From: Candidatus Marinacidobacterium sp.
GTDB lineage: Bacteria; Acidobacteriota; Vicinamibacteria; Marinacidobacterales; Marinacidobacteraceae
Direction: 5' to 3'
Assembly: GCA_965220965.1 (NCBI GenBank)
Contig: OZ244852.1
Span: 928,001-992,000, forward strand
Length of the DNA: 64,000 bases
The position numbers and the translations under genes were made by a program. Shown here piece after piece: positions 1 through 64,000 of this stretch. The notes beneath the pieces were generated by a model. That model ran no database searches, was not told the DNA's origin, and saw only the letters and a list, made by a program, of their open reading frames with translations. Each line of letters begins with the position of its first letter. The first letter of the stretch is position 1.

Positions 1-1
1 G

Positions 2-1870
2 TCATCGGGACTCCACCTGGAAGGTCACCTGCTGGAAGCCGCTCACCGCGGCGTCGAAGTCGAGGTGGCCCTCCCAGAGCACCGAACTCGCGACCGGGCG
101 CGCGATGCCGCCGGAGGTGTCGCGGGACATCACCGACCGGACGCTCGGCGGCAGCGACGGCAGGTACTCCCCCGCCACCACCGCGGCCGAGCCGCCGCCG
201 CCCACGAGCCGGACATAGAGGCGGCTCTGCTGGCGGCGGCGACCGATCGCGCGGTAGATCTGCTCGAGGCGCGAGGGCGTGCGGTTCACTCCCATGCGCT
301 GATCCTGAAGCGACGCGCCGAGCGCGTCGGCCACCACGAGCTGCAGTCGCCGCCCGGCGGCGTTCGCCGGGATCGGCGCCTCGATCTCGCGCACCCGCTC
401 CGAACCGCGATAGTCGCGCGTCGCGACGCGGAGCGTGGCGGTCTCCCCGGCGCGGACGCGCGACGACTGGAGCCAGGCGCGGGTTAGCGTCGCGGTGCGG
501 GCGCGTTCGCTGGCGGTGACCTCGACTTCGATGCTCCGGACCGGAACGCGCTCCACCGGATTCGAGAGAAGCAGCGCCAGCGGGGCGGCGACCAGGGCGG
601 CCGCCGAAAGCGCGACGCCGCCGGTTCCGGACGCGAAGACATCGCCCACCGGCAACGTGCGGCCCTCGGGGATCCCGATCCGGGCGCGGAGGTCGAGCGT
701 TTGCGCTCCCGCCGGCCGCTCCTCCTGGGACAGGATGGAGATGAGTCCGGAGTAGGCGAGCAGCGGGGTGTAGAGCTCGTGGTCCACGAGCTCGAGGTCG
801 TAGCGGCGCCGACCGCCCCGGCTGCCGGTCACCTCGACCGAGAGCGGGATCGTCCGCGCCCGGAGTCCGAGTCGACCCCGGATCCCGGTTTCGCGGTCCT
901 GTCGCCAGACGCCGATGGCGGGTCCGGCGCTCGTCATCCGGAAGGAGTTGGAAAGCGACGCCACCGACGCCTCCACCCGCGCCGCCTGCATCGGGATCGA
1001 CATCGTTCCGAGGCCGGTGAACGGGTGCCCGAAAGCGAAGACCTCGCCGGTGAGCTCGTCCACGTGGGTGACGGTGCCGCCCGCCATCAGCACGAGGTCG
1101 CCCCCGATGAGGGTGGCCCCGACCGGACTCCCCGGAGCCAGAGGCTGGCTCCCCTCTTCCGCGAGCGCGGAGGAGGGGCCCTGGGGGAAGGGGAGGCTGG
1201 TGTTCCCGAGCTGCATGCCGAGCTGGCGGAACAGCGGGGCGAGGGTGGCGTGGGCTTCGGGGCTCAGGCCGCTCGCGGCGACCGGAGTGAGGATCGGAAC
1301 GAGCTGGCTGGAGGCGGCGGCGAGGTCGGGTGGCGCGGCGTCGGCGAGCGTCCCCGGCGGGGCCGGATCGAATGAGGGCGCCCCGCGTTCGTCGAAGTGG
1401 AGCCGCGGCGTTGACGCGACCCCCACCAGGCCGCCAGAACCCGCCGGCGTCCCGGCGCTGCCGAGCGGTTCTTCGGTGAACCGGACCATCTCCTCGAACG
1501 GCGTGATTCCGGCGATCGCGTCCTTGGCGAAGGGGAAGGCGTAGGCGACCGCGCCGAGGAGGCGGCCGTCGACGTACACCGGGCTGCCGCTCATTCCCTG
1601 CATGACGCCGGTGTGGGCGAGGGGGCCTCCGGACAGGCTCGCCAGGATGATGCTGCGGCCCGCCATCGCGCCCTCGAGCACGCCGAGGATCTCGACCTCG
1701 AAGGTCTCGATCGTCTCGCCGTGGAAGGCGGTGCGGCCCTCGCCGACCATGCCCGGCTCGACATCGTCGACGCTCAGGAAATCGGTCTGGCCGGCGGCGG
1801 GCGCGGCCAGGGCCAGGAGGGCGCAAAGGAGCCAGCTCCGGAGGGCGCCGGGCGGCGGGGTCGGTCGCAA
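2..1870 (-). CDS. SpoIVB peptidase S55 domain protein (secreted serine protease-like)
   Basis: Signal peptide; GETIETFEVEILGVL and GVMQGMSGSPVYVDGRLLGAVAY typical of S55; stop TGA at 2-4. Confidence 0.85.
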   Translation of the reverse strand: MRPTPPPGALRSWLLCALLALAAPAAGQTDFLSVDDVEPGMVGEGRTAFHGETIETFEVEILGVLEGAMAGRSIILASLSGGPLAHTGVMQGMSGSPVYVDGRLLGAVAYAFPFAKDAIAGITPFEEMVRFTEEPLGSAGTPAGSGGLVGVASTPRLHFDERGAPSFDPAPPGTLADAAPPDLAAASSQLVPILTPVAASGLSPEAHATLAPLFRQLGMQLGNTSLPFPQGPSSALAEEGSQPLAPGSPVGATLIGGDLVLMAGGTVTHVDELTGEVFAFGHPFTGLGTMSIPMQAARVEASVASLSNSFRMTSAGPAIGVWRQDRETGIRGRLGLRARTIPLSVEVTGSRGGRRRYDLELVDHELYTPLLAYSGLISILSQEERPAGAQTLDLRARIGIPEGRTLPVGDVFASGTGGVALSAAALVAAPLALLLSNPVERVPVRSIEVEVTASERARTATLTRAWLQSSRVRAGETATLRVATRDYRGSERVREIEAPIPANAAGRRLQLVVADALGASLQDQRMGVNRTPSRLEQIYRAIGRRRQQSRLYVRLVGGGGSAAVVAGEYLPSLPPSVRSVMSRDTSGGIARPVASSVLWEGHLDFDAAVSGFQQVTFQVESR

Positions 1871-1997
1871 GATCGGTTCGGGAGGCCCGGCGAATGCTAC
1901 CCCCCTGGGGGCCTGCTACCGGAACAGGGGCGCGTCGGGAGCGCGCGCCGGGTCGGGGCGGGGTCGGACCGGTCGCGCGAACTTAGACTCCGCGGCG

Positions 1998-3050
1998 ATG
2001 GAACCCGAGACCGGCGGACGCTATTCCCGGCAGACCCTGTTCGCCGGGATCGGCGAAGACGGACAGGCGCGTATCGGGGCGGCGCGGGTCCTCGTGGTGG
2101 GGGCGGGAGCGCTCGGGTCGGTGTCGCTCGACATGCTGGTGCGGGCCGGTGTCGGAACGGTGCGGTTCGTGGATCGCGACACGGTGGAGCTCTCGAACCT
2201 GCAGCGGCAGACGCTCTACGGGGAAGAGGACGCCGCAGAGGGGGCCCCCAAGGTGGAGAGCGCGCGGCGGCGCCTGGCGGCGGTGAACCGCGAGGTCGCG
2301 CTCGAACCGCTGGCGCTCGACTTCCACGCGGGGAACGCCGCCGAGGTGACCGAGGGCGTGGATCTGATCCTCGACGCCACGGACAACTTCGAGACCCGCT
2401 ACCTGATCAACGACGCCGCGCTCTGGCGCGGCGTCCCGTGGGTCTACGCCGCGGTGGTGGGGAGCTACGGGATGACCTTCACCGTGTCGCCCGGCCGGAC
2501 CGGGTGCCTGCGGTGCGTGATTCCCGACCTGCCCCCGCCGGGATCCTCTCCGACCTGCGACACCGCCGGAGTCATCGCGCCGGCGGTGGCGGTGGTGGCG
2601 GGATACGCGGTTGCCGAGGCGCTGAAGGTGCTCTCGGGCCGGATCGAGGATGTCGCCGCCGGGATCTGGCACCTCGACGTGTGGGAGCGCAGCGCCTACC
2701 GGATGGAGATCGGAGGCCCGGACCCGGATTGCCCGGCCTGCGGCCGCCGCGAGTTCCCTTTTCTGCGCGGGGACTCCGGGGGGGACACGGTGACGCTTTG
2801 TGGGCGGAACGCGGTCCAGGTGCGCCCGACGCCCCCCCCGGATCGCGGCGGGCGCTTCCTCGAGGATCTCTCACTCCGGCTGCGGAATCTCCCCGGAATC
2901 GGGGTTTCCGTCCGCAGCTCTCCTTATCTTCTGCAGTTCGAGGCCGATGGCCGTCGTCTCGTGGTGTTTCCTGACGGGCGCACGATCGTCCACGGCAGCG
3001 GCGATGCGGCCGAGGCCCGCACCCTCGTGTCCCGCTACATCGGGAACTGA
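1998..3050 (+). CDS. ThiF/MoeB family adenylyltransferase
   Basis: RYSRQ, GAGALGS, DRDTVELSNLQRQ, DATDNF, CLRC and CPAC zinc motifs; ATG at 1998 follows TAGACT hexamer. Confidence 0.9.
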   Translation: MEPETGGRYSRQTLFAGIGEDGQARIGAARVLVVGAGALGSVSLDMLVRAGVGTVRFVDRDTVELSNLQRQTLYGEEDAAEGAPKVESARRRLAAVNREVALEPLALDFHAGNAAEVTEGVDLILDATDNFETRYLINDAALWRGVPWVYAAVVGSYGMTFTVSPGRTGCLRCVIPDLPPPGSSPTCDTAGVIAPAVAVVAGYAVAEALKVLSGRIEDVAAGIWHLDVWERSAYRMEIGGPDPDCPACGRREFPFLRGDSGGDTVTLCGRNAVQVRPTPPPDRGGRFLEDLSLRLRNLPGIGVSVRSSPYLLQFEADGRRLVVFPDGRTIVHGSGDAAEARTLVSRYIGN

Positions 3051-3058
3051 ACGAAACC

Positions 3059-5008
3059 GTGGCGAGCCAGCCCGCGCCGGACACCGATCCGCTGCTCCGC
3101 GCCCCCGCCGGCGCCGGGATCCTCACCGGCGGCGATGCGCGCCGCCGTCGCCTGGTGGAGGCGAAGGCGGCTGCGGTGTTCGGCGAGTGGGGCTACGAGG
3201 AGGTCCTCCTCCCCCTGTTCGACCACGCCGAGGTCTTCGCCCGGGGCGGCGGTCGGTGGTCGGAACGCTCCAGCTACCGGTTCACCGAGGGCGGAGACCT
3301 GCTGGCGCTCCGGGCCGACTTCACGACGCTCGTCGCGCGGGCCGCCGCCACCCGGCTTCCGGACGATGTCGCGCGGCTGTTCTACCGCGGAGAGCTGGTC
3401 CGGCGCCCGGCCCCCGGTTTCGGGCCGTCGCTGCTCCGCGAAGTCGGGCTCGAGCGCTTCGCCGGTGGCGTTCCCGCCGATGTCGAGGTCCTGCTGGTGG
3501 CGTTCCGGGCGCTCGAGGAGATGGGCGTTCGTGGAGCGCTCTTCACGCTCGGACACGCCGGCTTCCCGCTCGGGCTGCTGGACGCGGCGCTGGAATCCGA
3601 CGGAAGCGGCGGCGGGACGCGGCGGGCCGAGGCGCTCCGGGGGCTGTGGCGCCGGGACCGGGGCAGGATCCGGCGCGCCCTGGGAGACGGCGCCGCGCCG
3701 CTCGCCGGGGCGCTGGATTTCGTGGGGGGAGTCGAGGTTCTGGACGCCGCCGGGCGACGGTCCTTGCCGGATCGGGCGCGGAAGGCCCTCGAAAGGCTGC
3801 AGGCGATCGCCGCCGCGCTGGGCGATCTGGGGCTCGGCGACCGGTTTCGCTTCGACCTGGCGGAACTCCGCGGGTTCGACTACTACACCGGTCTCATCTT
3901 CGAGATCCACGCCGAGGGCGCCGGGCGGGAAATCGGGGGAGGCGGTCGGTACGACGACCTGCTGGCGCGCTTCGGAGACGCCCGGCCGGCTGTCGGGTTC
4001 TCGCTCTCGGTGGATCGGATCGCCGGGATCCTTCCGGATCCCGCCCCATCGGTCGCCGTCCCCGGGACAACGGGAGCCCCCCGGGAGACTCTGGAGGGAG
4101 TCGCCGGGCGCTTCCGCGCCGGGCGCGTGGCGGTCCGGAGCGCCGGCGCCGCGGCCAACGTCAACGGCCGCATCCTTCCGGCGGACGCTCCGGTCGTCAG
4201 CGCGCTCGACCACGGGTTCTTCCACGGCCTCGCGGTCTACGAGAACCTCCGGACCTACGACGGAGTCCCCCTCCTGTTCGACGATCACCTCGAACGGCTC
4301 CGCGGGTCCGCGGCCGTGTTCGGCATTCCGGTGGCGCCGTCGAACCGGGAGATCACCGACCGGCTCCACGCCACGCGGCGCGCCGCCGGCGGGGAAGGGG
4401 ACTCCTCGCTGAGGATCACGCTCACCGCCGGGCCCGACGGGGGCGAGCCGTCGCTCGTGATCCTGGTGCGGCCGCTGCCGCCGCTCCCGGTGGACCCGGA
4501 GCGCGAAGGGGTTGGCGTTCTTCTCACCGAGCGGGTCCGGGCCGTTCCCGGGGGGTTGCCACCCGAGGTCAAGACCACGAACCTGGCGGGAGCATGGCTC
4601 GCCGTACGGGACGCGCGCGCGGTGGGAGCGCACGAAGCGCTCGTCCGCAACGCCGCGGGCGAGATCACCGAGGGCGCCACCTCGAACGTGTTCTGGGTCC
4701 GTGACGGGACCGTGGTCACAGCGCCGCTGGCTGGCGGGCTGCTTCCCGGAATCACCCGCGCGCTCCTCTTCGAGGCGCTCGACGAAGCCGGGATTCCGCG
4801 GCGCGAGGAGCGCATGCCGATGGGCCGGTTCGTCGAGGCGGACGAAGCGTTCCTGACGAGTTCCTCGAGAGAGGTGCTTCCGATCACCTGGGTCGTCGAC
4901 CTCGAGGGGCGTCGCAGCGATATCGGCAGTGGAAGCCCGGGTCCGGTGACGGGTGCGGCGCTGGCCGCCTACCGCAAGGTGGCGGCGCGCCGGATCGAGC
5001 GCGGCTGA
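3059..5008 (+). CDS. hisZ: ATP phosphoribosyltransferase regulatory subunit HisZ fused to a class IV PLP aminotransferase (PabC/IlvE/Dat-like)
   Basis: N-half has LRADFT, RLFYRG, EVGLE, FDYYTGLIFE, GGGGRYDDLL; C-half has ALDHGFFHGLAVYENLR, HLERL, VKTTN, EGATSNVFWV, LLPGITR; one uninterrupted ORF. Confidence 0.85.
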   Translation: MASQPAPDTDPLLRAPAGAGILTGGDARRRRLVEAKAAAVFGEWGYEEVLLPLFDHAEVFARGGGRWSERSSYRFTEGGDLLALRADFTTLVARAAATRLPDDVARLFYRGELVRRPAPGFGPSLLREVGLERFAGGVPADVEVLLVAFRALEEMGVRGALFTLGHAGFPLGLLDAALESDGSGGGTRRAEALRGLWRRDRGRIRRALGDGAAPLAGALDFVGGVEVLDAAGRRSLPDRARKALERLQAIAAALGDLGLGDRFRFDLAELRGFDYYTGLIFEIHAEGAGREIGGGGRYDDLLARFGDARPAVGFSLSVDRIAGILPDPAPSVAVPGTTGAPRETLEGVAGRFRAGRVAVRSAGAAANVNGRILPADAPVVSALDHGFFHGLAVYENLRTYDGVPLLFDDHLERLRGSAAVFGIPVAPSNREITDRLHATRRAAGGEGDSSLRITLTAGPDGGEPSLVILVRPLPPLPVDPEREGVGVLLTERVRAVPGGLPPEVKTTNLAGAWLAVRDARAVGAHEALVRNAAGEITEGATSNVFWVRDGTVVTAPLAGGLLPGITRALLFEALDEAGIPRREERMPMGRFVEADEAFLTSSSREVLPITWVVDLEGRRSDIGSGSPGPVTGAALAAYRKVAARRIERG

Positions 5009-5059
5009 TCCGCCGGATCCGGGGCGGGAAACCGGCCTCGGTGTGGTACGTTCGGCCCG

Positions 5060-7363
5060 ATGCACGCGGCTTGGCCCTTCGTGCGCCGCGCGGGTCGGGC
5101 CGTTTCCGAGGGAGCCCGAAGGCGACCCCTCGCTTGCGTCGCGTTGCTGGCGGTCCTGTTTCCCTCCGGGCTCCTCGCCGCCCAGCCCCCGGTGGATTTC
5201 GAGACCGCGCGGCTGGATCGTCGTCTGATCGCGACGCGCGCCGCGGGCCAGGTCGTCCTCGACGGGGTCGTGGACGACGCCGAGTGGGCGGAAGCCCCGG
5301 TCGCGCGGTCGTTCACCCAGGGAAACCCGTTCGAGGGGATGCCTTCGACCTTCGAGACCGAGGTGCGCGTGCTCTATGACGACGAGTTCCTCTACATCGG
5401 GGCCAAGGCGTTCGACGACGATCCGGGCGCGTTCATCGTGAACGACCTGTCGCGCGATTTCTCGACCCGCACCGGAGACATTTTCGGCGTCGTCGTTGAC
5501 ACCTTCCACGACCGGCGGAACGGCTACATGTTCGAGACGAACCAGGAGGGCGCGAAGTTCGACGGCCAGCTCTTCAACGACGGGCGCGAGTTCAACCGCG
5601 ACTGGGACGGCGTCTGGTTCGTCGAAACCCGGACGACCGCGGAAGGGTGGGAGATCGAGATGGCGATTCCCTTCCGGACGCTCCGGTTCCGGGAGAGTCC
5701 GGAGCAGGTCTGGGGGATCAACTTTCTCCGCCGGGTCCGCCGCCTGAACGAGGACTCGTTCTGGGCGCCGATTCCGCGGTTCTTCAACTTCGCCCGCATC
5801 TCCTACGCCGGGACGCTCGAGGGGCTTACCGGACTCCGTTCCGGAGGTCGGGTCAAGGTCACGCCGTATGTTTCGGCGGACGCCCGGACGGGTGCAGGCG
5901 AGGACGATGGCGTCCTCGGCGGCTTCACCGGCGGCGTGGACGCCAAGGTGCTCGTCGGGACCGGCCTGAACCTGGATCTCACCGCGAACACCGACTTCTC
6001 GCAGGTGGAGGCCGATGTCCAGCAGGTCAACCTGACCCGGTTCAACCTGTTCTTTCCGGAGAAGCGGGATTTCTTCATCGAGAACTCGGGCATCTTCCGG
6101 TTCGGCGCGCCCTCGGACTCGCGCCTGGGCCAGTTCCGGGCGGATTTCGGCCAGGCCTTCAACCCGTCGGTGATGCGCGCCACCCAGAGCCGGGGAGAGG
6201 ATCTCTATCTGTTCTTCAGTCGGCGGATCGGCCTCTCGGAGGACGGGGTTCCGATCCCGGTCCTCGGGGGCGGGCGGCTCACCGGACGGGCGGGCGCCTA
6301 CGAGCTGGGGGTGATGAGCCTTCAGACCGGCGAACACGAAGCGACGCCCGGCGAGAACTTCTCCGCCGTGCGGGTGCGGCGGAACGTCGGCGCCAACTCG
6401 GATGTGGGAGCGATCTTCCTGAACCGGGAGTCGGGTTCCGGCAGCGACCACTTCAACCGCTCGATGGGCGCCGACGCGAACTTCCGGATCACCCCCGAGC
6501 TGGAGGTGAACTCCTACTGGGCGCGGACCATGAGCCCCGGCCGCACCGGGGACCAGAACGCCGGGCGTCTGTCAGCGAACTACAACGGGCGGCTCTGGCA
6601 GCTCGAGGCCGGATGGTCCCGGCTTGGCGAGGACTTCAATCCGGAGATGGGTTTCGCACCGCGTCTGGGTGTCCGTCGGCTCGTTGCGTATGTCGGGTAC
6701 CACTACCGGCCGGAGTGGTGGAGCGACTTTCTGCGCGAGTTCAATCCCCACTTCGAGTTCAACGATTACGTGGATGCGCAGGGAAACCTGGTCAGCCGCT
6801 ATACGAACGCCCACTTCGCCTTCCGTCATCAAAGCGGGGCCTTTCTGGAGTTCGGTTACAACCACAGCATCGAAAACACCAGCGCCGCCTTCGACCTCCA
6901 TCCGTCGACCCGGATTCTTGCTGGGGAGTACCGCCACGAGGAAGGGTTCGTCATGTTCTTCTCGGACCCGAGCCGGCCGGTTTCGCTGAATGGCCGCTAT
7001 GACTGGGGACCGTTGTACGGAGGGGATCGCCGGGCGCTGAACCTGAGCACGATCATCCGCATCGCGCCGCGGTTCACGACCTATGCGGCATGGACCCGCA
7101 ACGACATCGACCTTCCCGGCGGCGCGTTCGTCGCCGACCTGCTTACGGTTCGGGTCACCCATACCTTCAGCACGAGGATGTTCCTGGGGGCGCTGATTCA
7201 GTACAACAGCATCACCGAGGAGTGGGATACGAACATCCGGTTCAACCTGATCCACCGGCCGCTCTCCGACTTCTTCATCGTGCTGAATGACCGCCGCCAC
7301 GTTCTCGGCGGCCCGAACGACAGGGCGTTAATCGCCAAGTTCACGACCCTGCTGGACTTTTAG
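5060..7363 (+). CDS. CBM9-like plus DUF5916 outer-membrane protein
   Basis: LDGVVDDAEW, TEVRVLYDDEFLYIG, EMAIPFRTLRF, NTDFSQVEAD, NLTRFNLFFPEKRDFF; terminal Phe. Confidence 0.85.
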   Translation: MHAAWPFVRRAGRAVSEGARRRPLACVALLAVLFPSGLLAAQPPVDFETARLDRRLIATRAAGQVVLDGVVDDAEWAEAPVARSFTQGNPFEGMPSTFETEVRVLYDDEFLYIGAKAFDDDPGAFIVNDLSRDFSTRTGDIFGVVVDTFHDRRNGYMFETNQEGAKFDGQLFNDGREFNRDWDGVWFVETRTTAEGWEIEMAIPFRTLRFRESPEQVWGINFLRRVRRLNEDSFWAPIPRFFNFARISYAGTLEGLTGLRSGGRVKVTPYVSADARTGAGEDDGVLGGFTGGVDAKVLVGTGLNLDLTANTDFSQVEADVQQVNLTRFNLFFPEKRDFFIENSGIFRFGAPSDSRLGQFRADFGQAFNPSVMRATQSRGEDLYLFFSRRIGLSEDGVPIPVLGGGRLTGRAGAYELGVMSLQTGEHEATPGENFSAVRVRRNVGANSDVGAIFLNRESGSGSDHFNRSMGADANFRITPELEVNSYWARTMSPGRTGDQNAGRLSANYNGRLWQLEAGWSRLGEDFNPEMGFAPRLGVRRLVAYVGYHYRPEWWSDFLREFNPHFEFNDYVDAQGNLVSRYTNAHFAFRHQSGAFLEFGYNHSIENTSAAFDLHPSTRILAGEYRHEEGFVMFFSDPSRPVSLNGRYDWGPLYGGDRRALNLSTIIRIAPRFTTYAAWTRNDIDLPGGAFVADLLTVRVTHTFSTRMFLGALIQYNSITEEWDTNIRFNLIHRPLSDFFIVLNDRRHVLGGPNDRALIAKFTTLLDF

Positions 7364-7398
7364 CTGACCCCCGTGCACAACGGGGAAGGAGAAACACA

Positions 7399-7803
7399 AT
7401 GCAGACCATGCTGTCCCAGCACAAGGACACGGCCTATGCGCTTCTGCGCATCGTCGCCGGGTTCCTCTTCCTTTGCCACGGCGCGCAGAAGATTTTCGGC
7501 GTTATGGGCGGAACACAGCGCGAGCTGTTCAGCCTCATGGGGCTGGCGGGAATCATCGAGCTCGTCGGCGGACTCCTGATCATGGTCGGGTTCATGACCG
7601 GGATCGCAGCGTTTATCTCGAGCGGCCAGATGGCCGTGGCCTACTTCATGGCGCACCAGTTCCGCGCCGGCGAAGACGGGATGATGCTTGGCTGGTGGCC
7701 GATCGAGAACCGGGGCGAACTGGCGGTGCTCTACTGCTTCCTGTTCCTGTTTGTCGCCATGAAGGGCGCCGGACAGTGGAGCGTGGACAACCGCGGATCC
7801 TGA
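7399..7803 (+). CDS. DoxX family membrane protein
   Basis: LLRIVAGFLFLCHGAQK, MAVAYFMAH, NRGELAVLYCF, GAGQWSVD; AAGGAG Shine-Dalgarno upstream. Confidence 0.9.
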   Translation: MQTMLSQHKDTAYALLRIVAGFLFLCHGAQKIFGVMGGTQRELFSLMGLAGIIELVGGLLIMVGFMTGIAAFISSGQMAVAYFMAHQFRAGEDGMMLGWWPIENRGELAVLYCFLFLFVAMKGAGQWSVDNRGS

Positions 7804-7823
7804 CGGATCGGTCGTTCTGATGG

Positions 7824-7849
7824 ACCGGGCGCGTCTCAGCGCGCCCGGT
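7824..7849. terminator. GC-rich hairpin after DoxX (possible terminator, no U-tract)
   Basis: Perfect 10-bp stem ACCGGGCGCG/CGCGCCCGGT with 6-nt loop. Confidence 0.45.
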
Positions 7850-7850
7850 T

Positions 7851-8058
7851 CCTCCGGGGGAGGCGGCGGTAGCTCTCCCCGGCGCCCTGTGCGGGTCGCG
7901 GGGCTAATGCCGCCACAGGAGCTCCGCGGCTACCGACTTCAGGGGAGGAGGTCAGTCCTCCCGGTGGGAGCCCGGGAGGGGAAACGCCCTCCCACAACGT
8001 GTGACTCTGAATCGGAACCTGGCGAAGCAAGTTCCGATTCGCTGGCCCGAAGGCTAGC
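7851..8058. other. Multi-hairpin structured intergenic element (candidate ncRNA or mobile-element remnant)
   Basis: Long interrupted hairpin 7851-7951, alternative hairpins 7957-7979 and 7974-7993, hairpins 8009-8040 and 8041-8058. Confidence 0.35.
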
Positions 8059-8071
8059 TACCGGCGCCCGG

Positions 8072-8488
8072 CTATCGGCGACGACGGCGGCGGGGGATGA
8101 CGTCGATCTGGTCCGAATCGGTGGCCCGGATGAAGAGCGTCTCTCCCTCCTGGCTGAGCTCGCCCCGCACCCGCAGGTTGCGGCCCTGGGCGTAGCGCTT
8201 CTCCGGATCGGCGCCCCAATTCCCGATGTGCTCGTTGGCGATGACGACCTGAAAGCCGGTGGCGGTGTCGGCGTCGAGGAAGATCTGGATCCCGGCGCGC
8301 GACTTGCTGATCCGGTAGACCCGGGACTCCACGACGATGTCCTGACCCACATGGTCCTCGGTGAGGTCGGCGGGACGAAGCGCCGCCTCCTCCTCCGCGT
8401 CCTGCGCCAGGGCGGAGGGAGCGACGAACGCCGCGACCGCGAAAGCGAACAGGGCGAGGCGAACGCCCCGGAAACGATGGGCCTGCAT
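8072..8488 (-). CDS. Secreted hypothetical protein with probable OB-fold
   Basis: Signal peptide ending ALA; HVGQDIVVESRV...GRNLRVRGEL pattern resembles an OB-fold; GGAGG SD; poly-Arg tail. Confidence 0.6.
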   Translation of the reverse strand: MQAHRFRGVRLALFAFAVAAFVAPSALAQDAEEEAALRPADLTEDHVGQDIVVESRVYRISKSRAGIQIFLDADTATGFQVVIANEHIGNWGADPEKRYAQGRNLRVRGELSQEGETLFIRATDSDQIDVIPRRRRRR

Positions 8489-8616
8489 CAGGTTTGCCTC
8501 CCGACGGGCCCGACCTCGAGGGCGGAGTTGCCCCGGAGCCGCCGGGCCCCGATCTCCACCGCCTGTTGTAACAAAGCCCGCTTCCCCGAGTCAAAAGGGG
8601 GGGCGGGGGAGCGAGT

Positions 8617-9165
8617 TCAGCTTCCGGGGGTCGAGCCTCCGAACAGGCGGAGCACCGCGAAGCACCGGTCGATCCAGCCCTCGTACTGCGCAGCCTGGGA
8701 GGGGGTCTCGTTTCCTGACGCCGCCCAGGCGGATTCGCCTCCGGTCTGGAGCAGCCGCCACGACCGATGGTGGACATCGCAACTGTCCACCAGCGCCTGC
8801 GAATCGAGGCCCTCGAGCATCTCCCGGACCCCGGCGAGGCCGTCCGCGGTCGAATCGCCCTGGACCATCGCGACCGAGACGAAGACCGTCAGGACCTCCA
8901 TGCAGGCGGCGTAGGCGCTGGCCGCGGTGGAGGACGCCAGCTCGTTGCGGAGCTGGATCGGGAGCTGCCGCACACCGAAATCGGCCTGCTCCCGGCAGTG
9001 CAGTTCCACCGGCATGGTCCCGCCGGGAAGCGCCATGAGCTCGGCCTGCGCCTGCTCCGGCGTGATGCCGGCGCCACCGCTGGCGCATCCGGCGCCCAGT
9101 CCGAGGAGCAGCGCCCCCGCGGCGCGCCCCATGCGGCGGGTGATCGTCCACAGTGTCCGGCCCAT
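8617..9165 (-). CDS. Hypothetical lipoprotein
   Basis: LLLGLGAGC lipobox-like signal; globular composition; fills the gap divergent from hisG. Confidence 0.55.
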   Translation of the reverse strand: MGRTLWTITRRMGRAAGALLLGLGAGCASGGAGITPEQAQAELMALPGGTMPVELHCREQADFGVRQLPIQLRNELASSTAASAYAACMEVLTVFVSVAMVQGDSTADGLAGVREMLEGLDSQALVDSCDVHHRSWRLLQTGGESAWAASGNETPSQAAQYEGWIDRCFAVLRLFGGSTPGS

Positions 9166-9280
9166 CGGCAGAGTGTCCTTCCGTTGAGAGTGGCAAGCAA
9201 GCGCCGCACCACGGACCCGCGCCAGTCCGCGCCGCTTCGAGCGGTGTGTCGGTGGCGACGCTTCTAGACTTCGGCGCGCC

Positions 9281-9907
9281 ATGGAGCCGCCCCTCGTCGC
9301 CGTCCTGCCGACCGGACGACTGCTGAAGGCGGCGCGAGGCCTCCTGGAGAGCGCCGGGCTTCCGCTGCCGGAGCGGGGCGCCGCGGACCGGAGACTGCGC
9401 CTTCGTCGTGACGGGCTCGAAGCCGTCTTCGCGAAGGATCGCGACGTGCCGGTCTACGTGGAGCACGGGGTGGGGGACTTCGGGGTCGCTGGCCGGGACA
9501 TCCTGGAGGAGGCGCCCTCGCGGGTCTACGAACCGCTGGATCTCGAAGTCGGGCGCTGCCGCATGGTGCTGGCGCGTCCCGAGGACCGTCCGTTGCCGAC
9601 GCCGCCGTTTCGGGTGGCCACGAAATACCCCCGGGTCGCGCGCAGGTTCTTCGCGGAGCGCGGGTTCCCGGTGGAGCTGCTTCGCCTCTCCGGGGCGATC
9701 GAGCTCGCGCCGGCGCTGGATCTTGCGGACGCCATCGTGGATCTGGTGGAGACCGGGGCGACGCTTCGGGAGAACGGACTCGTGGAGGAGCAGACCATCT
9801 TCGAGAGTTCCGCCCGCGTCATCGTGAACCGGGCGTCTTTCCGCCTGCGCGAGCATCGGCTGCGGGAGGTGCTGGCGCGCCTCGAGGGCGCGGTGGGCCG
9901 CTCGTGA
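9281..9907 (+). CDS. hisG: ATP phosphoribosyltransferase, short form
   Basis: LPTGRL, DVPVYVEHGVGDFGVAGRD, VATKYP, GAIELAP, AIVDLVETGATLRENGL; 208 aa HisZ-dependent form. Confidence 0.95.
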   Translation: MEPPLVAVLPTGRLLKAARGLLESAGLPLPERGAADRRLRLRRDGLEAVFAKDRDVPVYVEHGVGDFGVAGRDILEEAPSRVYEPLDLEVGRCRMVLARPEDRPLPTPPFRVATKYPRVARRFFAERGFPVELLRLSGAIELAPALDLADAIVDLVETGATLRENGLVEEQTIFESSARVIVNRASFRLREHRLREVLARLEGAVGRS

Positions 9908-11268
9908 GCCGGGACGCCGGGATCCGTCTTGGGGTCTTCGAAGGGATTGCGGCGTGGCGGGACGATCCCCGCCGCCGCGCCGCCCCCGGGGAGGACGCGG
10001 CGAGCGTCGACGGCATCACCGCGTCGATCCTCGACCGGGTCCGGAGGGACGGCGACCAGGCGCTGGTGGAGCTCGCCCGGGAGTTCGACCGCGTCGAGCT
10101 CGATCCCGCGTCCCTGAGGGTCTCCCCGGAGGAGCTGGAGACGCTCGCGGCGGCGGCCAGTCCGGCGGACCGCGATCTGCTGCGCCGCGCCCGCGACCGG
10201 ATCGCCGCCTACCACGAGCCGCAGCGGGAGCGCTCCTACACGCGGGACGTCGGCGATGGCTCCCGACTCGAGTGGCGCGTCCTCCCGCTCAGGGCGGCCG
10301 GGGTCTATGTCCCCGGTGGAGCGGCGGTGTATCCGTCCACCGTGCTGATGAACTCGATTCCGGCGCGGGTGGCGGGCGTGCCGCGGGTGGCGCTCGCGAC
10401 GCCCCCCGGCGCGCTCGAGCGGAGCCCGGCGCTCGCGGCCGCGGTTCAGGCGGCGGGAGTCGACGAGGTCTTCCGCATCGGCGGCGCCCAGGCGATCGCC
10501 GCCTTCGCCTTCGGGACCGGGACCGTGCGACCGGTGGATGTCGTGGTCGGGCCGGGGAACGCCTTCGTCGCCGAAGCCAAGCGTCAGGTGGCCCCCTTCG
10601 TGAGAACCGACGCCTTCGCAGGGCCTTCCGAGGTCGTGGTCGTCGCCGATGCGAGCGCCGAGGCGGATCCCCAGCCGGCCTGGATCGCCGCCGACCTGCT
10701 CGCGCAGGCCGAGCACGGCTCGGGCGAAGAGCGGGCGATCCTCATCACCACGTCCCGGGTCGTGGCGCAGCGGGTGGCCTCCGAGGTCGCGCGCCAGGCC
10801 CGGGACCAGCCGAATCGGGAGACCATCGCCCGAGCGCTCGCCCGACACGGCGCCGCGGTCGTGGTCCGGGCCCTCGCGGAGGCGGTGGATTTCGCTGGCG
10901 AACTGGCGCCGGAGCACCTCGAGGTCTTCACCGCCGACCCGGAGAGCCTCGCGAGCAGGTTCCCGACCGCCGGGGCGGTTCTTCTGGGCCCCCATTCGCC
11001 GGTCGCCATCGGGGACTACGGCGCCGGGCCGAACCACGTGTTGCCGACCGGGGGCGCCGGCCGCTTCGCGTCGCCGCTGTCGGTCGGGGATTTCCTGAAG
11101 CGCCAGAGCCTGATCCGCTACACCCGGAGCACGCTCGAAGCCCAGCGCGAGGACTTCGAGCGCTTCGCGCGGATGGAGGGCTTCGAGGCCCATGCGCGCT
11201 CGATCTCGGTGCGATTCGCCGAAGGTTTGGAGCAGTCGCCCCGCGAGCCCGATCCGGCGGGCGGCTGA
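9904..11268 (+). CDS. hisD: Histidinol dehydrogenase
   Basis: GVYVPGG, YPSTVLM, GGAQAIAA, AGPSE, DLLAQAEH, GDYGAGPNHVLPT. Confidence 0.95.
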   Translation: MSRDAGIRLGVFEGIAAWRDDPRRRAAPGEDAASVDGITASILDRVRRDGDQALVELAREFDRVELDPASLRVSPEELETLAAAASPADRDLLRRARDRIAAYHEPQRERSYTRDVGDGSRLEWRVLPLRAAGVYVPGGAAVYPSTVLMNSIPARVAGVPRVALATPPGALERSPALAAAVQAAGVDEVFRIGGAQAIAAFAFGTGTVRPVDVVVGPGNAFVAEAKRQVAPFVRTDAFAGPSEVVVVADASAEADPQPAWIAADLLAQAEHGSGEERAILITTSRVVAQRVASEVARQARDQPNRETIARALARHGAAVVVRALAEAVDFAGELAPEHLEVFTADPESLASRFPTAGAVLLGPHSPVAIGDYGAGPNHVLPTGGAGRFASPLSVGDFLKRQSLIRYTRSTLEAQREDFERFARMEGFEAHARSISVRFAEGLEQSPREPDPAGG

Positions 11269-11300
11269 GCGCATCGCTTCGCTACCATCCCCCGACTCTC

Positions 11301-12428
11301 ATGAAACCCGTCCCCCTCGAGGTCGTCCGCCCCGAAGTCATGGAGTTGGCGCCCGATGTGGGCTCCCGCCCCGACGTGCCGATCCACCTCGACTGGAACG
11401 AGAGCCGCTGGCCGCTTCCGGCCGATCTGCTGGAGGAGATGGCGGAGGCGACGTCGGGCGCCGACCCCCGACCCTATCCGGACCGCGGCTATCCGGCGGT
11501 CCGCGAGGCGATCGCCGGGCTCAGCGGTTGGGATCCCGAGGGCGTCGTGTTCGGCAATGGCGGCGACGACATGCTGCAGTTGTCGGGGCTCGCGCTCACC
11601 GGGCCGGGCCGCTCGGCGCTCTACCCGTCGCCCGGTTTCTCCATGTACCCGTGGGCGCTCCGGCTGGCCGGGGCCGAAGCGCGGCCCGTCGCGCTGGGGG
11701 AGGGTCTGGGGTACGACCTGAGCGAACTCCATCGCCGGATCGCCGAGGAACGGCCGGCGCTGGTCTTCGTCACCGCGCCGCATAACCCCACCGGCGAGCT
11801 GCTCCCCCTCGAGGCGCTGCGGCGTCTCGCCGAGGCCGCTCCCGGGTTCCTCCTGATCGATGAGGCCTACCACGAGTTCGCCGCCTGGAACGCCCGCTCG
11901 CTGCTCGACGATTTCGGCAACGTCCTGATCCTCCGCACGTTCTCCAAGGCGATGGCGATGGCGGGGGCGCGGCTGGGCTACCTGCTCGCGCGCCCGGAGG
12001 CGGCGCACGCGATGCGGCGGGCGCAACCGCCGTTCCCGGTCGGGGTCTACACCTGCCGGGCGGCGGCGGCGGCGATGCGGCGCCGGAGTCTGCTCCTCGA
12101 TCTGACCCGGCGCATCACCGCCGAGCGCGACTGGCTGTCGGGGCGGCTGTCGGCGATCTCCGATGTGGAGGTCTGGCCCTCGCAGACCAATTTCCTGCTG
12201 TTCCGCACTCCGATGGACAGCCCGGCGCTCCGTCGCCGACTCCTGGGACACGGGGTGTCGCTGCGCGACTTCTCCGCGCACCCGCGCCTCGCCGGCACCC
12301 TCCGGGTCACGGTTGGAGTCCGCGAGGAGAATCTCGTCTTCCTGAAGGGCCTCGAGGAGAGCCTCGCCACTCCGCTGAGCGCCGCCGAACGGGATGCGGT
12401 GGCCGCGCCCGAGTCGCCGGTCGCCTGA
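11301..12428 (+). CDS. hisC: Histidinol-phosphate aminotransferase
   Basis: LDWNE, GNGGDD, PHNPTG, IDEAY, LRTFSKA, RLGY; ATG at 11301. Confidence 0.92.
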   Translation: MKPVPLEVVRPEVMELAPDVGSRPDVPIHLDWNESRWPLPADLLEEMAEATSGADPRPYPDRGYPAVREAIAGLSGWDPEGVVFGNGGDDMLQLSGLALTGPGRSALYPSPGFSMYPWALRLAGAEARPVALGEGLGYDLSELHRRIAEERPALVFVTAPHNPTGELLPLEALRRLAEAAPGFLLIDEAYHEFAAWNARSLLDDFGNVLILRTFSKAMAMAGARLGYLLARPEAAHAMRRAQPPFPVGVYTCRAAAAAMRRRSLLLDLTRRITAERDWLSGRLSAISDVEVWPSQTNFLLFRTPMDSPALRRRLLGHGVSLRDFSAHPRLAGTLRVTVGVREENLVFLKGLEESLATPLSAAERDAVAAPESPVA

Positions 12429-12435
12429 GGCCGCC

Positions 12436-13041
12436 TTGTCCGAGTCCAGCCGGCCCCGCCGGGCGACGCGCTCCCGCGCGACCCGCGAGACCCGCATCGC
12501 GGTCACGGTGGATCTCGATCCGGTCGCGCCCTCCTCGCGCATCGCGACCGGCATCGGCTTCTTCGATCACATGCTGGAGGCGTTCGCCCGCCACGCGGGA
12601 ATCGACCTCACGGTGGACGCAGAGGGCGATCTCCACGTGGATCCCCACCACACGATGGAGGATGTCGGGCTGACGCTCGGCGACTGCCTCGCCGAGGCGC
12701 TCGGCGATCTGGGCGGGGTGCGGCGCTTCGGGTCGGCGCTGATCCCGCTGGACGAGGCGCTCTCGCGCGTGGTCGTGGATCTGTGCGGCCGGCCGTTTCT
12801 CGCCTGGCGGGTCCGGTTTCCGGCGGCGCGGGTGGGCGAGGCTCCGACCGAGCTCTTCGAGGACTTCTTTCGCGCGCTGACCGACCGCGCCCGGATGACG
12901 GTCCACGTCGACGGGTTGACGGGTCGCAACAGCCATCACATCGCCGAGACGGTGTTCAAGGCGTTTGCCCGGGCGTTCGCCGAGGCGAAGGGCGTGGTCG
13001 GGTCGGAGGTCCCCTCGACCAAGGGGACCCTTTCTGTCTGA
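12436..13041 (+). CDS. hisB: Imidazoleglycerol-phosphate dehydratase
   Basis: TGIGFFDHML, GDLHVDPHHTMED, PLDEAL, NSHHIAE, PSTKG; TTG start inferred. Confidence 0.95.
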   Translation: MSESSRPRRATRSRATRETRIAVTVDLDPVAPSSRIATGIGFFDHMLEAFARHAGIDLTVDAEGDLHVDPHHTMEDVGLTLGDCLAEALGDLGGVRRFGSALIPLDEALSRVVVDLCGRPFLAWRVRFPAARVGEAPTELFEDFFRALTDRARMTVHVDGLTGRNSHHIAETVFKAFARAFAEAKGVVGSEVPSTKGTLSV

Positions 13042-13663
13042 TCGGCCGGCTGACGGGTCGGCGGTCGTCGTGGTGGACCACGGCGCCGGAAACCTCGCCA
13101 GCGTGACGCGGGCGCTTCGCCGCGAGGGGGCGGAGGCGGACCTGACATCGGACCCGGAACGGGTGGCGGCGGCCCGCCGGCTCGTCCTTCCCGGCGACGG
13201 GCACTTCGGCGAGGCGATGCTCTCGCTGCGCCGACGCTCCCTCGAGGAGCCGGTCCGGCGGGCGGTTGCGGCGGGGGCGCGGCTGCTCGGGATCTGCGTG
13301 GGTCTCCAGATGCTCTTTCCGGAGAGCGATGAAGCTCCGGGCGTTCCCGGGCTCGGGCTGCTTCCCGGGAGGGTGCGCCGGTTCCGGGGGGCTCAGCGAG
13401 TGCCCCACATCGGCTGGAACCAGCTCAAGGACCTCGACGGCCACCCGCTCTTCCGTGGAGTCGGGGAGGGGAGCTACGCCTACTTCCTCCATTCGTTCCA
13501 CGCGGACCCGGCGGAGGCGAACGACCGCCTCGCGGTGACGGACTACGGGGTCCGGTTCGCGTCGGCCGCCGGCCGGGGCCGGGTGCTCGGCATCCAGTTC
13601 CACCCGGAGAAGAGCGCCCGCCTGGGCGCCCGGGTCCTGCGGAACTTCCTGGCGTTGGCGTGA
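13034..13663 (+). CDS. hisH: Imidazole glycerol phosphate synthase glutaminase subunit
   Basis: VVDHGAGNLASV, GICVGLQ, VPHIGWN, QFHPEKS; start uncertain (CTG at 13034 overlapping hisB stop, or a later GTG). Confidence 0.93.
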   Translation: MSDRPADGSAVVVVDHGAGNLASVTRALRREGAEADLTSDPERVAAARRLVLPGDGHFGEAMLSLRRRSLEEPVRRAVAAGARLLGICVGLQMLFPESDEAPGVPGLGLLPGRVRRFRGAQRVPHIGWNQLKDLDGHPLFRGVGEGSYAYFLHSFHADPAEANDRLAVTDYGVRFASAAGRGRVLGIQFHPEKSARLGARVLRNFLALA

Positions 13664-14436
13664 GCCCCGAGCCTCCCCGGATCGAACCGATCCCGGCGGT
13701 GGATCTCTCCGCCGGTCGGGTCGTGCGGCTCCTCCGGGGCGAGCGGGATCAGGAAACCGTCTACGGCGACGACCCCCTGGAGGCGGCGGAGGGCTTCGCC
13801 GCCGAGGGCGCGCGCTGGCTTCACGTGGTGGACCTCGACGCCGCGTTTGGCGACGGAGGCAACCGGAAAGCCATCCGCCGGCTGCTGCGGCGCTCCCGGC
13901 TCCGGGTCCAGGTCGCCGGGGGAGTCCGGAGCGTCGAGGCCTACCGGGAGCTGCGGGACGCGGGCGCGGCGCGGGTCGTGTTCGGCACGGTCGCGGTCGA
14001 GACCCCGGAGGTCGTGGAAGAGGCGATTCGGCGCGACGCCGAGGGGGTCGCGGTGGCGCTCGACGTGCGGGGCGGGAGGCTTCAGACCCGGGGCTGGGTC
14101 GATGGCCCGGCGGATGGCGCAGCGTCCGACGTCCGCGAGAGCCCGGAGGACGCCGCCCGGCGCTGGGGGGCGCGCGGGGCGGGGGCGCTCATCCACACCG
14201 GCATCGAGCGGGACGGGACGATGGATGGACCCGACATCGATGCGGCGTTCCGGCTCGCCCTCGCGTCGGGGCTCCCGACGATCATCGCCGGCGGGGTGGG
14301 AAGCGCGGCGCACCTCGAGGCGATCCGGGCCAGAAGCGCCGAAGAGCCTCGGGCCCGCCTCGCCGGAGTCATCCTCGGGCGGGCGCTCTACGAGGGGCGG
14401 CTGAGACTCGGGGACGCGTTCGCGGCGCTCGGCTGA
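13660..14436 (+). CDS. hisA: ProFAR isomerase HisA
   Basis: IPAVDL, VVRLLRGE, LHVVDLDAA, QVAGGVRS, RDGTMDGP, GRALYEG. Confidence 0.93.
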   Translation: MSPEPPRIEPIPAVDLSAGRVVRLLRGERDQETVYGDDPLEAAEGFAAEGARWLHVVDLDAAFGDGGNRKAIRRLLRRSRLRVQVAGGVRSVEAYRELRDAGAARVVFGTVAVETPEVVEEAIRRDAEGVAVALDVRGGRLQTRGWVDGPADGAASDVRESPEDAARRWGARGAGALIHTGIERDGTMDGPDIDAAFRLALASGLPTIIAGGVGSAAHLEAIRARSAEEPRARLAGVILGRALYEGRLRLGDAFAALG

Positions 14437-15089
14437 GACGCCGCCCCGGTATCCGGGGGAAAGCGCCGGCGCAGTTCGGCCGCCACCCGGGTCGGGGGAA
14501 CGCCCCGGCTCTGGAACAGCACGAGGAGGTGGTAGAGCAGATCCGCCGCCTCGGCGACCAGCTCCCCTTCGTCGCCGGCGACGCCGGCGAGCGCAACCTC
14601 GACGCCTTCCTCCCCCACTTTCTGGGCGATGCGCGACGCCCCGGCGCTCAGGAGCCGCGCGGTGTAGGAGCTGTCGGGAGGGGCGTCGGCCCGGCGGGCG
14701 ACGATTTCCGCGAGCGCGTCCAGCACCCCATCCAGGCCGGGGGCGCTGTCGCCGCCGCCCTCCCGGTCGAAGCAGGAGATCTCGCCGGTGTGGCAAGTCG
14801 GGCCGGCGGGTCGGGCGCGGACCAGGAGCGCATCTGCGTCGCAGTCGAGGTCGAGGGAGACGAGGTGGAGGTGATTGCCCGATGTCTCGCCCTTCAGCCA
14901 GAGCCGGTTCCGGCTGCGCGAAAAGAAGTGGACCCGTCCGGCCTCCATCGTTTGTTCGAGCGCCTCCCGGTTCATCCATCCCAGCATGAGGACCCGGCCG
15001 GTGGAGGCGTTCTGGATGATGGCCGGCGCCAGCCCGGCCTCGTTCCAGCGGACCTGGTCGGCCAGCGGGCCTTCGGTGGAAGGGTTCAT
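14388..15089 (-). CDS. hisIE: Bifunctional phosphoribosyl-AMP cyclohydrolase / phosphoribosyl-ATP pyrophosphatase
   Basis: [57 protein letters not shown]. Confidence 0.95.
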
Positions 15090-15874
15090 GCGGCCGCGAG
15101 TCCGTTTTCGTCTTCCGGCGGACGAACGGGAATGCCGCGCTTCGCGAGGTAGCGCTTCGTCTCGACGATCGTGTGGATGCTCCGGTGGTAGATCGAGGCG
15201 GCGAGCGCCGCGCTCGCGCCGGTCTGCTCGAACACGTCGGCGATGTGCGAGAGCGCGCCGACTCCTCCCGAGGCGATGACCGGAACCTGGACCGCGTCGG
15301 CCGCCTGCCGCACCTGATCGAGGTCGTACCCCTGCCGGGTGCCGTCCCGGTCCATGCTCGTGAGCAAAACCTCTCCCGCCCCCAGTTCCTCGCCGCGCCG
15401 GATCCACTCGATCGCGTCCAGCCCGGTCGGCTGTCTTCCACCCGCGGTGTAGACCTCGAAACCGCCGTCTCCGGTGCGGCGGGCGTCCACCGCGAGGACC
15501 AGACACTGCGACCCGAACTGGCGGGACGCCTCCCGCAGGAGTTCCGGCCGGCGGACCGCCGCGCTGTTCACCGAAACCTTGTCGGCGCCGGCGCGCAGCA
15601 GCGAGTCCATGTCGCCCACGCTGCGGACCCCGCCGCCGACGGTGAAGGGGATCGTGAGCGCCTCCGCGACGGCGCGCACCGTGCGGAGCGCGGTGCCGCG
15701 CTCCTCCCAGGTGGCGGTGATGTCCAGCAGGCAGAGCTCGTCGGCCTGTCCGGCGTCGTAGGCCACGGCGCTCGTAACCGGATCCCCCTCATCGGTGAGA
15801 TCCACGAAGCGCACCCCCTTGACGACCCGGCCGTCCTTGACGTCGAGGCAGGGGATGATCCGCCGCGCCAGCAC
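15086..15874 (-). CDS. hisF: Imidazole glycerol phosphate synthase cyclase subunit
   Basis: [46 protein letters not shown]. Confidence 0.97.
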
Positions 15875-15947
15875 GGCGGCAGTGTACGCCTCGGCAGCGG
15901 CCTGACGGAAAGCTCCGGACGCCGCCTACCTCGAGGTGTCAGAACCC

Positions 15948-16025
15948 GGGGGAGGGTTTGGGAGGGGCCGCGAGCAAGGGTGGGGGTGGTGCGCTGTGGG
16001 TCGTCAAAGCGGCCCCCCCCCCCCC
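15948..16025 (+). repeat. G-tract / C13 homopolymer element (G-quadruplex motif and REP-like hairpin)
   Basis: GGGGG-A-GGG-TTT-GGG-A-GGGG at 15948-15967; C13 at 16013-16025; GGGGCCGC/GCGGCCCC stem. Confidence 0.45.
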
Positions 16026-16041
16026 GCACAGCGCGTGACGC

Positions 16042-17616
16042 TTAGCGTCGCGCGCCACGGCGCGGCAGGAGGTCGTCCGCCATGGCCGCATGCCACACGA
16101 ACGAGGCCATGATGACCGCGTTCTTCTTGAGATCCTCGATGGGAAGGGTGTCGTAGAAGTCCAGGTTCGTGTGGCCTCCGGTTCCCCCGACGCGCGCCTG
16201 CAGGAACTGGAACGCCGGGAGCCCGACGTCGTCGAACGGCACATGGTCGGTGCTGCCGACGCCGCGGGGCGCCAGGGTCGTCATCCCGAAGTCCTCGAAC
16301 GGCGCCATCCACGCGGCGAAGATCGGGCGCACCCGTTCGTTGTGCTGGAGCCAGACGCCCCGGTAGAGGCCCGGCCCGTAGTCCTGGTTGAAGTACACCG
16401 AGAGGTTGTCGTAGTCGGGACCCTTGCCCACTCCGGGGTCCGACGGATCCCCGAAGTGCTTCGCCACGTAGGCGCGGGATCCGTAGAGGCCCTGCTCCTC
16501 GCCCGACCAGAGCGCGATCCGGATCGTGCGCCGGGGCTCGGCCCCGAGCGCCTTCAGGATCCGCATCGCCTCGAGCATCACCGCGACCCCGGAGGTGTTG
16601 TCGCTGGCGTTCGGGCTGGCGTGCCAGGTGTCGAAGTGGGCGCCAAGCATCACGAGTTCGTGCGCCAGATCGGACCCGGGGATCTCCCCGAGCACGTTGT
16701 GGGCCTCGGTCCGGGCGTCTCCGTGCCGGTTCCGCACCTCGACTTCGATCCGGACCGGGATGCCCCGGCGGAGCACCCGGTACATCCGGTTGTAGTGCTC
16801 CGGGGTCACCGCGAGGATGGGCGCCGAACCGAGCGTCGCCTCCCGGTCCCACAGGTCCACCTTCGCGCCCGGGCGGGCGAAACCGCGGACCGCGCCCGGC
16901 CAGCCGCTGCGCGACTCGAGGACGACAGCCACGCCTTCCTCGAGATAGAAGGCGAGCCGCTCCTCGGGGGTCACCAGCTCCGGGTTCGGGATCCTCGCGG
17001 TCTGAGCCGGGGTGAACGGGGGATCGTCGGAAGGCCGGTCGGGAACCACATCCTCAGCCAGCCGGCGCATCTCCTCGTCGCTCCGGCGCGGCGTTCCGGT
17101 CGCGAACCGGGTCCGGTCGATCACCGGCGGCGGCGTCGAAAGCACCGCGGCGCCCCGCAGCGAGCCCCGGAGCGCGTGGAGCTCGCCCCGCGACCGGGCG
17201 TCGGCGAGGACCACCGGAAGCTCGAGGCGTCCGCCGGTCCCCGGAGTGTGGGCGATGGGATACCCGGTCATGCGTTCGTAGACCGGGGCGGTCATGTGGA
17301 GCGAGAAGAACTCGTTGTCCCAGCTCACGCCGTAGTCCATGAAGGGCTCGCGGACGATCCGGGACAGGCCGATGCGCTCCATTTCGGCGACGACCCATTG
17401 CTGGGCCCGGACCATCGCCTCGGAGTTCGTGAGCCGTCCGCCGATGACGTCCGTCATGTAGGAGAGCGTTTCGGGAAGCTCCGATCGAAGGAGTCCCTCT
17501 CCGCGGATCTTCGCCACCATCTCCCGGTCCACCGCCGGATTCGTCTGCGCGGCCGCGGGGGAAAACGGCGCGAGGAAGGTCGCGGCGAGCATCGCCAGAA
17601 GGCCCGAACGGTTCAT
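16042..17616 (-). CDS. M28 family metallopeptidase (carboxypeptidase Q-like), secreted
   Basis: Signal peptide; GGRLTNS, GAHFDTW, DNTSG, WSGEEQGLYGS, STDHVPF. Confidence 0.9.
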   Translation of the reverse strand: MNRSGLLAMLAATFLAPFSPAAAQTNPAVDREMVAKIRGEGLLRSELPETLSYMTDVIGGRLTNSEAMVRAQQWVVAEMERIGLSRIVREPFMDYGVSWDNEFFSLHMTAPVYERMTGYPIAHTPGTGGRLELPVVLADARSRGELHALRGSLRGAAVLSTPPPVIDRTRFATGTPRRSDEEMRRLAEDVVPDRPSDDPPFTPAQTARIPNPELVTPEERLAFYLEEGVAVVLESRSGWPGAVRGFARPGAKVDLWDREATLGSAPILAVTPEHYNRMYRVLRRGIPVRIEVEVRNRHGDARTEAHNVLGEIPGSDLAHELVMLGAHFDTWHASPNASDNTSGVAVMLEAMRILKALGAEPRRTIRIALWSGEEQGLYGSRAYVAKHFGDPSDPGVGKGPDYDNLSVYFNQDYGPGLYRGVWLQHNERVRPIFAAWMAPFEDFGMTTLAPRGVGSTDHVPFDDVGLPAFQFLQARVGGTGGHTNLDFYDTLPIEDLKKNAVIMASFVWHAAMADDLLPRRGARR

Positions 17617-17707
17617 TCGCCCGAGCGTAGCAAAGAGGTCCGCAAGCGCCAGCCCGGCGTCTCGCTGGTCCGAAGTCGCTCCCGGTTCGCCGCCCCGGCG
17701 GCCGTGG

Positions 17708-18154
17708 TCACCCAGGCGTCGATTGCGGCGTCGGTGGATCGGCGGGCGGCTCGTCGACGCACTCCGGGCAGTCCCCGGTCCGGCAGATCCGGGCGGTCCA
17801 GACCAGAGCGCCGGCGAGGGTCAGACTGCCGGCGGCGGAGGAGAAGTTCTCCGGTAGCGGTTCGAGCCAGCCGGCGAGGGAGGCGGCCCAAAGCGCCGCT
17901 CCCCCCAGGAAGGTGAGGACCAGGGCCGCGTTCCTGCGAGCCGGGCCCAGGCCGAGCGTCACCGCGCCGAGAAGGACGGTTCCGGCCCAGACGGCCTGCT
18001 CGACGCCTTCGGAAAGCGCGAGCGCTGGCGCCGCCAGGACCAGCAGGGGCGTGACCGCACAGTGGACGCCGCACCAGATGGCGGCGCCGGCCGCCAGGCG
18101 CGACCCGGACACCAGATACGCGTTCGGGGGATTGATTGCGAGAGATTTGTTCAC
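17708..18154 (-). CDS. MerC-domain membrane protein (putative metal transporter)
   Basis: AAIWCGVHCAVTPLLV resembles the MerC CxxHC first helix; about 4 TM helices; C-terminal CRTGDCPEC; GTG start inferred. Confidence 0.7.
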   Translation of the reverse strand: MNKSLAINPPNAYLVSGSRLAAGAAIWCGVHCAVTPLLVLAAPALALSEGVEQAVWAGTVLLGAVTLGLGPARRNAALVLTFLGGAALWAASLAGWLEPLPENFSSAAGSLTLAGALVWTARICRTGDCPECVDEPPADPPTPQSTPG

Positions 18155-18212
18155 TACAGCCGTACCTGCCCCGGCGTCCCGATGGATCTCCGGGGGCGGG
18201 GCGAGTCGTCCG

Positions 18213-18236
18213 GCGCCGGAGTGCGGACTCCGGCGC
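18213..18236 (-). promoter_or_regulatory. Intergenic stem-loop between RAPP leader and MerC-like gene
   Basis: Perfect 10-bp stem GCGCCGGAGT/ACTCCGGCGC with 4-nt loop. Confidence 0.5.
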
Positions 18237-18291
18237 AGCCGTCGCGCCCGATGAAAGTGACCCGGTGGCTCGCGCTGCGGCCGGCCCGGGA

Positions 18292-18660
18292 CTATGCCAG
18301 CGAGAGCGACTGAGCCGGCGGCGCCCGGGGCCGGATCCCGAACCGGGCGTCTGCGGCGGTGTGACCGGAGGTCGCCCGCAGCTCTACACGAATCGCCCGG
18401 AGCGCCGGTGGCTGATCGAGGGCCGAGCGCTTCAGGGTGGCGGCGGGGGCGGCTCCCTGAGCGCAGAGGACGCACACCGCGTGGGCGTACTCGACCCCTC
18501 CGGAGTGGTCCTCGCCGTAGCCGGGCCGCTGGACGGCGCTCTGGTCGAGGTGTTCGTGGGTCGCCTCGACAAAGGACAGCGCAGAGGTCGCCACGAGCTG
18601 CATCAGGAGCGAAGCAGAGGCTCCTCTCCGGATCCAGCGGGGACTCCTCCAGCGGGCCAT
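18292..18660 (-). CDS. DUF2946/CruR/CutF-like regulatory leader peptide (CxxC plus RAPP)
   Basis: Hydrophobic N-terminal signal-like stretch, HEH/His cluster, CVLC, RPRAPP 7 residues before the stop. Confidence 0.7.
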   Translation of the reverse strand: MARWRSPRWIRRGASASLLMQLVATSALSFVEATHEHLDQSAVQRPGYGEDHSGGVEYAHAVCVLCAQGAAPAATLKRSALDQPPALRAIRVELRATSGHTAADARFGIRPRAPPAQSLSLA

Positions 18661-18756
18661 CGCAGGCAGGATACCAGCGGGGGCGCCCGGTCAGGAGGAC
18701 GGAACGAGGTCCCGCCGGCATGGAGAGAGGGGCCTCGCGCCCTAGACTCCGGCGCG

Positions 18757-19497
18757 ATGAGCGAGCTTCCGCTGCACCCGGGCGCGGGCGCGCCTCCGGC
18801 GGGGCCGGGTCAGGAGCTGCGCGCCCGACGGGACCGGCTGGTGGCCCGGATCGGGCAGGCCCGGTTCGACGCCGGCGCTCTCGCGCTTCGGGTCGAGGCC
18901 GCCTGCGCCACGATGGAACTCACCGGGGCGTCCCCGCCCGAGGACGAGGTCGCCCGGGCGCGAAGCGGGGACATTCGGGGCGCGCCGTCGCTCGCCGCCC
19001 CCCTCGGGGCGATCGCGCGGATGTCGCAGGCGGCGCCCGGACGGGACCCGGATGCCCGGCTGCTCGGCGAGATCCACCAGATCGCCACCGGGTCAGCCGA
19101 GGAGTCGGGTTTCCGCTCCACCCAGATCGACGCGCAGTTCGACGGCGCCAGCCTGTCGCCGCCGCAGACGATCCCCATCCGGCTGGGCGACCTCCTCGGC
19201 TGGATCGGGGGGCAGAGCGGCCGGGATCTGGAAACGGCGCCGCGCGCAGCGCTGTTCTTCGCCCGGTTTCTGGAAATCTCGCCGTTTGCGCGAGCCAACT
19301 TCCGGGTGGCGCACCTGATGCTCACGTTCTTCGCCCTTGCCGACGGACAGCCGCCGATCTGGTTCGAGGTCGGGGACGCCACCGGGATCCGGTCGGATGT
19401 CTCGCGGGCGTTCCGGTTCGACACCGCGCCGCTGACCGCCCGGATCGAGGCGGCCCTCGCGCGGTCGCTGGATCGGGTGGCCAGCGCGGACGAGTAG
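18757..19497 (+). CDS. Fic/Fido-domain protein with degenerate active-site motif
   Basis: LLGEIHQIA, GFRSTQ, FLEISPFARANFRVAHL (Fic motif without the catalytic His). Confidence 0.7.
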   Translation: MSELPLHPGAGAPPAGPGQELRARRDRLVARIGQARFDAGALALRVEAACATMELTGASPPEDEVARARSGDIRGAPSLAAPLGAIARMSQAAPGRDPDARLLGEIHQIATGSAEESGFRSTQIDAQFDGASLSPPQTIPIRLGDLLGWIGGQSGRDLETAPRAALFFARFLEISPFARANFRVAHLMLTFFALADGQPPIWFEVGDATGIRSDVSRAFRFDTAPLTARIEAALARSLDRVASADE

Positions 19498-19560
19498 GGC
19501 CGAAAGCCCTACAATCCGGGCGGAACGCGCGTCACGCGCCGCGTCCACCCGGAACTCCCC

Positions 19561-19806
19561 ATGCTCCCGCTCCTCCTGCTCCAGCAGTCGAAGGCCGTCG
19601 AGTTCTTCACCCTTCCCGATCCCGAGCCGCCGCGCGGAATCCTCTGGCTCATCATGGAGTCGTTCGCGTTCGTGGGCGCGGCGCTTCTCTCGACCGTCGT
19701 GCTCGGCATCGGATTCGGTCTGTTCCGGCTCTGGCTGCTGAAGCGCTATCCGGACAACAGCTTCAACGGGCGGGGCAGGGATCCGGTGAGGATCGATCTG
19801 AGCTGA
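19561..19806 (+). CDS. Small hypothetical membrane protein
   Basis: Long hydrophobic segment ILWLIMESFAFVGAALLSTVVLGIGFGLF; TACAAT hexamer upstream. Confidence 0.6.
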   Translation: MLPLLLLQQSKAVEFFTLPDPEPPRGILWLIMESFAFVGAALLSTVVLGIGFGLFRLWLLKRYPDNSFNGRGRDPVRIDLS

Positions 19807-20222
19807 AGGCGACGCCCGTCCTCGTTTACGACGGGGGCTGCGGGATCTGCACCCGCCTGGTGCGCGCCGCCGCTCGTTTCGCCGGCGACCGCGAGGTCCG
19901 CTATCTGGCCTACCAAACGCTGCCCGACGAGGACTTCGCGCGGCTGGGCGTGACCCGCGCCGAGTGCGAGGCCCGGCTGCGCTTCCGCAACCGGCGCGGC
20001 CGCTGGTTCGGGGGCGCCTTCGCGGTGAACCGGTTCCTGTGGTTCGCCGCCCCGCCAGGCCTCCGGGGAGCGCCGGCGAGGACGCTGGTTCTAGCCTTCT
20101 ATCTGCTGCCGCCGCTCCTGCTGCTCGAGGTGATCGGTTACGCGCTGGTGGCGCGGAACCGCGGGTGCGACGCCTCCGGGAGCGCGGTTTCCGGCCAGTC
20201 AGCCGGACCGACATCCTGTTAG
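19803..20222 (+). CDS. DCC1-like thiol-disulfide oxidoreductase family protein (DUF393)
   Basis: LVYDGGCGIC motif, GAFAV, YALVARNR; only plausible start is CTG overlapping the upstream TGA. Confidence 0.8.
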   Translation: MKATPVLVYDGGCGICTRLVRAAARFAGDREVRYLAYQTLPDEDFARLGVTRAECEARLRFRNRRGRWFGGAFAVNRFLWFAAPPGLRGAPARTLVLAFYLLPPLLLLEVIGYALVARNRGCDASGSAVSGQSAGPTSC

Positions 20223-20251
20223 TCTGCGCACCCTCGCCAGGAGGCTCCGCC

Positions 20252-21121
20252 ATGCTTCGATCCGCTCTGTTCCTCGCCGCCCTGCTGCTCGCCGCCGCGT
20301 GCGCGGCGCCTCCCGCCGAGGAACCCGCCGGGCCGATGCCGGTCGCCGTTGCGGATCAGCCGGCGGGCGAGTACGTCCGCTTCGCGGATGCGGCGGGGAC
20401 CGCGGCCTGGGGCCGGATCGAAGGGGACGGAATCGCGGAGCTCCACGCTGCGCCCTGGAGCGGCGGCGCCCCGACCGGGCGGGTCGTCCCGAGGGACTCG
20501 GCGACGCTCCTCGCCCCGGCGACCCCCGGGAAGGTCATCGCGATCGGCCTGAACTACGCCTCGCACCTCGGGGGGCGTGAGCCGGCGGCCTATCCGGGCG
20601 TCTTCGCCAAGCTGCCGACAAGCATCGTCGGGCCAGGCGACGCGATCGAGATGACCGAGGACGCCGGGAATGTCCATTACGAGGGCGAACTCGTCATCGT
20701 CATCGGAACGGAGGCCCGCGACGTTCCGGTGGAGAGCGCCCAGGACGCCATCTTCGGGGTGACCGCCGGCAACGACGTGAGCGAGCGCGACTGGCAGGGC
20801 GCGGATCTTCAGTGGTTCCGGGCCAAGGCCTCGGACACCTATGGACCCATCGGCCCGGTGATCTCCCGGGGCGTGAACTACGACGACCTGCTGCTGACGA
20901 CCCGGCTGAACGGGGAAGTCGTCCAGGAGCAGCGGACCAGTGACCTCATCTTCGACACGAGCACGATCGTGAGCTACGTGAGCCGCTACGTCACGCTCAT
21001 GCCGGGTGACGTGATCTTCACCGGAACGCCGGGGACCACCCAGGCCATGAACGAGGGAGACATGGTCTCCGTCGAGGTCGAGACGGTCGGTCTGCTCGAG
21101 AACCCCGTCGCCCGCCGCTGA
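20252..21121 (+). CDS. Fumarylacetoacetate hydrolase family protein with lipoprotein signal
   Basis: KVIAIGLNY, HYEGELVIVIG, NDVSERDWQ, AKASDT, GDVIFTGTP; LLAAAC lipobox; AGGAGG SD. Confidence 0.9.
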   Translation: MLRSALFLAALLLAAACAAPPAEEPAGPMPVAVADQPAGEYVRFADAAGTAAWGRIEGDGIAELHAAPWSGGAPTGRVVPRDSATLLAPATPGKVIAIGLNYASHLGGREPAAYPGVFAKLPTSIVGPGDAIEMTEDAGNVHYEGELVIVIGTEARDVPVESAQDAIFGVTAGNDVSERDWQGADLQWFRAKASDTYGPIGPVISRGVNYDDLLLTTRLNGEVVQEQRTSDLIFDTSTIVSYVSRYVTLMPGDVIFTGTPGTTQAMNEGDMVSVEVETVGLLENPVARR

Positions 21122-21141
21122 GGCGACCCGGGCGACCGCGT

Positions 21142-21245
21142 TTGTGGGTCACTCTCGCCGAAGAGTGATCCACAAACGGATTTGTGGTTCATTCGTTAAC
21201 CACAAATGGATTTGCGTCTCACTTTTCGCCGAGAGTGAGACGCAG
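21142..21245 (+). repeat. Triple-hairpin direct repeat, copy 1
   Basis: Three tandem hairpins joined by CGGA/TGGA; near-identical to 22464-22568. Confidence 0.9.
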
Positions 21246-21297
21246 GAGGTAGGATCGGTCGTCCCGTGGCGCTCGTGGTGGCGCGCCGGTGGTCCCC

Positions 21298-22431
21298 ATG
21301 AGCCCTCCCCGCTACTCCCCGGAGCGGTTTCCTCCGTCCTCTCCTGATTGGGCCGGCCTTCTGCCGTGGCTCGGCCGCGCCCACCGGGCCATCGCACAGT
21401 ATGAGGGCGTCCTCGCTGGCGTTCCGAACCCGCAGATCCTCCTCTCGCCGCTCGCCGGCCAGGAGGCGGTCGTGTCGAGCCGGATCGAGGGGACCCGTTC
21501 ATCGCTGAGGGAGGTCCTGGCTCTGGACTCCACGGGGAGTGGTGATATCGGCCCGGATCGGGCGCCGCCGGATGTCCAGGAAGTCCTGAACTACCGGCTC
21601 GCGCTCCTGACCGCGGAGGGCATGCTCGAGAAACTGCCGCTCTCCCAGCGCGTGATCCGGCGCGCTCACGCCGTCCTGATGAAGGGGGTGCGGGGTGACA
21701 CGGCCGCGCCGGGGGAGTACCGGAGGATCCAGAACTGGATCGGAGCGCCCAACTCCACGGAGGCGACGGCGACTTTCGTGCCCTGTCCCCCCCAGCACAT
21801 TCCGGAGGCCATGGACGCCTGGGAGCGCTATCTCCACTCGGATACACCGGACGAGCTCTTCCAGTTGGCGGTCCTCCATGTCTGGTTCGAAGCCATCCAC
21901 CCGTTCCTGGACGGAAACGGCCGACTCGGACGCCTCATGATGCCGCTGTTCCTGGTCGCGAGGGGGATGCTGGTCCGGCCGAACCTCTACCTCAGCGAGT
22001 ATCTGGAGCGTTATCGGAGCGAGTACTACCGGCGCCTGCTGTTGGCGCAGAGCGGCGGCGACTGGCGCCCCTGGATGCGCTACTTCCTGACAGGGATCGA
22101 GCAGCAGGCCAACGCCAATGCGGAGAAGGCCCGCAACATCATGGAACTCCATGAGGAGGGTAAGACACGGGTCTCGCGGCTCCTGCGCTCGCAGTACGCG
22201 TCCGCGGCGCTGGACATGCTCTTCCGCAGCCCGGTGTTCCGCAGTTCGGACTTCCGCAGACACTCGGGAGCGCCTCGGCCGACGGCGATGCGGTTCCTGC
22301 GCGTGCTGCGGCGGGAGGGGATGCTCGAGGAACTCGTTGCCCCACGAGGCAACCGACCGGCCCTCCTGTGGTTCCCGGAGCTGATCGAGATCGCGCAACG
22401 CCCCTCGGACTTCGGACCGGTTCCTCCCTGA
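21298..22431 (+). CDS. Fic family protein (class II, DUF4172-type N-terminus, C-terminal HTH-like)
   Basis: Canonical HPFLDGNGRLGR; inhibitory SSRIEG motif; PGEYRRIQNWIG. Confidence 0.93.
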   Translation: MSPPRYSPERFPPSSPDWAGLLPWLGRAHRAIAQYEGVLAGVPNPQILLSPLAGQEAVVSSRIEGTRSSLREVLALDSTGSGDIGPDRAPPDVQEVLNYRLALLTAEGMLEKLPLSQRVIRRAHAVLMKGVRGDTAAPGEYRRIQNWIGAPNSTEATATFVPCPPQHIPEAMDAWERYLHSDTPDELFQLAVLHVWFEAIHPFLDGNGRLGRLMMPLFLVARGMLVRPNLYLSEYLERYRSEYYRRLLLAQSGGDWRPWMRYFLTGIEQQANANAEKARNIMELHEEGKTRVSRLLRSQYASAALDMLFRSPVFRSSDFRRHSGAPRPTAMRFLRVLRREGMLEELVAPRGNRPALLWFPELIEIAQRPSDFGPVPP

Positions 22432-22463
22432 TGGGTCACCCCTGGCGCGTCGGATCCAGGCCC

Positions 22464-22568
22464 TTGTGGATCACTCTCGGGCAGCAAGTGATCCACAAAC
22501 GGATTTGTGGTTCATTCATTGACCGCAAATGGATTTGCGTCTCACTTTTCGCCGAGAGTGAGACGCAG
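22464..22568 (+). repeat. Triple-hairpin direct repeat, copy 2
   Basis: Same orientation as copy 1; last 43 nt identical. Confidence 0.9.
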
Positions 22569-22606
22569 AAGGGAAGCAGGCGGGCCGGCCGGGTCCCGGA
22601 GTAGCC

Positions 22607-23044
22607 GTGCGTCTCTGGTCGCTTCATCCCCGGGCCCTTGACCGGCAGGGCCTCATCGCGCTGTGGCGCGAGGGCCTGCTGGCGCGGAAGGTGTTGGCCG
22701 GAGAGACGCGCGGCTACCGGCATCACCCGCAACTCGAGCGCTTCCGGGCTCACTCCGAGCCGCAGGTGGCGATCGCCGCCTATCTGCACGCGGTCGCTGA
22801 CGAGGCCGACCGCAGGGGTTACCGCTTCGACCGGTCCCGGATTGGCGCTGCGGCCCGCGAGACGACGCCTATTCCGGTGAGCGACGGACAGCTCGCCTTC
22901 GAGGCCGGACACCTGGCCGCGAAGCTCGAGCGCCGGTCGCCGGAGGTCCTCGCGCAAGGGGATCCGCGAAAGAGCCCGGCGCCCCATCCGCTCTTCCGGG
23001 TCGTTCCCGGGCCGATCGCCTCCTGGGAGCGGCCGGACGGCTGA
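22607..23044 (+). CDS. Pyrimidine dimer DNA glycosylase / endonuclease V (T4 DenV-like) family protein
   Basis: MRLWSLHP, LIALWREGLLA, GYRHHPQLERF, EADRRGYRFD. Confidence 0.85.
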   Translation: MRLWSLHPRALDRQGLIALWREGLLARKVLAGETRGYRHHPQLERFRAHSEPQVAIAAYLHAVADEADRRGYRFDRSRIGAAARETTPIPVSDGQLAFEAGHLAAKLERRSPEVLAQGDPRKSPAPHPLFRVVPGPIASWERPDG

Positions 23045-23059
23045 AACGACGGCCCGGCG

Positions 23060-23449
23060 CTACGCGTCGCCGCCGACCACCGCCTCCGCCTCGATCTCCA
23101 CGAGGTACTCCTCCCCGACGAGGTGGGCGAAGACCAGCGTGCAGGCGGGACGGGCGCTGGCGAACACTTCGCCGTGGACTCCGGCCACCGCCTCCCAGTC
23201 GGCCCCCGGCTTCACGTAGATGCGGGTGCGGACGACATCCTCCATGGAGCCGCCCAGCGCGGTGACCGCCGTGCGGACCTTGTCGAGGGCGTAGCGGGCC
23301 TGCGCTTCGGGATCGCCGAGGTGGACCGGACCGTCCGGGCCGGTCGCGGTCGTGCCGGAGACGAGGATCCGGTTCCCGACGCGCACCGCGCGGGAATACC
23401 CGAATTCGTCCTCCCACGGGACGCCGCTGGTGACGCGTCGGATCGTCAT
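23060..23449 (-). CDS. Rid/YjgF family protein (no catalytic Arg)
   Basis: PWEDEFGYSRAVRVG, VSGTTA, DVVRTRIYV, RPACT, LVEIEAEA. Confidence 0.9.
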   Translation of the reverse strand: MTIRRVTSGVPWEDEFGYSRAVRVGNRILVSGTTATGPDGPVHLGDPEAQARYALDKVRTAVTALGGSMEDVVRTRIYVKPGADWEAVAGVHGEVFASARPACTLVFAHLVGEEYLVEIEAEAVVGGDA

Positions 23450-23453
23450 GGGT

Positions 23454-24889
23454 TCAGTTTCCTTCCTGTTGTGCGGGTGGGCGGGCATCCGCTTCGACCC
23501 GCACCCGGCCGAACTCCCCGTCGAGCTCCGGTTCGACCCGCAGCGATGGAGACACCGCGGGCAGCCGCGCGGCGCAGGCCCGGAGGACGGCCTTCTCATC
23601 CTCGGGGTCGCGGATCGCCACCCGGAGGGTCGTGAGGTCCGTAAGCGAACCGCCCAGCGAGAGGAGAGCGCCCTCGATGCGGTCGAGGTGGAAGTGGGTC
23701 TCGGCCGCCGCGTCGTCGCCGCCGATGCGGCGGCCGCGGTGGAGGGGGGCCTGGGCGGAAAGCCGGATGCGGTCCGCCTCCCGGACCGCGAGCGGAGTTC
23801 CCCCGGAGGAGAGCACGGCCTCCTCCTCCGTCCGGTAAGGGGCGGGGAAGGAGGAGATGTGGTGGCTCAGGTCGCCGGAAGCCGTCAGGTAGGGAGCGCG
23901 GCGATACTCGTCCCCGCAGTCCCCGGGGATCGGATCCAGCTCGCGGGCGGCCGCGTCGAGCTCGCGGAGCGCATCCCGGTCGAGCGTCAGGTCCATCACG
24001 CGCCGGTTGTCTTCGAGGTGGTCGGACGCCCCGGGGCGGGCGCCCACGATGATTCCGGCCACCGCTGGCTGATCCAGCACGAAGCGGGCGGCCACGTTCG
24101 CGAGCGAGGCGCCCGAGCGGCGGCCCACGCGGTCCGCCGTCTCGAGGAGCGCCTGGAAGCGCTCCCACCCGCCCGCGGTCCGGAGGAAGCGTAGGTACTT
24201 CTGCTGCGACCAGGTCAGCGAGTCGTCGCCGACCGCTGGCTCCGGGGCGCCAACCCAGCGTTCGCTCAGCAGGCCCCCGGCGAGCGTCCCGTAGGCGAGC
24301 AGGCGCACGTCGTGAGCGCGGCAGACCGCGGTGAGCGCGCCGGCGGCGCGGCGGTCGAAGAGCGAATAGGAAACCTGGTTCGAAACGACGGGAAAGCCGC
24401 TCCGGAGCGCGAGGTCGAGGTGGGGAGCGTCGAAGTTCGTGACGCCGAGCTGACCGATCAGCCCCTCCTCCCGCAGCTCCGCAAGATGCTCCATGCAGTC
24501 GAGCCACGCCGGGTCGGCGTAGCGCCAGGCGTGGAACTGGAGCATGTCGAGACGGTCCACGCCGATCCGGTCGAGCGACCGCCGGACCGCCGCGCGGACC
24601 GCGTCGCGCGAGCCCACGCCAGGCTCGGCGACCCACTTCGTGAGGACCCGGACCTCGGGACGGCGTCGCCGGATCGTCCCGGCGATGATCTCGGCGGTCC
24701 CGTAGTGGTCGGCGACATCGAACGTCGTGAAGCCAGCCTCCACCATCGGCTCGAGCGCATCGGCCGCCCGCTCCGGATCCAGGCGAGCGCCGTCCCTTTC
24801 CTGATCGGCGACCTGCAGAGCCCGGTGAGAACGCGGGCGACCGGCAGCTCCGGCGCGAGGCGCGTCGAAGGGACCGGGACCGGACTCAC
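23454..24889 (-). pseudogene. Aldo/keto reductase with C-terminal Rid-like domain, frameshifted near 24816
   Basis: GFTTFDVADHYG, LTKW, DMLQFHAW, GVTNF, NQV; N-terminal LTGL(W)QVAD is broken by one missing base; may be a sequencing error. Confidence 0.75.
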
Positions 24890-26388
24890 CCGGGCGGCAG
24901 GGTGGCGAACAGACGGCGGGTGTCGACTTCCTGGCGCAGCCGGCGGAACTTGACGAAGAAGATCAGCGAGGCGACCCCCATCACCAGGAGCCAGATCCAG
25001 GTGGAGTGGAAGTACCAGGCGGGGACATCGGAGTTCAGGTCCCGGGCGGTATGGAGGATCAGGAAGAGGCCGAGGAAGGCGGCGCCCACCGCGCCGGTGA
25101 GCCGCCGGAGCCCGGGAGAGAGAAGCGTCATCGCTCCGGCGAGCTCGGGATTGCGCCGCGGCAGCCACAGGACCGAAAGGCACATCAGGCCGAAGTTCAC
25201 CAGCATCGAGGTCACCAGGATGTCGATGCCGAGGAAGAAGTCGCCCGCGAGATGGCTCCCCAGGATCCCGACGGTGGCCATGAGGCCGCTCGCCACGATG
25301 GCGACGGACGGCGTCCGGAAGCGGGGATGGACCGACGCCGCCCGCCGGGGGAAGACGCCGTCCTCGGCCCAGGCGAACATGAGCCGCGAGACCGCGAGCA
25401 GCATCGCCGGGAGATCGTTGATCAGCGCGACCGCCGCGCCCCCGAGAATGGCCGCGGTGGCCGCCGCCGGGAGCAGGTATCCGAGAAGGCCCGGCGCCGT
25501 CAGGTCCCGCACCTGCGCCTCGGCCTCCACGAATTGCCACGGGACCGCGTGGAACACCGCCGCGGTGAAGAGCAGATAGAAGCCGCCGACCGCCCCGACC
25601 GCGATGCCGATGGCGAGCGGGAGGTTCCGCCGGGGGTTTTTCGCCTCGCCCCCCGCCTGGGCGATGGAATCGAAGCCGATGAAGGTGGCGAACAGCAGGA
25701 CGGAGGCGGCGAGCAGCGGGACGAGCCGGAGCGGCGCGTCGGGCGCCGGGGGAACCGGGCGGCCTTCGGCGCTCAGCAGCGCGGCGGCGAAGTCGCCGTG
25801 ATCGAACGAGAAACCGGCCACGATGACGACGCCGCCCAGCACGAACATGAGCGCCATCATCGGCAACAGCGTGCGCTCGTAGAGCTTGAGCCCGCGGACA
25901 TTCACTCCGACGAACGTCCAGAGGAAGGCGAGCGCGATCCCCACCCGGGCCGGACCGGTCTCGAGGAGTTCCGCGAGGCCGGCGGCGCCCAGCGTCGAGG
26001 CGATGTCGCGGAGGAAGGGAACGATCAGATAGGAGACGACGCCGATCGCGATGGAGAGCCCGAACCACTGCGAGAAACTCGCGGCGAAACCCCAGTAGGG
26101 GCTCAGCGAGCGGCTGGCGTAGACGTAGCTGCCCCCGGCGCGCGGCATCGCCGAACCCAGGGTGGCGTAGGCCAGCGCGGCGAGAATTGCCGGGACCGCC
26201 GCCAGCAAGTACGCGCCCAGCACGTGCGGACCGATTCCGGGCACGCTGCGCGCCAGCGTGAACGGCATCACGTTGATCGCGGCGCCGAGCATCGAGCAGA
26301 TGCCGGTCGCCGCGAGGCCGGCGAGCCCCAGTCTGCGGGTCAGGCCCGAGGTTCGCTCAGCCTCGTTCTGCGAGGGGGGAGTCGTCAT
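24886..26388 (-). CDS. APC family amino acid permease
   Basis: SMLGAAI, AMPRAGGSYVY, FIGFDSIAQAGGEAKNPRRNLP, SRLMFAWAEDG; about 12 TM helices. Confidence 0.92.
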   Translation of the reverse strand: MTTPPSQNEAERTSGLTRRLGLAGLAATGICSMLGAAINVMPFTLARSVPGIGPHVLGAYLLAAVPAILAALAYATLGSAMPRAGGSYVYASRSLSPYWGFAASFSQWFGLSIAIGVVSYLIVPFLRDIASTLGAAGLAELLETGPARVGIALAFLWTFVGVNVRGLKLYERTLLPMMALMFVLGGVVIVAGFSFDHGDFAAALLSAEGRPVPPAPDAPLRLVPLLAASVLLFATFIGFDSIAQAGGEAKNPRRNLPLAIGIAVGAVGGFYLLFTAAVFHAVPWQFVEAEAQVRDLTAPGLLGYLLPAAATAAILGGAAVALINDLPAMLLAVSRLMFAWAEDGVFPRRAASVHPRFRTPSVAIVASGLMATVGILGSHLAGDFFLGIDILVTSMLVNFGLMCLSVLWLPRRNPELAGAMTLLSPGLRRLTGAVGAAFLGLFLILHTARDLNSDVPAWYFHSTWIWLLVMGVASLIFFVKFRRLRQEVDTRRLFATLPPG

Positions 26389-26433
26389 CGGGGCTCGGGA
26401 AAGGGGTCCAGTGCGGACCTCCGGTTCTCCAGT

Positions 26434-26742
26434 TCAGCTCCCGGCGGCCCGGGCGAGCCGCCGCCCGAGGTGTTCCTCGACGGCCGAGCAGGGGACGAAC
26501 AGCGGTTTCGCCTCGAGTTCGATCCGGACCGAACAGCCGCCGTCGGCGGTCTCCACGACCTCATAGCTGCCAGCGAAGTCCCCGAGGGGCGTGGGCAGCG
26601 AGAACTCCCCGAAACCGGGCGCGCCCCCGTCGCTATGGGCCCCGCTGATCGTTCCCCCGAACCGCGCGAAGTCGTCCTGAAGGGCGGGGAGCAACCGGTC
26701 GGGACCGACCGGAAGCTGGAAGTCGAACTCGCAGGCGGCCAT
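26434..26742 (-). CDS. Hypothetical protein
   Basis: Compact ORF in operon; globular composition with terminal Cys pair (ACEF...KPLFVPC). Confidence 0.65.
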   Translation of the reverse strand: MAACEFDFQLPVGPDRLLPALQDDFARFGGTISGAHSDGGAPGFGEFSLPTPLGDFAGSYEVVETADGGCSVRIELEAKPLFVPCSAVEEHLGRRLARAAGS

Positions 26743-26749
26743 GCAGGCT

Positions 26750-28084
26750 TCAGGGGGCCTGCGGCTCGAAGCCGGCCTCGGCGAGCACCAGGAGGATCGC
26801 CTTCTGGATGCCGAGATGGCCGTCCCGGTTCGCCCACCATTCGTGGAGCGAATGGGCCCCGAACCCCTCGCCGCCGCTGCCGATCGTGGTCGCGGGGATG
26901 CCGAGCGAGATCGCGACGTTCGAGTCGGTGGAGCCCATGCTGAGTTCGGGCTCCTCGCCCACCGCCCGGGTGGCGGCGAGCGCGCGCTGGATGAGCGGCG
27001 TATCGAGGGGGACGATCCCCGAGGGCCGGTTGCCGATCATCTCGATGTCCACGGTGAGTTCCTCGCCGTCCCGGCGAAGCTCGTTCTGCTCGGCGAGGGC
27101 GTCCCGCATCGCCGTCTGGAAGATGGCGTCGATCTCCTGGAGTCGGCCCGGCTCCATCGAGCGCATGTCGACTTCCATCCAGTTTTCGAAGGGGATGGAG
27201 TTGATCGAGGTGCCGCCGCCGATCCGGCCGATGTTGTAGGTGGTCTTCGCCCCGGAAGTCACATACTCCCCGGCGCGGTCGTCAAAGAGCTTGATGGCGC
27301 GGGCCATCGCGTGCGCCGGGTTTCCGAGGCCGAAGGCGCCCCACGAATGGCCGCCGGGGCCCAGGAAACGGACCCGGTAGCGGTGGGAGCCGATGGCGTG
27401 GTTCAGAACCCGGGTGTTGTCGGTGCCATCGATCGCGATGAAGGCGTGGATCTCCGGGCCGCCCTCGCGGAACAGGTGCTTCACGCCGCGGAGGTCGCCG
27501 ATGCCCTCCTCGCCGACCGACCCCACGAACAGGATGTCGTCGCGGGTCCCGAGCCCGCGCCGGTCGATGAGCTCCATTAGCGTCAGCATCGTGACGAGCC
27601 CGCGGGTGTCGTCGGCGATTCCTGGCGCCATGAGCTTGTCGCCCTCGCGTCGCACGGTCACATCGGTTCCCTTGGGGAACACCGTGTCCAGGTGGGCCAC
27701 GACCGCCACTGTGCGGTCGCCCTCCGAGCCGGCCACCCGGGCGAGGACGTTCCCGATGCCGTCCAGTTCGGCGTCGAGGCCGAGCCCACGGATCATGCCG
27801 AGATAGTGGGCGGCGCGCTCTTCCTCCATGAACGGAGGCGCCTCGATTTCGGTCAGCTCGATGAGGCGGCGCTCGTTCTCCTCCTCCATCGCCAGGACAT
27901 CGTCCATGGCGGCCGCGACCCGTGGATCGCTTCGGATCGCGTTCAGCTCCCCGGCGTACTCCGGGAGAACCTCGAACTCCTGCGCCGAAGCCGCTCCGAC
28001 GGCCAGGAGCAGGAGGGCCGGCAGGAGCCTGGCCCCCGAGGAAAGAAACGCAGGAGAACGGAACCCGGTGAGGCGGTGGTGCAT
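26750..28084 (-). CDS. M20/M25/M40 family metallo-hydrolase, secreted
   Basis: AHLDTVFP, APGIADD, GEEGIGDLRG, GGHSW, GSTDSN, AHSLHEW. Confidence 0.9.
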   Translation of the reverse strand: MHHRLTGFRSPAFLSSGARLLPALLLLAVGAASAQEFEVLPEYAGELNAIRSDPRVAAAMDDVLAMEEENERRLIELTEIEAPPFMEEERAAHYLGMIRGLGLDAELDGIGNVLARVAGSEGDRTVAVVAHLDTVFPKGTDVTVRREGDKLMAPGIADDTRGLVTMLTLMELIDRRGLGTRDDILFVGSVGEEGIGDLRGVKHLFREGGPEIHAFIAIDGTDNTRVLNHAIGSHRYRVRFLGPGGHSWGAFGLGNPAHAMARAIKLFDDRAGEYVTSGAKTTYNIGRIGGGTSINSIPFENWMEVDMRSMEPGRLQEIDAIFQTAMRDALAEQNELRRDGEELTVDIEMIGNRPSGIVPLDTPLIQRALAATRAVGEEPELSMGSTDSNVAISLGIPATTIGSGGEGFGAHSLHEWWANRDGHLGIQKAILLVLAEAGFEPQAP

Positions 28085-28153
28085 CGGTGGGAAATGCTAC
28101 CCGAGGGGCCTGGCGGCGCCGCGGGGATCGCACCGCGGTACCCTCCGGCCCGG

Positions 28154-30277
28154 ATGCGGCGAGCGGTCTTGCCCGGTTTGCTCGGGGCGCTGCTCCTTCC
28201 CGGGGTCGTGGAGGCGCAGGCGCCCGAGGCCTCCGGCGATCCCACTGTGGTCCTGGGCTTCGACGGTCTGGACCCGGACACGGTCACGTCGATGATCGCG
28301 GACGGGGAGCTCCCGAACCTGGCCCGGATGGCCGCAGGCGGAACGCTCGCCCCCCTCGGGACCACGAGGCCTTCCGAGTCGCCGGTGGCCTGGGCCACCT
28401 TCGCCACCGGAATGAACCCGGGGCGGACCCGGATCTTCGATTTCCTGGAGAGGCGTCCCGGCGGATATGCGCCGCAGATCGCTCTCGTGCGACAGGACGT
28501 CTGGAGGCTCCCCGGACCGGTCTTCCGCGCGTTCCTGGCGCTGTTTCTGGCCGCGACGCTCGCCGCGCTCGCGGCGCGGTTGGTCAGACCCGCCTTCCGC
28601 CTGCGCGTCTTCGCCGTCGCGCTCGGCGTCGTGACCGGTGGCCTGTTGCCGGTGGCGATGCTGCTTCCCGAAACGGCGCCGCGAGCGCTCCGCGCCCGGC
28701 AGGGCGCCTCGTTCTGGGCCCTCGCCGGGTCCGCAGGCGTCCCCTCGGTCGCGCTGATGGCGCCCATGGAGTTTCCGGTCACCGAGTCGCCCGGCGCCCG
28801 GATTCTCGCCGGGTTCGGCACGCCCGACGTGAGGAAGTCGTTCGGGCTCTGGTCGGTCTACACGACCGATCTGCTCGAGGAGGAATCCACCGAGACCGGG
28901 GGCACGCGATATCCCATCCGCTTCGAAGCGGGGGAGGCCGTGAGCGTCGTGCGGGGACCGCGGGACTTCACCGAGGCGCCGCTCGAGCGCGACCAGCCGG
29001 AAGTGGAGATCCCGCTGACCTTCCGGCGGCTCGGGGACCGTCTCGGGATCGAGGTCGGCGAGGCGTCGCTCGATCTCGCGCCGGGAGACTGGTCCGACTT
29101 CGTCGAGGTCGAGTTTCCCCTGAATCCGCTCGTGCGGCTCCGCGGACTGACCCGGTTCCGGGTCGTCTCGCTGGAGCCGAACGTGACGGTCTACATGGAG
29201 CCGATCAACTTCGATCCGGAGCGGCTGCCTCCCATCGTCAACCTCTCCTGGCCGCGGGACTTCGCCGCGGAACTCGCGGAGCGCTCGGGCCCCTTCGAGA
29301 CCATCGGGTGGAAGATCGTCACGAACCCGCTGCGCGACGGCGAGCTGGACTTCGACGCGTTCCTGGAGGACGCCCGGTTCGCCCGCGAGACGAACGAACG
29401 GCTCCTGATGGACATGCTCGGGGCGGACGACTGGCGGCTGCTGGTTGCGGTGTTCCTGTTCCCGGACCGGATCCAGCACATGTTCTACCGGTTCGACGAC
29501 CACGATCACCCGAACCACGATGAGGAGCTGGCGCGCCACTACGGCGGAGAGATCGCCGAGGCGTACCGACAGGCCGACGAAATCGTGGGCAGGGCGGTCG
29601 CCGCCGCCCCGGCGAACGCCCGGTTCCTGATCGTCTCCGACCACGGGTTCCACTCGTTTCGCAAGCAGTTCAACGTGAACACCTGGCTCGCGGAGCACGG
29701 CTACCTGCGCCCTCCGGAGGACGCCGCGGAAGATCGTCGACTCGAGGACCTCTTCGACCCCGGCGCGTTGTTCTTTCCGGGCGTCGACTGGGGACGAAGC
29801 GAAGCGTTCGGCCTCGGCCTCTCCGGGATCTACTTCAATCAGCGGGGCAGGGAGCCCGAAGGCGTCGTCGCGCCCGGTCCGGAGCGGGAAGCGCTGGCGG
29901 AGCGACTGATCCGGGATCTGCTGGCGTTCCGGGATCCGGAGACCGGCGAGCCGGTCGTCCGCGCGGTCCACCGGCGGGAGGACATCTACCAGGGACCCTT
30001 CGTGGAGGAGGCGCCCGACCTGATCCTGGGCCTCGAGCCCGGTTACCGCATCGGATGGCAGAGCACGCTCGGCGGCTTTCCCGAGGCTTCGATCACGCCC
30101 AATCTGGACGACTGGAGCGGGGACCACTGCTCGATGGAGGACACCGACGGCGTCGTCATCTCCGACCTCGCGCTGTCCGACGGCGCCTCGCTACGGGACA
30201 TCGCGCCCACGGTCCTTGAACTGTTGGGGGTCGAGCCCCCGTCGGACATGGACGGCGTCAGCCTCCTCGAGCGCTAG
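28154..30277 (+). CDS. Alkaline phosphatase superfamily (type I phosphodiesterase-like) protein
   Basis: VLGFDGLD, ESPVAWATFATGMNPG, PDRIQH, SDHGF, WSGDH; signal peptide. Confidence 0.85.
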   Translation: MRRAVLPGLLGALLLPGVVEAQAPEASGDPTVVLGFDGLDPDTVTSMIADGELPNLARMAAGGTLAPLGTTRPSESPVAWATFATGMNPGRTRIFDFLERRPGGYAPQIALVRQDVWRLPGPVFRAFLALFLAATLAALAARLVRPAFRLRVFAVALGVVTGGLLPVAMLLPETAPRALRARQGASFWALAGSAGVPSVALMAPMEFPVTESPGARILAGFGTPDVRKSFGLWSVYTTDLLEEESTETGGTRYPIRFEAGEAVSVVRGPRDFTEAPLERDQPEVEIPLTFRRLGDRLGIEVGEASLDLAPGDWSDFVEVEFPLNPLVRLRGLTRFRVVSLEPNVTVYMEPINFDPERLPPIVNLSWPRDFAAELAERSGPFETIGWKIVTNPLRDGELDFDAFLEDARFARETNERLLMDMLGADDWRLLVAVFLFPDRIQHMFYRFDDHDHPNHDEELARHYGGEIAEAYRQADEIVGRAVAAAPANARFLIVSDHGFHSFRKQFNVNTWLAEHGYLRPPEDAAEDRRLEDLFDPGALFFPGVDWGRSEAFGLGLSGIYFNQRGREPEGVVAPGPEREALAERLIRDLLAFRDPETGEPVVRAVHRREDIYQGPFVEEAPDLILGLEPGYRIGWQSTLGGFPEASITPNLDDWSGDHCSMEDTDGVVISDLALSDGASLRDIAPTVLELLGVEPPSDMDGVSLLER

Positions 30278-30286
30278 CAGTCCGCC

Positions 30287-32065
30287 TCAGGCCGGATCCC
30301 GGCGCAGGCCGCGGCGGACCCAGACGACCGCCGCGATCGCGATCGCCGCGACGACGACCGTCCCCGCGTTCAGCGCGCCCGAGGTCGGGAACCACAGGAT
30401 CGCGTAGCCGAGGGCGCCCGGGAGCAGGGCGTAGTAGACGAACGGGACGAGCGTGCGGCGGATGACCGCGCCTTCCCGGCCGATCAGGCCCACGACCGCG
30501 GAGGCCGCGACCACGTTGTGGACGCAGATCATGTTCCCGGCGGCCCCGCCGACCGCCTGCAGCGCGACGACCCACCCGGGATCGACGCCGAGCCGTTCGC
30601 CCACGCCGAACTGGAACAGCGAGAACATCATGTTGCTCACGGTGTTGCTGCCGGCGACGAAGGCGCCGAGTCCGCCGATGAAGGGGGCGAAGAAAGGCCA
30701 GGCCGAACCCGCCAGCGACGCCGCGCCCTCCGCGAGGGCGATCGGCATCGAGGCGAACCCGGCGGTTCCGTCGGCGGTGTTCAGGAACACCTGGACCATG
30801 GGAACCGTGAACACCAGTGCGACCGAGGCGAGTCCGGTGCTGCGCAGGGAATGGGAGACGGCCTGCCCGAACTGACGCGAACTCATCCGGTGGTAGGCGA
30901 ACGCGAACAGCGACGCGGCGATGAACACCGTTCCGGGAAGGAAGAGGGGGGAGGCGCTGGCGCTGATCCCGCTGCCGAGGATGTCGGACCAGCCGACCAC
31001 CACCCCGGAAAGCCAACTGCGCAGCGGCAAGGCGGGCAGGCGGGTCAGGACGAGGAGAACGCCGACCAGGGCGTAGGGAACCCAGGCGGCGACCGGCGAG
31101 ATCCGGTGGACCGGCTGGCCGTCGGTAGCGGTGGATTCGCGATCCGCGGTCCATTCGGCGCCCCAGGACGAGCGCGGCGGGAACTCGAACCGCTCCTCCG
31201 GAGGCGGAACGAAGAGGCCCCGGCGCGCAGCCGTCACGACGATCCCGAGCCCGACGAGGCCCCCGACAAGCGCTGGGAACTCGGGGCCCAGCAGCCACGC
31301 CACCAGCAGGTAGGGGATCGTCATCGAGACCGCGGCGAACAGCGCAAAGCGCCAGACGGCGAGCCCCTCCCGGAAGCTGCGCCGCTCCCCGAAGAACCGG
31401 GTCATGGTGGCGACCACGATGAGCGGCACGAGCGTGCCCGCGACGGTATGGAGAACGGCCACCCGGAGGCCGATGAACTGGAGGAACGCGGTCCAGTCGG
31501 CGTACCCGAGGCTGGCGGCGTAGGCGGTGACCGCGTCCGCGCCGGTCAGGCCGGAGCTGACGCCCACCAGGATCGGCGTCCCGGCGGCGCCGAAGGACAC
31601 CGGCGTGCTCTGGATCAGCATCCCGGCGACCACCGCCGCCAGCGGCGGAAATCCGAGACCCACGAGGAGCGGGACGCAGACCGCCGCGGGAGTCCCGAAA
31701 CCCGCCGATCCCTCGATGAACGCGCCGAAGAGCCAGGCGATGAGCAGCACCTGGATCCGCCGGTCCGGCGTGATCCCGATGAAGCCCTGCCGGATGACCG
31801 CCAGCGCCCCGCTCTCGCGCAGAGTGTGCAGGAGCAGAAGGGCGCCGAAGATGATGTAGAGCAGCGTCGCGGCGACCCAGAGGCCGTTGATCGAGGCGGC
31901 GGCGATGCGCGTCCCGGTGACGCCCCACACCGCCCACGCCAGCAGCGCGGCGGCGAGCCAGCTCAGCGGCATGGCCCGCGAGGCGGGCCACCGAAGTCCC
32001 ACCAGGAAGACCGCGACCACCAGGATCGGGGTCAGCGCGATGGCGGCGAGTCCCAGGTCGCCCAT
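30287..32065 (-). CDS. lctP: L-lactate permease
   Basis: [54 protein letters not shown]. Confidence 0.92.
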
Positions 32066-32116
32066 GACGGTCCTTCCTTTCGGGCCGGCCCCCGGCGCTG
32101 ACTAGACTCTGGCGGG

Positions 32117-33406
32117 ATGCCGCGGGCCTCGTTCACTTCGCTGGGTTGTCGACTCAACCACACCGAAGCCGCCGTCTGGGCGGGCCAGTTTGCTGAAAAA
32201 GGCTACACGATCACTCCGTGGGGCGAACCGACGAACGTCGCGGTCATCAACACCTGCTCGGTGACGCACCGGGCGGAGGCCCACTGCCGCAACATGGTGC
32301 GGCGCGCGCTGCGCCGCTCTCCGGACGCGTTCGTGGTGGTGGCCGGCTGCTATGCGCAGTCCGGGCTCGACGCGCTCCGCGAGATCCCCGGGGTCGACAT
32401 GATCGTGGGGGCCGAGTTCAAGGACACCTTCGTCGACTATCTGGACCGGCCCCGCAAGCTCCGCGAGCCGGTCGTGCTTCACTCGGCCCGGATCTCGCGC
32501 AACGAGTTCGAGGTCCCGGCGACCGGTCGCTACGACGCGACGCGGGCCAACCTGAAGGTGCAGGACGGCTGCGACTTCTTCTGTTCCTTCTGCATCATCC
32601 CGTACACCCGGGGGCGCGAACGAAGCCGCCGGTTCGACGACATCCTGCGGGAAGCCGGCGAGCTGGCGGCCGCCGGCCACCAGGAACTGGTGCTCACCGG
32701 CGTGAACATCGGCCGCTACCGGAACCGGGGCCGGACCCTCGCCGATGTCGCGGAGCGGCTCGAAGAGGTGGACGGGGTGCGGCGCGTCCGGATCACCTCG
32801 ATCGAGCCCACCACCGTGGAGGATCGCCTCCTCGAACGCATGGCGACGGGCGGCGCGCTCTGCCCCTACCTTCACCTCCCGGTCCAGACCGGGGACGACG
32901 AGGTCCTGGCGCGCATGGGGCGCCGCTACACCACCGCCGACTACCGGGACTTCGCGGAGCGGGCGGTGGAGATGGTCCCGGATCTGGGCCTCGGAACGGA
33001 TGTCATCGTGGGGTACCCGGGCGAAACCGACGCGGCGTTCGAGCGGACCTGCGACTTCCTCGGTGACCTGCCGTTCACGTATTACCACGTGTTCAGCTAC
33101 TCGAAGCGCGCCGGGACGCGCGCGGCGGGGCTCTCCGGCCACCTGCCGCCGGAGGTCATCGCGGAGCGCAGCCGGACGCTGCGGGCGCTCTCCGAGGAGC
33201 GCCGCGAGTCGTTCGCCCGCCGCCACCGGGGCGCGACCGTGGAGGTCCTCTTCGAGCAGCAGGACGCCGCCGGGAGGTGGACCGGGCTGACGTCGAACTA
33301 CCTCCGCGTCGGGGTGGTCTCGGACGAAACGCTGACGAACCGGATCCGCAGGGTGCGCGTTACGGGAACCGACGCCGGACTGGCGGTTGGTGGTTTAGCC
33401 GACTGA
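32117..33406 (+). CDS. mtaB: tRNA t6A37 methylthiotransferase (radical SAM)
   Basis: SLGCRLN, INTCSVT, GCYAQ, LKVQDGCDFFCSFCIIPYTRG, HVFSYSKRAGT, TSNYLRV. Confidence 0.9.
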   Translation: MPRASFTSLGCRLNHTEAAVWAGQFAEKGYTITPWGEPTNVAVINTCSVTHRAEAHCRNMVRRALRRSPDAFVVVAGCYAQSGLDALREIPGVDMIVGAEFKDTFVDYLDRPRKLREPVVLHSARISRNEFEVPATGRYDATRANLKVQDGCDFFCSFCIIPYTRGRERSRRFDDILREAGELAAAGHQELVLTGVNIGRYRNRGRTLADVAERLEEVDGVRRVRITSIEPTTVEDRLLERMATGGALCPYLHLPVQTGDDEVLARMGRRYTTADYRDFAERAVEMVPDLGLGTDVIVGYPGETDAAFERTCDFLGDLPFTYYHVFSYSKRAGTRAAGLSGHLPPEVIAERSRTLRALSEERRESFARRHRGATVEVLFEQQDAAGRWTGLTSNYLRVGVVSDETLTNRIRRVRVTGTDAGLAVGGLAD

Positions 33407-33449
33407 CCGGCGCGCCGCGCCGGCGACGCATGGGTGTACCTTGGTCCCC

Positions 33450-33986
33450 ATGCGTGCTTCAAGAGTCCTCGGTTTGTCCGTCCTCCTCGTCAGCCTGATG
33501 GCCGCCGCCCCGGTGATGGCGGAGGAGGCGCCGCCCCTCCAGCGTCCGGGCGCCAGTTCTCCCGGTGGAGGCCTCGGCGTCGATGCGACCCTCGTCTTCC
33601 TCTACTACCGCGACATGGACCGGGCGGAAGCGTTCTACGGAGGGGTTCTCGGGCTGGATCTCGTCGTCGAGCAGGCGTTCGCGACGATCTACCAGATCTC
33701 CCCCACGTCGTTCGTCGGGCTGGTGGACGAGTCGCGCGGCATGCATCGCTCCAGCGAGGCCAAGCCGGTCACGCTCTCGTTCATTACGGACGAAGTGGAC
33801 GAGTGGTACGAGTACCTGGTCAGCCAGGGCGTGGAGATGCGGGGGCCGGTCCGCGACTCGGCGAACCATCCCACCCGCAACTTCGTGGCCTATGACCCGG
33901 AGGGGTATTACCTCGAGTTCGAGACGTTCCTCGACGACCCGGAGAACGAACGCCTGCTCCGCGCCCTCGACGCCGTCCGGCGCTGA
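33450..33986 (+). CDS. VOC/glyoxalase family protein with signal peptide
   Basis: FLYYRDMDRAEAFYGGVLGL, DPEGYYLEF. Confidence 0.85.
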   Translation: MRASRVLGLSVLLVSLMAAAPVMAEEAPPLQRPGASSPGGGLGVDATLVFLYYRDMDRAEAFYGGVLGLDLVVEQAFATIYQISPTSFVGLVDESRGMHRSSEAKPVTLSFITDEVDEWYEYLVSQGVEMRGPVRDSANHPTRNFVAYDPEGYYLEFETFLDDPENERLLRALDAVRR

Positions 33987-34004
33987 GTCGCCCGCGAGCG
34001 GCGG

Positions 34005-34910
34005 TCAGTAACGCCGCGGCGGAAGCGGCGCGCCGGTGAGGCGTTCGTAGATCGAGAGAAAGCGCTCGGTCGTGCCCCGGACGACCTCCGCCGGCAGGTG
34101 GGGCGGCGGCGGCTCCTTGTTCCAGTCGAGCGTCTCCAGGTAGTCGCGCACGAACTGCTTGTCGAAGCTCTCCTGGTTCTTCCCGGGGGCGTAGTCGTCC
34201 GCGGGCCAGAACCGCGACGAATCAGGAGTGAGCACCTCGTCGATCAGGTAGAGCTCGCCGTCCTCGTCCTGGCCGAACTCGAACTTGGTGTCGGCGATGA
34301 TGATGCCGCGCTTCGCCGCCCACTCGACCCCGTTCTGGTAGATCTGGCGCGAGATCGAGTGCAGGCGCGTCGTGAGTTCGCGACCCACCGAGTCCGCCAT
34401 CGTGTCCTCGCTGACGTTGATGTCGTGGCCGTCGGTGGCCTTGGTGGCGGGGGTGAAGAGCGGCTCCGGAAAACGCTCGGCGAGCTCCATCCCCGGCGGC
34501 AGCGAGATCCCGCAGACGCTTCCCTCGCGGCGGTACTCCTTCCAGCCCGACCCGTAGAGGAACCCGCGCATCACGCACTCGAAGGGAACCGGCTTCAGCT
34601 TCCGCACCAGCATGGAGCGGCCCTCGAGAACCGCCTTCGCCGGGGCGAGCGCCTCCGGGTACTCGTCGACATCGTCGGTGATCAGGTGGTTCCGCACGAT
34701 GTCGGTCGTGCGGCGAAGCCAGAAGCCGCTGATGCTGTTCAGTACCCGTCCCTTCTCGGGGATCCCCTCGGGAAGGACCACATCGAAGGCCGAGACCCGG
34801 TCGGACGTCACCAGGAGAAGGTCGTCCCCCACCTGGTAGATGTCGCGGACCTTGCCGCGGGAGAGGAGGGTGGCGCCTTCGAGGGAGGTCTGCAGGACTG
34901 CTTCGGACAT
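34005..34910 (-). CDS. purC: SAICAR synthase
   Basis: GKVRDIY, SDRVSAFD, ADTKFEFG, DEVLTPDSSRFW, SFDKQFVRD. Confidence 0.97.
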   Translation of the reverse strand: MSEAVLQTSLEGATLLSRGKVRDIYQVGDDLLLVTSDRVSAFDVVLPEGIPEKGRVLNSISGFWLRRTTDIVRNHLITDDVDEYPEALAPAKAVLEGRSMLVRKLKPVPFECVMRGFLYGSGWKEYRREGSVCGISLPPGMELAERFPEPLFTPATKATDGHDINVSEDTMADSVGRELTTRLHSISRQIYQNGVEWAAKRGIIIADTKFEFGQDEDGELYLIDEVLTPDSSRFWPADDYAPGKNQESFDKQFVRDYLETLDWNKEPPPPHLPAEVVRGTTERFLSIYERLTGAPLPPRRY

Positions 34911-34920
34911 CCGCCGAATT

Positions 34921-35844
34921 CTACGGACGGACGGCCGCTTCCTGAATCTCTTCCCGTGGTCCGGACCGCGTCAGACTGACCTCGCCTCCGCCGCCGGCGC
35001 GCAGCCGGATTTCGGCGCCGGGCCGATCCCCCATCGAAGCGAACCGGAGCACCGCCCGGCGCAACCAGATCGCCCGTCCCTCGTCTTCGTCTTCGTCGCC
35101 GACCGCCGAGATCCGGGCGGGCCATCCGGCCGGCAGCGTGAGCCGGATGGATCCGTCGGCGGACCGCAGCTCCCAGACTCCTTCGGGCGCCGGCCGGGCG
35201 GACGGCGCCACCTCGACCCGGACCTGGCCGTCGCCGGTCACCGCGTGGACCTGCGCCAGAGCGCCCGAGAGTTGGATCCGGCCATCGCCGGTCTCCGCGT
35301 GGAACCGTCCGGTCAGGTCGCTCCCCTCGATGCGCCCGCGCGCCGTCCGCAGTCGCGCCGGTTCGGCCTCGGCGCGCACCGACTCGGCCACGATGCGCCC
35401 CTCGGCGGTCCAGGCGTTCACGGCGCCGGTCAGTCCCACCAGCCGAACCCGTCCCTCCCCGGTGCGAACCGATACCGGGGCGCCCGCCGGGACCGCCAGG
35501 GTCACCTGGAGCGCGGTCGACTCGCCGAGCCGGAAGGCCCCGGCGCCAAGGTCGCGACCGCGTACGACGAGCCGGCCGGACGCCGCGGCGGCCGCGTCCA
35601 CCCGCAGCGCGTCCAGCGCGGACGCCGCCGCGTCCCGGGACAGGGCGTTGGCCGAACGCTCGATCCCGATCTCCACATCGGATCCGGCGTGCTCGCGGAC
35701 CTCGACCGTTCCCCGATCCAGCCGCACCTCGACGCCGGCGCCCGGCGCCCGCCGGAGCGTTTCGAGCGAGGACTCGCGGATGGGCTGGATGCAGCCCGCG
35801 GCCGCCGCCACGAGCGGAACGAGGGTCAGCTTCCAGACGTTCAC
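34921..35844 (-). CDS. DUF4097 family beta-strand repeat lipoprotein
   Basis: AAAGC lipobox; repeated TGDG/TGEG beta-repeat units. Confidence 0.8.
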   Translation of the reverse strand: MNVWKLTLVPLVAAAAGCIQPIRESSLETLRRAPGAGVEVRLDRGTVEVREHAGSDVEIGIERSANALSRDAAASALDALRVDAAAAASGRLVVRGRDLGAGAFRLGESTALQVTLAVPAGAPVSVRTGEGRVRLVGLTGAVNAWTAEGRIVAESVRAEAEPARLRTARGRIEGSDLTGRFHAETGDGRIQLSGALAQVHAVTGDGQVRVEVAPSARPAPEGVWELRSADGSIRLTLPAGWPARISAVGDEDEDEGRAIWLRRAVLRFASMGDRPGAEIRLRAGGGGEVSLTRSGPREEIQEAAVRP

Positions 35845-37613
35845 GCCCCGCCCTCGCCGCCGGGAATCGCGCGGACGTCGGGTGCTCCACCCGGAGCGGG
35901 TTCGCGGTCTTCCGAGGCCAGGATCCGGACGTCTCCGCCCGCCGTCGTGAGGCGCACGAGGGGTCCGCCAGTCCCGACACTCGCCGTCGCGGTGTTCGCG
36001 TCGGCGGTGCGATCCAGCTCGAAGTCGCTCTCCACCGTTCCCTCGCCGGACGCCACTTCGAGTTCGAAGGCGCTTCCCCGCGCCACCTCGAGCCGGATGC
36101 CCCCCCGCGCGCTGGAGACCGACACGTCGTCATCCACGCTCGTCAGCGAGACCCCGAGCGCGCCGTCCCCACCTTCGATCCGCAGCGGCCCTCGGGCGCG
36201 CTCCACGAAGAGATCGCCGTCGCCCACCGACAGGAACGCCTCGCCACCCAGTCGCGACGCGAACGCGTCCCCGCCTTCCGTCACCGCCTCGAGCGGGCCA
36301 TCGACCCCTTCCACCAGCAGGCCCTCCGCGCCGGAATGGAGGCTGACATCGGCGGCGGCGTCCCGGACCTCGAGGAACGCGTCCGTTCCCCGAACCTCGA
36401 GGGTCCCCTCGATCTCTTCGACCAGCACCGGACCGTACGCGGAACGCACCCACGCCGGGCCCCCGATCCGGCGCAGCGCGACCGGGCCGATCTCGTTGTT
36501 CACCCGGACCTCGCCCGCCGCGTCGGTCACGTTCACCGAACCGCCCCGGCCCTCGACGGTGACCGACCCGGCGACGCCTTCCGCCCACACCGGCGACCCC
36601 TCGGACTCGATCGACACCGTCCCCGCGGCGGCGACCACTTCGACGGCCGAACGTCGGGCGCGAATCCGGACCGGCCCTCCGAGTTCCGCGCCGAGGACCG
36701 ACCCGTCGCGAGCGGTGAGCTGCGCCTCGCCCATCGTTCCGCGGACCTCGAGCGGGCCGTGCGCGGTCTCGGCGGAAACCCGCGCGAAGGGACCTTCGAC
36801 CCGGACCGCTCCCTGGCCACTCACCACCGAGATCCCGACTTCCGGGGGCGCCTCGACCTCCAGATCGAACGCCACGTCGAAATCGCCGGGATCGTCAACG
36901 GTGATCAGGAGCCGCTCCGGGTTCCCTCCGCTGCCCACCGGCCCGGTCACCAGCCGGACCTGGCCGGCGCGCTCCTCGGCGAGCGCCGCCGTCGCCGCCC
37001 AGACGCGCTTCGTCAGGGTGAGCCGCGTCGCCGGCGCCGGGCTGGCGGGCGGAGTCTCGCCGGGGGCTGTCCCGGAGGAGGCGCGCACCAGGACGCCTCC
37101 CGCCTCGAGACGCACCGCAAGCTCCGTGACCCCGGCGGGAAGCGGAACGGTCCGCTCGATCACGAAGCCGTGCTGGGGCAGGGGCTCCGCCTGCTGATGG
37201 GCCCAGCGGCGGACTTCCTCGAAGCGGGACGCCAGGCCCTGGCGTTCGATCGCCCACCGCGCGGTCGAGAGTCCCAGCCCGGCGAGCAGGACCAGGATCA
37301 GGAGCACCGCCTCGAGGCAGCCGAACCGGGCGCGTCCGGTGACCAGCCGCTGGGCGACCTTGGCGACTCCCCACACGATGAGGACCGCGGGCCACCAGAC
37401 CGCGAGGACCGGAACCAGATCGAGGAACCCCAGCGCGAGCCGGGACCCGTAGACGTTCACCGCGAGCGCGGTGGCGCCGATGGCGATGAGGAGAACGCCG
37501 AATGCGGTCGCGCAGCCGGCGCCCCGGCGAGGCGTCGGGTCGGTGGGCTGGCCAGGTTCCGGCGTCGACTGCTCGAAACCGGGATCCGTACCGGGATCCA
37601 TCAGGGATTCCAC
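35841..37613 (-). CDS. Membrane-anchored DUF4097 beta-repeat protein with DUF5668-like N-terminus
   Basis: WWPAVLIVWG TM motif followed by long G-x-V-x-V beta-repeats. Confidence 0.8.
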   Translation of the reverse strand: MESLMDPGTDPGFEQSTPEPGQPTDPTPRRGAGCATAFGVLLIAIGATALAVNVYGSRLALGFLDLVPVLAVWWPAVLIVWGVAKVAQRLVTGRARFGCLEAVLLILVLLAGLGLSTARWAIERQGLASRFEEVRRWAHQQAEPLPQHGFVIERTVPLPAGVTELAVRLEAGGVLVRASSGTAPGETPPASPAPATRLTLTKRVWAATAALAEERAGQVRLVTGPVGSGGNPERLLITVDDPGDFDVAFDLEVEAPPEVGISVVSGQGAVRVEGPFARVSAETAHGPLEVRGTMGEAQLTARDGSVLGAELGGPVRIRARRSAVEVVAAAGTVSIESEGSPVWAEGVAGSVTVEGRGGSVNVTDAAGEVRVNNEIGPVALRRIGGPAWVRSAYGPVLVEEIEGTLEVRGTDAFLEVRDAAADVSLHSGAEGLLVEGVDGPLEAVTEGGDAFASRLGGEAFLSVGDGDLFVERARGPLRIEGGDGALGVSLTSVDDDVSVSSARGGIRLEVARGSAFELEVASGEGTVESDFELDRTADANTATASVGTGGPLVRLTTAGGDVRILASEDREPAPGGAPDVRAIPGGEGGA

Positions 37614-37640
37614 TGACGAGGGACTCCGGCGACGAAGCCT

Positions 37641-37862
37641 TCAGGGGCCCGGCGGCGGAGGCGGAGGCGAGGGAGCGCGGCGCCGGCTTTCCACGACCAT
37701 CTTGACTCCGATCGCGATGAGAAGCACGGGCCACAGGTCGACCAGATAACGGATCAGGACCCCGATCTCGAGAATGTTCAGGGTGGAAAGGAGGAACAGG
37801 ACGCCGATCAGGATCAGGATGATCCCGGGGATGCTGAGTTGCTTCTTCGTTTCCGTGGTCAT
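37641..37862 (-). CDS. DUF5668 / LiaF-TM-like small membrane protein
   Basis: GIILILIGVLFLL...LWPVLLIAIG; AGGA SD. Confidence 0.8.
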   Translation of the reverse strand: MTTETKKQLSIPGIILILIGVLFLLSTLNILEIGVLIRYLVDLWPVLLIAIGVKMVVESRRRAPSPPPPPPGP

Positions 37863-38464
37863 GAGTCCTGCTCCCCAGCCTCCGGGGTCCGGCGCGCCGG
37901 GGCGGTGGTCTTCGGCGGCGGCGGTTTCGAAGGGGGCGCCGGGGGAGTCGCGTCGGCTGCGGCGGGAGGAGGATCGGGAGGCGCGGCCGGCGATGCGTCG
38001 CCCTTCTCCGACTTGCCCGACGCCCGCCGGCCGAGGTTGCGAAGGCCGGAAAGGTCCGGCGCGATGGGCTCGCCGCGAAGCATCCGCCAGCCGGCCCAGA
38101 CCAGCAGGAGCGGCCACAGCCTCAGGATCCACGCCAGGTCCTCGAAGAGTGACAGGGTGGCGACCACCCCCGCGAGGATGAGGCCGGCGGCCCAGCGGTC
38201 ATCGAGCCCAACGGCCGGAGTCCGCCCGGCGGCTCGGGCCCGCACCATCTCCTCGGTCACGCGGACGGCGTCCACGATCCCGAACACCCAGAGGAGCGGC
38301 AGCGCCGGCGCCGCGAGTCCGCCGGCGTAGTTGGTCGCGGCCTGAATGAAGGCGAAGAAGGCGGCGGCGAGCGCGACGCCGCGGGAGCTCGCCCCCGCAT
38401 ACAGGTGGCCCAGTCCCGGGAGGACGACGGAGAGGACCCCGGCGATCACTGGAGAACGATTCAC
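37859..38464 (-). CDS. Membrane protein (TM2-like N-terminus, DUF5668-like C-terminus)
   Basis: SPVIAGVLSVVLPGLGHLYAG, LWPLLLVWAG; GTGA coupling. Confidence 0.75.
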   Translation of the reverse strand: MNRSPVIAGVLSVVLPGLGHLYAGASSRGVALAAAFFAFIQAATNYAGGLAAPALPLLWVFGIVDAVRVTEEMVRARAAGRTPAVGLDDRWAAGLILAGVVATLSLFEDLAWILRLWPLLLVWAGWRMLRGEPIAPDLSGLRNLGRRASGKSEKGDASPAAPPDPPPAAADATPPAPPSKPPPPKTTAPARRTPEAGEQDS

Positions 38465-39036
38465 GGCGCGACTCCTTCCGGCGCCGGATCGGCGCCCGTC
38501 GGCGCGGCGTCCCCGCCAGCCGGCCCTCGCGTGACTCTGTCGAAGTCGCGGAGCCGGTCGCCGAGCTGGTCCACGCGGTCCTCGAAGGCGACGCCCATGG
38601 AGGCCCGGAGCACATCGAAGTCCCGCCGGGCGCGGCCGGTGTGGCGCGCGGCGGCCTGTCGAAGTCCGGTGACCGCCTCGGAGGCCGTCGGCAGGCCCGC
38701 CGCGATGTCCCGAACCGGACCCGGCTGGACGATGCCGATGATCAGGACCGCGGCGGCCGCCGCCAGCCACGTTGGCCAATAGGACACGCCCCGCCGGTAG
38801 AGCTGATGGAACCGGGGGAGCGTGGCGGCCAGGACGCGCTCTTCCAGATCGGGCGGCGCCTCGGGGACGCCCGCCCGGTAATCCCGGAGCGCGCGATGGA
38901 CTCTCCGCAGTTCGCCGTAGCGGCGAGCCAGGGCGGGGTCGCGGGCGAGCTCCTTGCGGACGGCGGCCGCCTCCGCGCCCTCGAGTTCGCCCGCGGCGAG
39001 CGCGGAGACCCGTCCGGCGGTGAAGGGATCGATCAC
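38461..39036 (-). CDS. Putative anti-sigma factor
   Basis: Coupled to ECF sigma; SALAAGEL...VRKEL anti-sigma-like N-terminus and one TM helix. Confidence 0.7.
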   Translation of the reverse strand: MIDPFTAGRVSALAAGELEGAEAAAVRKELARDPALARRYGELRRVHRALRDYRAGVPEAPPDLEERVLAATLPRFHQLYRRGVSYWPTWLAAAAAVLIIGIVQPGPVRDIAAGLPTASEAVTGLRQAAARHTGRARRDFDVLRASMGVAFEDRVDQLGDRLRDFDRVTRGPAGGDAAPTGADPAPEGVAP

Positions 39037-39650
39037 GGGGACACCCCCCGGCGTTGACGCGGGGTCGCGCTCTGCGCCGGAACGCGGCCGGCGGCGGCCG
39101 CCCGGCGCGCGGTGGCGAGCAGGCCTCGCCCGCGGTGGATGCGGGACTTCACCGTGCCGAGCGGGATGCCGAGGCGCTCCGCGATCTCGGGATAGTCGAG
39201 ATCCATCAGGTCGCGAAGCATGACCGGCTCGCCGAGTTCGGGCGGAAGCTGATCGAGCAGCCGGCGCACCAGCGCCGCCTCCTCCCGTCGTTCCGCGATC
39301 GTCTCCGGGTTCCACGACGCCGGGGCCGGGAACTCGGGCGCATCCTCCTCCGCAACAAATCCGGGCGTGCGGGCGCGCCGGCGGTAGTGGTCGATGCCCG
39401 CGTTCGTGGCGACCCGCCGGATCCAGGCCCCGAGGGCGCCCGATGGGTCGTAGGACGGAAGCACGGTCAGCAGGCGCATGAAGATGTCCTGGGTGAGCTC
39501 ATCGGCGTCCTCTGGCGTCGCCGAGAACCGGTAGGCGATGCCCCAGATGGGCTTGCGGAACCGGGCCACGAACATGCGCCAGGCCTCGCTTCTTCCGGCG
39601 GCGCATTGGTCAACGAGTTCGGCATCGGAGAGTTCGGCCGGGGAGAGCAA
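39033..39650 (-). CDS. ECF RNA polymerase sigma factor (SigW/SigE-like)
   Basis: DADELTQDIF, WIRRVATNAGIDHYRR, YPEIAERLGIPLGTVKSRIHRGR. Confidence 0.93.
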   Translation of the reverse strand: MLSPAELSDAELVDQCAAGRSEAWRMFVARFRKPIWGIAYRFSATPEDADELTQDIFMRLLTVLPSYDPSGALGAWIRRVATNAGIDHYRRRARTPGFVAEEDAPEFPAPASWNPETIAERREEAALVRRLLDQLPPELGEPVMLRDLMDLDYPEIAERLGIPLGTVKSRIHRGRGLLATARRAAAAGRVPAQSATPRQRRGVSP

Positions 39651-39689
39651 GGGGGTCGCTGTCGGTTTCTCCCGACGGTCTCCTCCATG

Positions 39690-39718
39690 TTTACGGGATC
39701 CGGAGCATCCCGGTTCTC
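39690..39718 (-). promoter_or_regulatory. Putative ECF autoregulatory promoter
   Basis: Minus strand GAGAAC-N17-CGTAAA about 40 nt upstream of the ECF sigma start. Confidence 0.55.
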
Positions 39719-39932
39719 CGGGGAGGGCTGGAGCGGTCCGTTGATGAAGTCCCGTGCAGCGCCGAGAGCGGTGAGGCGCCCGGCCGACAAGGCGCGTGAG
39801 CGAGGAATATCGGGAATATTCCGAGCGAAACGGAACGATGAGCGCCCCGGAGGGGCGCGGTTCGGCCGGGATGAATCGCCGCTCGAGCCCCTACCGGGAG
39901 AACCGGGCCGCGTGACTTCGTCAACGGGCTGC

Positions 39933-40424
39933 TTACCTCTTCCGGGGTCGCTTCGCCGGGGTCGAGCCCGGGGCGCGCCGGTCGAGCAGAGAGCGGATCT
40001 CGGTGACGAAGTCGTTCGTGTCCTGGAAGTCGCGGTAGACCGAGGCGAAACGCACATAGGCCACGTGGTCCTCGCGTTTCAGGGCTTCCATCACCAGCTC
40101 GCCGATCGTTGCGGTGGCGAGCTCCCGCTCCGGGCTGTGACCGACCCGGCGCTCCACATCGTCGCCGATGGCCAGGATCCTCGCCTCCGCGATCCGCGCG
40201 CCGCAGGCCTGGCGAATGCCGCCAAGCACCTTGTCACGGTCGAACCCCTCGCGCGAGCCGTCCTTCTTGACCACCATGAGCGGCACTTCCTCGACCGTCT
40301 CGTAGCTGGTGAACCGGCGCGCGCAGCGGGTGCATTCCCTGCGCCGGCGGATCACCGCCCCCTCCCGGCTCTCCCGGGAGTCCACGACGCGGTCCTCTCC
40401 GTGTCCACACCAGGGGCATTTCAC
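39933..40424 (-). CDS. nrdR: Transcriptional repressor NrdR
   Basis: KCPWC, VVDSR, IRRRRECTRC, RFTSYE, ATP cone, VAYVRFASVY. Confidence 0.97.
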   Translation of the reverse strand: MKCPWCGHGEDRVVDSRESREGAVIRRRRECTRCARRFTSYETVEEVPLMVVKKDGSREGFDRDKVLGGIRQACGARIAEARILAIGDDVERRVGHSPERELATATIGELVMEALKREDHVAYVRFASVYRDFQDTNDFVTEIRSLLDRRAPGSTPAKRPRKR

Positions 40425-40442
40425 CGCTTCGGCTCCACGGGG

Positions 40443-41432
40443 TCAGCGTACACGGGCGACCGCCAGCGCCTCCTCGAGCGTCCGGGGCGGGCCGGCCAGT
40501 TTCAGATCGGCCTCGATTCCGGGCCAGGTTGCGTCCCGGGGCGGCAGTCCGACGATCTCGGCCCCCAGGACCGGTATTCCCCACCGGTTCGCCCACCCGG
40601 CGACCCGGTCGAAGGCGTCCCGAAGCGATGTCGCGCGGTAGTCGAGCAGGTTCATCGAGACCTGGGCCGCCCCGTCCGGCCAGGCGGAGTCGCGAAGCTC
40701 GACGCCGATGGCCCGAAGCGTGGGCCGCGGCGCGTTCCGCGGATCCCGGACCCGCGCCGCGATCCGACGCGCCGCCCGAAGGTCTGTCGCCAGGTTCACG
40801 TTGAAGGCGATCAGGAAGTCCCGGGCGCCGATCACCAGCGCCCCGGCGGCGGGGTGAAGGCGCGCCGGTCCGAAGTCGGGCCGCAGCTCCCCCCGCGCGA
40901 GCCGGGCGCCGAGCCCTTCGAGCCCGCCGCGCCGGATTTCCGGCAGCGTGCGTCCCGAGGGCGAGGCGTGGCCATAGAGGAACACCGGCAGCTCGCCAGC
41001 GTCGGCGAGCTCCGGACCCAGTTCCCGCGCCAGCGCGACGGCGCTCGCCATGCCGGTTCCTTCGAGAGGGATGAAGGGAAGCACGTCGAGCGCGCCGACA
41101 CGCGGATGCGCGCCGGCGTGCCGCCGGAGGTCGATCCGCTCCAGCGCCGTCCGCAGCAGGCGGCGCGAGGCGGCGCGGAGCTCCTCGGCCCCGCCGGCCA
41201 GCGTCAGGACGGTCCGGTGGTGCGATGCGTCCTGGTGGAGATCCAGAAGCAGGTCTCCCGCGCTGCCGGCCAGCGCCTGGATGGCGTCCCGCGAGCGTCC
41301 CTCGCTGAAGTTGGGCACGGCCTCGAGGAGCGGGGACGTCGCCTCGCCGCCGACCGGCCTCACGACGGACCCGCCGCGATCGGGCGCGGGTGAGGCCTCG
41401 CCTCGCGGGGGTCCGGTGGCGTCGTCGCGCAT
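40443..41432 (-). CDS. ftcD: Glutamate formimidoyltransferase
   Basis: EAVPNFSEGR, HHRTV, HPRVGALDVLPFIP, GARDFLIAFNVNL, QVSMNL; start uncertain. Confidence 0.9.
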   Translation of the reverse strand: MRDDATGPPRGEASPAPDRGGSVVRPVGGEATSPLLEAVPNFSEGRSRDAIQALAGSAGDLLLDLHQDASHHRTVLTLAGGAEELRAASRRLLRTALERIDLRRHAGAHPRVGALDVLPFIPLEGTGMASAVALARELGPELADAGELPVFLYGHASPSGRTLPEIRRGGLEGLGARLARGELRPDFGPARLHPAAGALVIGARDFLIAFNVNLATDLRAARRIAARVRDPRNAPRPTLRAIGVELRDSAWPDGAAQVSMNLLDYRATSLRDAFDRVAGWANRWGIPVLGAEIVGLPPRDATWPGIEADLKLAGPPRTLEEALAVARVR

Positions 41433-41590
41433 ACGACCTGGTCCCTCGGGGGGCCGGAGCCTGGGGTCGTTCGGTGGCCTCGGCGCCGGTCTTCCGTCGG
41501 TATAGTGACGCCGCCCGGGCTCTGGTCCTCCCTGCGCGCGGTCCGCTCATCCAGGCGTGGACCCGATTCCTCTGGCCGGCCGGGCCACCT

Positions 41591-42577
41591 TTGAGCGGAA
41601 GCGAGTCGGATACCACCGGGCCCCCGGCCGGCGCTGAAGAGCCCGCCGATGCGCCCCCGAACCCGGCGGAAGAATCTTCCGGCGGCGCGCACGGGCCCTC
41701 GGATCCCGAGGGCGACGAGGATGTCCGCGAACGCGTCGAACGCGCGCTCGACCGGGGGCGGCCGCGCCCGGCTTCTTCCGCGGCCTCCGGGGAGCGCGCG
41801 GAGGCGCCCGAGCCGGCTTCCCCACCGCCGGGACACTGGAGCGAGACGCTCCGGCAGAGAATCGGGGAGTCGGTGGAACCTGGCTCTTCCGGCGCCGGGA
41901 GGCCGGGCGCCGGTAGGGAGCCCGGGGAAGATCGGGCGGAGGTGCGCCACCGGGTGACCCGGCGTCTCGACCAGGGCGAAGCGCGACGGCAGGCGATGCG
42001 CGAGCGGACGGCGCGCCCGGTCCGGACCGATGCGCCGGCTTCCCCGACCTCGCCGTCCGGATCGGTGGAAGGGCGAGCCAGGGATCCGGGCCCGACGGCC
42101 GCCGCGTCCCTCTCCGCTCCCGGGTCGAGCCGGTCCCGATCGCGCCTCGCCGAGATCCTCGCCACCTGTCTCTTCATCGGCAGGATCCCGCTGGCCCCCG
42201 GGACCTTCGGCGCGGCGCTCGGGCTGGCGGCGTTCTGGGGAACCCGGAGCCTGAGCGTTCCGATCCAGGCCGGGCTGCTGATCGCGGCCACCCTCGCGGG
42301 CGTCTGGGCCGCCCACCGGCACGCCGCCGACCTGAAGACGAAAGACCCACAGTCCATCGTGGTGGACGAGTTCGTCGGGATGTGGCTCGCGCTGGTCGCG
42401 CTGGACAACCCGTCCGGCGCCACCCTGGCGGCGGCGTTCGTCGGCTTCCGCGCGCTCGACATCGTGAAGCCGCCGCCGGTGAGCTGGGCGGAACGGCTTC
42501 CGGGGGGACTCGGGATCATGGCGGATGATCTGGTCGCGGGCGCGCTCGTCCGGGCGGCTTTCGTCCTGTTCCTCTGA
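41591..42577 (+). CDS. pgpA: Phosphatidylglycerophosphatase A with long N-terminal extension
   Basis: GRIPLAPGTFG, KDPQSIVVDEFVG, FRALDIVKPPP, GIMADDLVAG; TTG start inferred. Confidence 0.85.
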   Translation: MSGSESDTTGPPAGAEEPADAPPNPAEESSGGAHGPSDPEGDEDVRERVERALDRGRPRPASSAASGERAEAPEPASPPPGHWSETLRQRIGESVEPGSSGAGRPGAGREPGEDRAEVRHRVTRRLDQGEARRQAMRERTARPVRTDAPASPTSPSGSVEGRARDPGPTAAASLSAPGSSRSRSRLAEILATCLFIGRIPLAPGTFGAALGLAAFWGTRSLSVPIQAGLLIAATLAGVWAAHRHAADLKTKDPQSIVVDEFVGMWLALVALDNPSGATLAAAFVGFRALDIVKPPPVSWAERLPGGLGIMADDLVAGALVRAAFVLFL

Positions 42578-42581
42578 CGCC

Positions 42582-43943
42582 ATGGTCGAGCCGGTTTCCG
42601 GCGGCTCGCAGGGCGGAGGCCCCGACTCGCCGCCCCTGACCGCCGCAGCGATCGTGGCGGTGGGAACCGAGCTGCTGGGGCCGGACCGCGTGGACCGGAA
42701 CACCCCGGCGCTCAAGCGGGCCCTCGCCGAGGTCGGCATTCCGGTGGTGTTCACCGCGGTCGTGGGCGACGACGAGGCGGCCCTGACGGACACGCTGCGG
42801 CTCGCCATGGAGCGCGCGCCCCTCGTCTTCGCCACCGGAGGCCTGGGTCCCACCACCGATGACCGGACGCGGTTCGCCGCCGCCCGGGTCCTGGGAGTCC
42901 GGCTCTCGGAGCATGCGCCGTCTCTCGCGGCGATCCGGTCCCGGTTCCGGGGGCGCGCGGTTCCCATGCCGGAAATCAACCGGCGACAGGCGCTGATCCC
43001 TGATGGGGCGACCGCGCTTCCCAACCCGGCGGGGACGGCGCCCGGAGTGCTCGCCCGCGGCCGCGGATCGACGCTCGTCCTGCTGCCCGGGCCGCCGAAG
43101 GAGCTGAAGGCGGTCTTCGAGGCGGAGGTTCGGCCGAGGCTGCCCGGCCCCGGGAAGGGCGCGGCCCCCCGGATCACCGAGACCCTCCTGGTGGCCGGGC
43201 TCCCGGAGTCGCAGCTCCAGGAGCGGATTCTCGACCTGACGCCTCAACCCGAAGCGCCCGAAGAGCTCGCGATCCTGGCGCACGGAGGCGAGATCGAAAT
43301 CCGGGTGAGCGGGCCCGCCGCTGACGCGGAGCGTGTGCGACAGGCCGCCGCCCGGATCGGCCGGCGTCTGGGCCCGGCGGTCTTCAGCCGCGCTCCCGCG
43401 GAGCACCTGGAGCACGCGGTGGGGCGGCTCCTGCTGGCGCGGGGCGAGCGGGTCGCGGTGGCGGAGTCGCTGACCGGCGGGCGAATCGCGGAGCGGATCA
43501 CCGCGGTCCCCGGGGCCTCGCAATGGTTCGACCTCGCGGTGACCGCTTACGCGAACGAGGCCAAGGAGGCCCTGCTGGACGTGTCGGGCGCGACGCTCGC
43601 CAGCGTCGGAGCGGTCAGCCGCGAGACCGCCCTCGCGATGGCGGAAGGGGTCCGTCGAAGGGCCGGGAACAACCTCGGCCGCCCCGCGGAGAAGATCTGG
43701 GGGCTCGCGGTGACCGGGATCGCCGGCCCGGGTGGCGGGACTCCGCAGAAGCCGGTCGGCCTCGTCTGGATCGCGGTGTCCGGACCGGAAACCCGCGCCC
43801 ACTGCTTCCGGTTCCCGGGAGACCGCGAGGCGATCCGCCAGCTCACCTCGGCGGCGGCGCTCGACCTCCTTCGCCGCACCATCCTTGCGATTCAGGGGAA
43901 CGGGGAAGTCGGACTGCCGGGCTTCGCCTCGAGAGAGCGATGA
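42582..43943 (+). CDS. cinA: CinA family protein (molybdopterin-binding-like domain plus NMN deamidase PncC)
   Basis: AVGTELL, TGGLGPTTDD, GTAPG, LPGPPKE, AESLTGG, GAVS, TGIAGPGGG. Confidence 0.93.
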   Translation: MVEPVSGGSQGGGPDSPPLTAAAIVAVGTELLGPDRVDRNTPALKRALAEVGIPVVFTAVVGDDEAALTDTLRLAMERAPLVFATGGLGPTTDDRTRFAAARVLGVRLSEHAPSLAAIRSRFRGRAVPMPEINRRQALIPDGATALPNPAGTAPGVLARGRGSTLVLLPGPPKELKAVFEAEVRPRLPGPGKGAAPRITETLLVAGLPESQLQERILDLTPQPEAPEELAILAHGGEIEIRVSGPAADAERVRQAAARIGRRLGPAVFSRAPAEHLEHAVGRLLLARGERVAVAESLTGGRIAERITAVPGASQWFDLAVTAYANEAKEALLDVSGATLASVGAVSRETALAMAEGVRRRAGNNLGRPAEKIWGLAVTGIAGPGGGTPQKPVGLVWIAVSGPETRAHCFRFPGDREAIRQLTSAAALDLLRRTILAIQGNGEVGLPGFASRER

Positions 43944-44533
43944 GCGCGGCGCGGCTGTTCGTTGCGCTGCCGCTCCCACCGGACACTCGTCGGGACCTGG
44001 CGCGGGCCGCTGCGGAACTCGCCGTCGGTCTGCCCGCCAGACAGGCGCGGGTCGTCCCGGAAGAGAACCTGCACGTCACGCTGCGTTTCTTCGGGGACGC
44101 CGCACCTGCGGAAGTCCTGGCCGAGGCGCTTCGGGAGGCGCTTCCGGCGTTCCCGGCGCCCCTTCGCCTCAGGCCGGCCGGTTTCGGGGCGTTTCCCTCG
44201 CTCCGGCGCGCCCGCGTGCTCTACGCGGCGCTCCCGGGGGAGGATCCGGGAGCCATCGACGCCCTTCAAGGAGCCGCGGAGCGGGTGGCGCGGATGGTCG
44301 GCCTCCCGGATGAATCCCGGCCCTTCGTTCCGCATGGAACGCTCCTGCGTCTCCGTCGCCCAGCCTGCCTCTCGCCGGCGCTGCTCGCCGCCGCGGAGGC
44401 GCACGCGCCCACGGCGTCATTCACCGTGGACGAGGCCCACCTCATCGCGAGCGCGCTGAGACCGTCCGGTCCCGAGTACCGCGTGGTCAGCCGGTTTCCG
44501 CTCAGTCCCCGTCCGTCGCGGCCTCCGGAGTGA
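43940..44533 (+). CDS. thpR: RNA 2',3'-cyclic phosphodiesterase
   Basis: RLFVAL, NLHVTLRF, FVPHGTL (two HxT motifs); follows cinA. Confidence 0.9.
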   Translation: MSAARLFVALPLPPDTRRDLARAAAELAVGLPARQARVVPEENLHVTLRFFGDAAPAEVLAEALREALPAFPAPLRLRPAGFGAFPSLRRARVLYAALPGEDPGAIDALQGAAERVARMVGLPDESRPFVPHGTLLRLRRPACLSPALLAAAEAHAPTASFTVDEAHLIASALRPSGPEYRVVSRFPLSPRPSRPPE

Positions 44534-45134
44534 CGCTGGCCTGGAGCACGTACTTGGCGAGGATGTCGTATTCGAGATTCACCCGGTCCCCGGCGCGGAG
44601 GGCGCCCAGGGTCGTGTGCTCCCGGGTGTGCGGAATCAGCATGACCTCGAAGCGCCGGGCGGCGGGATGCGAGGCGGCGACGGTCAGGCTGACCCCATCG
44701 AGGGCGATGGATCCCTTCTCCACGACCCAGCGCGGCTCGGGGTGGACCACCAGCACCCGGTAATCCGCGTCCGTTCCGCCAGCGGCCGCGACCTCTCCGA
44801 CGCCGTCCACATGGCCCTGAACGAAGTGGCCGCCCAGGCGGTCCCCCACGCGGAGCGCCAGCTCGAGATTGACCGGGGATCCGGCGCGGAGGTCGCCAAG
44901 CGTCGTGCGGGCGAGAGTTTCGGCGGCGACCTCGAAGCTTGCCCCACGCTGGTCGGGCGTCTTCGAGACCACGGTCAGACAGACGCCGGAGATCGCCACG
45001 CTGTCGCCCTCCGCGGTCCCGGCGAGAAGAGCGTCCCCGGCGTCCGCGCCGCGCACCGTGATGCGGCGCGAGCCCTCGGCGAGATCCGACACCTCGGTGA
45101 TGTCCCCGAGGGCGGCCACCAGCCCGGTGAACAT
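44502..45134 (-). CDS. ribE: Riboflavin synthase
   Basis: MFTGL, GDSVAISGVCLTV, GGHFVQGHVDG, KGSIALDGVSLTV, VNLEYD. Confidence 0.95.
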   Translation of the reverse strand: MFTGLVAALGDITEVSDLAEGSRRITVRGADAGDALLAGTAEGDSVAISGVCLTVVSKTPDQRGASFEVAAETLARTTLGDLRAGSPVNLELALRVGDRLGGHFVQGHVDGVGEVAAAGGTDADYRVLVVHPEPRWVVEKGSIALDGVSLTVAASHPAARRFEVMLIPHTREHTTLGALRAGDRVNLEYDILAKYVLQASVTPEAATDGD

Positions 45135-45198
45135 GCCGGAAAGACTGACCCCGAAGCCTTCCGGACGCAACCCCGGGATTGCCCGTAGGATGCCCCGG

Positions 45199-46308
45199 GT
45201 GGATGAGAGATTCCTGCGCCGCGCGCTCGAGCTCGCCGCGCTCGGCCGCTACACCGCTCCCCCGAATCCCGCGGTGGGCGCCGTTCTGGTCCGTGAGGGC
45301 CGGGTGCTGGCCGAGGGGTTCCATGCCCGGACCGGGGGTCCGCACGCCGAGGCGCAGGTGCTCCGCGTCGCCGCGCCGGCGCGGGGGGCCACGCTCTATG
45401 TGAATCTCGAACCCTGCTGCCACGTCGGAAGGACGCCGCCCTGCGTCGAGCGCATCATCGCCTCCGGCGTTCAGCGGGTTGTCGCGGCGCACCCCGACCC
45501 TGACCCCCGCGTCCACGGCGGCGGGTTTCGCAGGTTGCGGGCCGCCGGGATCGAAGTTCGCACTGGGGTCCTGCGGGCCGAGGCCGAGGCGCTGAATTCC
45601 GCGTTCTTCCGGTACCTGCGGACGGGGCTGCCCTGGGTCACGGTGAAGGCGGCGATCTCCGCGGACGGGGTCATGGCCCCGCCGGGCGCGAAGTGGATCA
45701 CCCGCCCGGCGGCCCGGCGGCACGGGCGGGTGCTGCGGCGGGAGAACGACGCCCTGCTGACGGGAATCGCGACCGTGGCCGCCGACGACCCCCGGATGAC
45801 GGCTCGCCCGCGTCGCGGCGCCCGCTCGCTGCTGCGGGTGGTGCTCGACCCGAGGCTTCGGATTCCGCCGGACGCGCGAATCCTCGAGAACCGGGAGCGT
45901 GACCCGGTGCTGCTGGTGGCGGCCCCCGGAGCGCCGGGTTCGGCCCGCCGGCGCCTCGAGCGGCTCGGGGTCGAAGTCTTCGAGGCGGGACTGGCGGGTG
46001 GGGGCGCGGCCGGCCGGCGCGCGGCGGTCGCGCTCCCGCAGGTCCTCGCCGAACTGGGGCGCCGGGGAGTCCGGACCCTGCTGGTGGAGGCGGGTCCGCG
46101 GGTCACCTCGGCGTTCCTGAAGGAAGGGCTCGCCGATCGGCTCGTGCTCTACATCGCTTCGCGCTTTCTCGGCCGGGGCGAAGGCGCCGGACTCTTCGAC
46201 GCGGCGCGCGGCGGGCCGGCTTCCGCGCCGGCCCCGGGCGCCGCCCGCTACGCGTGCGTGGGCCAGGACCTGCTGGCGGAACTGCGGCTGGACAACGGGG
46301 TCAACTGA
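45199..46308 (+). CDS. ribD: Bifunctional riboflavin deaminase/reductase
   Basis: PNPAVGAV, HAE, LEPCCHVGRTPPC, DPDP, LLVEAG; start is GTG 45199 or ATG 45190. Confidence 0.95.
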   Translation: MDERFLRRALELAALGRYTAPPNPAVGAVLVREGRVLAEGFHARTGGPHAEAQVLRVAAPARGATLYVNLEPCCHVGRTPPCVERIIASGVQRVVAAHPDPDPRVHGGGFRRLRAAGIEVRTGVLRAEAEALNSAFFRYLRTGLPWVTVKAAISADGVMAPPGAKWITRPAARRHGRVLRRENDALLTGIATVAADDPRMTARPRRGARSLLRVVLDPRLRIPPDARILENRERDPVLLVAAPGAPGSARRRLERLGVEVFEAGLAGGGAAGRRAAVALPQVLAELGRRGVRTLLVEAGPRVTSAFLKEGLADRLVLYIASRFLGRGEGAGLFDAARGGPASAPAPGAARYACVGQDLLAELRLDNGVN

Positions 46309-46386
46309 GATTGGCGGGCTAAAATCAATCGTTTACGGAAGAGATTCACCCCGGGGGTGGGAGCCCCCGCATAAGGGAGCCGTCAG

Positions 46387-47640
46387 TTGCCGAAGTCCCT
46401 TGAGCCGACGGAGCCGGAAGCGCGCGGCGCCGCCGAGCCGCCCTTTCTGACCGTCGAGCAGGCCGCAGCGGAGATCGCCGCCGGCCGGATCGTCATCGTT
46501 GTAGACGACGAGGATCGCGAGAACGAGGGCGACCTCACGATCGCCGCCGAGAAGGTCACTCCGGAGGCCATCAACTTCATGGCGGTCCATGGCCGCGGCC
46601 TGGTCTGTATGCCGATGACCGGCGAGCGTCTGGACGAGCTCGAAATCCCGCTCATGGTCGAGGACAACACCTCGACCCTCGAGACCGCCTTCTGCGTCTC
46701 CGTCGAGGCGCGTGACGGCGTCACGACCGGAATCTCCGCCGCCGACCGCGCCCGGACCATCCTGGTGGCGATCCAGGAAGAGACCCGCCCCCAGGATCTG
46801 GTGCGGCCGGGGCACGTGTTCCCGCTCCGGGCCCGACCCGGCGGGGTCCTGCAGCGGGCCGGCCAGACGGAGGCCGGCGTGGACCTCGCCCGGATCGCGG
46901 GCCTCTACCCGGCGGCCGTGATCTGCGAGGTCATGAACGAGGACGGGAACATGGCCCGCCTTCCCGACCTGATCCGTTTCGCGGAGAAACACGGGCTCGG
47001 AATCGTGAGCGTGGCCGACCTGATCCGCTATCGGCTCACCAACGAATCCCTCGTGCGGCGGCTGGCCGAGACCGTCCTCCCGACCGAGTTCGGGGAGTTC
47101 CGTACCTACGCCTACGAGAACACTCTCGACGGAACGAAGCACCTCGTGCTCCAGATGGGGGAGGCCCACCCGGACGGGCCGGTCCTGGTGCGGGTCCACA
47201 GCCAGTGCCTGACCGGAGAGGTCTTCGGCTCGATGCGGTGCGACTGCGGGCCGCAGCTGCGCGCCGCGCTGGCCGCGATCGGCGAAGCCGGACACGGAAT
47301 CCTGCTCTACCTGAACCAGGAGGGACGGGGCATCGGCCTCGTCAACAAGCTGCGGGCCTATGCGGCGCAGGACACCGGAATGGACACGGTGGACGCGAAC
47401 ACCCACCTCGGGTTTCGGGCGGACCAGCGGGAGTACGGCGTCGGAGCGCAGATCCTTCGTCACCTCGGGGTCGGGCGGATCCGGTTGCTCACCAACAACC
47501 CCCGCAAGTTCATCGCCCTCGAGGCGCACGGCCTCAGGATCGAGGAGCGCGTGTCGATCGAGGTCCCCGCCAACGAACATTCGCGCGACTACCTGCTCAC
47601 CAAGAAGCGCCGGATGGGGCATCTCCTGACGGAGGTGTGA
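46387..47640 (+). CDS. ribBA: Bifunctional DHBP synthase / GTP cyclohydrolase II
   Basis: [43 protein letters not shown]. Confidence 0.97.
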
Positions 47641-47726
47641 CCTCTGTCCGGAGGGCCGTTCCGGACACCGGAACCGGCCTTTCGCTGATTTAGAATCCTG
47701 CGTTCCCGGGGGCGCCGGGGGACTCA

Positions 47727-48413
47727 ATGCGCAGCGAAGACCGACACCGCCTCGAGACGGACGAGTTCCTCCTCCGGATGGACCGCGGGCTCGACTGGGC
47801 GATGGCGAACCGCCGGTTTCTGCTGACGGTGATCGCCGGCGTCCTCGGGGCCTCGCTCCTCCTCGGTGGACTCCTGGTGAACCGCAGCAACCGCAAGGAG
47901 ACCGCCCGAACCCGGCTGGGCATCCTGACCGCGGAGCTCCAGGGCGTCACCGGAGGCGACGAGGAGCTCGAGGAGCCCTGCGGCACGGTCCGCGGGGAAC
48001 TGGAGGGGCTGGTCGAGAGCGAGGCGGCTTCCGTAGAGGGCCGCACCGCCTCCTACTATCTGGGCGTCTGCCAGCGCGCCGCCGGTGAGCTCGACGCCGC
48101 CGCCGGCAGTTTCACGGCCGCCCGGGCGCGCCGCGACCTCATCGGGGATCTGGCGGCCTTGAGCCTCGCCGGGGTTCAGCGGCGCCTCGGCCAGACCGAG
48201 GAGGCCGCGCTGACCTATCGCAGCCTCCTCGACGGGAACGCCGGAGTGCCGTTGGATCCGGTTCTCTTCGAGCTGGGGGTCCTCGAGGAGGAAGCCGGCC
48301 GACCCGAGGCCGCCGCGGCCCTCTACGAACGGATCGCCGACGAGCACCCCGGCTCGGCCTTCGGAGACCTCGCGGAGGCGCGTCGCGACCGGATCGCCGG
48401 AGCCACCCCCTGA
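47727..48413 (+). CDS. Membrane-anchored tetratricopeptide repeat protein (YfgM-like)
   Basis: RHRLETDEF N-terminus, one TM helix, TPR-like helices, HPGS C-terminal motif. Confidence 0.75.
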   Translation: MRSEDRHRLETDEFLLRMDRGLDWAMANRRFLLTVIAGVLGASLLLGGLLVNRSNRKETARTRLGILTAELQGVTGGDEELEEPCGTVRGELEGLVESEAASVEGRTASYYLGVCQRAAGELDAAAGSFTAARARRDLIGDLAALSLAGVQRRLGQTEEAALTYRSLLDGNAGVPLDPVLFELGVLEEEAGRPEAAAALYERIADEHPGSAFGDLAEARRDRIAGATP

Positions 48414-48435
48414 CGGAGCGCGGGTCGCATCCGGG

Positions 48436-50208
48436 GTGGCCGACCTGGATCAGCCGCTGACCGGCTCCGCCGGTGTGGCGCCTCCGCCGCCCCGGCGTCG
48501 AGGCGGCGCCCGGCGGGGCTGCCTGCTGGGGCTCATGGTGGTGGCGGCGGTGGGGGCCGCCGTCCTGCTGCTGCTCGCCGGGGTGGGCCTGTTTCTCGGG
48601 CCGGGACCGACGGTTCCCGAGGGCAGCGTCGTCGTGGTTCCCGCCGGTCGCGACGACCCGGAGACCGTTCCCTTCGCCCCGTTCTTCTTCATGGACCCGG
48701 GCCCCGGTTTCCATCAGGTGATCGCGGGCATCACCCGCGCCGCCGACGACCCGAGGATCGCCGGCATCCACCTGCGAATCGAGGAGGGCGGCCTCGGATG
48801 GGGCCGGGCGGGTGAGCTGCGCGACGCCGTGATGGCCGCCCGCGAGGCCGGCAAGCGGGTCACCGCTTCGGTCACCTACGCCGGGGCGCAGGGGGTTTAT
48901 CTCGCGAGCGCGGCGTCCCGGATCACGATGCACCCCCGCGGCCAGCTCGCGCTCACCGGGCTCCATCTGGAAGTCCTCTACTACGGAGAGCTTCTGGACA
49001 AGCTGGGCGTCGAGGTCCAGTTCGAGGCCATCGGCCCCTGGAAGACGGCGCCCGAGGTCTACACCGGCTCCGCCATGACGGAGGAGAACCGCACGCAGTT
49101 GACCGCGCTCGGGGAGCAGATCCGGACGGAAGTCGCGCAGGCGGTCGCGGAGGGGCGCGGGCTCGCCCCCGAGGAGGCCGGGCGCCTGCTGGCCGACGGG
49201 CCCTGGACCGCGGGACGCGCCCTCGAACTGGGCCTCGTGGACGAGCTGGACTACCACGACGGCATCGAAGCCGATCTGGTGGGGAAGGGCGGCGGACGGC
49301 TGGTTCCCATCGGGGACTACCTCGCCTCGGCCCGCGCCGGATTCGATGCCGGCGGGCCCCGGATCGCCGTCGTCCACGTGGACGGCATGGTCGCGCCCGG
49401 CCGGAGCCGCGAGGACGTGGCCCTGGGCCGCATCTCGGGAGCGGAATCGGTCGTGGAGGCGCTCGAGCAGGTCGAGCAGGATGCGGGATTCGACGGCGTG
49501 GTCCTCCGGATCTCGAGCCCGGGCGGATTCGACAGTTCGTCCGACAGCGTCTGGCGGGCCGCGAGCCGCATCCGCGACACCGGACGGCCGCTCGTCGCCT
49601 CGTTCGGCGATACCGCGGCTTCCGGCGGATACTGGATCGCCACCGCGGCGGACCATGTGCTCGCGACTCCCATGACCACGACCGGCTCCATCGGGGTGTT
49701 CGCCGGGAAGTTCTCGATCGCCGGCCTCCTCGAGAAGGTGGGCGTCGCGGCCGAGTCGGTGGATATCGGGGGCAGCGGGGCGTGGACGAGCCTGGCCTCG
49801 CCGTTCGCGGAAACGGAGCTCCTCCGCCTCCGCGAGGGGATCGAGGAGACCTACGAGGTGTTCCTCGAGCGGGTGGCCGCCGCGCGCGGCATGACGACCG
49901 GGGAAGTCCGGGAGCGGGCGGAAGGTCGCGTCTATTCGGGCGCCGCCGCTCTCGCCGCCGGACTGGTGGACGAACTCGGGGGGCTTCCGCAGGCCGTCCG
50001 GCTTGCCTCCACGGAGGCGGGCTTTCCCGAAGACGCCCGGATCCGGACGGTCCATCTCCCGGAGCCCCCCAGTTTCGCCGACGCGCTCCGGAGCGAGCTG
50101 CAGACCGGCCTCCCGCCGGTTCAGCTTCGCGAACGCTTCCCGCTGCTCTTCGAGGCCCTGTCGGGGGTCCGGCTCACCCTCCTGCCGTTCGAACCGCGCT
50201 TTCGCTGA
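48436..50208 (+). CDS. sppA: Signal peptide peptidase SppA (67K type)
   Basis: DPRIAGI, GPWKTAPE, LRISSPGG, AASGGYW, TGSIGV, AEGRVYSG. Confidence 0.92.
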   Translation: MADLDQPLTGSAGVAPPPPRRRGGARRGCLLGLMVVAAVGAAVLLLLAGVGLFLGPGPTVPEGSVVVVPAGRDDPETVPFAPFFFMDPGPGFHQVIAGITRAADDPRIAGIHLRIEEGGLGWGRAGELRDAVMAAREAGKRVTASVTYAGAQGVYLASAASRITMHPRGQLALTGLHLEVLYYGELLDKLGVEVQFEAIGPWKTAPEVYTGSAMTEENRTQLTALGEQIRTEVAQAVAEGRGLAPEEAGRLLADGPWTAGRALELGLVDELDYHDGIEADLVGKGGGRLVPIGDYLASARAGFDAGGPRIAVVHVDGMVAPGRSREDVALGRISGAESVVEALEQVEQDAGFDGVVLRISSPGGFDSSSDSVWRAASRIRDTGRPLVASFGDTAASGGYWIATAADHVLATPMTTTGSIGVFAGKFSIAGLLEKVGVAAESVDIGGSGAWTSLASPFAETELLRLREGIEETYEVFLERVAAARGMTTGEVRERAEGRVYSGAAALAAGLVDELGGLPQAVRLASTEAGFPEDARIRTVHLPEPPSFADALRSELQTGLPPVQLRERFPLLFEALSGVRLTLLPFEPRFR

Positions 50209-50232
50209 GAAGCGGCGCCGGCGGCCCGCCGG

Positions 50233-51807
50233 TCAGCCGACCGGGGGCGTCGGCTGGGGACGAGGCGACTCCGGGTCGCCCATGTGGAGCGTGCGGGTGG
50301 GGAAGGCGAACTCCACGCCCATCCGGCGGGCCAGACGCAGGATGCCGAGCAGGAAGGTGTGCCGCTCGGTGAGCTCCTCGCTCCAGTTGGCCACCTGAAA
50401 GAAGCAGTAGACGAGGATGTCGACCGAGGAATCGCTGAACCGGTTGAGGTGGATCTCGAAGTAGTCCTGCCGCATCTTCGGGTTCTCGCGGATCAGGTCG
50501 CGCACTCCCTCGACGAAGGCCTGGATGCGATCCGGGTCGGTGTCGTAGCGCAGCGCCAGCATGTGCTTCATCCGGCGGAACTTGCGCCGGCCCATGTTAT
50601 CGACGACGGTGTTCACGACCTTGCTGTTGGGCACGCTCACCACCGAGTCGTAGAAGGTGCGGACCCGCGTCGAACGAAGGCCCACCCGCTCGACCGTGCC
50701 CTCGTGTCCATCGACCAGAACCCAGTCCCCGACCTGGAAGGGGCGGTCGCTCACGATCGCCAGCGAACCCAGCAGGTTGGCCAGCGTGTCCTGGGCGGCC
50801 AGGGCGACCGCGAGGCCGCCAAGCCCGAGACCGGCGATCACGGTCGTCACCGAGTAGCCGTACGCCTCGGCGAGGATGAGCGTCGCGATGACCACGGTTG
50901 CGATCCGCAGGACCGTCCGGGCCAGCGGAACGAGCTGATCGTCGAGGGTCGACTTCGTCCGCTGGGCGAACGCCGTCAGCCGCGCGCAGACGGCGTCGAT
51001 CACCCGGTAGGCGAGCCAGACTCCGAGCCCCGCCAGCGTCAGGTCGAGAACGATGTTCAGACCATGATTCAGGAGGACCGGCAGCCGCAGGTCCGGCAGG
51101 ACCCGCCGGAAGACTGCGACCGTGACGAACCACGCCACCGGAGCGGCGAGGCCGGTGAGCTCGTCCTCGCGCCAGGTCGCATGGCGGGCGGCCACCCAAC
51201 GCAGCGTCGGACGCAGCAGGAAGCGGAGCGCGCGGTACGCGAGCCAGCCGACGAGCAGGAGGAGGAGGGCCCCGAGTGGCTGCCACAACTGCAGGCCGAG
51301 AAGCGAGCGTTCGAAGACCGGCGGCAGGAGCTCCAGCAGTCGTCTGGCGTACCAGGAGAACGTCGCGTCGTAGAGGTCCCCGGCGCGGCGAACCGTGCCC
51401 GCGGATATGCGCCAGGCGTCATCGGATCCCCGCCGCAGGACGAAATCGGGAAGCCGTACCGGAAACGGCGCGAAGAGCGGTCGCTGCGTATCCGGGTCGA
51501 TCGTGTCCGGGTTGGCGGGGACGGACTCCATGTCCACGAACAGTCCGCGGGCGTCGAGCACCGCCTTCAGGCGGGCCGCGGTTTCCTGGCGCTGCGCGTC
51601 CGGAACCTCGGCGTCGAACTCGAGCGTCGCGGTGACGTCGTCCCAGGCGATCTGCGGCGCCAGTTGGCCGCCCAGAAACGCGTCGAGCGTTGTCCGCGGA
51701 CTCACCAACGACTCGGGGACTTCGCTCTGCGGGAACGCGAGCGAAGCAGTCCCGAGCGCCACAAGGGACGCGAGAACGGTCGGAAAAAGCTGGGAAATCG
51801 AGCGCAT
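50233..51807 (-). CDS. MscS family mechanosensitive channel with periplasmic N-terminal domain
   Basis: GLGLGGLAVALAAQDTLAN, RPFQVGDW, GTVERVGLRSTR, PNS, FAFPT. Confidence 0.92.
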   Translation of the reverse strand: MRSISQLFPTVLASLVALGTASLAFPQSEVPESLVSPRTTLDAFLGGQLAPQIAWDDVTATLEFDAEVPDAQRQETAARLKAVLDARGLFVDMESVPANPDTIDPDTQRPLFAPFPVRLPDFVLRRGSDDAWRISAGTVRRAGDLYDATFSWYARRLLELLPPVFERSLLGLQLWQPLGALLLLLVGWLAYRALRFLLRPTLRWVAARHATWREDELTGLAAPVAWFVTVAVFRRVLPDLRLPVLLNHGLNIVLDLTLAGLGVWLAYRVIDAVCARLTAFAQRTKSTLDDQLVPLARTVLRIATVVIATLILAEAYGYSVTTVIAGLGLGGLAVALAAQDTLANLLGSLAIVSDRPFQVGDWVLVDGHEGTVERVGLRSTRVRTFYDSVVSVPNSKVVNTVVDNMGRRKFRRMKHMLALRYDTDPDRIQAFVEGVRDLIRENPKMRQDYFEIHLNRFSDSSVDILVYCFFQVANWSEELTERHTFLLGILRLARRMGVEFAFPTRTLHMGDPESPRPQPTPPVG

Positions 51808-51819
51808 CGGGAGGCGGCG

Positions 51820-51892
51820 TACGCCTGGCAGGACTCGAACCTGCGACCTACGGATTAGGAATCCGTTGCTCTCTCCTCTGAGCTACAGGCGC
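51820..51892 (-). tRNA. tRNA-Arg(CCT)
   Basis: GCGCCTG/CAGGCGT acceptor stem, GCTC/GAGC D-stem, ACGGA-TTCCTAA-TCCGT anticodon arm, GGTTCGAGTCC T-arm; CCA not encoded. Confidence 0.97.
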
Positions 51893-51929
51893 GCCGGAAG
51901 GCGCCGAATCCTACCCGGCCGGTCCCGAC

Positions 51930-52487
51930 TCAGAAGTCCAGAACGACGTGAAGGCGGGCGCCGAGCCGGCGCAGCCGGGCGGCGCCTCCGAGGGCGTCGA
52001 GGCCGAGCAGGAACCCGAAGCCCACCGGGACCGCTCCCGCCCGCCGCAGCAGCCGGAAGCCGGCCTCGGCGGTGCCGCCGGTGGCCAGCACATCGTCCAC
52101 GACCAGAACCCGAAGACCGGCCCTCACCAGACCCCCCGGCAACTCGAGAGCGGAGTCGCCGTACTCGAGCCGGAAGTCCTGGGTGTGCGAGACCACCGGA
52201 AGTTTCCCCGGCTTTCTGAGCGCCACGAAGGGCGCTCCGAGGCGCAACGCCACCGGCGCCCCGAAGAGGAACCCCCGGCTCTCGATGCCGGCGACCGCCT
52301 GGATGCCGTCGGACGCGAACGGGGCGGCGAGGGCCTCCACCGCGTGGGCGAAGGCTTCCGCGTTGGCCAGGAGCGGCGTGATGTCCCGGAACAGGACCCC
52401 GGGCTCGGGAAAATCCGGGACCTCCCGGATGTGCTCCGAGAGCAGATCCCGGAGCGGGGCCTCAGCGCCGGATCCGGAAATCGTCAA
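51930..52487 (-). CDS. apt: Adenine phosphoribosyltransferase
   Basis: PDFPEPGVLFRDITP, GIESRGF, RKPGKLP, LEYG, VVDDVLATGGT. Confidence 0.95.
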   Translation of the reverse strand: MTISGSGAEAPLRDLLSEHIREVPDFPEPGVLFRDITPLLANAEAFAHAVEALAAPFASDGIQAVAGIESRGFLFGAPVALRLGAPFVALRKPGKLPVVSHTQDFRLEYGDSALELPGGLVRAGLRVLVVDDVLATGGTAEAGFRLLRRAGAVPVGFGFLLGLDALGGAARLRRLGARLHVVLDF

Positions 52488-52731
52488 GGGTTGAGCCGGA
52501 GGGGTCGGACGCCGCTTCCCGGCGAAGCGCGTCGAGCCGGCCGGGGGCGCGTCGCCAGAGCGCGCTCTCGAAGCGGTCGAGCAGCTCGGGGGCGCCATGG
52601 ACCTCCATTTCGACGGTCCCGTCCGGGAGGTTGCGGACCCAGCCGGCGACCCCCTCGGCCCGCGCGATCCGCGCCGTGGCCCAGCGGAAGCCGACCCCCT
52701 GAACCTGGCCGGACGCCACCAGCCGCCGCAT
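52462..52731 (-). CDS. acyP: Acylphosphatase
   Basis: GQVQGVGFR, GWVRNLPDGTVE. Confidence 0.93.
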   Translation of the reverse strand: MRRLVASGQVQGVGFRWATARIARAEGVAGWVRNLPDGTVEMEVHGAPELLDRFESALWRRAPGRLDALRREAASDPSGSTLDDFRIRR

Positions 52732-53897
52732 CAAGCGAGCGCCTGCTCGAGGTCCGCGATGAGATCCCGGATGTCCTCGACCCCGACCGACAACCGCACG
52801 AGGCCGTCGCCGATCCCGATTTCCCGCCGGATCGGCTCCGGGATCGAAGCGTGGGTCATCGTGGCGGGGTGGTTCGCGAGGCTCTCCACCCCTCCCAGAC
52901 TCTCCGCGATCGTGAAGACGCGCAATCTCTCCATGACCTGGCGGGCGCGCTCCAGGGAGTCCACCTCGAAGCTCAGCATGCCGCCGAACCCGGTCATCTG
53001 TTTCCGCGCGCGTTCGTGACCCGGATGCCCGGGAAGTCCGGGGTAGTACACCGCGCCGACCGAGGGCCGCTCCTGAAGCCAGCGGGCGATCTCCGCCGCG
53101 TTCGCGCCGTGCCGCTCCATCCGCAGGGCGAGCGTTCTGGCGCTGCGCAGCAGCAGCCACGATTCGAACGGGGACAGGACGGCGCCGGCGGCGTTCTGGA
53201 GGAACCGGCACCGGTCGAGAACCTCCTGGCTCGAGGTCACGAGAACCCCTCCCACGCCGTCGCTGTGGCCATTCAGGTACTTCGTGGACGAGTGGACCAC
53301 GATGTCCGCCCCAAGCCCCAGAGGACGCAGGAAATACGGAGACAGGAAGGTGTTGTCCACCACGGTGAGCGCGCCGCGCTCGCGGGCGGCGGCCGCCAGC
53401 GCCGGTAGATCGGCGATCCGCAGCATCGGGTTCGTGGGGAACTCGAGGAAGAGCATCTGCGCTCCGGCGTCGAGTTCCCGGACGGTGGCGTCGGTGTCCG
53501 AGGTGTCCAGCCAGCAGAAGTCGAGTCCCCGCCGTCGCAGCACCTGCTCGAACAGCCGGTAGGTCCCGCCGTAGCTGTCCCGGGTCGCGACGACCCGCCC
53601 GCCCGACTCCACCAGGTCGAGCGCCATCACGATGGCGGCCATTCCCGAGGAACACGCGACCGCCCCAACCCCCCCCTCGAGCGCGGCGAGACTGGCCTCC
53701 GCCGCGTCCCGCGTGGGGTTCCCGGTGCGGGCGTACTCATAGCGGCCCGGACGACCGGGAGAGGACTGGGCGAACGTCGCCGACTGCACGAGCGGCGGCG
53801 AAACCGCGCCGGTTCGCGGATCCGGGTCCTGACCGGCGTGCACCGCGCTGGTGGCGAACCTCCAGGAGGCGCGCGGATCGTCGGATCGGGAACTCAA
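52731..53897 (-). CDS. Cystathionine gamma-lyase/synthase family PLP enzyme
   Basis: YARTGNPT, SSGMAA, LEFPTNP, VDNTF, HSSTKYLNGHSD, AESLGGVESL. Confidence 0.92.
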   Translation of the reverse strand: MSSRSDDPRASWRFATSAVHAGQDPDPRTGAVSPPLVQSATFAQSSPGRPGRYEYARTGNPTRDAAEASLAALEGGVGAVACSSGMAAIVMALDLVESGGRVVATRDSYGGTYRLFEQVLRRRGLDFCWLDTSDTDATVRELDAGAQMLFLEFPTNPMLRIADLPALAAAARERGALTVVDNTFLSPYFLRPLGLGADIVVHSSTKYLNGHSDGVGGVLVTSSQEVLDRCRFLQNAAGAVLSPFESWLLLRSARTLALRMERHGANAAEIARWLQERPSVGAVYYPGLPGHPGHERARKQMTGFGGMLSFEVDSLERARQVMERLRVFTIAESLGGVESLANHPATMTHASIPEPIRREIGIGDGLVRLSVGVEDIRDLIADLEQALA

Positions 53898-53960
53898 GGG
53901 AAGAGGGCGGGCGGGAGCGGCGCGGATCTTACCGGGCGGCGACGACCCATAATCCGCAGC

Positions 53961-55649
53961 GTGCCACGCTGGATCCGCTCCGCCGCCATCCTGCCGGCGA
54001 TCTTCGTCGGGAGCCCCGACGCCGTCGCCGCACCGGACGACCCCGCCACCCGGATCGACCGGATCTTCGCGGAGTGGGACCGGGAGGACTCGCCTGGCTG
54101 CGCTGTCGGGGCGCTCGAGCGGGGAGAGTTCGTCTTCCGGAAGGGGTACGGGATGGCCGATCTGGACCACCGGGTCCCGATTACCCCGGATTCGGTGTTC
54201 CGGATGGCCTCGGTCTCCAAGCAGTTCACCGCCGCCGCCACCCTGATCGCCGAGGATCAGGGGCTGCTTTCCCTCGAGGACGAGCTGGCGGAGCACTTTC
54301 CCGATCTGCCGCCCTGGGCCGAACGGGTCCGCATCCGGCATCTGCTGCATCACACCAGCGGGATCCGCGACTACCTGGTGGTGATGAGCCTTCGGGGGCA
54401 GGGGGACGCGGACTTCTACACCGACGCCGACGTGCTGGAGGCGCTCCGGCGTCTGGAACGGCTCAATTTCGAGCCGGGAACCGAATACCTCTACAGCAAC
54501 TCCGGCTACTGGCTCCTCGCCCGGCTCGCGCTCCGCGTTGCGGGGCGGAGCCTGCGGCAATTCGCCGCCGAACACCTGCTCGGCCCGGTCGGGATGGACC
54601 GCTCCCACTTCCACGACAGCCACCGCGAGGTCGTTCCCCATCGGGCGCGCGGATACCGGCCGCTCGAGGGCGGGGGGTTCGAGCTCGACGAGACGAGGCT
54701 CGAGATGGTGGGCGACGGCGGGCTCTACACCTCGGTGAACGATCTGCAGCAGTGGGAGCGGATGTTCCTCGACCCGGCGGCCTTCGGCCCCGACTTCGTC
54801 GAGCGGATGACCTCCCCGGGGCGGTTCGCCGACGGCGCGGAGCAGGTCTATGCGTCGGGGCTGGCGCTGGGCCGCCATCGCGGACTCAGGACCGTCGAAC
54901 ACGGCGGCGGCTTCGTCGGTTTCCGCACCCACTCGCTCCGTTTTCCGGATCACGACTTCGCGGTCTTCGTGCTGTGCAACGCGGCGAGCGCCGCGCCCGG
55001 GACCCTCGCCCGCAGCGTGGCCGAGGTCTTCCTCGCGGACGCGATGCAGCCGGAGGCGGCTTCCGACCGCGCCCCTCCGGCCTCGCCCGGGCGGCTGGCG
55101 CCCGGACGGTTCTTCTCAGCCCGTCTGGGAGGCGCGGCCGAGATCCGGACGGATGACGACGGGGCGCTGGTTCTCACGCGGGGCGGGTTCCGCAGTCCGC
55201 TGCGCGATGAGGGGAATGAACTCACCGCCGGCGTCGGCCCCGATCGGCTCCGCCTGACCCCGACCGCGGAAGGGTTCGCGCTTCGTCAGACCGGCCAGCG
55301 CGAGTTCCGATACCAGCGGGTCGCTCCCTGGGCGCCCGGACTGGAGGCCCTGGTCGGTCTTGCGGGGACCTACCACTGCCGGGAACTGGAGGCCGACTAC
55401 GAGATCCGGGTGGACGCCCGGCCCGGCCTGACTCTGGTCCTCGCCGGCGGCCAGGAACGGCCGCTCGAGCCGTTCGCGCTCCTGGAAGCGGACGCGGACG
55501 CCCGTCCGTCCGCTGTCTTCCGCTCGGAGGGGGGGACCGTCAGCTTCCTCCCCGACCCGGCGGCGCCGGAACGCGCCCGCGGCTTCACGCTCGCCGCCGG
55601 CCGGGCCCGCGGGTTCGTCTTCCTGAGAGTCAGGGGAACCGGGCCGTGA
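53961..55649 (+). CDS. Serine hydrolase, beta-lactamase class C-like
   Basis: ASVSK (SxxK), LLHHTSG, YLYSNSGY (YxN), HGG. Confidence 0.9.
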   Translation: MPRWIRSAAILPAIFVGSPDAVAAPDDPATRIDRIFAEWDREDSPGCAVGALERGEFVFRKGYGMADLDHRVPITPDSVFRMASVSKQFTAAATLIAEDQGLLSLEDELAEHFPDLPPWAERVRIRHLLHHTSGIRDYLVVMSLRGQGDADFYTDADVLEALRRLERLNFEPGTEYLYSNSGYWLLARLALRVAGRSLRQFAAEHLLGPVGMDRSHFHDSHREVVPHRARGYRPLEGGGFELDETRLEMVGDGGLYTSVNDLQQWERMFLDPAAFGPDFVERMTSPGRFADGAEQVYASGLALGRHRGLRTVEHGGGFVGFRTHSLRFPDHDFAVFVLCNAASAAPGTLARSVAEVFLADAMQPEAASDRAPPASPGRLAPGRFFSARLGGAAEIRTDDDGALVLTRGGFRSPLRDEGNELTAGVGPDRLRLTPTAEGFALRQTGQREFRYQRVAPWAPGLEALVGLAGTYHCRELEADYEIRVDARPGLTLVLAGGQERPLEPFALLEADADARPSAVFRSEGGTVSFLPDPAAPERARGFTLAAGRARGFVFLRVRGTGP

Positions 55650-55656
55650 CGCCCGG

Positions 55657-58323
55657 TCAGCCCTGGTTCGCTTCCCCGAGAGTCGTCCGGATCGCCTGAC
55701 GGACGGCGTCGTTCAGCGCGGGAAGCCCCGAGGGGTTCGGACCCCCGCCTTCGGCCCGGTCGGGACGGCCCCCGGCGCGCCCGCCGATGGCGGACGCCGC
55801 CTCGGCGAGGAGGCGGTTCGCCGGAAGACGGTCCGCCAGGTCGGGAGAGACGCCCAGGATGACGGCGACCCGTCCGTTCCGGACGCTGGCGGAAACGGCG
55901 ACCCACGAGCGCCCGTCCTGACGATCCCGGTAGGCGTCCATGAGGCGGCGGTGTTCGTGCTTCGAGGCGCCGTCGAGCGGCTCCGGGAACCAGACGCGAA
56001 CCCCGGCGATCTCTTCGGTGTCCTCCCGGGCCGACCCGTTTCCGGCGGACGCGGTCGCGAGGCGGTCGCGCAACCGATCCATCTCGCGCTCCATCCGCTT
56101 CAGGTCGGAGCGGAGCTTCTCGACCTTGCGGGCCACGTCCTCGGGGCGGGTGTTCGCCACCCGGCCGATCTCGTTCAGGAGGCGCCGTCCCCGGACGATG
56201 TGGTCCAGCGCGGCGCGCCCGGTCAGCGCCTCGATGCGCCGCACGCCGGCCGAGACCGACTCCTCGCCGGTGATGACGAACAGACCCGCCTCGCCGGTCG
56301 CCCCCAGGTGCGTCCCGCCGCAGAGCTCGATGCTGAACTCCGGCACCTCGATGACCCGCACCTCGGCGCCGTAGCGGTCCCCGAAGAACGCGAGCGCGCC
56401 CTTCGCGAGCGCGTCGTCCATCGGCATGACGCTCGCCAGGACTTCGCGGTCCGCGCGGACCTGCTCGTTGACGCGTCCCTCGATCGACTCGATCTCGGCC
56501 GGGGTGAGGGCGGCGAAGTGGGTGAAGTCGAAGCGCAACCGGTCCGGGGCCACGAGGGATCCCGCCTGCTTCACATGCGGACCGAGCGTGTCCCGCAGCG
56601 CCGCGTGAAGCAGGTGGGTCATCGTGTGGTGCTGCGCCGCTCCGGTTCGCCGCCCCGGGTCCACGAAGGCGTCCACCCGGTCTCCGGGGCTGATCTCGCC
56701 GGCCCGCACCCGGACCCGGTGGAGGACGATCCCGTCGCGGGCCTGGGTGTCCTCGACATCCACCACCGCGTCGTCCGCGCGCAGCAGTCCCCGGTCGCCA
56801 ACCTGGCCGCCGCCCTCGGGGTAGAACGGCGTCCGGTCGAGGATGAGGTCCCCGGCGTCGCCCTCGCGGAGCACGGCGACCGTCCCGACATCCGGCGCGG
56901 GGGACAGGAGGGCGAGCACCCGGGCGCCGGAGTCCTCGACTCCGTCGTGCCCGACGAACCGGGTGGGCCGCCCGCCGGTGACTTCCCGGTGGATGCCCGA
57001 ACGATCGGCTGCGGCGGCCGCGCCTCCCTTCCAGGACTGCCGGGCGCGCTCGCGGGCCTCCCGCATTCGCGCTTCGAACCCGGCGGCGTCCACCTGAAGG
57101 CCCCGCTCGCCGGCGACCTCTTCCACGAAATCGAGCGGAAGACCGAAGGTGTCGTACAGCCGGAACGCTTCGTCCCCGGAGATCGCCGCCGCCTCCTGGA
57201 CTTCGGGCCGCGCGAGCACGCGGTCCAGTTGGGTCATGGCGGTTGCGATCGTGCCGCTGAAGCGCTCCTCCTCGAAGGCCGCCACCCGCCCGATCAGGTC
57301 CTTCGAGAGGCTCAGCTCGGGCCAGGCGTCTTCCAGATGGGAGACGGCGGCCGCGGTCAGATCCCCCAGGAACGGCCCCTCGATGCCGGCGCGGCGACCG
57401 AAGCGCAGCGCCCGGCGCAGGATCTTCCGGAGGACGTATCCCCGGCCGTCGTTCGCCGGCAGGACGCCGTCGGCGACCAGAAACGCGGTGGCCCGGGCGT
57501 GGTCGGCGATGACCCGCGCGGCGGTGGCGACGGCGGCGTCGTCTCCCGAGGCGCGTTCCCGCACCGCCCGCGTCAGCGGAGCGAACAGGTCGGTGTCGTA
57601 GTTCGAGGGGACTCCCTGCATGACGGCGGCGAGGCGCTCGAGGCCCATCCCGGTGTCCACCGAAGGGGCGGGGAGAGGGGTCAGCGCGCCGTCCGCATCC
57701 CGATCGAACTGCATGAACACCAGGTTCCAGATTTCGAGATGGCGATCCTCCCCGTCGAACGCCAGGCCCTGGTCGTAGTGGATCTCCGAGCACGGCCCGC
57801 AGGGGCCGGTGTCGCCCATGGACCAGAAGTTCTCGGACGCCGGGAGGGCGGCGATCCGCTCTTCGGGGACGTACGCCGTCCACAGGCGCCGGGCCTCGTC
57901 ATCCGCCGGGGTGCTCTCGTCGCCGGCGAACACCGAGACGGAGAGACGGTCGGGATCGAGGCCGAGGTCCGCAGTGAGGAACTCCCACGCGAGGGCGATG
58001 GCCTGATCCTTGAAGTAGTCCCCGAACGAGAAGTTCCCAAGCATCTCGAAGAAGGTGTGGTGCCGGGGGGTGAACCCCACGTTGTCGAGGTCGTTGTGCT
58101 TTCCGCCGGCCCGCACGCACTTCTGGACGGTGACGGCGCGGGGGTGATCGGGAGCGGCCCGGCCGAGGAAGTAGTCCTTGAATTGGTTCATCCCGGCGTT
58201 CGCGAAGAGCAGCGTCGGGTCGTCTCTCGGGACGAGCGGAGAGCTTCCGAGAACCCGGTGTCCGCGCTGGCCGAAGAAGTCGAGGAACGCCCGGCGCAGC
58301 TCCGCGCCCCCACGCGGGGTCAC
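55657..58323 (-). CDS. alaS: Alanine--tRNA ligase
   Basis: DPTLLFANAGMNQFK, RHHTFFEMLGNFSFGDYFK, DTGMGLER, HTMTHLLH, ELCGGTH. Confidence 0.98.
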   Translation of the reverse strand: MTPRGGAELRRAFLDFFGQRGHRVLGSSPLVPRDDPTLLFANAGMNQFKDYFLGRAAPDHPRAVTVQKCVRAGGKHNDLDNVGFTPRHHTFFEMLGNFSFGDYFKDQAIALAWEFLTADLGLDPDRLSVSVFAGDESTPADDEARRLWTAYVPEERIAALPASENFWSMGDTGPCGPCSEIHYDQGLAFDGEDRHLEIWNLVFMQFDRDADGALTPLPAPSVDTGMGLERLAAVMQGVPSNYDTDLFAPLTRAVRERASGDDAAVATAARVIADHARATAFLVADGVLPANDGRGYVLRKILRRALRFGRRAGIEGPFLGDLTAAAVSHLEDAWPELSLSKDLIGRVAAFEEERFSGTIATAMTQLDRVLARPEVQEAAAISGDEAFRLYDTFGLPLDFVEEVAGERGLQVDAAGFEARMREARERARQSWKGGAAAAADRSGIHREVTGGRPTRFVGHDGVEDSGARVLALLSPAPDVGTVAVLREGDAGDLILDRTPFYPEGGGQVGDRGLLRADDAVVDVEDTQARDGIVLHRVRVRAGEISPGDRVDAFVDPGRRTGAAQHHTMTHLLHAALRDTLGPHVKQAGSLVAPDRLRFDFTHFAALTPAEIESIEGRVNEQVRADREVLASVMPMDDALAKGALAFFGDRYGAEVRVIEVPEFSIELCGGTHLGATGEAGLFVITGEESVSAGVRRIEALTGRAALDHIVRGRRLLNEIGRVANTRPEDVARKVEKLRSDLKRMEREMDRLRDRLATASAGNGSAREDTEEIAGVRVWFPEPLDGASKHEHRRLMDAYRDRQDGRSWVAVSASVRNGRVAVILGVSPDLADRLPANRLLAEAASAIGGRAGGRPDRAEGGGPNPSGLPALNDAVRQAIRTTLGEANQG

Positions 58324-58865
58324 GACTCCACCTCCCCGGAGGCCCGGGTGGATTCGTCCACGGCGCGGCGGGCCGCCTCGAACGAGAACCCCCGCGAGAG
58401 AAGTCGCCGGAGCTGTCGCTCCCGGACCCTTCGCAGCTCCCGTCGGGCCGCCCGGTCATCCATCCCCTCGTCGCTCGGCCGGGCGGATCCGGGACGGGCG
58501 TTCATCTTCTCCAGAACCCGGGACGCCCGGCTCTCCTCGGCGCCGTCGGGAAAGGCCTCGCGGATCGCCTCATCGATCAGGTCCGCCGGCAGGAGACGCC
58601 TTCTCAGGTAGTGGCGGAGGAGGGCCGGCCCGTGGAGCCGATCCTCGGCGCGCCGGGCGGCGAGCGACTGCGCCAGGCCGCGGTCGTCGAGGTAGCGGCG
58701 TTCCCTGAGCTTCGCGACCGTCTGGTCGATTTCCCCGGCTTCGCGCCCGCGCTCCTCGAGGCGCTTCCGGACCTCCCCCTCGCTGAGGTCGCGCCGCGCC
58801 AGCAGGGCGAGCGCCTCGCTCCACGCGGACTTGCGGGGAGACGCGCTCTCTGTGGCGGCGACCAT
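58320..58865 (-). CDS. recX: Regulatory protein RecX
   Basis: ALALLARRDLSEGEVRKRL, YLDDRGLA, LLSRGFS; directly upstream of alaS. Confidence 0.88.
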   Translation of the reverse strand: MVAATESASPRKSAWSEALALLARRDLSEGEVRKRLEERGREAGEIDQTVAKLRERRYLDDRGLAQSLAARRAEDRLHGPALLRHYLRRRLLPADLIDEAIREAFPDGAEESRASRVLEKMNARPGSARPSDEGMDDRAARRELRRVRERQLRRLLSRGFSFEAARRAVDESTRASGEVES

Positions 58866-58897
58866 GGCGGGAGACTAACGCCGGGGAGGACCGCCCA

Positions 58898-59830
58898 TCA
58901 GGCGCCGCAGTGGGCGCAGCGCTCCGCGTCCGGGTGCCGGGGCCGGCCGCAGTTCCAGCACTTCCGTCGCCGGCCGGGCCGGCCCTCCCGGATCCGCAAG
59001 CGCACCGCTTCGAGTTCCTCGCTGGAGTCGCCGAACGCCGCGATCTCCCGAAGATCCGACAGCATGGCGCCGGCGTCGCCGTAGCGGTCCGGGAGGCGGG
59101 GCGCCAGCGCGCGGGCCACGACCGCATCGAGGTCGGTCGAAACCATCGGGTTGCGCTTTCGCGGGTGCCGGTTCGCCCCCGCCTCCACCAGCGTCTGCTG
59201 CCGATCGGGATCCGGGTCCCGATACGGCAGCGTTCCGGTGAGCATTTCGTAGAGCACGACCCCCATCGAGTAGAGATCCGAGGCGAAGGCCCCCTCGCCG
59301 CGGAACTGTTCGGGCGCGAGGTAGTAGGGGTTCCCCACGTGCTGGTTCTGGCGCTCCACCAGGCGGACGGTCCGGGCCATCCCGAAGTCGCTGATCTTCA
59401 CGCTGTCCTTCGCGAGCAGGATGTTTTCGGCGCTCAGGTCGCCGTGCAGGACCGCCTTGCCGTGAGCGTGCGCCAGGCCGGCGAGCGCCCGGGAGGCGAT
59501 CCGGAGCGCCAGTCGCGGGTTCAGGCGTCCCTCGGCTTCGAGCCGGCTGGCGAGCGACGGCCCGTCCACCCACTCCATGACCACGAACAGGACTCCGTCG
59601 CGCTCGTCACAGGCGAGCAGCCGGACGATGTTGGGGTGTTCCAGCGAGGCGAGCACCTGGGACTCCCGGAGGAGCGCTTCCCGGCCGGCGGCGGTCTGAT
59701 CATGCGGCACCTTGATGGCGCGGCGGCGGTCCAGAAGGACATCGCGCACCAGGTACACGGCGGCGAAGGTCCCCTTGCCGATGTTGCGCTGGACCTCGTA
59801 GTTGCCGACCCGCTGCCCCAACCGGAACAT
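58898..59830 (-). CDS. Hanks-type Ser/Thr protein kinase with C-terminal zinc ribbon
   Basis: IGKGTFAAVY, AIK, HPNIV, HGDLSAEN, DFG, APE, SDLYSMG; CWNC...CAHC tail. Confidence 0.88.
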   Translation of the reverse strand: MFRLGQRVGNYEVQRNIGKGTFAAVYLVRDVLLDRRRAIKVPHDQTAAGREALLRESQVLASLEHPNIVRLLACDERDGVLFVVMEWVDGPSLASRLEAEGRLNPRLALRIASRALAGLAHAHGKAVLHGDLSAENILLAKDSVKISDFGMARTVRLVERQNQHVGNPYYLAPEQFRGEGAFASDLYSMGVVLYEMLTGTLPYRDPDPDRQQTLVEAGANRHPRKRNPMVSTDLDAVVARALAPRLPDRYGDAGAMLSDLREIAAFGDSSEELEAVRLRIREGRPGRRRKCWNCGRPRHPDAERCAHCGA

Positions 59831-60555
59831 CAGGCCTCCTCCGCGGCTTCCAGCAGGCGCGCCGCCGCGATCACCGCCGCCGTGGCGGTGCGGAGCACCC
59901 GCTCACCGAGATCCAGTCGAACGAACCCGCGGTCGCGCGCGGCGGCGAGTTCCCCGGGAGCAAAGCCGCCCTCGGGACCAATGGCGACGACCAGATCGCG
60001 GCCGTCCCCCGCCGGGGGCGACTGCCCGGATTGACGGACCCCGGGGAGCGGCGTCAGCGACGCGATCCGGCGAACCGGGGGCAGGGGAGCGGCCAGGAAG
60101 TCGGCGAACGCGACCGGCCGCTCCACTCGCGGAATCCTGGCCCGTCCGCACTGCCGGGTTCCGGAGAGCGCCGCCTCCCGCCAGCGCGCCGGTCGGCGGC
60201 GGCCATCCGACGTTCGCTCGGTGATCAGCGGAATGAGCCGGGAGGCTCCCAGCTCCGCCAGTTGGCGCGCCACTCGGGTGAGTCCGTCGCCCTTCGGGGG
60301 AGCGACCGCGAGGGTGAGGCGCCGCCCCGGCTCGCGCGAAGGGACTTCGGCGTCGACCGCGAGGCGGCATCGGCCGCGCCCGTCGGCGGCGAGGAAGCGG
60401 GCGGCGTAGGCGCGTCCGACGCCGTCGAAGACCTCGACCTCCACCCCCGGTTCGAGCCGCAGGACCCGGAGCAGGTAGTGCGACTCCGCCTCCTCCAGCC
60501 GGACCTCGGCGCCCGCGGCGGCGCCCGGCGCGTGGAAGCGGCGGAGGACGGACAC
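59830..60555 (-). CDS. rsmE: 16S rRNA m3U1498 methyltransferase
   Basis: HYLLRVLRL, FDG, ELGA, QCGR, IGPEGGF, LGERVLRTATA. Confidence 0.93.
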   Translation of the reverse strand: MSVLRRFHAPGAAAGAEVRLEEAESHYLLRVLRLEPGVEVEVFDGVGRAYAARFLAADGRGRCRLAVDAEVPSREPGRRLTLAVAPPKGDGLTRVARQLAELGASRLIPLITERTSDGRRRPARWREAALSGTRQCGRARIPRVERPVAFADFLAAPLPPVRRIASLTPLPGVRQSGQSPPAGDGRDLVVAIGPEGGFAPGELAAARDRGFVRLDLGERVLRTATAAVIAAARLLEAAEEA

Positions 60556-60566
60556 GCAGGCTTCCC

Positions 60567-61481
60567 CTAGTTGCGCCGAAGCAGGGCGGCGACCCACAGA
60601 TCCGGAGGGCCGCCACCGCCGGCTTCGGGCGCCTCCGGCTCGGCGCGGACTTCGCGGATCCGCAGCGCGTTGCGGTGGCAGGCCTCGAGTGCGGGGCCCG
60701 CCGCGGCGCGCAGGAAACCCGACAGGATGAGCCGCCCGCGGCGGCGAATGCGGGGCGCGGCGAAGGCCGCGAGCGGCGGCGCCAGCGCCGCGGTGAGGTT
60801 CCCCACGATCCAGTCGAAACCGCGGGGAGCGAAGCGGCGCAGCAGAGCGTTCGTCGCCTCATCGCGGAAGTCGCCCTCCAGCGCCGCCACCTGACGGCCC
60901 ACGCCATTGGTGGTCGCCGTCCGCCGGGCCTCGGCGACCGCCAGCGGGTCCACGTCCACTGCGGCCACCCGGCCGACGCCGAGTCTCGCCGCCGCGACCG
61001 CGAGGATCCCCGACCCGGTCCCGATGTCGAGCACCCGGAGCCGGCGCCTCCGGGACGGACGGACCCGCCGCAGGCCTTCGCAGAGCAGACCGGCCGCGAG
61101 CCGGGTGGTGGGGTGGACTCCGGTGCCGAAGGCGCTCCCCGGAGTCAGAAGGAGGGACGGAAGGCGGAGTTGTCCGGGGACGGTGGGCGGATGGACGAAG
61201 AAGCCTCCCGCCACGACGCCCCGGAAGAACGCCCGAAACGCGCGGCTCCAGTCCTCGGGCGGCTCCGGCGGGAGCTCGCGAAGCGTGACGCCCCCGTCGC
61301 CCCGAAGCGCCGAAATCGCCCTTCGCCGACCCGCCCGGGATCGAAACCAGAGGCGAAGCGAGCCAGGGCTGTCCGGAGACGGGACTTCATCGGCGCCCAG
61401 GAAGTCCTCGAGGCCCTCCATCACCGTCCGCCACGGCCCTTCGTCCGGTTCCGGAGATGTCAGGAGCAACGGGTAGGTCAT
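60567..61481 (-). CDS. prmA: Ribosomal protein L11 methyltransferase
   Basis: PGSAFGTGVHPTT, VLDIGTGSGILA, DVDP, ILSGF; lies between dnaJ and rsmE. Confidence 0.88.
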   Translation of the reverse strand: MTYPLLLTSPEPDEGPWRTVMEGLEDFLGADEVPSPDSPGSLRLWFRSRAGRRRAISALRGDGGVTLRELPPEPPEDWSRAFRAFFRGVVAGGFFVHPPTVPGQLRLPSLLLTPGSAFGTGVHPTTRLAAGLLCEGLRRVRPSRRRRLRVLDIGTGSGILAVAAARLGVGRVAAVDVDPLAVAEARRTATTNGVGRQVAALEGDFRDEATNALLRRFAPRGFDWIVGNLTAALAPPLAAFAAPRIRRRGRLILSGFLRAAAGPALEACHRNALRIREVRAEPEAPEAGGGGPPDLWVAALLRRN

Positions 61482-61531
61482 GCCGGACGGCATCGTGGAA
61501 GACGGCTCCTCGCGGGGAAGTCCGCGCCCGG

Positions 61532-62761
61532 TCAGGAGAACAACCGGCCCAGCCGCGACCTGCGCTTCGGGGAAGGTCGGTCTCCCTTCTCGCCTCCTCC
61601 GCCGGCGTCGTCGGAAGCAGCCCTCTCCCCCGCGTCCTCCGCCTGCCGCCTCGGCGCCGCGGATTCGTCCTCAGCCCGCCCGGGCGGAGCGCCGAGTTCG
61701 TCCGCCAGCTCCTCGACGGCTCGTCGGGCGCGGCCACCCAGCTTCTTCGGAACCTCGACCTGGATGCGCACGATGTGATGGCCCCGCGTCCCGCGGCGCA
61801 GCACCGGGAACCCCTGGTTCCGCAACCTCAGCTCGGCCCCCGGCTGGGTCCCGGGAGGGATCCGGAGCGACTGCTCCCCCCAGATCGTCGGGATCCGGAT
61901 GCTGGTTCCAAGGGCCGCCTCGGGGAAGGTGATCGTCTCGTCGCTGCGAACGGTGGCGCCCTCCCGCCTGCGCACCGGGTCCGGGCGCAAATGGATGAGC
62001 ACGAACAGGTCGCCGGGCGGTCCACCGTGGCGCCCCGGCTCCCCTTCGCCGGGCAGGCGCAACTGGTTTCCGTCGTCCACGCCCGCCGGAAGCCGCACGG
62101 TGATGTCCCGCTGCCGGGGGCTGTTTCCCGCTCCGGCGCAGGTCCGGCAAGGATGATCCACGATGCGGCCCGCGCCGCGGCACTCGCCGCAGGGGTGGCT
62201 CATCACCACGAACCCGCGGCGCACCTGCTGCTGGCCCCGTCCACCGCACCGCGGACACGAACGGGGGCGAGCGCCCGGCTCCACCCCACCGCCCTGACAC
62301 GCGTCGCAGGGCTCGGAGCGGGAGATCCGGATCCTTCTCGAGGAGTCCCGGCGCGGCTCGTCGAAGTCCAGATGGAGTTCGTACTGGATGTCGTGGCCCC
62401 GCTGCGGGCCGCGCGCCTGGGGCCCACCCCCGAACATCTGGCCAAACAGATCGAAGACCGACCCACCCCCGAAGAGATCCTCGAAGTCGCGGAAGATCTC
62501 CTGGTTCACCGGGCCACCGGCGGCTCCACCGACTCCGGCGTGACCGAAGCGGTCGAAGCGCGCCCGCTTTCCACTGTCGCCCAGAATGCTGTACGCCTCG
62601 GAGGCCTGCTTGAAGGCCTCCTCGGCCTCCTTGTCCCCCGGGTTCCGGTCCGGGTGGTGCTTCACCGCCTGTCGGCGGTAGGCGCGCTTGATGTCCTCGG
62701 CGGTCGCGTCCCGATCGACCCCCAGAACCTCGTACGGATCGCGCTCGGCGAGCGTTGGCAT
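61532..62761 (-). CDS. dnaJ: Chaperone DnaJ
   Basis: J-domain HPD, G/F region, four CxxCxGxG repeats. Confidence 0.96.
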   Translation of the reverse strand: MPTLAERDPYEVLGVDRDATAEDIKRAYRRQAVKHHPDRNPGDKEAEEAFKQASEAYSILGDSGKRARFDRFGHAGVGGAAGGPVNQEIFRDFEDLFGGGSVFDLFGQMFGGGPQARGPQRGHDIQYELHLDFDEPRRDSSRRIRISRSEPCDACQGGGVEPGARPRSCPRCGGRGQQQVRRGFVVMSHPCGECRGAGRIVDHPCRTCAGAGNSPRQRDITVRLPAGVDDGNQLRLPGEGEPGRHGGPPGDLFVLIHLRPDPVRRREGATVRSDETITFPEAALGTSIRIPTIWGEQSLRIPPGTQPGAELRLRNQGFPVLRRGTRGHHIVRIQVEVPKKLGGRARRAVEELADELGAPPGRAEDESAAPRRQAEDAGERAASDDAGGGGEKGDRPSPKRRSRLGRLFS

Positions 62762-62800
62762 GTTGTCTCGTCCGACCCGTGAGCCTCGCGAACGACCGGG

Positions 62801-63499
62801 TCAGGCCGAAACCGGCTCGGCCGGGCGGGCGCCATCCGCGTCGCCCGCGGCGTCGTCCTCCGCATCCGGCGCGCCGACGGCGACGACGACCTGCGTCGGG
62901 CGGATCGCCCGGCCGTCGAGCAGGTAGCCCCGGCGGACGACCGAAACCACCTCGCCGTCGGCCTGTCCCGGGCCGGCGGGAACCTGCTGAAGCGCCTCGT
63001 GAAGCCGGGGGTCGAAAGGCGCGCCCAGCGCGTCGATTTCCGATAGCCCCAGTCGGGTCAGCGTGTCCTCGAAACGGCGCAGGACGAGCCGCACTCCGTC
63101 GCTCAGCGCCTGCAGCGACGCCCGCTCGGCCGCCTCGGACTCGTTCGGGGCGGCGTCCAGGGTGCGCGACGCCTCCTCGACCGCCCGCCCGAGGTCGTCC
63201 AGCACCGGCAGGAAGCCCGAACAGACGTCTTCGAGGGCGCGGGACCGGAAGCGACTCCTTTCGTCCCGGGCGCGCCGCTGGACGTTCAGGAGGTCCGCCT
63301 GGGCTCGCCGCGCCACGTCCTTGGCCTCCGCGGCCTCCCGCCGGACGCCTTCGAGCTCTTCGCGAAGAACCTCGATCGGATCCGGCTCGGAGAGTTCAGG
63401 CGCCGGCTCCGCTCCGTCGGATGCAGGACTCACGCCGGTTTCGACCTCCCCGGAATCGGGAGCCGCGGCGTCTGGCGCAGGAACAGGGGGATCGGACAT
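62801..63499 (-). CDS. grpE: Nucleotide exchange factor GrpE
   Basis: RAQADLLN, FLPVLDDL, FDPRLHEA, GYLLDGRAIRP. Confidence 0.93.
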   Translation of the reverse strand: MSDPPVPAPDAAAPDSGEVETGVSPASDGAEPAPELSEPDPIEVLREELEGVRREAAEAKDVARRAQADLLNVQRRARDERSRFRSRALEDVCSGFLPVLDDLGRAVEEASRTLDAAPNESEAAERASLQALSDGVRLVLRRFEDTLTRLGLSEIDALGAPFDPRLHEALQQVPAGPGQADGEVVSVVRRGYLLDGRAIRPTQVVVAVGAPDAEDDAAGDADGARPAEPVSA

Positions 63500-63664
63500 G
63501 GGGGCGGCGATCGATGGCTTGGGGGCGGGGACTTCGGGTCGGCACAGGCGCACCGCCCACCACACGGCTGGACTCTCGCGAGCCGTCGGGACCGCTGCGC
63601 GGAGGGCGCACACGGGAAGAGCGCCGCGCGTCCTGAGCTGGGGGCGCCTGTTCCGGAACCGGAG

Positions 63665-64000
63665 TCAGACTACCACGGAGGACCCTCCGAACTCGCGGGC
63701 GAACGCGGCGGCGAGGGCCCGGGCGACGGTGGCCCGGTCGGGCGCCCCGCATCCCCGGATCTCGGCGAGCCCGGTCGCCCGGATGGGAGAGTCCTCGGGG
63801 AGACCGGCCACCGCGTTCGTCAGCGCCCGGTTCACCCGCCAGGGGATGGCGCCATGCTGCAGGAAGGCGCCTCGGCGCCATCGCTGCGCGCCGGCGACGA
63901 GCTTCCGCCCCCCGACAGAGAGTTCATGGCCGGTCGAGACCGCAAGGCAGGGGAGCCGCGCCGGCGAGCGATCCGCCCCGGCGCGAGCCGGGAGGTCGAG
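63665..64000 (-). CDS. Lipoate--protein ligase family protein, 3' part (truncated by window edge)
   Basis: Own translation from 64000 gives PCLAVSTGHELSVGGRKLVAGAQRWRRGAFLQHGAIP; stop TGA at 63665-63667. Confidence 0.8.
   Translation of the reverse strand, partial: LDLPARAGADRSPARLPCLAVSTGHELSVGGRKLVAGAQRWRRGAFLQHGAIPWRVNRALTNAVAGLPEDSPIRATGLAEIRGCGAPDRATVARALAAAFAREFGGSSVVV

Follow-up and report, generated by a model that had tools for sequence, protein, structure and literature searches.

Why does a gene for a MerC-domain membrane protein, lying outside any mer operon, stand directly behind a small reading frame that resembles the arrest leaders CruR and CutF? The locus that raises this question lies in a 64,000-nucleotide stretch of Candidatus Marinacidobacterium sp. 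DNA, here called the window, and its features are collected in Table 1. A preliminary description had proposed a CruR/CutF-type CxxC/RAPP leader directly 5′ of a MerC-like gene outside any mer operon, and this layout holds. The 122-aa frame with HEH35-37, EDH50-52, AH59-60, CVLC63-66 and RAPP, the 137-nt spacer with its perfect 10-bp hairpin, and the next protein with CGVHC and CRTGDCPEC, followed by an M28 peptidase, were all found in place (Pfam MerC and M28 for the last two). A CCCCGG (18195-18190)/CCGGGG (18174-18169) stem, said to cover the Shine–Dalgarno (SD) region of merC, exists as well, but it ends just 5′ of the AGGT core and abuts it. The leader is the first gene of its unit, with a Fic gene (Pfam) diverging upstream and the spacer and the PF03203 gene downstream. 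The window sequence is present without differences in two DNA runs, one possibly its source, and no RNA holder of it is listed.

Two Fic-type genes lie near the cassette, one confirmed by Pfam (18763-19497) and one recognized by motif only (21289-22431). Beside the M28 gene, histidine biosynthesis genes fill positions 11100-15900 in two facing blocks, hisC/B/H/A on the forward and hisF/IE on the reverse strand, an ordinary arrangement.

Table 1. Features of the leader-merC locus, in positions of the window.
Feature	Position	Strand	Remarks
Leader ORF, DUF2946/CruR-like	18660-18292	(-)	122 aa; both motifs kept in orthologues
Extended -10 promoter, TG-n-TATCCT, predicted	18661..18676	(-)	end 7 nt 5′ of ATG
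Signal-peptide-like N-terminus, residues 1-33	18562..18660	(-)	basic start, hydrophobic stretch, V-E-A predicted cleavage site
Predicted metal site H35, H37, D51, H52, H60, C63-V-L-C66	18463..18558	(-)	
RAPP motif	18316..18327	(-)	45 residues past CxxC
Spacer hairpin H1	18261..18290	(-)	96% of cells paired, 18 rows (helices 2-3)
Spacer hairpin H2	18199..18249	(-)	core is the 10-bp hairpin 18213-18236; 88% and 97% paired
Spacer hairpin H3 (18195-18169), then decayed SD core AGGT	18164..18195	(-)	85% paired
MerC-domain (PF03203) four-helix membrane protein, CxxHC subtype	17708..18154	(-)	148 aa; GTG start at 18154
M28 peptidase	17616-16042	same strand as merC	Pfam 107.5 bits

The small frame is very probably a translated arrest leader. 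Profile searches support a kinship with DUF2946 (PF11162), with a match of 22.9 bits (E 1.6e-4) over model positions 22-117 of 117, just under the Pfam cut-off of 23.7. Eight of nine aligned leader members match DUF2946 at E<=1, and the window scores best. By its sequence, the 122-aa ORF is a divergent leader of the DUF2946/CruR type, a member in all but the Pfam threshold. A single-sequence search with the leader returned only the leader itself, and a profile found seven cluster representatives; a metagenome scan with the leader alignment gave one locus, a false match. The proposed conservation of RAPP and CxxC is borne out in full, as H35, H37, C63, C66 (CxLC) and RAPP are kept in 20 of 20 rows of orthologous leaders, as is the CxxC-RAPP interval, free of indels. 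Across 19 distinct orthologues and the window the invariant positions are R11, L18, Q21, L28, E32, A33, H35, H37, C63, L65, C66, R91 and RAPP. The best 15-residue hydropathy at the N-terminus is 1.69 in the window and 1.77-2.59 in the orthologues. An AF2 model, weak overall (pLDDT 54), has one confident helix at residues 7-34.

CruR (Bp2923) of Bordetella pertussis, a DUF2946/PF11162 protein, carries its CxxC 45 residues before RAPP according to passages of PMC9426467, and its arrest and toeprint are reported in passages of PMC12992588. The window leader shares a predicted export-like N-terminus, the spacing of exactly 45 residues, a long spacer and the place at the head of the unit. It differs in scoring under the Pfam cut-off, in an invariant HxH right after the signal and in having seven residues rather than three between RAPP and the stop. 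The target here is a MerC-domain membrane protein, whereas that of CruR is a TonB receptor. A small secretory ORF with a C-terminal RAPP before a metal gene also resembles the RAPP/RGPP uORF class as passages of PMC12992588 present it. CutF of Rhodobacter capsulatus stalls when copper binds and melts a nearby stem-loop, whereupon a detoxifying enzyme is made (PMC9973294; bioRxiv 10.1101/2025.02.05.636593). A leader made for export (in the window by prediction), a Cys site, a Pro-rich tail, a downstream ribosome-binding site (RBS) beside a stem-loop and, by prediction in the window, a translational output are common to both. In contrast to CutF, stall site and RBS are here ~160 nt apart, and the target seems to serve the uptake side rather than detoxification.

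RAPP plus an export signal is also the layout of Sec/YidC monitors (PMC12992588, in part), and a secretion monitor like ApdA/ApdP would need no metal input. We consider this very improbable, given an invariant His/Cys site at the CruR spacing and the lack of a sec or yidC gene downstream in any leader locus examined, unlike the arrangement of the ApdA/ApdP monitoring substrates.

A predicted promoter adds to this picture. In most orthologues the ATG lies 7 nt beyond a -35/-10 pair (TTGTAG-17/18-TACCTT-7-ATG or close variants), and the TG-n-TATCCT element of the window lies at the same distance. The transcript is therefore predicted to be leaderless, starting at the ATG of the leader. A consensus promoter/terminator scan of the locus returned no promoter and one terminator, at chance level.

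What, then, is the target? It passes the cut-off of PF03203 (38.6 bits against 27.6) and, like the MerC of mer operons, has four predicted helices with a Cys pair in the first. However, this pair is of the form CxxHC, as opposed to the CCA, CAAC and CPAC types of mercury-like rows, and a Cx4Cx2C motif is added at the C-terminus. C28, H31, C32, E49, E52, E102, C124, C129 and C132 are invariant in all 84 close homologues that were aligned, out of 120 listed proteins. Such homologues are 58-76% identical and come from Acidobacteriota and Gemmatimonadota records; many of the taxa that bear them are, we assume, sponge symbionts. The AF2 model contains four long helices (pLDDT 60), and Foldseek and VIA-align searches with the weak AF2 models of the locus gave no clear match.

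A role in mercury resistance was considered and rejected. The neighbours of merC are Fic, M28 and his genes, so there is no mer operon. A tblastn search of the target against 72,556 plasmids found no match, no MerA in this genome scores over the cut-off, and the target has no match among the NCBIfam MerC models. For a wider view we took the best 30 PF03203 loci from each of two 301-genome searches, leaving out our own locus and one unpublished locus. By first-helix motif the 58 loci kept are 39 of the CxxHC type and 19 mercury-like. The MerC-like label thus stands for the domain, and judged by its sequence the target is a CxxHC-type PF03203 protein and not a mercury MerC; the subtype is tied instead to a probable Zur-type operator, described below.

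The pairing of leader and target recurs. The orthologous merC set comprises the best 80 of 109 loci (two rows are identical), and in 10 of these a leader with CxxC and RAPP lies directly upstream of merC, nine of them of the window's type. The filter for such leaders (a RAPP/RGPP tail plus CxxC), applied to the opposite strands of the 80 loci, gave six passes. A profile of the nine leaders matched in 22 of 53 genomes of one Gemmatimonadota genus, and gave three matches in 201 genomes of the Gemmatimonadota family. Twenty of the 22 matches are intact, one has a broken 5′ end, and in one a deletion has cut the frame short so that its stop overlaps the merC start. Among the intact leaders 17 of 20 stand directly before merC, with spacers of 144-202 nt in 17 orthologues against 137 nt in the window, and three stand before a DUF5916 gene. 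In the broad PF03203 sample no RAPP leader was found before any of the 58 genes, and the pairing is rare.

A second and dissimilar RAPP leader precedes merC in 6 of 10 loci from the same family, in five of them by way of a short stub ORF, and at least four of the six have a like promoter geometry. These leaders (L002-L007) carry the motifs HGEHCVxCH and RAPPA, and a periplasmic binding-protein gene also lies downstream in five of the six. The stub, of 28-58 codons, lies between leader and merC in five of six and looks by eye like the start of a thioredoxin.

The leader can also be lost. It is deleted or truncated in at least four loci, four of which keep its promoter with most or all of the leader gone, and one protein is a leader-merC fusion. 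Loss of the leader is thus, by these sequences, tolerated in relatives. The handles L018, L023, L062, L067/L124 and P0124 cover the fusion protein and the natural deletions that keep the promoter, which go as far as a merC that starts at the predicted leaderless position.

The Gemmatimonadota genomes offer a glimpse of how the pair arose. The merC gene is single-copy in 40 of the 53, and in the three genomes where the leader directly heads DUF5916, merC sits behind a palindromic box (3, 3 and 4 mismatches). In 10 of the 17 leader-merC loci, merC is followed by DUF5916, whole or in part. Since merC kept its box where the leader heads DUF5916, and DUF5916 remains behind leader and merC elsewhere, the sequences suggest that the leader first headed the DUF5916 gene and that merC came to lie behind it later. 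A quick tree built on few columns places all leader-type rows in one 22-row set (SH-aLRT 87), which includes one box row and five rows hand-labelled as deletions, one of these also scoring as a box. The box rows fall outside this set and at the base, with weak support. At merC, the leader would have taken the place of the repressor box.

The window cassette shares 70-72% DNA identity over ~900 nt with the Gemmatimonadota loci, and M28 and Fic are not neighbours in genomes of its own genus. On these grounds the leader-merC cassette is likely to have reached this genome by horizontal transfer. The M28 gene lies downstream on the same strand, as had been reported, but it is a chance neighbour; M28 was rejected as a part of the module because it occurs in 0 of 115 loci.

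Most orthologues of the target seem to be controlled in a different way, and it is here that zinc enters. We derived the box (TGATAAT-NN-ATTATCA, a 7-2-7 palindrome, allowing <=3 mismatches) from these data, and the loci are kin. It is present in 45 of 70 non-leader loci and in none of the 10 leader loci, and both sets of control windows gave 0 of 80. An iron-Fur consensus of the 7-1-7 form was tried and rejected, as only 1 of 70 loci fits it at <=3 mismatches. The box mostly lies 67-75 nt 5′ of the merC start, where it overlaps a TATCAT -10 box. A Fur-family gene directly follows merC in 25 loci, all 25 with the box. Where this gene is parted from merC, box-like half-sites lie between it and a receptor gene in 10 of 12 regions from leader-type genomes. 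The one box-associated receptor tested has ZnuD as its best PDB match (E 7.8e-29; next match 8.4e-17). Five genomes searched for the box held five sites: two before merC, one before a ZnuD-like receptor and two before ZrgA. Within the broad sample, 16 of 39 CxxHC-type genes have the box in front of them, as against 0 of 19 mercury-like genes.

The palindrome also precedes distant CxxHC-type MerC-domain genes in both phyla (L170, L171, L200, L204, L205 and L207, and further L215, L219, L221, L222 and L225). Together with its Fur-family regulator, at ~80% identity and in two phyla, it moves between merC, ZnuD-like and zrgA units (L135-L148, L157, L159).

ZrgA is a zinc-acquisition protein (PMC9817125, in part), and in Caulobacter, where the Zur regulon includes znuK/L/M and znuGHI, Zur represses ABC-2 operons of the kind that a leader heads in this genome (PMC4176598, in part). 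As in Zur regulons, the box-type orthologues have a candidate operator over the -10 box, beside a Fur-family gene, that is shared with zinc-uptake genes; ZnuD, ZrgA and ABC-2 type targets recur. The palindrome letters differ from the proteobacterial Zur motif GTTA-N5-TAAC in the consulted part of PMC4176598, the regulator is unclassified within the Fur family, and passages of PMC4176598 and PMC9817125 name no MerC-domain genes. All Fur-family equivalogs score far below their cut-offs against the regulator; the Zur model is not among its matches, and its best family matches do not name Zur. Given that ZrgA and a ZnuD-like receptor lie behind its remaining sites, the box is probably a Zur-type site, and the regulator is Zur-like by its targets only. 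With most orthologues behind this palindrome, comparative genomics points to a zinc-starvation gene, and the target is a probable zinc-supply gene.

This genome has neither a copy of the regulator nor a box. Within the family of the window the regulator occurs in 4 of 28 genomes, and one genome of the same genus has the box, merC and the regulator together. The leader appears to be no simple stand-in for a lost Zur, as the regulator is still encoded elsewhere in 12 of the 17 genomes with a leader-merC pair in the Gemmatimonadota genus.

The choice of metal is tentative. We regard it as fairly likely that control by the leader depends on a metal at all, and zinc as its signal falls a little short of an even call. 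The leader may instead sense copper (or Ni, Co or Fe), merC having been captured behind a leader tuned to the DUF5916 gene. Both prototypes tested sense copper, the links to DUF5916 in three leader-headed genomes and behind merC in 10 of 17 are as this account would have it, and CopC/CopD and FecB-type genes lie near some merC loci; the FecB/FecCD-type genes behind merC in several loci would fit iron or cobalamin. We find this account somewhat unlikely, as the box targets are ZrgA and a ZnuD-like receptor, no CxxHC-type gene is linked to copper chaperones beside leader loci, and two different leaders came to precede merC.

How might a stall at RAPP reach the merC start? The 10-bp hairpin, expected ~0.013 times per 137 nt in this genome, begins ~80 nt past RAPP, and its direct melting by the stalled ribosome was rejected since it lies beyond the footprint. 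With hairpins beyond the reach of a RAPP-stalled ribosome, the direct melting of CutF is no safe assumption, and a pairing over a longer distance is required. The spacer can be aligned over its whole length, with its three hairpins kept and 85-97% of cells paired in 18 rows. Covariation in these hairpins shows no excess (7 pairs, against 8 and 9 in slid controls), the RNAalifold covariation term of the spacer alignment is not favourable, and the fold of the whole region 18130-18340 does not exceed that of shuffled sequences in stability (z -0.71).

Folding predictions offer such a pairing, between the RAPP-coding stretch and the merC ribosome-binding region across the three hairpins. The RAPP codons pair with the RBS region at 7 or more of 8 letters in 16 of the 17 non-window rows, with the SD itself as the partner in 15 cases. 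In the window this helix is broken (best 5/8), and a 7-nt complement of H3 lies one codon earlier, at Pro111-Arg112. Masking the ribosome footprint eases RBS opening by >1 kcal/mol in 15 of 17 loci. Along the ribosome path the opening energy in the window is 12-14.4 kcal/mol before RAPP, 9.4/9.3/8.2 at RAPP and 10.8-12.5 after it, such that a stalled ribosome is predicted to make the region ~3-4 kcal/mol easier to open. The means over 17 loci are 7.6-9.2, 7.2-7.3 and 7.8-9.4 kcal/mol, respectively. When the tail was shuffled, a dip as deep as that of the window arose in 0 of 45 trials; among the 8 of 16 orthologues so treated, four gave 0/18, one gave 2/18 and three had no dip. Five other leaders of this genome show the dip in three cases, most strongly for a ZnuD-like receptor, and none in two, while the six type-B loci show no clear dip in any; starts in both sets were hand-chosen, one being off by a codon. 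Stall as the ON state, through RBS opening, is thus predicted and modestly supported by these models.

The same logic is expected from the target, which is on the uptake side here as in CruR. On balance we lean towards the following reading. The leader would be exported as it is translated, and the ribosome likely stalls at RAPP, as for CruR and the RAPP class, switching merC ON. Metal bound at the His/CxxC site, likeliest zinc, would relieve the stall and switch merC OFF. That the leader gates merC in some way is likely.

RBS gating and zinc, both predicted here, set this leader apart from CruR, for which Rho termination and copper were shown. If the output were transcriptional as in CruR, a stalled ribosome would shield a rut site, and relief by metal would bring about Rho termination in the spacer. 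CruR acts this way (passages of PMC9426467), its spacer of 162 nt is close to the 137 nt here, Rho is encoded in the genome, and the leader holds one C-rich window (21 C, 10 G at 18450). The spacer, however, is tightly folded in all orthologues, the window spacer has no strong C>G patch, and complementarity to the SD is found both in orthologues and in the ZnuD-like leader, which makes a Rho output unlikely in our view.

Could the cassette be a decaying relic of its transfer, with a leader that no longer gates merC or a merC that is barely made? The window has a GTG start and a decayed SD (AGGTAC, against AGGAG/AGGAA with ATG in most orthologues), and it has lost W45 and the next His, both present in most orthologues. 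Its branch in the quick tree is long (0.45), the leader dN/dS is 0.63 between window and orthologues against 0.48 among orthologues, and leaders are naturally deleted among relatives. Yet both frames are intact, and at a dS of ~0.8 no invariant residue has been lost and the two motifs are still 45 residues apart. The merC dN/dS is 0.32 for the window (0.30 among orthologues), the three hairpins persist although their letters have changed, and the folding dip is nowhere clearer than in this locus. Decay of this kind is decidedly unlikely.

RBS gating by a stalled leader may extend beyond merC in this genome. The leader filter passed 15 of 26,544 stop-to-stop frames, six of which were judged leader-like by eye, all with a CxxC-to-R spacing of 42-45. 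They precede three TonB receptors, an outer-membrane 'transporter'-like gene, an ABC-2/DUF3526 operon and the merC-like gene. A PF11162 search of the same genome recovered one further leader only, under the cut-off. One leader-headed receptor has ZnuD as its best solved match (E 3.1e-27); the other two match siderophore/metallophore or B12-type receptors and point to no clear metal. In the ZnuD-like receptor leader (G000:C1:2304900-2305010, L163) the RAPP codons form an 11-nt perfect complement of the receptor SD region, and with the ribosome at the stall site the predicted opening energy is 13 kcal/mol, down from ~25. Judged by these models, this leader is the best test case in the genome.

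The four further leaders, with CxxC and RAPP/RGPP, are at G000:C1:116823, 444767, 1397790 and 2758776, and head two TonB receptors, the outer-membrane 'transporter'-like gene and the ABC-2/DUF3526 operon. DUF5916 genes (L120-L122), the other target of the leader, form an expanded family in this genome (at least 8 tblastn matches).

These loci raise a bolder idea, which we hold to be rather doubtful, that a zinc regulon was rebuilt from stalling leaders in a lineage without the Zur-type repressor. Separate RAPP/RGPP leaders would read zinc and control a ZnuD-like receptor, a ZnuGHI-like ABC-2 operon and a CxxHC MerC-domain protein. This protein would be a zinc transporter that has so far escaped recognition and that passed from repressor to leader control on at least two occasions.

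How much of this is in print? The leader kind itself is already known from CruR and CutF, heading many metal genes. DUF2796 is presumably an older name of ZrgA. TonB receptors, Cu chaperones and DUF2796 all figure in the top-30 downstream list of PMC12992588, as far as it was consulted, and in list form RAPP leaders ahead of zinc genes have thus been published already. MerC is absent from that list and from the searched part of the gene list of the same paper. It is also absent from passages, section 10 and three supplementary files of PMC9426467. In agreement with the preliminary description, which knew of no such pairing, we found no paper on a RAPP leader with a MerC-domain gene; uORF supplements were covered in part and may list it. 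What we did not find in print is the MerC-domain target family and the swap of a repressor box for a RAPP leader.

In summary, this bacterium likely controls a probable zinc-supply gene by a stalling peptide of the known CruR/CutF kind. Both tested members of the leader family sense copper, and the question here is whether a stalling leader can read zinc. Natural loci appear to hold one and the same gene under a repressor box, under either of two RAPP leaders, or with the leader deleted. This is a ready allele series, suited to asking whether a stalling leader can do the job of a repressor. Our results also suggest that mercury resistance is the wrong label for the widespread CxxHC-type 'MerC' proteins, which would instead be proteins of zinc starvation.
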